NCBI GenBank assembly: GCA_022824205.1
Contig: JAJEAI010000056.1
Location: forward strand, 1-32,000
Length of the DNA: 32,000 nt
DNA from: Candidatus Binatia bacterium
GTDB taxonomy: Bacteria > Desulfobacterota > Binatia > UBA9968 > JAJDTQ01
Reading direction: 5' to 3'
The position numbers and the translations under genes were made by a program. A model generated the notes under the pieces. It did no database searches and was not told the origin of the DNA. It was given only the letters and a program-made list of their open reading frames with translations. Positions 1 to 32,000 of this stretch are shown one piece after another. Positions within the stretch are counted from its first letter, which is position 1. Each line of letters begins with the position of its first letter.

Positions 1-39
1 ACGGTTTTTCATTATGATACCCAAACTAACGTAACCGTT

Positions 40-73
40 CGTCCTGAGCGTAGCGAAGCGAAGTCGAAGGACG
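40..73. repeat. REP-like hairpin element downstream of the dioxygenase beta-subunit stop (copy 1 of a family also present at 4538..4559)
   Basis: Stem cgtcct (40-45) pairs with aggacg (68-73). The loop core ctgagcgtagcgaagcgaagtc (44-65) recurs in reverse complement at 4538-4559 with 20/22 identities. It lies 16 nt past the minus-strand stop at 89-91, so it may also act as a terminator. Confidence 0.5.
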
Positions 74-88
74 CCAACTTCACCTCCC

Positions 89-601
89 TTAGAAGAAAAT
101 ACTCAGGTTCGGCGACTGCAGCACCGCCTGGTCGAGCACGATGGTGCGGCGGGCAATCTTCCACTCGCCATCGACCCTCCGCAACACGTCGTCCCGCTCG
201 CCGACGAAAACGTCCTGGCTGTGCTCGAGCTGTGTGCGGTACACCATGAAATACGAACGAACGCGCAGCTCCGAGTCGGTCTCGCCGGGCCCCACCTCGA
301 CGTTCGTGACAAGGTGGCGCGTGCGCGAAGGCGGCACCTCCGACCACGCCATGCCCGTGGCGAGGCGGGCCACCCGGGTGCGCAGCGTCTCCTTGGTCTC
401 CTCGAAGAGCGCCAGCTCGCCGGGCTTGGACACGCTGTCCGCGGGATCGGTGCTTTCCCACGGGTTGGTCCGCTCCGGCATCCAGTAGACCACGTCGTCG
501 GTGAACAGGTCCAGCCATTCCTCGAAGGCGCGGTCGTCCAGCAGCCGCGCCTCATGGACGAGGAAGTGGTTGATCTCATGCCATAGATCGTGCTCGGTCA
601 C
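89..601 (-). CDS. Aromatic ring-hydroxylating dioxygenase, beta (small) subunit, NTF2-like fold
   Basis: 170-aa ORF lying 51 nt downstream of a Rieske alpha subunit on the same strand. Length and sequence (HFLVHEARLLDDRAFEEWLDLFTDDVVYWMP ... RSYFMVYR ... GEWKIARR) are typical of RHO beta subunits. GTG start at 599-601 is preceded by GGAGG. Confidence 0.85.
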   Translation of the reverse strand: MTEHDLWHEINHFLVHEARLLDDRAFEEWLDLFTDDVVYWMPERTNPWESTDPADSVSKPGELALFEETKETLRTRVARLATGMAWSEVPPSRTRHLVTNVEVGPGETDSELRVRSYFMVYRTQLEHSQDVFVGERDDVLRRVDGEWKIARRTIVLDQAVLQSPNLSIFF

Positions 602-652
602 GTTGCCTCCGCCTTGCCTTGGTGCCCTGTCCGCCGGTTGCTTGCGAGGCGG

Positions 653-1885
653 TCACCAGTACCGGGTCTCCAGGTCGACGTCGTCCCAGCTCTCGGCCCT
701 CATCATCATCTCCCAGCGGGAGTAGAAGGCCCGCAGACGCCTGCCGCCGCCGATGGGCGGGCAGCGGTCCTCGTGTCCGAGATGGGCCTGGATGTTCTGG
801 GGGTAGCGCTTGGCGATGACGCCGCGCGCGGTGTCGGTGCACTGGATCCAGTTGTTCATGTCGTCCTGCTCCAGGTTTCCGGCCGGGCCGAAGGTCTGGG
901 TCAGGTGCAGCCGCATGGCGGTCTTGACATCCTCGGGGGCGTCCTTGTCCACCACGCAATACGACCAGATCTCGGTCTTGTCCGGGCCCTTGGGGTGCCA
1001 CAACCGGATCATGTGCCGGCTGAAGTTGGGCGACAGGTTGGGAAACACGGTGGTGACCAGACCGGGGCGTTCGGCCATGTCGGGGCCGACGCGATCGATC
1101 AGCTCGTCGAAGTGTTCCTCGTGATAGTCCCGTATGAGTCCTTCAGCGACCCGGGAAAGCCCACGGTCGGTATCGGGGCGCTGATCGTCGTTGGTTTGCG
1201 GGTAGTATCGAACATCCACGGGAACGCGGCGCACCGACGCATGGGTCACCGTGTGGTGGCCGTCGTCGCCGAAGAAGTTGTCGGCCGCGTACTTCCAGTT
1301 GGCGTTCATGACCCACTTGTGCACGCCGCCGATCACCTCGGTGCCGCCGGCGCGGCGGTCGAACATGAAGCTGAGTTCCTGGTCCTGGCCGCCGAGGTAC
1401 TCCAGCAGCGGCGGCGCGGCGGGGTCGAAGGTGGCGAAGACGAGCCCCTTGAAGGTGTCGAGCTGGGCCACTTCCACGAGCCCCCACTGGCTCATGTCCA
1501 ACTCGTTGCTGTAGATCTCCTTCATGCCCGGGACGCCGATGAGCTTGCCGTCGTTGCCGTAGCACCAGCCGTGGTAGGTGCACATGAGCGAGCTGGCGTT
1601 GCCCTGGTCCGCCCGGCACACCCGGTTGCCGCGGTGGCGGCACATGTTGAGAAAAGCCCGAACCGTCCCATCCTGCCCCCGCCAGAGCAGCACCGGGTCT
1701 TCGCCCATGTAGGTGGCAAGGAAGTCGTTAGGGTTGGGGATCTGGGTCTCGTGGCCGAGAAACAGCCAGCAGCGCGCGAAGATCCGCTCCAGTTCCTGCT
1801 CGTAGATGTCCTGGGAGACGAACACCTGGCGGTCCAGCAGGCCCTGTCGGGTGTCCACGAATTCGTTCATGCGGTTCATTCCCAT
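653..1885 (-). CDS. Rieske (2Fe-2S) ring-hydroxylating dioxygenase, alpha (large, catalytic) subunit
   Basis: 410 aa. Rieske ligand motifs CRHRG ... CTYHGW are present near the N-terminus and the C-terminal catalytic domain has the expected length. GGGGAG lies 8 nt upstream of the ATG at 1885. Confidence 0.9.
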
Positions 1886-1959
1886 GGCTTGTGCTCCCCT
1901 ACGCTCTCGGCGGTCCTATCGAAGACGGGTCCACGTTTCCCACACGAACCCGGACCCGG

Positions 1960-2349
1960 TCAAACGGTTTCCAGCCCGAGGTGTTTCTCGATGGGATCGA
2001 AGTCTCGATCGCGATGAAGCAGCCTGTGGCCGTTCTCGATGCAGAAAGTCCCGATCAGCATGTCGATGGTCTTGCGCACCGTAACGCCTTTGGCGCGCAG
2101 CGCACGGTAGTTGCCGGCGCTCTTGAGAGCGATGTCCCGACCCACCATGGGCTCGAACACAAGGGTGTCCAGCGCCGCGCGCGCCTTGCCAACGTCCTGT
2201 TCGGAACGAAAGCCTTGCAAGACTTCGGCGAGGATGAGGTCGCCGATGACGATCGGTTCCTCTCCCAGGAAGTCGTCGAGCAACGCGGTTTCTCGATTCT
2301 CGACGCCGTTGAAGTAGTCGATCCAGACGGAGGAATCGACGACAATCAT
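1960..2349 (-). CDS. vapC: PIN-domain ribonuclease toxin VapC
   Basis: 129 aa. N-terminal MIVVDSSVWIDY (first PIN acidic residue) and later acidic residues (LAEV, DxL, RDRDF) fit a PIN domain. The start overlaps the upstream antitoxin stop in an ATGA junction. Confidence 0.85.
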   Translation of the reverse strand: MIVVDSSVWIDYFNGVENRETALLDDFLGEEPIVIGDLILAEVLQGFRSEQDVGKARAALDTLVFEPMVGRDIALKSAGNYRALRAKGVTVRKTIDMLIGTFCIENGHRLLHRDRDFDPIEKHLGLETV

Positions 2350-2540
2350 CGGTCCCGCCGCATCTGGTCGAGCGAACCCTCCCAGCGCAGCTTTCCGCGC
2401 AGCCGCCGGATTCGGCTCTGTGCCTGCGTTTGCACCAGCAGGCGCAAACCCTCTTCCACGGCGGCCTTCTTGGTCTTGTATCCGCCCGCCTTCAGCGCCT
2501 TGGTCATCAAGTCGTCGTCGATTTCGATATTGGTGCGCAT
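2346..2540 (-). CDS. vapB: Type II antitoxin VapB (small DNA-binding antitoxin)
   Basis: 64 aa beginning MRTNIEIDDDLMTKALKAGGYKTKKAAVEEGLRLL, the typical N-terminus of VapB-type antitoxins paired with PIN toxins. I trimmed the 99-aa track ORF to the ATG at 2540, which has AGGGGA 5 nt upstream. 4-bp overlap with vapC. Confidence 0.8.
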   Translation of the reverse strand: MRTNIEIDDDLMTKALKAGGYKTKKAAVEEGLRLLVQTQAQSRIRRLRGKLRWEGSLDQMRRDR

Positions 2541-2552
2541 GCCGATCCCCTG

Positions 2553-2599
2553 ATGTGTATGGTTGCAGAGATCATACACATGAGCACGTACCTGCGCAA
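2553..2599 (-). promoter_or_regulatory. Candidate vapBC promoter with operator palindrome
   Basis: On the minus strand: TTGCGC (2594-2599), a 17-nt spacer, then TATGAT (2571-2576). A perfect 9-bp inverted repeat atgtgtatg (2553-2561) / catacacat (2573-2581), separated by 11 nt, overlaps the -10 box. This is the classic autorepression layout of TA operons. Confidence 0.5.
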
Positions 2600-2653
2600 G
2601 AGAGGATTCAAACACGCCTCCATGACCAAGCGACCTTCGGCCCACCGGTCAGC

Positions 2654-2681
2654 TTGACAGTGTTCTTTCCCGCGACATAGT
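2654..2681 (+). promoter_or_regulatory. Candidate sigma70-type promoter for the CoA-transferase/hydratase operon
   Basis: Perfect -35 TTGACA (2654-2659), a 16-nt spacer, then CATAGT (2676-2681). It lies 65 nt upstream of the ATG at 2746 and is divergent from vapBC. Confidence 0.4.
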
Positions 2682-2745
2682 TTCTGGGGCCGAGTCATGC
2701 TCGCACCCAAGGCGGCAAGATACCCATGGAAGGCGTTGGAAGACA

Positions 2746-3960
2746 ATGAGACCCGACCATCCTCCCCTCTCCCGCATCCGTGTCCTCGACTTCGGCCACG
2801 TGCTGGCGGCGCCGTTCTGCACGCGGCTGCTGGCGGACCTCGGCGCGGACGTGGTGCGGGTGGAGAGCAGCAGGCACCCGGACTTCCCGTGGCCGTCGTC
2901 CTACCGGCACCCGGACGGGCGCCACGCCTCCTATCTCAACACCAACCGCAACAAGCGCTCGGTGAGCATCGACCTGAAGCACCCGGCGGGGTGCGATGTC
3001 GCCCGGCGCCTGGCCGAGGCCGCGGACGTGGTGGTGGAGAACTTCAGCGCGGGGGTCATGGACCGGCTGGGCCTGGGGTACGAGACGCTCAGGGCGGCCA
3101 ACCCCCGGCTGGTGTTCGCCAGCATGTCGGGCTACGGGCACAGCGGGCCGCGACGTGACTGGACCAGCATGAACATGAACCTCCAGGGCGCCGCCGGGCT
3201 CATGCAGGTCACCGGCGCCGAGGGGGACCCGCCCACGGCCATCTCGAACTCCTGGAACGACTACATCGGCGGGCTCCACACCTGCTACGCCGTCATCGGC
3301 GCGCTGACCGACCGTGAAACGACCGGTGCGGGCATCCACCTGGACATGGGCCAGTTCGAGTGCAGCGTCTCGATGATCGCACCGCTGCTGCTGTTCAGCG
3401 CGGTGACCGGGCGGAACCCGGAGCGGATGGGGAACCGCTCGGCCCGATTCGCCCCGCAGGGGGTGTACCGTTGTGCGGGAGAGGACCAGTGGTGTGCCGT
3501 CAGCGTCCACGACGACGCGCAGTGGCACGCGCTGGCCGAGGCGGTGGACGAGGGAGGACCGGACCCGAGGCTGGCGGGCGAGGTCCGCTTCGCCACCCTG
3601 CCGGGACGGCGGCGCCATCACGACGAGATCGACGAACGCATCGAGGCCTGGACCCGCGGGCTCGAGAGCACGGAGGTGGAGGCCCGGTTGCGGCGGGCCG
3701 GTATCTCCGCGTCACGCATGCGGCGGGTGCAGGACCTGGTGGAGGACGGTTCACCGTCCAGGGCCTACAAACGCATGGCCGAGCCCAGGGTGGGCTCCAT
3801 GCTGACGACGGCGCTGCCCTTCGAGTTCTCGGCCAGCGCCTTGCCGCCGGCAACGCCGGCCCCGTGTCTGGGACAGCACACGCGGGAGGTGCTGCGGGAA
3901 TGGCTGGACGTCCCGGAAGGCGAGTTGACGGAGCTGGCCGGCACGGGAGCGCTGGTATAA
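2746..3960 (+). CDS. Family III CoA-transferase (CaiB/BaiF/Frc family), paralog 1
   Basis: 404 aa. N-terminal RVLDFGHVLAAPFCTRLLADLGADVVRVE is the Rossmann-like signature of the family. The catalytic-Asp region WNDYIGGLHTCYAVIGAL matches CaiB TADYFSGL. Confidence 0.85.
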   Translation: MRPDHPPLSRIRVLDFGHVLAAPFCTRLLADLGADVVRVESSRHPDFPWPSSYRHPDGRHASYLNTNRNKRSVSIDLKHPAGCDVARRLAEAADVVVENFSAGVMDRLGLGYETLRAANPRLVFASMSGYGHSGPRRDWTSMNMNLQGAAGLMQVTGAEGDPPTAISNSWNDYIGGLHTCYAVIGALTDRETTGAGIHLDMGQFECSVSMIAPLLLFSAVTGRNPERMGNRSARFAPQGVYRCAGEDQWCAVSVHDDAQWHALAEAVDEGGPDPRLAGEVRFATLPGRRRHHDEIDERIEAWTRGLESTEVEARLRRAGISASRMRRVQDLVEDGSPSRAYKRMAEPRVGSMLTTALPFEFSASALPPATPAPCLGQHTREVLREWLDVPEGELTELAGTGALV

Positions 3961-3987
3961 CGTTCGCCCTGAGGGTGGCGCGGTGCC

Positions 3988-4509
3988 ATGAACGAATCCC
4001 CCGAAACCATCATCTCCGACGAACTGCGCCGGTGCATCGGCTTGAAAGGCCCCGTGCGCGCGCTGGAGACGTTGAGCGCGTCGGACGTCCGCCGTTACGT
4101 GGACGCCACCGGCGACGCGAACCCGCTGTGGCTCGACGACGACTTCGCCCGCTCCGCGGGATACAGGGGCCGTCTTCTGCCGCCCATCCTGGTGGGCTGG
4201 ACGCCTTTCAGCATCAAGGAGCCGGAGGGGAATGCGTCGTCTTTCGACGTGCGCCGGCAGCTTCCCGTGCCCGCGGCCTACACCAACGTGCGCAACGCGG
4301 GCAGCGAGACCGAGTGGCTGAAGCCCGTGCACCTGGGCGAACCGCTTGCTTGCCAGAGCCGAATCGTCGACATCACGGCGCGCGAGGGCAGGATGGGCGT
4401 GGGGATCTACGTCACGCAGGTGGAGGAGGTGCGCAACGCGGAGGACGAGCTGGTGTTCACGCGGCGCCACACGGTGGCGCTGTTCCGGGAACGGCAGGCA
4501 GGGGAATGA
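3988..4509 (+). CDS. MaoC-like hotdog protein, N-terminal-type dehydratase half
   Basis: 173 aa with YVDATGDANPLWLDDDFARSAGY, a hydratase-2-like GDxNP motif in which His is replaced by Trp. GAGGGTGG lies 9 nt upstream of the ATG. Confidence 0.7.
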   Translation: MNESPETIISDELRRCIGLKGPVRALETLSASDVRRYVDATGDANPLWLDDDFARSAGYRGRLLPPILVGWTPFSIKEPEGNASSFDVRRQLPVPAAYTNVRNAGSETEWLKPVHLGEPLACQSRIVDITAREGRMGVGIYVTQVEEVRNAEDELVFTRRHTVALFRERQAGE

Positions 4510-4537
4510 GCTTGCAGGTCACCCTTTGACTGCGTTT

Positions 4538-4583
4538 GACTTCGCTTCGCGACGCTCGGCCCGAGCTGGTCGAAGGGCTCGGG
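4538..4583. repeat. REP-like element (inverted copy of the 44-65 core) plus adjacent hairpin
   Basis: gacttcgcttcgcgacgctcgg (4538-4559) is the reverse complement of 44-65 with 2 mismatches. It is followed by the hairpin cccgagc (4560-4566) / gctcggg (4577-4583). It lies in the 104-nt gap between two operon genes and accounts for the spurious N-terminal extension of the 4536 ORF. Confidence 0.55.
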
Positions 4584-4613
4584 ACCGACGGGAAAGGAGG
4601 CGGTTCACACGTC

Positions 4614-5804
4614 ATGGGCAGAGTGCTCGATCTCGGGGCATTGGCCGGCGCCTATGCCGCGCGGCTGCTCGCGGAGTCCGGCCACGACGTCATCCGCATG
4701 GAACCTCCCGGCGGCGACGCGGTGCGCCGCACCGGCCCGTTCCTGGGGGATGCCTCGCGCTTAGAGGATGCGTCCGGCCCGGGAGATGCGTCCGGCCTGG
4801 AGCACGGCGCCTTCCACCGTTTCCTGAACGCCGGCAAGCGGAGCTTCTCGCTGAACCTCGACTCCGCCGCCGGATGGCGCGTGTTCCTGGAACTGGTGCA
4901 AACGGCCGATGCCGTGGTGACGAGTCGCCGGCTGCCCATGGACCAGGTCCCCCCGCCGAGGGCGAACCTCGTGTGGACCGATGTCGAGGAGGCAGAGGAT
5001 GAGCTGTGCGCCTACGCCCGCTCCGGACTGCTTTCGCTCACCGGGCACCGGGACGGCCGGCCCATGCTCATGGGCGGGCAGATCATCTATCTGGCCACCG
5101 GGATTCAAGCGGCCGTGGCCACGGCCGCGGCACTCTACGTGCTCCAGCGCACTGGCCAGGGCCAGCACGTGCGCGTCTCCATGCAGGACTGCCTGGAGAC
5201 CTTCGTCGAGCAGGCCATGGTGGAGTACACGTTCTCGGGGACGCGCACCGAGCGGCGCGGCAACCGCGGCACCATCACTGCCGTTTCCGGGGCGCTGCCG
5301 TGCAAGGACGGCCACTGGGTGGTGAGCCAGATCAACCGGCCCGGCCGCTGGGAGAAATTCGTGGAGTGGGTCCAGGACCCCGAGCTCATGGCGGACCCCT
5401 CGCTGGCGTCGGACGACGCGCAGCGGGAGAACAAGGACTTCATCATGGACCGGGTGCTGGCGTGGTCGAAACAGTTCACCAAGTCGGACATCGTCGAGGA
5501 GGGACAGCGCCGCCGGTTTCCGTCGTCACCCGTGTCGACGCCGCTGGACCTGGCCCGGGACCCGCAGCTCATGGCGCGCGGCTACCTCACCGAGGCGGAG
5601 GACCCCCGTTTCGGGCGCATCCCGTTTCCGCGTGGCGCCGTCGCGCGGGTGCGGGATCAGGAAATCGGGCCGGCGCCTGCGCTGGGACAGCACGACGCGG
5701 AAATACTGGCGGAACTGGGCTACTCACGCGCAGACCACCGGAGACTGGCGGAGACCGGCGCCATCGGAGGCGATGAGGGCGATTGGGGGACGACTGAACC
5801 GTGA
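4614..5804 (+). CDS. Family III CoA-transferase paralog 2, apparently lacking the catalytic Asp
   Basis: Trimmed to MGRVLDLGALAGAYAARLLAESGHDVIRMEPPGGD, the family N-terminal signature; upstream lies REP sequence. The conserved block SGLLSLTGHRDGRPMLMGGQIIYLATGIQAAVATAAAL ... TGQGQHVRVSMQD aligns with paralog 1 and with CaiB, but Tyr occupies the Asp position. Confidence 0.75.
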   Translation: MGRVLDLGALAGAYAARLLAESGHDVIRMEPPGGDAVRRTGPFLGDASRLEDASGPGDASGLEHGAFHRFLNAGKRSFSLNLDSAAGWRVFLELVQTADAVVTSRRLPMDQVPPPRANLVWTDVEEAEDELCAYARSGLLSLTGHRDGRPMLMGGQIIYLATGIQAAVATAAALYVLQRTGQGQHVRVSMQDCLETFVEQAMVEYTFSGTRTERRGNRGTITAVSGALPCKDGHWVVSQINRPGRWEKFVEWVQDPELMADPSLASDDAQRENKDFIMDRVLAWSKQFTKSDIVEEGQRRRFPSSPVSTPLDLARDPQLMARGYLTEAEDPRFGRIPFPRGAVARVRDQEIGPAPALGQHDAEILAELGYSRADHRRLAETGAIGGDEGDWGTTEP

Positions 5805-6259
5805 TGTCCGACGACAGCACAACGATTGCCGAGCAACGATTCTTCGAGGACGTCCAACCCGGCACGGAGCTGGCGGCCCGCGAGTACGGCCCCCTGACCG
5901 TCATCGACACCGTGCGCTGGGCCGGCCTGCAGGAGAACACGCAGCAGCTCCACTACGACCGCGACTGGGTGCGCGACCACGCCGGCCTGCGCACCTTCAT
6001 CGCCAGCGGCGCCTACCGGCAGGCCCTGCTGATGCGCATGCTCACCGATTGGCTGGGACCCCGAGGCCGGCTGCGGAAGCTCGGCATCCGGCACACCTAC
6101 TCGACCTTCGAGGGCGACACCATGCGTTTTACCGCGAGGGCGGTCGAGAAGAGTGAGGACCCCGCCGATCCGTGGATCGCGTGCGAGCTGGAAGGCGCGA
6201 ACCAGGAAGGCCGGCAGATCCTCACCGGCCGGTGCACCCTGGTGCTGCCCACCCGGTAG
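5801..6259 (+). CDS. MaoC-like hotdog protein, C-terminal-type (hydratase) half
   Basis: 152 aa with the region WAGLQENTQQLHYDRDWVRDHAG and a hotdog-length C-terminus. The start (GTG 5801 or ATG 5804) overlaps the stop of the preceding transferase, which suggests translational coupling. Confidence 0.7.
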   Translation: MMSDDSTTIAEQRFFEDVQPGTELAAREYGPLTVIDTVRWAGLQENTQQLHYDRDWVRDHAGLRTFIASGAYRQALLMRMLTDWLGPRGRLRKLGIRHTYSTFEGDTMRFTARAVEKSEDPADPWIACELEGANQEGRQILTGRCTLVLPTR

Positions 6260-6337
6260 CGCCGGGACACGCCGTCCACAGCCCCTCGGCGGCGCGGCAA
6301 CGTGCTCGGGCCAGCGTACCGGGCAAGACGCGGCGTG

Positions 6338-7372
6338 TCACTTCTTCGGAAGAACGATTCCCTTCAACCTTTCCACGAGCCCCGACTCCAGACCGTAGAG
6401 CTTGTTGACGCTGCTCAAGGTGGCGGCGCCGTCGATGGGGTCCACCGCCAGACGCAGCTTCTTGGCCTCCGCCCGCAGCGCGGGATCGTTGAGGGCGTCG
6501 ATAAACGCCTTCTGCATCAGCTTGAGCCGCGCTTCCGGCATGTTGGGCGGCGTGGAATAGGGGAACTGACCACGGTGCGCGTAGTCCGCCACCTCCAGGA
6601 GCTTGCGCGCATCCGCGGTCTTGGCGTAGTCGATGGCCCGCGGGATCTCCTTGATGTCCGGATGCACGTTGAGCGTGTTCTGGACGACCATGTTGACCCT
6701 GCCGGCCTCGAAGGCTTCCCGCCAGATGGAGTTCACCGTGTGCAGCGAGCCGCAGTACCCGTCCGCTTCCCCGGCCTCCACCGCCACCCGCGCCCTGGCA
6801 CCGCCCCGGTAACCATCGACGACCTTCGTGGGGAGCCCGAGTGCCGCCTTCATGAACTTCGGGATGTCCGAGGTGCTGGTGCCCGGCCCGATGGCGGAAA
6901 TGAACATCTCCCGCTTCGAGCCGAACCAGTCGTCCATGCTCTTGATACCGCTCTTCCGGTTGAAGCTGCAGACGCTGTGGTTGGGGGCCGGCACGCCGAG
7001 CCAGCCGAACTTCCGGCCGTCGAACTTCGCCGCCTTGTTGCCCATGACGTGCTGGAGCACCAGCGGGCCGGCGAAGGCGCCGATGGTGAGGCCGTCGGGC
7101 TTCGCCGTGTTGTAGATGTAGTTGGCCGCGATCATGCCCGCGGCGCCGGTCATGTTCTGCACCAGGGTCGTCGGATTGCCCGGCAGGTGCTTGCCGAGGT
7201 GCCGGGCGATCAACCGCGTGTACAAGTCGAAGGAGCCGCCCGGCGAGTAGGCCACCACCAGCTTGACGGTCTTCCCCGCGAAGGACTCCTGCGCGGTTGC
7301 CGGGACGGCCAGCGCCGCGACAAACGCCAGCCCCAACACGAGCCCGGTGATCATCCTGAAACGTTTGCACAT
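6338..7372 (-). CDS. Bug/TctC-family periplasmic substrate-binding protein (orphan)
   Basis: Signal peptide MCKRFRMITGLVLGLAFVAALAVPATAQE. Family motifs VVAYSPGGSFDLYTRLIARHL and QNMTGAAGMIAANY are present. I chose the ATG at 7372 because GGAGGA sits 7 nt upstream; alternative starts are 7387 and 7354. No tctA/tctB genes are nearby. Confidence 0.75.
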   Translation of the reverse strand: MCKRFRMITGLVLGLAFVAALAVPATAQESFAGKTVKLVVAYSPGGSFDLYTRLIARHLGKHLPGNPTTLVQNMTGAAGMIAANYIYNTAKPDGLTIGAFAGPLVLQHVMGNKAAKFDGRKFGWLGVPAPNHSVCSFNRKSGIKSMDDWFGSKREMFISAIGPGTSTSDIPKFMKAALGLPTKVVDGYRGGARARVAVEAGEADGYCGSLHTVNSIWREAFEAGRVNMVVQNTLNVHPDIKEIPRAIDYAKTADARKLLEVADYAHRGQFPYSTPPNMPEARLKLMQKAFIDALNDPALRAEAKKLRLAVDPIDGAATLSSVNKLYGLESGLVERLKGIVLPKK

Positions 7373-7489
7373 GAGCTTTTCCTCCATGTTGACGGCCTTT
7401 CGGACTCCGTGCTGTATAGTACAAACCAAGGCCGGGTAACAGGGCAAGGCACCTCTTGGACATCCGCGCCGGAAGGGGTTTCGAACGAT

Positions 7490-8242
7490 ATGATCATTCA
7501 CGGGATGAGTTCGCGAGAGGCCAAGGCCCGCGTGGACGAGCACTACCGCCAAGTGGCGCAACGGTGGCGCGAGCGGGTGACCGGCTCGCGGTTCATGATT
7601 CAGCTCATGGAGGGAAGCCTGCCGCGGGACGCGCTGCGGACGTTCTTCAAGAACTGGGCTTCCTACACCATCGAGATCAACACGGTGGAGGCGGCGTCCT
7701 ACCACAAGCACATCGCCTTCTTCCGGCGCAACCGCGACCTCATGGCGCCCATGGCCCGCAAGCTCGCCGATGAGCTATTGCATCCGGAGCCGCCCGGACA
7801 CATCCACGTGGTGCTGGAGACGGCCAAGGCGTTGGGGATCGAGGAGGACGAGGTTTACCTGGAGCCCATGTTGGCCGAGTTCCGCGCCAAGATCGACTTC
7901 AAGCGCGCGATCCTCTGGGAAGGCTCCGTGGCCGAGTTCTACGCCGCGGGAGCCACCGAGGAGCAGACCGGCTACTGGTCGGCGGACTGCTTCAAGGCCC
8001 TCACCACCCACTACGGCCTCACCCCAGAGCAGGCCGTCTACTTCTCCACCCACGAGGAAGCCGACCTCAAGGAGCACGAGGACGGCGTCATGGGCCACGG
8101 CAGCTTCCGCCGCCTGGTGCTGCAACGCCTCCTGGAGGGCGGCATCGAGGTGCGCGCCGGCTACGACCTCGACTACTGCGGCCGCACCGCCGTGGACCTC
8201 CACGGCGGCATCCTCAACGCCTGCCTGGCGGCGGAAGGCTGA
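7490..8242 (+). CDS. Heme-oxygenase-fold protein of the TenA/PqqC/CADD-like group (putative iron-dependent redox enzyme)
   Basis: 250 aa, trimmed from the 646-aa track ORF to the ATG at 7490 (GGAAGGGG upstream). All-helical sequence with the motifs FFKNWASYTIEINTVEAASYHKH and YFSTHEEADLKEHEDG (an HxxxDxxH-type metal-ligand helix). Confidence 0.55.
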   Translation: MIIHGMSSREAKARVDEHYRQVAQRWRERVTGSRFMIQLMEGSLPRDALRTFFKNWASYTIEINTVEAASYHKHIAFFRRNRDLMAPMARKLADELLHPEPPGHIHVVLETAKALGIEEDEVYLEPMLAEFRAKIDFKRAILWEGSVAEFYAAGATEEQTGYWSADCFKALTTHYGLTPEQAVYFSTHEEADLKEHEDGVMGHGSFRRLVLQRLLEGGIEVRAGYDLDYCGRTAVDLHGGILNACLAAEG

Positions 8243-8357
8243 GGGACGACCCCGACACCGCCGAGTCGGTCCATTTCGTTGCGGTTGCCAAACGCGGCCA
8301 TAGCTTGACCGGAGCTTTATCTGTCCTTAACGATCGTGTGCCAAGCTCTGATCGCGT

Positions 8358-9500
8358 ATGAAGATCGCGGTCATCACGGACGCTTGGGAACCGCAGGTCA
8401 ACGGCGTGGTGCGAACGTTGCAGCAGACGCGAACGCACCTGGGAAAACTCGGGCACGAAACACGCTTCGTGACGCCGCTGGACTTCGCCACTTTCCCTTG
8501 TCCCACCTATCCGTCCATCCGACTGGCCCTTTTCGCCGGCCGCGGGGTCCGGCGCATCCTGCGGGAATTCAAGCCCGAGGCCGTACACCTTTCCACCGAG
8601 GGACCGATCGGACACGCGGCGCGGTCCTATTGTTGCCGCTTCGGCATCCCCTTCACCACGTGTTTCCACACGCTCTTTCCTGAATACATCCGCGCACGCG
8701 CGCCGATTCCGGTGAGCTGGTCCTACCGCTACCTGCGGCGGTACCACGGTGCCGCTACGCGAACCTTGGTGGCGACCCGCTCCCTGGCCGAGCATTTGCG
8801 TCGAAACGGCTTCGACAACCTCGCCATCTGGGCCCGAGGCGTGGACACGGACCTATTCAAGCCGGGACCCAAGTCCTTTCTGCCGGGCGCGCGGCCGCTG
8901 TCCATGTACATGGGGCGCGTGGCGGTGGAAAAGAACATCGAGGCATTTCTGGATCTGGACCTTCCCGGCACCAAGTACGTCGTGGGGGACGGCCCGGATC
9001 TGCGGAGCCTGCGCTCGCGTTACCCGGACGTCCGGTTCGTCGGGCAGAAACTGGGCGAGGAGCTGGCGGCGCATGTGGCCGCCGCCGACGTGTTCGTCTT
9101 CCCGAGCCTGACGGACACCTTCGGGCTCGTCATGCTGGAGGCCATGGCCTGCGGCGTTCCGGTGGCGGCATTTCCGGTCACCGGACCGTTGGACGTGGTG
9201 CGGAACGGCATCACCGGCGTCCTGCACCCGGACCTTCGCGCCGCCGTTCTCGGCGCATTGGAGGTCGATCCCGCCGACTGTGTGGCCTACGCACGGCAGC
9301 ACACTTGGCTGGAGTGGACCCGGCGGTTCGTGTCGCTGTTGGAGCCCGTTGCGCCGGGCTTCTGGCAGAAGGCCGTGCGTCCCCTTCCCCCGCCTCCGCC
9401 CCACCTGGATTCCCGCTTCCCAGGCGATGTCATTCCGCTACACCCCGATGAGTCATTCCCGCGGAAGCGGGAATCCAGGCGGGGTGAGGCCGGGCAATGA
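8358..9500 (+). CDS. GT4-family glycosyltransferase, Agt/SQD2-like (putative diacylglycerol glycosyl/glucuronosyl transferase)
   Basis: N-terminus MKIAVITDAWEPQVNGVVRTL is characteristic of SQD2/Agt-like GT4 enzymes. The C-terminal E-x7-E region is FVFPSLTDTFGLVMLEAMACGVPV. The last ~35 codons (PPHLDSRFPGDV...SFPRKRESRRGEAGQ) are encoded by REP elements. Confidence 0.8.
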   Translation: MKIAVITDAWEPQVNGVVRTLQQTRTHLGKLGHETRFVTPLDFATFPCPTYPSIRLALFAGRGVRRILREFKPEAVHLSTEGPIGHAARSYCCRFGIPFTTCFHTLFPEYIRARAPIPVSWSYRYLRRYHGAATRTLVATRSLAEHLRRNGFDNLAIWARGVDTDLFKPGPKSFLPGARPLSMYMGRVAVEKNIEAFLDLDLPGTKYVVGDGPDLRSLRSRYPDVRFVGQKLGEELAAHVAAADVFVFPSLTDTFGLVMLEAMACGVPVAAFPVTGPLDVVRNGITGVLHPDLRAAVLGALEVDPADCVAYARQHTWLEWTRRFVSLLEPVAPGFWQKAVRPLPPPPPHLDSRFPGDVIPLHPDESFPRKRESRRGEAGQ

Positions 9501-9617
9501 GGTCGCCACACCCACCCCACCCCTGGATTCCCGCTTTCGCGGCAATGACGGTTCGGGGTGGCCGTGCCATTCCGTGTTCGTTTGGGGTCTTGACACAGCT
9601 TGTTTCGCGGGAATGAG
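9399..9617. repeat. Cluster of REP-like palindromic elements (at least 3 copies plus a partial one; BIME-like)
   Basis: Unit is approximately cacccc-ctggattcccgc-ttyc-gcgggaatgac. Copies: 9399-9436 (direct), 9452-9486 (inverted, with the perfect hairpin attcccgc-ggaa-gcgggaat at 9455-9474), 9511-9551 (direct), and a partial copy at 9603-9617. It lies between convergent genes. Confidence 0.8.
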
Positions 9618-9618
9618 C

Positions 9619-10155
9619 CTATTGCTCCAGTTGAGAGCCGGCGATGTAGTAGAACGTTTCCAGCGCGGGCAGGATGTACCAGTCGTCGTGGGGAAAACGC
9701 ATGGCGAGGAAGAAGCCCCAGATGGACAGGACCGTGCCGACGTATTGAGGGTGGCGGAGGATCGAGAAGGGGAAGGACCGGCACCAGGAGACATCGTAAC
9801 CGAACTTGGCACCGTAGAAGACGCCCACCTGGCCCAGGCGCAGGAACACGCTCAGGTTGAGCACCTGGCCCGCGATCACCAGCGCGGTGCCGACGCTCAG
9901 CCACAAGACACTCTCGTTCAAGGAGCTCAAGGAGCCTTCTCCGTAGAGATAGCACCAGCCGAGGAACACGCTGATCTGGATGGCCTTGAAGCCCAGGAAG
10001 AGCTTTCGCAGGACGTCGATGGGCTCTCCGAGGAAACGCATCCACGGCAAAGAGCACATCCTGCAGAAGGCCTCGGGGAAGCGCCACACGAAAGCGTAGC
10101 AGATGCGCTCCAAGCTGAGGCAGAAGGCGGCGACTACGAAGCTCCAGAGGTCCAT
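9619..10155 (-). CDS. PEMT/ICMT-family integral-membrane methyltransferase (phospholipid methyltransferase-like)
   Basis: 178 aa, multi-pass hydrophobic protein with the C-terminal signature FSILRHPQYVGTVLSIWGFFL (the RHPxYxG motif of the PEMT/ICMT clan). It is the last gene of the plcP operon. Confidence 0.7.
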   Translation of the reverse strand: MDLWSFVVAAFCLSLERICYAFVWRFPEAFCRMCSLPWMRFLGEPIDVLRKLFLGFKAIQISVFLGWCYLYGEGSLSSLNESVLWLSVGTALVIAGQVLNLSVFLRLGQVGVFYGAKFGYDVSWCRSFPFSILRHPQYVGTVLSIWGFFLAMRFPHDDWYILPALETFYYIAGSQLEQ

Positions 10156-10233
10156 CTGTTTGTGCGCATTCCAGACAAGCCGTGCACCGGCGTAAGCTAC
10201 ACGCCCGCACGCTCCCGGGTTTGCCTCCCTTGA

Positions 10234-12627
10234 TTACCGGCCCGCTTCCCGCTGGTCGCGCGCCTCGAGGCACTCGTCGCCCGACGACAATCCCTCCGTG
10301 GCGTAACCGGGCTTGTATGCCTCTACGCTGGAGTACGGCGGCAGGAAGGCGCGCGCTTCCGCCAACGACCGCGGCACGTAGGCGATGAGGTCCGTGAGCG
10401 GGTCGGTGATGAGCTTGATGAACCACACCATGGAGATGCGGAAGTCGTGCAGCCAAGTGAGATAGGCCACACGGCCCAGCACCACGATCAGCGTCAGGCC
10501 GAACCACTGCTTGGCGATGGCGGGCAACGTGTCCGCGGCGGCGGCCCACGTCCACGCGTCGACGCCCGCCAGGTTGAACACCGGAATCAACAAGTAGGCC
10601 AGGACGATGAGGGTCTTGTTGCGAGTGTTGTAGCCCAGCAGCAGCTCTTCCTTGTCGTGGCACGGCGGCTCGATGACCGCGTGACCCAGTTGCCGCACCA
10701 GCAGCGCGGCGAGGCTGAAGGACACCGCGGTGGTGAGGTTCGCGAATATCAGGAAGTAGCAGTAGATGAAGACGCTGGAGCTCAGGATGTGGCCGAACTG
10801 GTTCAGCGGATGGCTGTGGGACGCCTCGTGGTCGTCGTGCTTGCGGCGCATGACCTCGGTGTAGAAGGCCCACAGGGGCTTCGGCACGGGCACCAGCGTG
10901 CCCAGAAGTTCGCGCACAAGTCCCCTCCGCAGCTTGCGGTCGCGGCCGGGCTGCTGCGCTTCGGTGAGCCACCAACCGTCCTGGCGCATGGCGCGGGCCG
11001 CGCTCACGAGCTTGCCCTTGAGTTCCCGATAGTCCTCCGGTCCGAAGTCCATGTTGCTGATGCAGCGGCCGGTGCCGACCCAACTCAGGGTGACCCCTTC
11101 GGCCCGCAGGTAGTACTGCAGCAGCCAGTTGTAACGGCCGGGCTCCTGGAACAGCACCGTCCACACGGTGGCGAGGTTCACCACCCGCAGCGGCAGGCCG
11201 GCCTGCGCCAGCTCCTGGTTGGTCTCCCGCGCCCAGTCGCCGCAACGGTCGTTGACCTCGTCGTAGGCGGCCTCCGCCTCCGGTCCGGCAACCCAGCGAA
11301 GGAACTCGTTCATGGCGCCCATCACCACGGGATGCGCGGAGAACGTGCCGATGACGTAGGCCAGGCGCATGGGGTGGTCGGGGTCCGTGCGCCGCATGAG
11401 TTCCTTCCGGCCGCACACCACGCCGATGGGCATCCCGCCGCCCACGGTCTTGCCGTAGACCACCATGTCGGCCTGGACGTCGAAAAACTCCTGCGCGCCA
11501 CCGGGAGCCAGCCGGAAACCGGAGTAGACCTCGTCGAAGATCAGCGGGATATCACACGCGGCACAGACTTCGCGCAACTCGTGCAGCCACCGCTGATACG
11601 CGGCGTGCTCCTCGCGCGTCTTGCGCACGCTGCTGGTGAGCAACAATGCGTCGCTCGGCGGGGGCGAGTTCGGATGGAACGACTGCACCGGGTTCACCAG
11701 CACGCCCGCGATCTCCCCGGAGCGCCGGCGGATGGCGGCCAGCGAGGCGGGGGCCATGTCCTTGAGGGTGAGACAGTCCGTCAAGTCGCGCTCGCTCCCC
11801 AGGCCGGGCTGCACGCCGTCCCACCAGCCGTGGTAGGCGCCGGAGAAGCACACGATGAACCGGCGCCGCGTGTTGAAGCGCGCCAGCCGCACGGCGGACA
11901 TCACCGCCTCGGTGCCGCTCATGTGGAACGACACTTCGTCCAGCCCGGAGATCCTCTTGAGCACGTGGATGTTCTCGGCCACGAGGGGATGAAGCGGACC
12001 CAGCACCACGCCCAGGTCCTTGACGCGTTCCATGCCCTTCCGCATCCACTGCTTGTAGCGCTCCTGTCCCGCCACGTTGACGCCGTAGGAGCCGCTGAGG
12101 TCGAGGGACCAGTTCCCGTCGAGGTCACGCAGGCGCGGCCCGTCGGACTCGGTCACCACCGAGCAAAGGTTGAACTTCTTCCGCATCAGCCGCGCGAACG
12201 GAAACGGCACCCGGCCGGCGTCGGTGAAGCGCAGGTCCGAGAAGTTCTCCCGGATGGCGCCGCTCCAGGCAATGGCCTCGGCGGAACGCGCGCGGAAGTG
12301 GTTGGCGAGCCGCTCCAGCGCGTTCTCGCGGCGCTGCGCCCAACCCGGTTCCGCACCGTCGGCGCTGAAGAACTCGTGCGCGGCGTAGTCCCTGGAACGC
12401 ACCCAGCGGGCAAGGCGCCGGGACAGCGCCGGCCCGAACGCACGCGCGCGCACCGTAACCAGCCCACGGTAGAGCTTCCTGATCGGCACGAGCACGGCCG
12501 CACCAAGCAGCAAGACGAGAGCCGGCATCCACGCGGCCCCCAACTCGATGCTGCATCCCGTCATGAAACCGGGTCCCGGGCAGGACAAACCGATCCGGAG
12601 CGCTTCACTCGCTTCCACCAAGCCCAT
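10234..12627 (-). CDS. Fusion protein: N-terminal membrane anchor + class-III (GSA-aminomutase-like) PLP aminotransferase + C-terminal DUF962/Mpo1-like membrane domain
   Basis: Aminotransferase motifs: HMSGTEAVMSAVRLARFNTRRRFIVCFSGAYHGWWDG and IFDEVYSGFRLAPGGAQEFFDVQADMVVYGKTVGGGMPIGV (PLP Lys in YGKT). C-terminal ~190 aa: SHSHPLNQFGHILSSSVF and VRQLGHAVIE match the Mpo1/DUF962 His motifs (HHNPKNVLIH, FQFVGHGVFE). I chose the start at ATG 12627 (AGGAGG 10 nt upstream); the track ORF extends to GTG 12702. Confidence 0.75.
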   Translation of the reverse strand: MGLVEASEALRIGLSCPGPGFMTGCSIELGAAWMPALVLLLGAAVLVPIRKLYRGLVTVRARAFGPALSRRLARWVRSRDYAAHEFFSADGAEPGWAQRRENALERLANHFRARSAEAIAWSGAIRENFSDLRFTDAGRVPFPFARLMRKKFNLCSVVTESDGPRLRDLDGNWSLDLSGSYGVNVAGQERYKQWMRKGMERVKDLGVVLGPLHPLVAENIHVLKRISGLDEVSFHMSGTEAVMSAVRLARFNTRRRFIVCFSGAYHGWWDGVQPGLGSERDLTDCLTLKDMAPASLAAIRRRSGEIAGVLVNPVQSFHPNSPPPSDALLLTSSVRKTREEHAAYQRWLHELREVCAACDIPLIFDEVYSGFRLAPGGAQEFFDVQADMVVYGKTVGGGMPIGVVCGRKELMRRTDPDHPMRLAYVIGTFSAHPVVMGAMNEFLRWVAGPEAEAAYDEVNDRCGDWARETNQELAQAGLPLRVVNLATVWTVLFQEPGRYNWLLQYYLRAEGVTLSWVGTGRCISNMDFGPEDYRELKGKLVSAARAMRQDGWWLTEAQQPGRDRKLRRGLVRELLGTLVPVPKPLWAFYTEVMRRKHDDHEASHSHPLNQFGHILSSSVFIYCYFLIFANLTTAVSFSLAALLVRQLGHAVIEPPCHDKEELLLGYNTRNKTLIVLAYLLIPVFNLAGVDAWTWAAAADTLPAIAKQWFGLTLIVVLGRVAYLTWLHDFRISMVWFIKLITDPLTDLIAYVPRSLAEARAFLPPYSSVEAYKPGYATEGLSSGDECLEARDQREAGR

Positions 12628-12726
12628 TGACAGTATTCCTCCTGTCGCCCCTTCGGCCGCGCGCCAGTGTTCCGTCCGGTTCATTCGGACAGAATCCCGC
12701 ACGGCTTGGGAGGACCGACCTTCTTC

Positions 12727-13587
12727 TCAGGCAGGCCTGCCTGCCGCTCCGTCGCGATGGTGGGCGTCGTCCTTGTTGGTAAGCAGCGGGACAAACGCAC
12801 GGTCCTCCTCCTCGCCGAAGGCGATCCGGTGAGTGTCCTGCCACTCCAGCAACTCCAGCCGCCCGTCCTCGTGCTCCACCAGAGCGCTGTTGCTCTCCAC
12901 CCAGTCGCCGCAGTTGCAGTAGGTGATGTCGTTCAGGGAAACGATCTGAGCCCGGTGGATGTGTCCGCAGATGACCCCGTCCACCCCCAGGCGCGCCGCC
13001 TCGAACGCCACCGCCGCCTCGAAGTTGCTGATGTAGCGCATGGCGTTCTTGACCTTGTGCTTGATGGCGCCGGCGAGCGACCAGTAGGGCAGCCCTACCT
13101 TGCGCCGTGCCAGGTTGAGCCGCGTATTGACGGCCAGGAGCACGTCGTACGCGTGGCTGCCGAGGAGCGCGATGGCCCTGGAGGAGCGCACCACGCTGTC
13201 GAACTGGTCGCCGTGAATCACCAGGAACCGCTTGCCGTCGGCCTTTCGGTGCACGATCCGGTCACTGATCCGGATGTTGCCGAACGTCATGCCGTCGTAG
13301 TCGCGCAACATCTCGTCGTGATTCCCCGGGACGTAGATCACCTTGGTGCCGTACTTGGCCTTCCCGAGTATCGTTCGTAGAACGTTGTTGTGGTCCTGGG
13401 GCCAGAACGGCCGTTTGCGGACGGACCATATGTCGATGATGTCACCGACAAGATAGAGAAACTCGCACTCCACGGAACGCAGGAATGCAAGCAGAGACGC
13501 GGCGCTGCAGCCGCGGAAACCCAGATGGATGTCGGAGAGCCAGACCGTACGGAAAAACCGCGGTACCGTTCCCGTCGAGTTCGACAC
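12727..13587 (-). CDS. plcP: PlcP-type metallophosphoesterase (LpxH-like/COG2908; putative phosphate-starvation phospholipase C)
   Basis: 286 aa. Calcineurin-like motifs are WLSDIHLG, YLVGDIIDIW, VPGNHD, IHGDQFD and CGHIH. The stretch GDIIDIWSVRKRPFWPQDHNNVLRTILGKAKYGTKVIYVPGNHDE resembles the PlcP clade rather than LpxH proper. GTG start at 13587 with GAGGTG 5 nt upstream. Confidence 0.7.
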   Translation of the reverse strand: MSNSTGTVPRFFRTVWLSDIHLGFRGCSAASLLAFLRSVECEFLYLVGDIIDIWSVRKRPFWPQDHNNVLRTILGKAKYGTKVIYVPGNHDEMLRDYDGMTFGNIRISDRIVHRKADGKRFLVIHGDQFDSVVRSSRAIALLGSHAYDVLLAVNTRLNLARRKVGLPYWSLAGAIKHKVKNAMRYISNFEAAVAFEAARLGVDGVICGHIHRAQIVSLNDITYCNCGDWVESNSALVEHEDGRLELLEWQDTHRIAFGEEEDRAFVPLLTNKDDAHHRDGAAGRPA

Positions 13588-13915
13588 GTCGCCACCTCAT
13601 GAGTCGTTCGGATCCGGGCCAAGCAACCCGGGTTCGTTGATTTGGAGTTTCCAGCGAAAAGGCTAACGTGCCGGTGTGTTTACAAGATGAAGCGCTTGCG
13701 TCGAAAAAGCGAAGTCTTCGTTGACGTTCTGTTACCGGCGAAGCGTTGCTTCTCCATTACCGGCGCCTTCTTGCCCGCCTTGACCGCCTGTATGGCCTCG
13801 CGCTGTCCGGCCGGCCGGCTGCCGATGGGTTGCCGATGTATAATGGCCCGAAGCGAAAGGCACACTTCCATGAAAAGACAGATTTCCATGCCTTGCCTTT
13901 TCGCCGTAGCGATAG

Positions 13916-14126
13916 CTAGTGTCGCGTCCCGCAAATAAGTGGCATAATTTGCCGGTCTTTTTCGCCGTCGGCTGCGTGACGTCACCCCGGGCTTGACCCG
14001 GGGTCTTCCTCGCGTGGTACCCGCCACACGGGGCGACCGCGGGTCGCCCCTACGGGTCATCGCGCCTTGCCGACGACAAAAAATCCTGCGCAACTTATGC
14101 CACTTATTTGCGGGACGCGACACTAG
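13916..14126. mobile_element. MITE-like non-autonomous element with perfect 32-bp terminal inverted repeats
   Basis: ctagtgtcgcgtcccgcaaataagtggcataa (13916-13947) is the exact reverse complement of 14095-14126. The outermost CTAG could instead be a 4-bp target-site duplication of the IS5 type. The 147-bp interior carries two REP-type hairpins (accccggg-cttga-cccggggt at 13983-14003; ggggcgacc-gcg-ggtcgcccc at 14030-14050) and has no coding capacity. Confidence 0.75.
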
Positions 14127-14165
14127 AGATTTAATCCGATCTTAACCTGCTTCGGGTAAGGAACC

Positions 14166-16259
14166 ATGATGGAGAAAGAAAGCCTTTTCGTGAACCGTGA
14201 GATCTCGTGGATGGAGTTCAACCGGCGCGTGCTCGACGAGGCCCTGAACGACGAGGTGCCGCTGCTGGAGCGCGTGAAGTTCCTGGCCATCTTCAGCTCC
14301 AACCTCGACGAGTACTTCATGGTGCGAGTGGCGCGGCTCAAGCGACGCATCCGCGAAGGTGATGCGCAACCCGGCCCCGACGGCATGACCCCGACGCAGA
14401 CGCTGCACGGCATCTCGGAGATGGCACGCCGCCTGTCGACGCTGCAGCACGCCTGCTTCCTGGAGAAGGTGCTGCCGCGGCTCGGGGACGAGGGCATGCA
14501 CATCGTCCAGGGCGACCAGCTCACCGGGCCCCAGCAAGCGTTCCTGGAAGATTACTTCAACCGCACCGTGTTCCCGGTGCTGACGCCCCTGGCCATCGAT
14601 CCGGGGCATCCGTTCCTCTACCTGGCGAACCGCGGGCTTTGCCTCGTGGCCGCGCTGAACCCGACGAGCGACTCCGACTCCGTGCTGCCCGATGCGAACC
14701 TCTCGGTGGTCCACACCCCGGCCCACGTGATCCCGCGCTTCATCGAGCTGCCCTCGGACGACGGCGCGCACCGGTTCATCCGGCTGGAGGAGGTACTGAG
14801 GATGTACCTGCCGCAGCTCTACCGGGGCTACGAGATCCTCTCCTGCCATGCGTTGCGGGTGACCCGGGACGCGGAGTACGAGCCCACCGCCAAGATCCGC
14901 TCCGACGACCTGCTCCAGAGCATCGAGCAGGGCATCAAGGAGCGGCGCATGGGCGGGGCGGTACGCCTGCAGCACGACGAGGACATGCCCGAGCACATCC
15001 TGTCGCTGTTCGTCGATGAGTTGGAACTGGGGCAAGAGGACCTGTACGCGGGCAAGGGGTTCACCGCCTTCACCGACCTGTTCGAGCTGTACGCGAAGCT
15101 GGACCTGCCGCACCTCAAGGACCGCCCGTTCGCGCCGCTGCCCGTGAAGGCGTTCGAGGGAGGCGGGAACATCTGGAGCACGATCCGGCATTCGGACGTT
15201 CTGGTGCAGCATCCCTATCACTCCTTCGACGCCGTCACCCAATTCGTGGACGAGGCCGCGGAGGACCCCAACGTCCTCGCCATCAAGATGACGCTCTACC
15301 GCGTGAGCCCCAGTTCGCCCATCGTGCAGTCGCTGGGCAAGGCGGCGGAAGCCGGCAAGGAAGTGGCGGTGCTGCTGGAACTCCAGGCGCGCTTCGACGA
15401 GGAGGCCAACATCTCCTGGGCGCGCACGCTGGAGAACGTGGGCGCCCACGTGGTCTACGGCATCGTCGGCCTCAAGACCCACTGCAAACTGTGCCTGGTG
15501 GTGCGCCGGGAGGCCGGGGAAATCCGCCGCTACTGCCACCTGGGAACCGGCAACTACAACGCACGCACCGCCAGCATCTACAGCGACTTCAGCCTGTTCA
15601 CCGGACGCGACAGCTTCGGCGAGGACGTGAACGAGGTATTCAACCTGCTCACCGGCTACACCCGGCAACGCCGGCTCAACAACCTGGTGGTGGCTCCCGC
15701 CGACCTGCGCGACGCTTTCGTGGACCGCATCCGGCGCGAGGTGGCGCACGTCGAGGCCGGCCGTCCCGGCCGCATCGTCGCCAAGCTCAACAGCCTGGTG
15801 GATCCCCGCCTGATCGAGGAACTCTACGCGGCAAGCCGCGCGGGCGTGTCCATCGACCTCATCGTGCGCGGCATCTGCTGCCTGCGTCCGGGAGTGCAGG
15901 GGCTTTCCGAGAACATCCGCGTCCGCTCCATCATAGACCGCTACCTGGAGCACGCGCGCGTGTACCACTTCGCCAACGGCGGCGACCCGGACTACTTCCT
16001 GGCGTCGGCGGACTGGATGCCGCGCAACCTCGACCGCCGCGTCGAGGTGGCCTTCCCCGTGCCGGAGCCGGGGTTGCAAAGGACCATCGACGAAGTGCTT
16101 TCCCTGCAACTGCGCGACAACACCAAGGCGTGGGACATCCTTCCCGACGGCACCTCGCAGCGGCTCGCGCGCAACGGCGCAACGCCGGTGCGCTCCCAGG
16201 AAGAGACCTACTCCGTGCTGGGCTCCCCGCTCGACGCCAACCGGGCGGTGGATGACTGA
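14166..16259 (+). CDS. ppk: Polyphosphate kinase 1
   Basis: 697 aa. The N-terminus FVNREISWMEFNRRVLDEALNDEVPLLERVKFLAIFSSNLDEYFMVRV is the canonical PPK1 start. The autophosphorylation-region His is in KTHCKLCLVVRRE, followed by two C-terminal PLD-like domains. Confidence 0.95.
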   Translation: MMEKESLFVNREISWMEFNRRVLDEALNDEVPLLERVKFLAIFSSNLDEYFMVRVARLKRRIREGDAQPGPDGMTPTQTLHGISEMARRLSTLQHACFLEKVLPRLGDEGMHIVQGDQLTGPQQAFLEDYFNRTVFPVLTPLAIDPGHPFLYLANRGLCLVAALNPTSDSDSVLPDANLSVVHTPAHVIPRFIELPSDDGAHRFIRLEEVLRMYLPQLYRGYEILSCHALRVTRDAEYEPTAKIRSDDLLQSIEQGIKERRMGGAVRLQHDEDMPEHILSLFVDELELGQEDLYAGKGFTAFTDLFELYAKLDLPHLKDRPFAPLPVKAFEGGGNIWSTIRHSDVLVQHPYHSFDAVTQFVDEAAEDPNVLAIKMTLYRVSPSSPIVQSLGKAAEAGKEVAVLLELQARFDEEANISWARTLENVGAHVVYGIVGLKTHCKLCLVVRREAGEIRRYCHLGTGNYNARTASIYSDFSLFTGRDSFGEDVNEVFNLLTGYTRQRRLNNLVVAPADLRDAFVDRIRREVAHVEAGRPGRIVAKLNSLVDPRLIEELYAASRAGVSIDLIVRGICCLRPGVQGLSENIRVRSIIDRYLEHARVYHFANGGDPDYFLASADWMPRNLDRRVEVAFPVPEPGLQRTIDEVLSLQLRDNTKAWDILPDGTSQRLARNGATPVRSQEETYSVLGSPLDANRAVDD

Positions 16260-16303
16260 GCGAGACCGGCCTCGGTGGCGGGTTCGCGGTTCCCTGAATC
16301 GAG

Positions 16304-17722
16304 ATGCAACATTCGACTCCACAGACACCGCAACCGTCCGTGGATGCATCCGCGGGTGCGGCAGCGCGCGAAGTAGCGCTCGAAAACATCGTCATGTGGA
16401 CCGGGCTCGGCCGCTACGACGACGTGCGCCGGCTGCTGGCCGATTTCCATCCCGCCGACATCGCGGAGTTGCTGGACCAGCTCGACGAACCACGGGTACG
16501 GCAGCGAGTGTTCGGCCTGCTGTCCGAGGAGACGGCCTCCGCGGTGCTGAGCCTGATCTCGCCGGAAGCGCGCGACGAGTTGGTGGCCGACCTCTCGGAC
16601 CGGGAACTGGCCGAGCTGGTGGAGGAGCTGGACACCGACGATGCCGCGGATCTGCTGGACGCCCTGCCGGAAGAGCGCGCCCCCACCGTCCTGGCGGAGA
16701 TGCCGTCGGAGCTGGCGGAGGAAATCGGCGACCTCCTGGACCACCCGCCGGACAGCGCCGGCGGCATCATGCAGACGGAGTACGTGTCGGTACCGCAGTA
16801 CGCCACCGTGGAGCAGGCCATCGGCATCATCCGCCGGGCGCATGACGACGTGCCCGAGGTCCACGACGTCTTCGTAGTGAACGTGGAGCGGCGCGTCACC
16901 GGCATCCTGCCCCTCAGCAACCTGGTGCTGGCGCGCCCCGACGAATCCGTCGCCCACATCATGGAGCGGCCGGTGATCTCCGTGCCCGTGGCGATGCCGC
17001 AGGACGAGGTCGCCCGCGTCCTGCAGAAGTACGACTTCGTCACGGTCCCGGTGGTGGACGACCAGGACCGGCTCGTGGGCCGGGTCACCATCGACGACGT
17101 GGTGGACGTCATCGAGGAGGAAGCCAGCAAGGACATCTACGCCATCGCCGGCGTCGAGAGCGAGTCCATCAACCTGGCGCGGGACTCCGTGTTCAAGCGC
17201 GTGGGCGAACGCTTCTCGTGGGTGGTGACCACGGTGCTGCTGGGGCTCGTGGTGGCCCTGGTGATCTCCAAGGTCTTCGTGGAGACCTTCGAGAAGATGG
17301 CGCTCCTGGCCGCGTTCCTCCCGGTGATCATCGCCACCGCCGGCGCCGTGGGGCTCCAGTCCTCCACCCTGGTGGTGCGCGCCATCGCCCTCGGCACCCT
17401 CTCGCTCCAGCGCGTCTTCTCGGTGATCCTCTACGAAGCCGCCACCGGCCTGGTCCTGGGCGCAAGCTGCGGCCTCATCACCGCCGCCGCCAGCTACCTC
17501 ATCAACATGGGCACCCCCGACATCCTCCAGCTCTCCTTCGCTGTGCTCATCGGCATGGTCATCTCCGTCACCACCGCCGCCTGCGTCGGCACCGTCCAGC
17601 CCATCATCTTCTACAAGCTCAACCGCGACCCCGCCGTCGCCGCCGGCCCGCTGGTGACCGCGTTCAACGACCTGCTGGGAACGACGTTGTACCTGGTGGT
17701 GGCGACGGCGTTGCAGGCGTAG
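16304..17722 (+). CDS. mgtE: Magnesium transporter MgtE
   Basis: 472 aa. MgtE N-domain (FHPADIAELLDQLD), tandem CBS domains (PVVDDQDRLVGRVTIDDVVDVIEEEASKDI) and a C-terminal 5-TM divalent-cation transporter domain. It starts 44 nt after the ppk stop. Confidence 0.9.
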   Translation: MQHSTPQTPQPSVDASAGAAAREVALENIVMWTGLGRYDDVRRLLADFHPADIAELLDQLDEPRVRQRVFGLLSEETASAVLSLISPEARDELVADLSDRELAELVEELDTDDAADLLDALPEERAPTVLAEMPSELAEEIGDLLDHPPDSAGGIMQTEYVSVPQYATVEQAIGIIRRAHDDVPEVHDVFVVNVERRVTGILPLSNLVLARPDESVAHIMERPVISVPVAMPQDEVARVLQKYDFVTVPVVDDQDRLVGRVTIDDVVDVIEEEASKDIYAIAGVESESINLARDSVFKRVGERFSWVVTTVLLGLVVALVISKVFVETFEKMALLAAFLPVIIATAGAVGLQSSTLVVRAIALGTLSLQRVFSVILYEAATGLVLGASCGLITAAASYLINMGTPDILQLSFAVLIGMVISVTTAACVGTVQPIIFYKLNRDPAVAAGPLVTAFNDLLGTTLYLVVATALQA

Positions 17723-17738
17723 GCGGGTATTGTTTGCC

Positions 17739-17909
17739 TCATTCATCACGCTCGGCGAGAAACCGATCGAGGGCACCGGGTCGCCGCGCGACCGGCTTCA
17801 GGGGTTGCCTGGGCTCGCCCGACCTGATCAGGATTCCTTGCCGTTCCAGGTCATCAAGCCGTGCTTCAATCGTATCGAGTGACTTTCGTTCGGTATGTTC
17901 GGTATCCAT
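17739..17909 (-). CDS. Small hypothetical protein (56 aa), possibly an orphan antitoxin-like protein; not in the supplied ORF track
   Basis: Manual translation: MDTEHTERKSLDTIEARLDDLERQGILIRSGEPRQPLKPVARRPGALDRFLAERDE. It starts 12 nt after the stop of the upstream gene and has only a weak RBS. No partner toxin lies downstream. Confidence 0.3.
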   Translation of the reverse strand: MDTEHTERKSLDTIEARLDDLERQGILIRSGEPRQPLKPVARRPGALDRFLAERDE

Positions 17910-17921
17910 GTCCGTTTGAAC

Positions 17922-19163
17922 CTACTGAAGAGTACAGCCCTGCTGCCCGCGGCGCAGGCACGCCAGGTTGTGATGGAAGACCGCCGCCTGGGCGCGGGCG
18001 AAGCCGGCGCGGTCGGCGCCGCTCTCGCGGCTTCGCCGGTACCGCGCCCAGTCGCCGTCGTTGCCGTCGCGCCAATAGCCGTCGAGGACCTGGGCGGGCA
18101 GCGGCTTGAGTTGAGGGCGGGTGTTGTAGCGCGCGCCGGGCGGGCCGTCGCGGCCGGGGAGGCGGCGGCGCTCGCCCAGGAAGCCATGGAAGGCGTAGAA
18201 GGCATCGCTGCCGGGGAGGAACTGCACCTCGTAGTCCACGGTGCGTTCCGGGTCGGTGATGTCGTCCGCGGACATGGTCGGCCGCTCGCCGAAGCCCATC
18301 ATGAAGGCCCTGGCTTCGGAGTCGAGGAACCGCACCGCGCGTCGGACGGTGCGGCCGGGCGCGTGCGGGTACAGCTCGTTCGAGCGGATGGCGATATCGA
18401 TGTCGAACCGTCCGTCGCGTCCCAACTCCACCGACTCGCCCACCAGGTAGGTGCGCAGGTAGTTGTGTTGCTGCAGGGTGAGGGCAACGGGACGCTCGGC
18501 CGCGTCCAGCACCACGAATGCGGCGGTGTAGTGGTCGAGTTGGTGCCAGTCGTCCAGGTCCGCCACGAGCCGTAGCGGGAGGGCGAACGCCAGGGGCAGC
18601 GCCGCGGGCAGGCCGCTCACGCGGAAGACCAGGTGGTAGGTGACGACGGTGAACTCCTCGGGCGCCTGTCCATCTTGCCGCGGCGCCCACAAGCCGGTGC
18701 GCTCCACCGCGGCGTAGACCACGGGATGCGGCCGGCCGTCGCCGGGCACGTGCGTGAACTCGGCGCGAACGTCGTCGCGGTAGCGGTTGAGGTCCGCGGG
18801 CGTGGGACCGTCGATGCGGACGCCGTCGCCGGTCACCAGGTAACCGTGGGCGATGTAGTCGCGGTAGAAGTCGATGGGGCCTTCGTGGCCCGCGGGCAAG
18901 TGGAAACGCAGCGCATGCCGGTGGGCCAGGGCCTGGTCGGCCGGGTCCGCGGCCGCCGGCGGCGGATTCGCGGCAAAGTACTCGGCGAACCCTGGATACT
19001 GCGAGAAATTGCGGTCAGCGGCCACGGCGGACGCACAGAACACCACCAGCAGAAGGCCCGCGATGCAACCCCACAGGGTTAAAGTTCTCGCGAAACCTGG
19101 CGACAGGTACTCATAGAGGCCCTGTGAGCGCCGAGTTTGATCGATCGATCCAGGTTTTGACAT
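17922..19163 (-). CDS. Secreted or membrane-anchored hypothetical protein (413 aa), no family recognised
   Basis: Start trimmed to ATG 19163. The N-terminus has a signal-like segment TLTLWGCIAGLLLVVFCASAVAADR (AVA-A cleavage-type site). Codon usage is consistent with the neighbouring genes. I recognise no catalytic motif with confidence. Confidence 0.6.
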   Translation of the reverse strand: MSKPGSIDQTRRSQGLYEYLSPGFARTLTLWGCIAGLLLVVFCASAVAADRNFSQYPGFAEYFAANPPPAAADPADQALAHRHALRFHLPAGHEGPIDFYRDYIAHGYLVTGDGVRIDGPTPADLNRYRDDVRAEFTHVPGDGRPHPVVYAAVERTGLWAPRQDGQAPEEFTVVTYHLVFRVSGLPAALPLAFALPLRLVADLDDWHQLDHYTAAFVVLDAAERPVALTLQQHNYLRTYLVGESVELGRDGRFDIDIAIRSNELYPHAPGRTVRRAVRFLDSEARAFMMGFGERPTMSADDITDPERTVDYEVQFLPGSDAFYAFHGFLGERRRLPGRDGPPGARYNTRPQLKPLPAQVLDGYWRDGNDGDWARYRRSRESGADRAGFARAQAAVFHHNLACLRRGQQGCTLQ

Positions 19164-19239
19164 TACCGCGGCTTCCTGGTGCAATGGATCGTTGCAGTCG
19201 AAACCGGGCGGGAAGCACAACACGTTCGGAGACGACCCG

Positions 19240-19494
19240 ATGAGCATGATTGTGACGGAGCTCTACGACGCCCTTAAGGAAGCCGGAGCCACGGAGGAGA
19301 AAGCCAGGGCCGCGGCCGGCGCCATCCCCATGGTCGAGAACCTCGCCGGCAAACAAGACCTTGCCGAACTGAAGGCTGAACTGAAGGGGGACATCGCGGT
19401 CGTGAAGCGTGACGTCGCGGTGCTGAAGCTCGCGGTGTTCAGCTTTCTGCCAACCATCGTGGCTCTGCTTGTGAAGCTGGTCTTCTTCCCCTGA
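19240..19494 (+). CDS. DUF1640-like small coiled-coil protein with C-terminal membrane anchor
   Basis: 84 aa: MSMIVTELYDALKEAGATEEKARAAAGAI...KQDLAELKAELKGDIAVVKRDVAVLKLAVFSFLPTIVALLVKLVFFP. The architecture matches bacterial DUF1640 proteins. GGAGA lies 7 nt upstream of the ATG at 19240. Confidence 0.55.
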   Translation: MSMIVTELYDALKEAGATEEKARAAAGAIPMVENLAGKQDLAELKAELKGDIAVVKRDVAVLKLAVFSFLPTIVALLVKLVFFP

Positions 19495-19632
19495 CCTCGC
19501 CCTCGTCGTCGCGCCGGGCGACAACGAAGAATCCCCCGCACATGGTTACGCGAATTGGCCGGATACCCTGTTCGTGTCGTGTCCCGCAAATTCCTGCGAT
19601 AACTTGCTCACGGGAATTTACCAGACACCACA

Positions 19633-20556
19633 TTAGCGCCCGTGTTTCCAGCCAGGACGTGGGCGCAACTCCCGCTTGAGGCCGCCCGCGTCCAGCTTCG
19701 CCCGGTGAAGATACGCCGTAAGCGAACCGTACCCCGTGTCGCCGGTGAAGCGGACCGGTACCGGCGGCGTTTCGTCGAATACCCGCGCCATGTGGACTTG
19801 CACATCGGTGTGATGGCGGTCCCGGCGGCGCCGGGATTTCGGATCGAATCCGGCCTTCTTTTCGAGACGGAGGCGGCAGTTGACCGTGGGGCCGGCGAAG
19901 GGAGAGAACCGGCTGGCTTTCAGCCGGCCGACTCCGGCTTCGTGCAGCTCACCCACGAGTTCATACAGGCGCCGGCCGGTAAAGACCGGTATCCGCATCT
20001 CGCATCCGTGACCGTCGAGCCGGGAAAGCACGGCAAGCAAGGTGCCGGCGGGATCGAGAGCACCCTTGAGTTGGGCCGGGGAGACCGAGGGCCTGTTCGC
20101 GCGTTTCCGGCGCGGCTTCATGCGCACGATCCTCGGCGTCCCTTCGTCGAAGCCAAGCTCCACCAGACGCTTCTTGCGCCACCGCTTGCTGCTGTAGCCC
20201 GCCCGGACCGGCACGATGTCCCCGGAAACGAGGGCGCCGCGCGAATAGGCCGTGGTCTTCAAGCGGGTGAGGGTCTTGACCACGCCGGTGGTCCTCAAGC
20301 GCACACGCACGGCGTAAGTAGACGCACCGAGGTCGAACGCGGCGGCGTCCCGGTCATACGACGCGGCGTCGAACACGACGCCGAGATCGAGGTTGGCGGC
20401 ATGGATACCGGCGAAATATGCCCTGTAGGAAAGTTGCAGCCGGCCTTCTCCCGCGTCCGCGGTGGACAGGAGGAGAGACCCCGCGAGGGCGGCCAGGCAC
20501 AGGCAGCGCCCCACGAACCATCCGTCCCGCCATGCTGCTGCAACCGCCGAGCGCAT
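19633..20556 (-). CDS. DUF3108-like secreted protein
   Basis: Trimmed to MRSAVAAAWRDGWFVGRCLCLAALAGSLLLSTADA (signal peptide), followed by LQLSYRAYFAGIHAANLDLGV..., a beta-rich sequence in the style of DUF3108. Confidence 0.5.
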   Translation of the reverse strand: MRSAVAAAWRDGWFVGRCLCLAALAGSLLLSTADAGEGRLQLSYRAYFAGIHAANLDLGVVFDAASYDRDAAAFDLGASTYAVRVRLRTTGVVKTLTRLKTTAYSRGALVSGDIVPVRAGYSSKRWRKKRLVELGFDEGTPRIVRMKPRRKRANRPSVSPAQLKGALDPAGTLLAVLSRLDGHGCEMRIPVFTGRRLYELVGELHEAGVGRLKASRFSPFAGPTVNCRLRLEKKAGFDPKSRRRRDRHHTDVQVHMARVFDETPPVPVRFTGDTGYGSLTAYLHRAKLDAGGLKRELRPRPGWKHGR

Positions 20557-20710
20557 TCGTAGAGTAAACCAAGGGAAGGCCGGTTGGGCAACCGCCGCGG
20601 TGGTCCCGCGGACCCTGGCTCCGCCGGCTCGCCCTATCACGCGGCGGGTTGCCTCGACCCGCCGGATGATAATATGCATGGGGATGCAACTTCCCCGAGG
20701 AGGCATCCGC

Positions 20711-20953
20711 ATGGAGACTCTGTTCAACAGCCCCGACCAGTTCAAGAGCCGCTTCGCGACGGTCGGCGGCTACAAGACCCACTACATCGAAGCGGGGGAG
20801 GGAAACCCCCATAAGCTGCTGCTGGTTCACGGCGGCGCCATCGAGGTGGGCATGGGCTGCTACCGCTGGTACGCCAACATCATCGCCCTGGCGAAGAAGT
20901 TCCACGTCCTCGCCATCGATGAGCTGGTGACGTGGTTCCTGGGGAAAGAGTAG
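20711..20953 (+). pseudogene. N-terminal remnant (80 codons) of an alpha/beta-hydrolase (meta-cleavage-product hydrolase-like)
   Basis: METLFNSPDQFKSRFATVGGYKTHYIEAGEGNPHKLLLVHGGAIEVGMGCYRWYANIIALAKKFHVLAIDEL matches the first strands of BphD/MhpC-type hydrolases. It stops before the nucleophile-elbow GxSxG motif. It retains a GGAGG RBS. Confidence 0.6.
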
Positions 20954-20978
20954 CGTTCGTGACGCCCGGGGAGGAAGA

Positions 20979-22199
20979 TTGAGTCGCACGACCCCGCTTC
21001 GCCCCGGCGAATTCCTGGCCCTCGTCGCCCTGTTGATGTCGCTTCCCGCGCTGTCGACCGACGCGATGCTGCCGGCGTTGCCCGCCATCGGCCACGACCT
21101 CGGGGCACCGCGGCGGAACGATGTCCAGTTCGTCATCACGGCGATGCTCATGGGGCTCGCCCTCGGTCAGATCGTTTTCGGCCCGCTCTCCGATCGCGTT
21201 GGACGCAAACCCGCCATCCATGCCGGCCTCGGCCTGTACATGGCGGGGTGCCTCATGAGCGTCTTCGCTCCCGTCTTCGAGGTGATGATCGCGAGCCGCA
21301 TCGTCCAGGGCATCGGAGTGGCGGGGCCGCGCATCGTGATCATCGCCCTCGTGCGCGACCAGTACGAGGGACGGCAAATGGCGCGTCTCATGTCGTTCGC
21401 CATCGCCGTGTTCATCCTCGTCCCCACCGTCGCTCCGGCCCTCGGACAGGGCATCCAGTGGCTGGCGGGCTGGCGCGCGATATTCGGCACGTTCTTCGCC
21501 GTCGCCGCCATCGGATTCGCCTGGCTTGCGCTCCGGCAGCCGGAAACACTGCCGGCGGACCGTCGGCGCCCCCTCTCGCCACGGAGCGTGGGTGGTGCCG
21601 TTCTGGAAGTCCTGCGTATTCGGACCGCGCGCGGATATGTCCTCGCCACCGCTTGCGCGTTCGCGCCGTTCATCGCCTACCTGAGTTCCGTCCAGCAGAT
21701 CTTCCAGGAAGGCTACAACGTCGGCGCCCTCTTTCCGGTCTATTTCGGCGCTCTGGCACTGGCCATCGGCGGCGCCTCGCTCATGAACGCCCGCTTGGTG
21801 CTAAGGTACGGCATGCGCCGGATCACCAGGGCGGCGGCGTTGTCCATCACGCTGGTCTCCGTCGCGGCGTGGGCGCCGGCCTCCGCCTTCAACGGGCTTC
21901 CCCCGCTGTGGCTGTTCATGGCCTATCTGCTCGTCGTCTTCGTGAGCTTCGGACTCCTCTTCGGCAATCTCAACGCGCTCGCCATGGAGCCACTGGGCCA
22001 CATCGCCGGCGTGGGAGCGGCCGTGGTCGCTTCGGTCCCCACCTTCATCGCGGTGCCGTTCGGAGCGTTCGTGGGCCAGACCTTCGACGGCACCATGTAT
22101 GCCCAGATCGCCGCTTTCGCGGTCTTTGGAGCGGGGGCCTTCGCAGCGATGAGATGGGCCGAGCGCGGCTCGGAGCAGGACGAGAGAAAGGCCTGTTGA
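20979..22199 (+). CDS. MFS transporter, Bcr/CflA-type drug-resistance efflux family
   Basis: 406 aa, 12-TM type. Motifs LSTDAMLPALPAIGHDLG and GPLSDRVGRKP (MFS motif A) are typical of Bcr/CflA transporters. TTG start at 20979 is preceded by GGGAGGAAG. Confidence 0.8.
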   Translation: MSRTTPLRPGEFLALVALLMSLPALSTDAMLPALPAIGHDLGAPRRNDVQFVITAMLMGLALGQIVFGPLSDRVGRKPAIHAGLGLYMAGCLMSVFAPVFEVMIASRIVQGIGVAGPRIVIIALVRDQYEGRQMARLMSFAIAVFILVPTVAPALGQGIQWLAGWRAIFGTFFAVAAIGFAWLALRQPETLPADRRRPLSPRSVGGAVLEVLRIRTARGYVLATACAFAPFIAYLSSVQQIFQEGYNVGALFPVYFGALALAIGGASLMNARLVLRYGMRRITRAAALSITLVSVAAWAPASAFNGLPPLWLFMAYLLVVFVSFGLLFGNLNALAMEPLGHIAGVGAAVVASVPTFIAVPFGAFVGQTFDGTMYAQIAAFAVFGAGAFAAMRWAERGSEQDERKAC

Positions 22200-22262
22200 A
22201 ACTGGCGCCGACAACGTGCACGCTGGTCCAAACTCGTCGCAGGGCGAAAGGAGCACAGTTCC

Positions 22263-23027
22263 ATGAAAGGTCTCATCGCATTCTTGATGGCCGCATTCAT
22301 CGCGGGGCTGTTGTCCAACGCACGCGTGGCATATGCGGAGCCGGGCGTACCCAATCCGTTGCGCATCGGCAGCGAAGGCTACTACCCGCCATTCAACTTC
22401 GTCGACCAGTCGGGTCAACTCAAGGGATTCGACATCGACATCGCCATGGCGCTCTGCGAGCGGCTGAAGGTGGAGTGCAAGCTGCTGGCGCAGGATTGGG
22501 ACGGCATCATCCCGGCGCTTCTGGCGGGTAAGTACGACGCCATCGTGGCCAGCATGTCGATCACCGACGAGCGCAAGAAGGTGGTGAGCTTCACCGACAA
22601 GTACTACAGCAACAAGGTGCGCTTCGTGGCCGCCAAGGGCGGAGGCTTCGACCCCGGGAAACTCGACGGCAAGACCATCGGCACCCAGCGCGCCACCATT
22701 GCCGCGAACTGGCTGGCGAAGAACGCCGGCGGCGCAAAGGTGAAACTCTACGACAAGCAGACCGATGCCTATCTCGACCTGGCTGCCCGAAGGCTCGACG
22801 CCATCTTCGCCGATGGGTTGGTGCTTCACGAATGGCTGAAGACCAAGGCGGGCGCCGGTTTCGAGATGGTGGGCGACGCCTACGAGCTGGACGAGGGCAT
22901 CGGCATCGCCGTGCGCAAGGAGGACAACGTGCTGCGGCAACGGCTCAACGCCGCGCTCGCCGCCATGCTCGCGGACGGCACCTACGCCACGATCAACGCG
23001 CGGTACTTCCCCTTCAGCATCTACTAG
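22263..23027 (+). CDS. Polar amino-acid ABC transporter, periplasmic binding protein (HisJ/ArgT/octopine-binding-like)
   Basis: 254 aa with signal peptide. Sequence LRIGSEGYYPPFNFVDQSGQLKGFDIDIAMALCERLKVECKLLAQDWDGIIPALLAGKYDAIVASMSIT is typical of type-3 SBPs. AAGGAG lies 9 nt upstream of the start. Confidence 0.85.
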   Translation: MKGLIAFLMAAFIAGLLSNARVAYAEPGVPNPLRIGSEGYYPPFNFVDQSGQLKGFDIDIAMALCERLKVECKLLAQDWDGIIPALLAGKYDAIVASMSITDERKKVVSFTDKYYSNKVRFVAAKGGGFDPGKLDGKTIGTQRATIAANWLAKNAGGAKVKLYDKQTDAYLDLAARRLDAIFADGLVLHEWLKTKAGAGFEMVGDAYELDEGIGIAVRKEDNVLRQRLNAALAAMLADGTYATINARYFPFSIY

Positions 23028-23041
23028 TGCGGTGGTTCCCC

Positions 23042-23069
23042 GTAGGGGAGACCGGCCGGTCGCCCCTAC
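23042..23069. repeat. Palindromic REP-like hairpin in the binding-protein/permease intercistronic gap
   Basis: gtaggggagaccgg / ccggtcgcccctac is a near-perfect 14-bp palindrome with 1 mismatch. It shares the ggtcgcccctac arm with the hairpin inside the MITE (14030-14053). Confidence 0.6.
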
Positions 23070-23150
23070 TCTCGACGACGATTGCCCTGCCCGGCCAAGC
23101 TCCCGGGCAGTTTCCTTGCCGGGCATTTCCCATCTTGCCATGATGGCGAT

Positions 23151-23867
23151 ATGGCCGTGCCCGGAAGTGTTCTTCCGCCCGTGCTACTCGGCTTTGGCGC
23201 CCAACTCGCGGCAGGGACCCTGGTAACCGTCGGGCTGGCGGTGGCCTCCCTCGCCGGCGGCCTGCTGCTGGGCATCGCCGGGGCCGCCGCGCGGATGTCC
23301 CGCCGGCGGCTGCTGCGTACCGCCGCCCAGGCATACACCACCGCGGTACGCGGCGTGCCCGAGCTGCTCGTGATCCTGATCGTCTACTTCGGCGCGTCCG
23401 CCGCCGTCGGCCGCGTGGCTGCGCTGTTCGGCGTTACCGGCTTCTTCGAGTTGAACCCCTTTCTCGCCGGCGTGGCGGCCCTCAGTCTCACCTTCGGCGC
23501 CTACGCGGCCGAAGTGCTGCGGGGCGCATTCCTTGCCGTCCCGCCGGGACAGACCGAGGCGGCCTACTCCCTGGGGCTTACACGCGCGCGCGTGTTTTCC
23601 CACGTGCTGCTGCCGCAGGTGTGGCGCACCGCGCTCCCGGGCCTGGGCAACCTGTTCCTCGTGCTGCTCAAGGATACGTCTCTGGTGTCGGTGGTGGGGC
23701 TGGACGAGATCATGCGAAAAAGCGCCCTCGCGGTGAGCTACACGCAGCAGCCGTTCACCTTCTATCTGGCCGCCGCGTTCATCTACCTCGCCATGACAGC
23801 AGTCTCCATGGCCGGCATCCAGGTGCTGGAGCGACGCGCGGCACGCGGCATGGAGTGGTCCGGATGA
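23151..23867 (+). CDS. Polar amino-acid ABC transporter permease (HisQ-like)
   Basis: Trimmed to ATG 23151. Multi-TM protein with the EAA-loop region EAAYSLGLTRARVFSHVLLPQVWRTALPGLGN. Confidence 0.8.
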   Translation: MAVPGSVLPPVLLGFGAQLAAGTLVTVGLAVASLAGGLLLGIAGAAARMSRRRLLRTAAQAYTTAVRGVPELLVILIVYFGASAAVGRVAALFGVTGFFELNPFLAGVAALSLTFGAYAAEVLRGAFLAVPPGQTEAAYSLGLTRARVFSHVLLPQVWRTALPGLGNLFLVLLKDTSLVSVVGLDEIMRKSALAVSYTQQPFTFYLAAAFIYLAMTAVSMAGIQVLERRAARGMEWSG

Positions 23868-24598
23868 TGGCTGCCCTCCACGGTATGGCCGCCGAGAGCA
23901 CTGCGCAACTCTTGGCTGGCGCCTGGCTCACGATGCAACTCACGGCGCTGGCCATGTTGGTGGGCACCACCCTGGCCTTTCCGCTGGCGCTCATGCGGAC
24001 GTCACGCCATGGCTGGCTCCGGGCGCCGGCGTACGGCTACGTGTTCTTCTTCCGGGGTACGCCCCTTCTGGTTCAGATCTTCCTGGTCTACTACGGGCTG
24101 GCGCAGTTCGAGGCGATACGAGACGGCTTCCTGTGGCCGGTCCTGAGCGAGGCGTACTGGTGCGCGATCATCGCCTTCAGCCTGAACACCGCGGCCTACA
24201 CGGCCGAGATCCTCCGCGGCGGCATGATGGCAGTACCCCTCGGCGAGCGGGAGGCGGCGCGTGCTCTCGGATTTTCGCGCTGGCAGGAAATACGCCTTAT
24301 CGTGCTGCCCAGGGCCGTGCGGCAGGCGCTGCCGGCCTATGGCAACGAGGTGATCCTAATGCTCAAGGGCAGCGCCCTGGCCAGCACCATCACGCTGCTG
24401 GAACTCACCGGCGTCGCGCGCACCCTCATCGCACGCACCTACCTGGCGGTGGAATTCTTCGCGCTGGCGGGGCTGATCTACCTTCTCCTGACCCTCTTGA
24501 TCGTGCGCGGCGTGCGCCTGCTGGAGCGGCGCTGGGCGCTGCCCGGCCAAGCGATCGAGACCGTGCCAGGCACACGCCATGGAGACCTTCTCGCGTGA
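23864..24598 (+). CDS. Polar amino-acid ABC transporter permease (HisM-like)
   Basis: Trimmed to ATG 23864, which forms an ATGA overlap with the upstream stop. EAA-loop region: EAARALGFSRWQEIRLIVLPRAVRQALPAYGNE. Confidence 0.8.
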   Translation: MMAALHGMAAESTAQLLAGAWLTMQLTALAMLVGTTLAFPLALMRTSRHGWLRAPAYGYVFFFRGTPLLVQIFLVYYGLAQFEAIRDGFLWPVLSEAYWCAIIAFSLNTAAYTAEILRGGMMAVPLGEREAARALGFSRWQEIRLIVLPRAVRQALPAYGNEVILMLKGSALASTITLLELTGVARTLIARTYLAVEFFALAGLIYLLLTLLIVRGVRLLERRWALPGQAIETVPGTRHGDLLA

Positions 24599-24756
24599 CC
24601 ACCGGGCCGAACAGGAATCAACCTCCTGGCCAGTCTACCGAAATCCTCATCATCGCGGAGGGTTCGTCCCGTTGCCCACCGAGCACCCCGAAACCCTGGA
24701 CTCGAAACCCTTTCTCTCCTATCCTTGCCTTCGCTACCAAGGAGAACCCGCTCAAC

Positions 24757-25479
24757 ATGAATCTTCTTACGATCAAACGAGAGTCGGTACCCCTGCACGC
24801 CGAAGTCGCGGCGATGCTGCGACACCAGATCCTGGCCGGCACTCTTGCCCCGGGCGCGCAACTGCCGCCGCTCAGCGAACTGACGGAAAAGCTGGGCGTT
24901 GCGCGCATGACCGTCCGGCAAGCGATGGATGCGCTGGAAGCCGAGGGGTTGATCGAACGCCATTCGGGCCGCGGCACTTTCGTCAAGCGGGTCGACCTTC
25001 CCAAGCGCCAGACACTGAACATGCAGGCGGACTTGTCGCAGCTTCAGTCGATGGTGGCTCAGTTGGAAGTCTCCGTATTGGTCGAGGAAACCCAGGCCGC
25101 GACGACGGACGAGAACGGGGTTGCCTATCGATACATGAAGCGAATTCACTCTCTTGACGGCAAACCCTTCTGTCATGTCGACCTGCGGGTGGACAACGCC
25201 CTCTACGAACAAGCCCCGGAGAGGTATTCTTCCGAAATCGTGGTCCGTGTCCTCAAGGATATGGGGATCCCGGTCGGTTCCGCGCGCCAGCGGGTGACCA
25301 TCTCGTACGCGGACCTGGAAGTAGCACAGGCCCTGGCAATCAAGGTCAACTCACCCGTATTCCGCGTGTTCCGAGAGTTCTTCGACCCCAGTGGCCGGTT
25401 GATCTACTCGGCGAACCTTGTCTATCCCGGCGATGTGCTCGAATTCGAGATGGAGTTCACGACCGACACCTCCGATTGA
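24757..25479 (+). CDS. GntR-family transcriptional regulator, HutC subfamily (wHTH + UTRA effector domain)
   Basis: 240 aa. The N-terminal wHTH is LPPLSELTEKLGVARMTVRQAMDALEAEGLIERHSGRGTFV. The C-terminal ~150 aa has the length and pattern of a UTRA domain. AAGGAGA lies upstream of the ATG at 24757. Confidence 0.85.
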   Translation: MNLLTIKRESVPLHAEVAAMLRHQILAGTLAPGAQLPPLSELTEKLGVARMTVRQAMDALEAEGLIERHSGRGTFVKRVDLPKRQTLNMQADLSQLQSMVAQLEVSVLVEETQAATTDENGVAYRYMKRIHSLDGKPFCHVDLRVDNALYEQAPERYSSEIVVRVLKDMGIPVGSARQRVTISYADLEVAQALAIKVNSPVFRVFREFFDPSGRLIYSANLVYPGDVLEFEMEFTTDTSD

Positions 25480-25514
25480 CCAACCTGTTCACCGGTAACC
25501 TTCCCGGAATTCTT

Positions 25515-25541
25515 CGCGGGGCCGTCCATGTCGGCCCCGCG
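25515..25541 (+). terminator. GC-rich stem-loop downstream of the GntR gene (possible terminator; no U-tract)
   Basis: Perfect 10-bp stem cgcggggccg (25515-25524) / cggccccgcg (25532-25541) with a 7-nt loop, 36 nt after the stop codon. Confidence 0.4.
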
Positions 25542-25712
25542 CCGCGGAGCGCAAGATCTCCGAGCTCCCCGAGCGCGGGGCTATCCAAACAAATCCATTG
25601 CATCCGTTCCCTCAATTGTACTAGTGTTCTGACAGTCTAGTTGATAGGGCCTTCGGGATGACCACCGCGCAATCGTCGCCTTGCGCGCCCGGCGCCCTTG
25701 TCGACGGTCGAA

Positions 25713-26834
25713 ATGTCTCACGTCATCAGGCAAATCGACGTAACTGTCTACCGGGCACCCATCGAAACACCGGTCATGACGTCCTTCGGCAACATGACTG
25801 ATCGGCCGGCCGTCATAGTCCGTCTCCAGGACCAGGACGGCGCCGAAGGATGGGGCGAGGTCTGGTGCAACTATCCTACCTGCGGAGCCGAGCACCGGGC
25901 GAAGTTGATCGAGACGGTATTCGAGCCGCTCTTGATCGGATACAGCTTCGAGGCTCCGCCCGAGTTGTTCGATTATCTCACCGAGCGCAGCCACGTTCTT
26001 GCAATTCAGACCGCGGAGGTCGGACCCATCGCGCAATGCATCGCGGGCCTCGACATCGCCGCCTGGGATTTGACCGCGCGGCAGGCGGGTTCGCCGCTTC
26101 ACCGGTTGCTGGGGAGCGAAGGGGCGTCGGTTTCCGTCTATGCCAGCGGCGTCAATCCGACCGGCGCCCCGGAAACGGTTGAACGCGCGCGCCGCGATGG
26201 CTATCGGGCATTCAAGGTCAAGATCGGTTTTGGCCACGACGAAGATCTGGCCGTCCTCTCGGAGGTATCTTCCGGACTGACCGATGGCGAGAGATTGATG
26301 GCCGACGCCAATCAAGCCTGGACCATCGAACAGGCGCGTCGGTTCGTCGACCGGACAGGCGACATTCCGTTGTCCTGGCTCGAGGAACCGCTTCGAGCCG
26401 ACCGGCCGGACGCGGAATGGCGCGCGTTGGCTGAACAGACGGAGATCCCCATAGCCGCGGGAGAGAACATTCGGGGACAGCGCGATTTCGAACACAAGAT
26501 AAACAGCGGCTACCTGGGCGTTGTGCAGCCCGATATCTGCAAGTGGGGCGGAATATCGGCGAACCTGCCGATAGTCCGCGGTATCCTGGCCGCCGGCATT
26601 CGCTACTGCCCGCACTATCTCGGGGGCGGGATCGGACTTGTCGCCAGCGCCCATCTTCTGGCGGCGGCCGGCGGGGATGGTTCCCTGGAAGTGGACTACA
26701 GCACAAACCCGCTGCGCGAAGGTTTGGCCGACCCTTGGCCGGCGGTGCGGGGCGGAACAATCACGCTGACCGGCGAGGCGGGACTGGGCGTAAAGCCGGA
26801 CCTCGACCGGTTACGCGAATTCGCGGTCGCATGA
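25713..26834 (+). CDS. Enolase-superfamily enzyme (mandelate racemase/muconate lactonizing enzyme family; probable acid-sugar or amino-acid-derivative dehydratase/cycloisomerase)
   Basis: 373 aa from ATG 25713 (the track ORF starts at TTG 25698). The barrel-domain metal-ligand pattern is KVKIG ... MADANQAW ... WLEEP ... AAGEN ... QPD. No substrate assignment is possible from the sequence alone. Confidence 0.8.
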   Translation: MSHVIRQIDVTVYRAPIETPVMTSFGNMTDRPAVIVRLQDQDGAEGWGEVWCNYPTCGAEHRAKLIETVFEPLLIGYSFEAPPELFDYLTERSHVLAIQTAEVGPIAQCIAGLDIAAWDLTARQAGSPLHRLLGSEGASVSVYASGVNPTGAPETVERARRDGYRAFKVKIGFGHDEDLAVLSEVSSGLTDGERLMADANQAWTIEQARRFVDRTGDIPLSWLEEPLRADRPDAEWRALAEQTEIPIAAGENIRGQRDFEHKINSGYLGVVQPDICKWGGISANLPIVRGILAAGIRYCPHYLGGGIGLVASAHLLAAAGGDGSLEVDYSTNPLREGLADPWPAVRGGTITLTGEAGLGVKPDLDRLREFAVA

Positions 26835-26882
26835 GCGTGGTGGGTGTCATGTCTGACATTGCGATGCGTTGCGAGGCCACTC

Positions 26883-27017
26883 ATGACGGTTGAGAATCTT
26901 TTCCACATCTATGTCTCGTCGTTGAGTGGCGGCCGGATCGACGTGTTCCATATCAACGCGGATACCGGCGAGATGTCGCGGGAACCGGTCTGGGCCGAGA
27001 TCGTCGAGCTTCCCTGA
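26883..27017 (+). pseudogene. N-terminal remnant (44 codons) of a Pgl-type beta-propeller lactonase; not in the ORF track
   Basis: Manual translation MTVENLFHIYVSSLSGGRIDVFHINADTGEMSREPVWAEIVELP. The first ~30 residues match the start of 6-phosphogluconolactonase-like lactonases (E. coli Pgl: [21 protein letters not shown]). No continuation is found in any frame. Confidence 0.4.
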
Positions 27018-27142
27018 CTCGTCCATGCGTTGAAGCGATGGCGCAATGCTGAACCTGAGTTGCGAATTGTGTTGTCATGGGACTTGTAGGACGAGAGAGC
27101 TGAAAGCCGTTGGCGAATCTGAACCTTAATTGGGAGGGACCA

Positions 27143-28825
27143 ATGTCACAAATAGCGAACGATCATATGCACGCCGACCGTGTGCCGCGGACCGGCCGTC
27201 CGAGACGCATTCGGCCCGTCGCCCACGGAATCGCGCGTAATTTCTGGGTCGTTGCCCTCGTTGGCCTGGTGCTGCTCCTGGCCTGGTCGCCGGCCCTGGC
27301 ACAGGCGGACAAGCTGGTCGCCGCGGTCAGCAAGCCGGGCACCGAGACCAACCGGTTCTGGTCCGGCAGCACCATGTGGCACGTCATGGATCCCGCCCTG
27401 GAAGGATTGCTCGACCAGGACCCCGTCACCGGCGAGAACACCGACAAGGGCCTGGCGGTGTCGTGGGAGGCCAGCGACGACTTCAAGGTGTGGACCTTCA
27501 AGCTCCGCGAGGGCGTCCAGTTCCACCATGGATGGGGAGAGTTTACCGCCGCCGACGTGGTGCACAGCTACAAGCTCCATACCGGCCCGGATGCCATCAT
27601 CCCGACGGTGGACCAGTTGAGGGGCGCCGAGGCCGAGGCGGTGGACAGGTACACGGTGCGGTTCACCTATTCCGAACCCAACAAGAACCTGCTGTTCCTT
27701 CACGGCGGACGCAGCGTGATGAAGATCTACAGCAAGGCGCAGTTCGACAAGGAGGGCCTGGAGGGCTACGACCGCAGGTTCGCCGGCACCGGCCAATATC
27801 AGTTCGTGTCGCGCAAGCCCGGCCAGATTCTCTACGAGCGGTTCGACAAGCACTATTCATCGGGGAAGCCCGACTTCAGGGTCGTCGAGTTCCGCTTCGT
27901 CGATGAGCCCGCGACCAAGCTCGCCATGCTGCTGTCGGGCGAGGCGGCCATCGCCGACCTCCCCCGCGAGCTGATGAAGGACGCCCTGGCGGGCGGGATG
28001 AAGACCGCGGAATCGGCGCGCGCCGTGATCCAGACCGACGTCGTCTTGAACGGCCTCTATTGCGAGTCGGGCGATGAGGCATGCGGCAAGCACCTGCCGT
28101 GGTACAACAGGAAGATCCGGGAGGCGATGAACATCGCCCTGAACCGGGAGGAAATGGTCCAGGTGCTGTTCCCCGGCGGCGGCGCCAAGCTGCTGCCCCG
28201 CTACGCAATGACGCCGGGCCACGAGGGTTATGATCCGACCCTGGTGGAGCGTTTCAAGAAGGAGTACGGCTACAACCCGGAACGGGCCAAGAAGCTGATG
28301 AAGGAGGCCGGCTACCCCGATGCCTTCAAGGACCCGACCATCCACTTGGTGCTGAAACCCAGCGCCGGCGTGCCTGAAGTCGCGTTGCAGATGGAGCTCA
28401 TCCATCAGTACCTGACGGCGGTCGGTTTCAAGGCGGAGCTCCGGGAGATCGATCACGCAACGGTCGGCGCCATGGGCCGCGCACGGAAGGCATACATCAT
28501 CCATCCAAGCAAGAACGCTCCGCCGCGGCCCACCGAAGTCGCGTTCCGCGCATTTTATTCCAAGCCGGGCGGCCCCTACCAGGGATGGGAAGACGACTTC
28601 ACGAGCAGCAACATCAAGGCGTTCCGGGCCGAGCGGGACCCCGAGAAGCGCGATGCCATTGCCCGCAAGCTATTCAACTACCTGTTCGAACAGTATGTGA
28701 GCATGCCCATGTTCGAACTGCGGACGCAGTTGGCCTTCAACCCCAAGATGGTAGCGTCGTGGCAATTCCCCGGCGTGACCTCTACCGGCTACGGTCACTG
28801 GCACACGGTAAAGGCCGCGAAATAG
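27143..28825 (+). CDS. ABC transporter substrate-binding protein, family 5 (Dpp/Opp/Nik-like)
   Basis: 560 aa from ATG 27143 (GGGAGGG upstream). It has an Arg-rich N-region, a hydrophobic signal (FWVVALVGLVLLLAWSPALAQA) and family-5 length and sequence style. Confidence 0.8.
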   Translation: MSQIANDHMHADRVPRTGRPRRIRPVAHGIARNFWVVALVGLVLLLAWSPALAQADKLVAAVSKPGTETNRFWSGSTMWHVMDPALEGLLDQDPVTGENTDKGLAVSWEASDDFKVWTFKLREGVQFHHGWGEFTAADVVHSYKLHTGPDAIIPTVDQLRGAEAEAVDRYTVRFTYSEPNKNLLFLHGGRSVMKIYSKAQFDKEGLEGYDRRFAGTGQYQFVSRKPGQILYERFDKHYSSGKPDFRVVEFRFVDEPATKLAMLLSGEAAIADLPRELMKDALAGGMKTAESARAVIQTDVVLNGLYCESGDEACGKHLPWYNRKIREAMNIALNREEMVQVLFPGGGAKLLPRYAMTPGHEGYDPTLVERFKKEYGYNPERAKKLMKEAGYPDAFKDPTIHLVLKPSAGVPEVALQMELIHQYLTAVGFKAELREIDHATVGAMGRARKAYIIHPSKNAPPRPTEVAFRAFYSKPGGPYQGWEDDFTSSNIKAFRAERDPEKRDAIARKLFNYLFEQYVSMPMFELRTQLAFNPKMVASWQFPGVTSTGYGHWHTVKAAK

Positions 28826-28843
28826 GAGTGTAATCTCTCGTCC

Positions 28844-28879
28844 GAAGGGCGGGCACCCGGGACCGGGGGGCCCGCCTTC
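28844..28879 (+). other. Intercistronic stem-loop between the binding-protein and permease genes
   Basis: gaagggcggg (28844-28853) pairs with cccgccttc (28871-28879), with one bulge. It lies 19 nt after the stop codon and 16 nt before the next start. Confidence 0.35.
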
Positions 28880-28894
28880 CTTCCCAAGGGGCAA

Positions 28895-29815
28895 ATGAAA
28901 CGATACCTGGTTATCCGAAGTCTGCAGAGCCTGCTCGCGCTTTTGGCCATCAGCGTCATCGCGTTCGCCATGTCCCACCTCACCGGGAGCCCCGTGGACG
29001 CCATGCTCCCGGATGACGCCGGACCCGAGGAGGCCGCGCGGCTCACCAGGCTGTGGGGCCTCGACCGGCCCCTCTACGAGCAGTACTTCGTGTTCCTGGG
29101 CAATGCCCTTCAGGGTAATTTCGGCGACTCGATCAAGTGGCAGGGTCAGACAGCGTTCGGCCTGGTGCTTGAACGGCTGCCGGCGACCATCCAACTCGGC
29201 GGGTTCGCCATCATCGTCAGCACGATCATCGCACTGCCCGTGGGCGTCCTCGCGGCGGTCTACAAGGACACCCCTTTCGATTCCGCCGGCAAGCTCGTGG
29301 CCCTGCTCGGTCAGGCCATGCCCAACTTCTGGCTCGGCATCGTGCTGATCTGGATATTCGCGGTGCATCTCCACTGGCTGCCCACGTCCGGCCGCGGCGG
29401 GTTCAGCCACATGATCTTGCCGGCCATCGCCATGGGCTGGTTCCAGGTCGCGGCCTTCATGCGCCTGACCCGCTCCGCCATGCTGGAGGTGCTGGACAGC
29501 GAATACATCAAGCTGGCTCGCATCAAGGGGGTCCCGGAACGCCGGGTGATCTGGGTCCACGCCCTGAAGAACGCGGCAATCGCGCCGTTGACCTATTTCG
29601 GCGTCATCGCCGGCTCCATCTTCACCGGTTCGGTCGTGATCGAGACCGTTTTCGCCTGGCCGGGCACCAGGTTGCTGGCCATCGATGCGATTCGGGGCCG
29701 CGATTTTCCCGTGATCCAGGCGGTCGTGGTCACCTTCGCCGGCGTCTTCATCGTCGCCAACCTGATCGTCGATACGCTCTACGCCTATCTCGATCCACGC
29801 ATCCGCTACCAGTAA
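28895..29815 (+). CDS. ABC transporter permease, DppB/OppB-like
   Basis: 306 aa. The N-terminus MKRYLVIRSLQSLLALLAISVIAFAMSHLTGSPV is canonical for DppB/OppB-type permeases. Confidence 0.85.
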   Translation: MKRYLVIRSLQSLLALLAISVIAFAMSHLTGSPVDAMLPDDAGPEEAARLTRLWGLDRPLYEQYFVFLGNALQGNFGDSIKWQGQTAFGLVLERLPATIQLGGFAIIVSTIIALPVGVLAAVYKDTPFDSAGKLVALLGQAMPNFWLGIVLIWIFAVHLHWLPTSGRGGFSHMILPAIAMGWFQVAAFMRLTRSAMLEVLDSEYIKLARIKGVPERRVIWVHALKNAAIAPLTYFGVIAGSIFTGSVVIETVFAWPGTRLLAIDAIRGRDFPVIQAVVVTFAGVFIVANLIVDTLYAYLDPRIRYQ

Positions 29816-29833
29816 TCGGGAACGGAGCCTGGA

Positions 29834-30733
29834 GTGACCGGCGCACCTCTTACTGCTGATCGGCCTAACGACGAGGATACCGGGAGAAAGCCGGGCCTCT
29901 GGCGCGGGCTTCGCCGACTGCCGTTGATCCCGATGTTCGTGCTCGTGGTATTGCTCGTCATCCCGGCGCTGAGCGCGGATTGGCTGGCGCCCCACGACCC
30001 CATCCGCGGTTCCATCCCCGACCGGCTGAAGCCGCCGGTGTTCTTCGGCGGCACGTGGGAGTTTGCTCTCGGCACCGACCGCCTCGGGCGGGATATCCTG
30101 AGCCGCATCATGCACGGCGCCAAGGTGTCGCTTTCCATCTCCATCGCCGGCATTTTCGCCGGCGGCGTTCTGGGCACCGCTCTCGGGCTGGTCGCCGGCT
30201 ACTTCCGGGGCCTGGCCGATGCGATCATCATGCGGCTTGTCGACATCACCATGGCGCTGCCCAGCATCCTGCTGGCCCTGGTGCTGGCGGTGACCGTTGG
30301 GCCGAGCTTCCAGACCATCATCGTGGTGGTGACCTTCGTGCTGTGGGCGCTCTACGCCCGCCAGGTCCGGGGGGAGGTCCTGAGTATCCGCGAGCGGGAC
30401 TTCGTCGCCCGGGCGCGCGTGGCGGGGGCATCGGATTTGCGCATCATCGTCCGGCACATCCTGCCCAACGCCGCCAACACCATCATCGTGCTGGCGACCC
30501 TGCAGGTGGGTTCGGTGATTCTGTTGGAAGCGGGATTGAGTTTCCTCGGGGTCGGCATCCCACGACCCACTCCGGCCTGGGGACTGATGGTTGCCGACGG
30601 CCGACAGCTCATCGTCAGCGCCTGGTGGATCGCCTTCTTCCCGGGCCTCGCCATTACCCTCACCGTCTTCGCGTTGAACCTGCTCGGCGACTGGATGCGC
30701 GACAGGCTGGACCCCAGGCTGAAGGAAGTGTGA
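29834..30733 (+). CDS. ABC transporter permease, DppC/OppC-like
   Basis: 299 aa with GTG start. Sequence GTDRLGRDILSRIMHGAKVSLSISIAG and the EAA-loop region ERDFVARARVAGASDLRIIVRHILPNA are present. Confidence 0.85.
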   Translation: MTGAPLTADRPNDEDTGRKPGLWRGLRRLPLIPMFVLVVLLVIPALSADWLAPHDPIRGSIPDRLKPPVFFGGTWEFALGTDRLGRDILSRIMHGAKVSLSISIAGIFAGGVLGTALGLVAGYFRGLADAIIMRLVDITMALPSILLALVLAVTVGPSFQTIIVVVTFVLWALYARQVRGEVLSIRERDFVARARVAGASDLRIIVRHILPNAANTIIVLATLQVGSVILLEAGLSFLGVGIPRPTPAWGLMVADGRQLIVSAWWIAFFPGLAITLTVFALNLLGDWMRDRLDPRLKEV

Positions 30734-31752
30734 TGCGCAGCCCTTCGGAACGACCGGCCCTTGAAGTCAGGGACCTCGAGACCCGCATCGACACCAAGCT
30801 CGGCCTGATCAAGGCGGTGGACGGCGTCTCGTTCTCGGTCGACCACGGCGAGACTCTCGGTATCGTCGGCGAATCCGGGAGCGGCAAGAGCATTGCCGCC
30901 CTCAGCATCCTGCGGCTGGTGCCGAAGCCCGCCGCGTACATCGCCAGGGGACAGGTGCTCCTCGACGGCGAGGACCTGCTGGAGAAGAGCGAGAACGAGA
31001 TGCGCAAGGTGCGCGGCAAGCGCATCTCGATGATCCTGCAGGATCCGCAAACGTCGCTGAATCCCGTCTTTTCCATCGGCTTCCAGGTCGTCGAAGCCAT
31101 CGGCATGCACGCCGACGCACCGCGCAAGACCCTGGTGCGGCGAGCGGTCGAGGCCCTCCGCCGGGTTCGCGTCGCCGATCCGGAGCGCCGCGTCGACGAT
31201 TTCCCCCATCAGATGAGCGGCGGCATGAAGCAGCGGGTCGTGGGCGCCATCGCCCTGGGCTCGTTCCCGAGCGTTCTCATCGCGGACGAGCCGACCACGG
31301 CGCTGGACGTCACCATCCAGGCGCAATACCTGCGGCTGCTGAAGGACATCCAGCAGGAAACCGGTCTTTCCATCATCTTCATCACGCACGATTTCGGTGT
31401 CGTCGCGCGCATGTGCGACAAGGTGGCGGTTATGTACGCCGGGCGCGTGGTCGAATACGGTCCCGTGCGCGAAATCTTCAACTCCCCGGCGCATCCTTAC
31501 ACGAAGGCGCTCCTCAACTCGGTGCCGGCCGTCGAGGAGGACGTTGACCGGTTGTATTCAATCAAGGGCCAGCCGCCGGCGTTCTGGGACATGCCGAAGG
31601 GATGCCGGTTCGAGCCCCGCTGCGACGTGGCCATGGAGCGCTGCAAGACGGAGTATCCGGCCAGGCTCGCAAAAGCCGCGACCGGGAGCGGCGGTCACTA
31701 CGCCGATTGCTGGGCGCTGGAGGAGCCGGAGTGGATTCCCAGCCGGTCCTGA
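30733..31752 (+). CDS. ABC transporter ATP-binding protein, DppD/OppD-like
   Basis: 339 aa. Walker A GESGSGKS, signature MSGGMKQR, Walker B VLIADEPTTALD, plus the oligopeptide-type C-terminal extension. The ATG overlaps the upstream TGA by 1 nt. Confidence 0.9.
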   Translation: MRSPSERPALEVRDLETRIDTKLGLIKAVDGVSFSVDHGETLGIVGESGSGKSIAALSILRLVPKPAAYIARGQVLLDGEDLLEKSENEMRKVRGKRISMILQDPQTSLNPVFSIGFQVVEAIGMHADAPRKTLVRRAVEALRRVRVADPERRVDDFPHQMSGGMKQRVVGAIALGSFPSVLIADEPTTALDVTIQAQYLRLLKDIQQETGLSIIFITHDFGVVARMCDKVAVMYAGRVVEYGPVREIFNSPAHPYTKALLNSVPAVEEDVDRLYSIKGQPPAFWDMPKGCRFEPRCDVAMERCKTEYPARLAKAATGSGGHYADCWALEEPEWIPSRS

Positions 31753-32000
31753 AGCTAAACGAAGTCACCAAGCATTTCCCGGTGACCAAGGGCCTGATCT
31801 TCGCCAGGACGATCGGCCATGTGCGCGCCGTCGACGGGGTGACCCTCGACCTCGGCCAAGGCGAGACCCTCGCGCTTGTCGGTGAATCCGGCTGCGGCAA
31901 GACGACCACCGCAAAGCTCATCCTGCGGCAGGAAACGCCGACCTCCGGCAAGTTGGAATTCGAGGGTGAGGACGTCCATGAGATGACCGGGACCGCGCTC
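31731..32000 (+). CDS. ABC transporter ATP-binding protein, DppF/OppF-like (5' partial; continues beyond the window)
   Basis: Manual translation from GTG 31731 (GGAGGA 6 nt upstream): VDSQPVLKLNEVTKHFPVTKGLIFARTIGHVRAVDGVTLDLGQGETLALVGESGCGKTTTAKLIL..., with Walker A GESGCGKT. It is open to the window edge and absent from the ORF track because it has no stop codon. Confidence 0.85.
   Translation, partial: MDSQPVLKLNEVTKHFPVTKGLIFARTIGHVRAVDGVTLDLGQGETLALVGESGCGKTTTAKLILRQETPTSGKLEFEGEDVHEMTGTAL

Follow-up and report, generated by a model that had tools for sequence, protein, structure and literature searches.

An expanded plcP–agt locus from Candidatus Binatia carrying a membrane aminotransferase/Mpo1-like fusion, with a possible role in phosphorus-free lipid synthesis

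Genes of the locus

The locus lies within a window of 32,000 nucleotides, the whole stretch of contig JAJEAI010000056.1 analysed here, from a Candidatus Binatia bacterium. It comprises a three-gene minus-strand group and a GT4 glycosyltransferase gene, with two phosphate- and magnesium-related genes nearby (Table 1). An earlier sequence-only reading of this DNA had proposed four genes with their coordinates and domains, and the ORF list and Pfam searches bear these out, with the exception of a DUF962/Mpo1-like domain that scores below its cutoff (see next section). The ORF coordinates likewise confirm that the GT4 gene converges on the three-gene group. A scan of the window found no minus-strand terminator-like sites between the plcP, fusion and methyltransferase genes, and the three are therefore compatible with an operon.

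Table 1. Positions of the genes and the intergenic region discussed in the text.
Feature	Position	Strand	Remarks
agt (predicted Agt-clade GT4 diacylglycerol glycosyltransferase)	8358–9500	+	convergent with the minus-strand operon
PEMT-family membrane methyltransferase	9619–10155	-	last operon gene
aminotransferase/Mpo1-like fusion	10234–12627	-	earliest possible ORF start 12702
plcP (PlcP-clade metallophosphoesterase)	12727–13587	-	heads the operon; predicted phospholipase C
plcP/ppk divergent intergenic region	13588–14165		presumed to bear promoters
ppk1, polyphosphate kinase	14166–16259	+	divergent from plcP; context, not a core member
mgtE, magnesium transporter	16304–17722	+	downstream of ppk; context only

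Both neighbouring genes pass NCBIfam equivalog cutoffs (ppk, TIGR03705, 854 bits against 466; mgtE, TIGR00400, 339 bits against 233). The two had been described as immediately divergent from the operon, which holds for ppk; mgtE follows ppk and recurs less often. Among 81 related loci, ppk is close to the cluster in six, and mgtE in only two others besides the window, both among those six. In Mitsuaria, ppk directly adjoins plcP. The plcP/ppk intergenic region contains two 22-nt direct repeats and one 37-nt inverted repeat pair, and a sigma-70 consensus scan of it gave no match.

The plcP product matches the Pfam family Metallophos (51.5 bits), and all five metallophosphoesterase motifs (DxH, GDxxD, GNHD, H and GHxH) are intact, as DIHLG, GDIIDIW, GNHDE, IHGDQFD and GHIHRA. 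It shares 53% identity over 234 aa with Pseudomonas aeruginosa PA3219 (PlcP) and 48% over 241 aa with the Sinorhizobium meliloti PlcP orthologue, for which we used the gene beside the LuxR and AHL-synthase genes. As a yardstick, PA3219 itself is 46–47% identical to other characterised PlcPs. Public annotation of its homologues as UDP-2,3-diacylglucosamine diphosphatase would instead make this protein a true LpxH and the locus one for lipid A synthesis or modification, and the closest solved structure is indeed an LpxH (5k8k). However, that structure is a distant 24.8-bit match, the same annotation also sits on characterised PlcP proteins, and LpxH equivalog models score about one fifth to one quarter of their cutoffs (TIGR01854, 39.8 bits against 190.35; NF003743, 37.9 bits against 134). 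We reject an LpxH identity on these scores and give it next to no credence; the protein groups with characterised PlcP, as first suggested. Homology to characterised enzymes thus supports the prediction that it is a PlcP, cleaving phospholipids to diacylglycerol.

In the window, agt is 3.2 kb from plcP. The same phosphoesterase family adjoins agt in further related loci; it also adjoins btaB-btaA in two loci and has btaA close by in three others. These settings, beside agt or btaAB, match contexts 1 and 2 of PMC4796936.

The GT4 product matches Glyco_transf_4 (78.8 bits) and Glycos_transf_1 (65.9 bits). It carries GRVAVEKN and FPSLTDTFG, corresponding to the motifs GRVAXEKN and FPSXTDTFG that define the UDP-sugar-using Agt/GTcp clade, in which Asp replaces the usual GT4 Glu (PMC8231724). 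Together with 48% identity over 328 aa (E 3e-108) to P. aeruginosa Agt1/PA3218, the motifs place the protein in the Agt clade, as had been claimed. Expression of Agt1 in Escherichia coli yields monoglucosyl-diacylglycerol, and characterised Agt/GTcp members vary in their donor (UDP-Glc, UDP-GlcA or UDP-Gal). Homology to these characterised enzymes supports the prediction that the agt product puts glucose or glucuronic acid on diacylglycerol. The window protein is 380 aa long, against 337–347 aa in Nitrospira homologues; the final ∼40 codons of the gene extend into a repeat element.

The fusion protein and its methyltransferase

From its N-terminus, the fusion protein comprises a transmembrane helix, a conserved extension, a class-III aminotransferase domain and a four-helix Mpo1-like membrane domain; hydropathy places one membrane helix at the N-terminus and about four at the C-terminus. 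Homologues are 766–770 aa long and align from M26 of the window ORF, so translation probably starts at 12627 and not at 12702. The aminotransferase part matches Aminotran_3 with 102.6 bits (cutoff 30.5). All 13 sequences compared keep the lysine of its YGKT motif, which lines up with YGK in the MycA AMT domain; this lysine is likely the PLP-binding residue. That AMT domain (6kfm, 169 bits) is also the best PDB match and outscores every glutamate-1-semialdehyde aminomutase (GSAM) structure (at most 117.6 bits). We rejected HemL, the aminomutase itself, as the identity of this domain: besides the structural ranking, its score misses the equivalog cutoffs (TIGR00713, 166.6 bits against 527.3; NF000818, 172 bits against 398). 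Aminoglycoside C-6′ aminotransferases can also be recognised as class-III relatives (71.7 bits).

The C-terminus of the fusion matches Mpo1-like (PF06127, DUF962) with 14.7 bits (E 0.033), short of the gathering cutoff of 24; a stand-alone homologue from Bradyrhizobium jicamae reaches 20.9 bits. We keep the assignment because Mpo1-like is the sole family matched by all 23 of 23 stand-alone homologues, which share no other Pfam family at E ≤ 0.01, although even the best of these matches (E 3.8e-5) is still below the cutoff. An AF2 model of the domain has a pLDDT of 82, and a PDB fold search with it returned no match. Fused and stand-alone forms alike keep seven residues unchanged (H20, H24, N29, H33, G68, H69 and E73), and in the model helices 1 and 2 of the domain bear the conserved His/Asn/His and His/Glu residues at their cytoplasmic ends. 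As a lead, these residues may correspond to the metal-site motifs of yeast Mpo1. Yeast Mpo1 is an Fe(II)-dependent dioxygenase; to our knowledge it is the sole characterised Mpo1, and its substrates are 2-hydroxy fatty acids, not sugars. A short Mpo1-like protein encoded two genes from agt1 in P. aeruginosa was considered as a member of the same subfamily and rejected, BLAST detecting no similarity to the window domain.

The methyltransferase encoded downstream matches PEMT (53.1 bits, cutoff 25) and has at least three membrane helices by hydropathy; its ICMT score of 20.3 bits falls below the cutoff of 24. Its earlier description as a PEMT/ICMT-family membrane enzyme therefore stands for PEMT and the membrane character, with ICMT below cutoff. 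Likewise, the aminotransferase and the membrane anchoring proposed for the fusion are borne out and its DUF962 part is sub-threshold, so that an Fe-dioxygenase-like domain survives as a distant Mpo1 relative.

The relatives of the two halves raise the question of substrate. MycA AMT moves an amine onto a lipid-tethered, long-chain β-keto acyl thioester, and its alignment with the window protein extends over the conserved stretch that precedes the core aminotransferase domain. Together with the 2-hydroxy fatty acids used by characterised Mpo1, with which the Pfam family name agrees, this would suit a fusion whose substrate is the acyl portion of a lipid or else a free fatty acid of the 2-hydroxy or keto type, and whose product, an amino fatty acid or alkylamine, is then methylated, decarboxylated or glycosylated. 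Related loci conserve no carrier protein, acyl-ligase or acyltransferase, however, and their conserved neighbours are mostly head-group enzymes (GT4, decarboxylase and N-methyltransferases). We consider an acyl substrate improbable.

Distribution, gene neighbourhoods and the phosphate link

At least 594 species-level genomes, spread over about ten phyla, encode relatives of the fusion. The nearest, at 65–91% identity, are from Nitrospira, Binatia and metagenome sequences, and fused-form loci in more distant phyla show 57–70% identity. Cultured carriers include Nitrospira moscoviensis, B. jicamae SZCCT0349, Methylobacterium sp. C25, Roseomonas sp. KE2513 and Sphingomonas parapaucimobilis YK209. 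We counted neighbours within 7 kb in 81 loci, with genes called by a GC3-based gene caller. The loci form two groups: in one, the aminotransferase and Mpo1-like parts are fused (37 of 39 loci), and in the other they are separate, mostly adjacent genes (41 of 43), as in Proteobacteria. The occurrence of the two halves as a fusion in some loci and as split genes in others is a textbook indication that their functions are linked. The fusion is followed immediately by a PEMT gene in 23 of the 39 fused-form loci, at times with an overlap; in locus L003, for example, the PEMT gene overlaps the fusion stop codon. A GT4 gene of any type is within 7 kb in 62 of the 81 loci, an Agt-motif GT4 in 30, and plcP in 26; about a quarter of loci (e.g. 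in Sphingomonas parapaucimobilis) have no GT4 in this range. The synteny of the fusion and methyltransferase genes with plcP and agt that the sequence-only reading called for is thus kept across phyla, GT4 and plcP being frequent but not universal.

The absence of plcP from the neighbourhood of about two thirds of loci, together with the abundance of GT4 genes in bacterial genomes, could mean that the four genes are adjacent by chance, or in one lineage only, and share no pathway. Against this, the association recurs in about ten phyla with varied gene orders, the halves are alternately fused and split, and the PEMT and fusion genes overlap in L003. We reject chance neighbourhood on synteny and consider its probability very slight.

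The split-form loci add two further enzymes. A phosphatidylserine decarboxylase lies beside the aminotransferase and Mpo1-like genes in 33 of 43 (161 bits against an equivalog cutoff of 112), and a PmtA-like N-methyltransferase is also encoded (155 bits), so that N-methyltransferases accompany both forms, PEMT the fused and PmtA-like the split. In L047–L049 a single operon, with all its genes in the same direction, encodes the aminotransferase, a PHP~GT4 fusion and the decarboxylase; in L048 and L049 it also includes the Mpo1-like gene.

Genes of the Pho regulon recur close to related loci (pstS, phoX and btaAB). In Nitrospira sp. KM1, plcP adjoins pstSCAB-phoU; in L003, PhoX and the phosphate porin OprO/P are encoded beside the cluster; and seven loci have btaA/btaB next to it. 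Pho-box-like sites (10 or more of 14 positions matching the proteobacterial consensus, divergent intergenic regions being counted twice) are enriched: they lie upstream of 44% of cluster genes, compared with 14% of the other genes in the loci surveyed (Fisher p = 2e-13). The divergent promoters of the split-form decarboxylase and aminotransferase genes hold such sites. In the window itself, no canonical Pho box with three or fewer mismatches was found near plcP, and a scan of the whole window gave a single match, no more than expected by chance.

The enzymes of the split-form loci also bear on what the fusion modifies. The fusion and methyltransferase might act on phosphatidylserine- or phosphatidylethanolamine (PE)-type phospholipid head groups, their nearness to plcP and agt reflecting no more than the clustering of co-regulated lipid genes. 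A decarboxylase that passes its equivalog cutoff, a PmtA-like phospholipid N-methyltransferase, the membership of PEMT in a phospholipid methyltransferase family and the retention of the core without a GT4 in Sphingomonas all fit such a role. Yet making extra phospholipid under phosphate starvation, as the Pho-box-like sites in the decarboxylase/aminotransferase promoters would entail, would be counter-productive; GT4 genes, many with Agt motifs, are frequent neighbours; and the L047–L049 operon joins the aminotransferase and decarboxylase to a GT4 fusion. We view phospholipid modification as unlikely, while giving it more weight than the other alternatives considered here.

A proposed lipid pathway and its relation to known systems

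The reading that we favour, tentatively and at not quite an even chance, is that the locus is a phosphate-starvation lipid-remodelling module with two extra steps, a Pho-linked amine installation and a methylation, on a phosphorus-free lipid. PlcP would convert phospholipids to diacylglycerol, to which Agt would add glucose or glucuronic acid to give a glycolipid. The fusion would act on the cytoplasmic side of the membrane, where its His-rich, probably Fe-dependent Mpo1-like domain may oxidise the lipid head group to a carbonyl that the MycA-AMT-like PLP domain would turn into an amine. The PEMT-family enzyme would then methylate the aminated product, most likely on nitrogen. The predicted end product is a phosphorus-free, amine-bearing, partly methylated diacylglycerol-based lipid that would replace PE and phosphatidylcholine (PC) when phosphate is scarce. 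The amino and methyl groups of this lipid we infer from the predicted enzyme activities.

Together with the PmtA-like enzyme, the decarboxylase of the split-form loci hints at head groups of the serine/ethanolamine kind; such chemistry, or phospholipid chemistry, fits the decarboxylase better than simple amination of a sugar. We settled on no single product: 6-amino-glucosyl-diacylglycerol, an Ara4N-like diacylglycerol, a DGCC-like lipid and an alkylamine each account for part of the gene set. Somewhat more tentatively still, we propose that the window locus and its split-gene relatives, with their added phosphatidylserine-decarboxylase paralogue and PmtA-like methyltransferase, encode a class of phosphorus-free lipid not described before. 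Oxidation followed by transamination would create its amine head group, N-methylation would come next, and the lipid would serve as a PE/PC surrogate in the Pho regulon of hundreds of soil and freshwater species from about ten phyla. As a long shot, the route may cleave the ring of a glycosyl-diacylglycerol to leave a serine, ethanolamine or choline acetal, and so provide a bacterial path to DGCC-like betaine lipids; we know of no biosynthesis route to DGCC. Full-text literature searches turned up no account of this set of genes or of its product, and a paper on phosphate limitation in D. alaskensis lists an Agt homologue and nothing resembling the fusion.

The locus shares with the PlcP–Agt modules of S. 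meliloti (SMc00171), Agrobacterium tumefaciens (Agt), SAR11 HTCC7211 and P. aeruginosa (PA3219/PA3218) an orthologue-level phosphoesterase and GT4 (48–53% identity, Agt motifs), the nearness of the two genes and a Pho-regulon neighbourhood. The known modules comprise just these two genes, with agt directly downstream, or plcP together with btaAB, whereas here plcP heads an operon with the fusion and the PEMT-family methyltransferase, and agt is convergent. BtaA and BtaB, which make the betaine lipid DGTS, offer a parallel: their Pho-linked route equips diacylglycerol released by PlcP with an N-methylated amine head group, and several related loci have btaAB next to members of this plcP family. 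The enzymes are unrelated, however, and in our proposal a carbonyl would be transaminated to yield the amine, which in DGTS derives from the aminocarboxypropyl group of SAM.

MycA AMT, of the mycosubtilin/iturin synthetases, belongs to the same class-III, GSAM-like subgroup of PLP enzymes, is the best solved relative and aminates a lipid-bound ketone. The window protein differs in lying outside a PKS/NRPS, without a carrier-protein partner, in being membrane-anchored at both ends and in a 21-residue insertion. With yeast Mpo1 and Mpo1-like proteins it shares a small helical membrane domain and the single Pfam family matched, and its conserved motifs His-x4-Asn-x3-His and Gly-His-x3-Glu may correspond to theirs; its sub-gathering score, its extra helices and the aminotransferase fused or adjacent to it set it apart. 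ArnA/ArnB and NeoQ/NeoB provide precedents for the proposed oxidise-then-transaminate chemistry, but act on nucleotide sugars or soluble pseudosaccharides with NAD or FAD oxidoreductases and have no Mpo1-like membrane domain. The bifunctional membrane aminotransferase/Mpo1-like enzyme is previously uncharacterised.

Replacing phospholipids with lipids free of phosphorus is a major way in which microbes respond when phosphate is short in oceans, soils and infections, and the known surrogate lipids and their genes are few: glycolipids, DGTS, ornithine lipids and SQDG. If the proposal is correct, it would add a new lipid class and a new enzymology, in which a membrane Mpo1-like oxidase is coupled to a PKS-type amine transferase, and would supply gene markers for unassigned nitrogen-containing lipids in environmental lipidomes. 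Carriers include the ecologically important Nitrospira, Binatia, Methylomirabilota, Acidobacteriota, Bradyrhizobium and Methylobacterium, and several carriers are cultured, so that the proposed pathway could be tested directly.

Gene layout and the PlcP and Agt assignments

All four genes proposed by the sequence-only reading are present as open reading frames (ORFs): plcP, a fusion gene and a methyltransferase gene on the minus strand, and a convergent GT4 glycosyltransferase gene (agt). Pfam recovers the claimed domains except for DUF962/Mpo1-like, which falls below cutoff in the window. Homologues of the long fusion protein are 766–770 aa and align from window residue 26, so its true start is probably 12627. 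By hydropathy, the fusion has one membrane helix at its N-terminus and about four towards its C-terminus; the methyltransferase has at least three. No minus-strand terminator-like site was found between the three minus-strand genes. Both ppk and mgtE had been placed immediately divergent; ppk is divergent from plcP, and mgtE lies downstream of ppk, adjoined by a predicted 441-aa membrane protein with no match in Pfam or NCBIfam. The remaining window genes encode unrelated metabolism (CoA-transferases, a MaoC-like protein, a Rieske oxygenase, and ABC and MFS transporters).

Coordinates of features in the window and in related loci
Feature	Locus	Position	Strand	Evidence
agt (GT4)	Window	8358-9500	+	ORF; Pfam Glyco_transf_4/Glycos_transf_1
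Nested palindromic repeats	Window	9400-9620
PEMT-family methyltransferase, 178 aa	Window	9619-10155	-	ORF; Pfam PEMT
Fusion, 822-codon ORF	Window	10234-12702	-	Pfam Aminotran_3
plcP (metallophosphoesterase)	Window	12727-13587	-	ORF; Pfam Metallophos
Direct repeats	Window	13719-13765
Inverted repeat pair	Window	13916-14126
ppk	Window	14166-16259	divergent from plcP	Above equivalog cutoff
mgtE	Window	after ppk		Above equivalog cutoff
441-aa membrane protein	Window	17922-19247	-
PHP-like/GT4 protein	L047	10267-12948
PHP-like/GT4 protein	L048	11567-14287
PHP-like/GT4 protein	L049	11746-14466
PHP-like/GT4 protein	L044
PHP-like/GT4 protein	L066	6792-9884
'Mpo1-like protein'	L087 (P. aeruginosa)	7420-7737		Annotation

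The intergenic regions contain several repeats. A 37-nt inverted repeat pair (97% complementary), flanking 137 nt between the divergent plcP and ppk, resembles a small MITE-like insertion. Upstream of plcP, two 22-nt direct repeats (CGTTGACGTTCTGTTACCGGCG, CGTTGCTTCTCCATTACCGGCG) 25 nt apart could be a regulator site, with a spacing that differs from the Pho box. The convergent agt and PEMT genes are separated by nested palindromic repeats based on GGGAATCC...CGCGAAAGCGGGAATCC; agt extends into these over its last ∼40 codons, hence a product of 380 aa compared with 337–347 aa in Nitrospira homologues.

LpxH is rejected as the identity of the phosphoesterase, which scores 39.8 and 37.9 bits on LpxH equivalog models with cutoffs of 190 and 134. 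The PDB yields a single match, LpxH of H. influenzae (24.8 bits). A lipid A role of the locus is exceedingly improbable. The complete set of metallophosphoesterase motifs is intact. A tblastn search of a plasmid collection retrieved, by chance, chromosome-derived records. The S. meliloti match (L086, CP090106.1) adjoins LuxR regulator and AHL synthase genes, a position we take to be that of SMc00171, beside sinR/sinI. The presence of these genes and of the PlcP orthologue makes it probable that this 3.72-Mb replicon, listed in the collection as 'plasmid pSymB', is the chromosome. The P. aeruginosa match lies directly upstream of a glycosyltransferase gene, overlapping it; this pair is PA3219/PA3218 (plcP/agt1) (PMC8528852). 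With 53% identity to PA3219 and 48% to the S. meliloti match, the window protein is as close to PlcPs as characterised PlcPs are to one another (46–47%, PMC8528852), in agreement with its earlier placement in the PlcP clade.

Two motifs, GRVAXEKN and FPSXTDTFG, define the Agt clade, with Asp in place of the usual GT4 Glu (PMC8231724). The window GT4, claimed to be Agt-like, contains both (GRVAVEKN, FPSLTDTFG) and is 48% identical to Agt1 (E 3e-108); by sequence it is a member of this clade. We hold the PlcP and Agt assignments with high confidence.

The aminotransferase–Mpo1-like fusion

The aminotransferase half scores far below the HemL equivalog cutoffs. In PDB comparison its closest solved relative is the amine-transferase (AMT) domain of MycA, a mycosubtilin synthase, at 169 bits (E 1e-48); all structures of glutamate-1-semialdehyde aminomutase (GSAM) score 117.6 bits or less, and HemL is rejected on both counts. 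Judged by alignment, a lysine in the YGKT motif, invariant across homologues, likely binds PLP. The MycA domain takes its amine from glutamine and passes it to a long-chain beta-keto thioester tethered to an ACP, a precedent for acyl-chain or fatty-amine chemistry, which we nonetheless consider improbable here; C-6′ aminotransferases are also PDB relatives, though weak ones.

Alone, the C-terminal part of the fusion reaches 14.7 bits for Mpo1-like. All 23 stand-alone homologues of this domain match Mpo1-like and share no other family, the best (E 3.8e-5) still below cutoff. The AF2 model (pLDDT 82) is a helical membrane domain for which no PDB fold match was found. Fused and free forms share, in this order, the invariant residues DDH..H....NQ..H, RQxGH...EP and DKE in alignment. 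The model puts these at the cytoplasmic end of each of the first two helices, from which we infer a metal site beside the aminotransferase that faces the cytoplasmic leaflet.

A short protein with the annotation 'Mpo1-like protein' is encoded in P. aeruginosa two genes away from plcP-agt1; BLAST found no similarity between it and the window domain. Under phosphate stress this species makes an unassigned glycolipid, 'UGL' (m/z 786.8), whose head group weighs 2 Da less than GADG's; neither Agt1 nor Agt2 produces it in E. coli (PMC8528852).

Conservation and neighbourhood of the cluster

A one-genome-per-species scan recovered at least 594 relatives of the fusion, with record titles covering about ten phyla. 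The nearest, from a Syntrophobacterales MAG (L042), is 93% identical, and its locus matches the window in gene order, ppk and mgtE included. Fusions are 65–91% identical among the closest relatives (Nitrospira, Binatia and metagenome sequences) and 57–70% in fused-form loci from Methylomirabilota, Acidobacteriota and other phyla. The 80 fetched loci divide into 37 fused and 43 split forms. Split-form aminotransferases (46–51% identical) lack the C-terminal domain, which a separate gene encodes in 41 of the 43 loci, mostly adjacent to the aminotransferase. Such an alternation of fused and split forms is strong evidence for a joint function of the two parts.

We analysed 81 loci (the fetched set minus one without a call, plus loci L002 and L003). 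Within 7 kb, 62 of them carry a GT4 gene and 26 carry plcP; in 23 of the 39 fused-form loci the fusion is followed by a PEMT gene. Synteny of the fusion and methyltransferase with plcP/agt recurs across phyla. The four genes are probably functionally coupled, and a chance neighbourhood is very improbable.

Thirty of these GT4s have the Agt motif and 22 a Glu-type variant. In Binatia and Rokubacteria (L003, L008-L019, L026 and others), a second subtype of about 400–460 aa (GR[LI]AxEKN, FPSETETFG), directly upstream of the fusion, stands in for the Agt-motif type; its best NCBIfam matches, GlcNAc-PG synthase (136 bits) and MGlcDAG synthase (90 bits), are both below cutoff. In zeta- and gammaproteobacteria (L047-L049), one co-directional operon encodes the aminotransferase, a 900-aa PHP-like/GT4 protein and the phosphatidylserine decarboxylase described below, joined in L048 and L049 by the Mpo1-like gene. 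Such proteins (∼900–1030 aa), encoded in an operon with the aminotransferase and decarboxylase, begin with an N-terminal region called PHP-like from motifs read by eye (HCHD...TNHNN), continue through a hydrophobic middle stretch and end in a GT4 domain; they possibly substitute for separate PlcP and Agt. In nine Xanthobacteraceae-like split-form loci (L053, L055, L058, L064, L076, L078, L081-L083), agt adjoins a membrane protein weakly matching LPG_synthase_TM (the MprF flippase domain), followed in six by an unannotated ∼500-aa protein. This neighbour may reflect lineage synteny or an export route for the product.

Several neighbourhoods are linked to phosphate starvation. The cluster abuts pstSCAB-phoU in Nitrospira sp. 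KM1 and precedes PhoX and a phosphate porin in L003. In several loci ppk is nearby, directly adjoining plcP in Mitsuaria. Seven loci carry btaA/btaB (DUF3419 and a methyltransferase) beside the cluster, the classical type-1 plcP context (PMC4796936). Matches to CTGTCATNNNNCTGTCAT at 10 or more of 14 positions are enriched upstream of cluster genes (44%, versus 14% for the remaining genes of these loci; Fisher p = 2e-13), a comparison that uses a proteobacterial consensus and counts divergent regions twice. No such Pho-box-like site was found near the cluster in the window.

A proposed pathway

By homology, PlcP would release diacylglycerol and Agt would glycosylate it. We conjecture that the Mpo1-like domain then forms a carbonyl on a lipid head group at the cytoplasmic face, that the fused AMT-like domain aminates it, the fusion channelling the reactive intermediate, and that the PEMT enzyme methylates the product. 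ArnA/ArnB and NeoQ/NeoB offer precedents on sugars for this order of oxidation, then transamination. The scheme as a whole is tentative, its chances a little short of even.

The split forms bear on an alternative, that the fusion pathway modifies phospholipid head groups. A phosphatidylserine decarboxylase (161 bits on TIGR00163, cutoff 112) occurs in 33 of 43 split-form and in no fused-form loci; PEMT was not seen in split-form loci, about ten of which encode a class-I methyltransferase (best match PmtA, 155 bits, below cutoff). In Sphingomonas parapaucimobilis, genes for the decarboxylase, the aminotransferase, the Mpo1-like protein and the methyltransferase occur together, with no GT4 within 9 kb. 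We regard this alternative as unlikely, and as less likely than the scheme above. The decarboxylase and PmtA-like genes suggest an intermediate resembling a serine or ethanolamine head group, and the true chemistry may therefore be more elaborate than plain sugar amination.

We found no published description of this gene combination in the full-text literature, of which journal coverage was partial, so that absence is no proof. The earlier interpretation is supported in part: its computable predictions all held, but the lipid product stays hypothetical. The locus is a PlcP–Agt module with two added enzymes of uncharacterised subfamilies.
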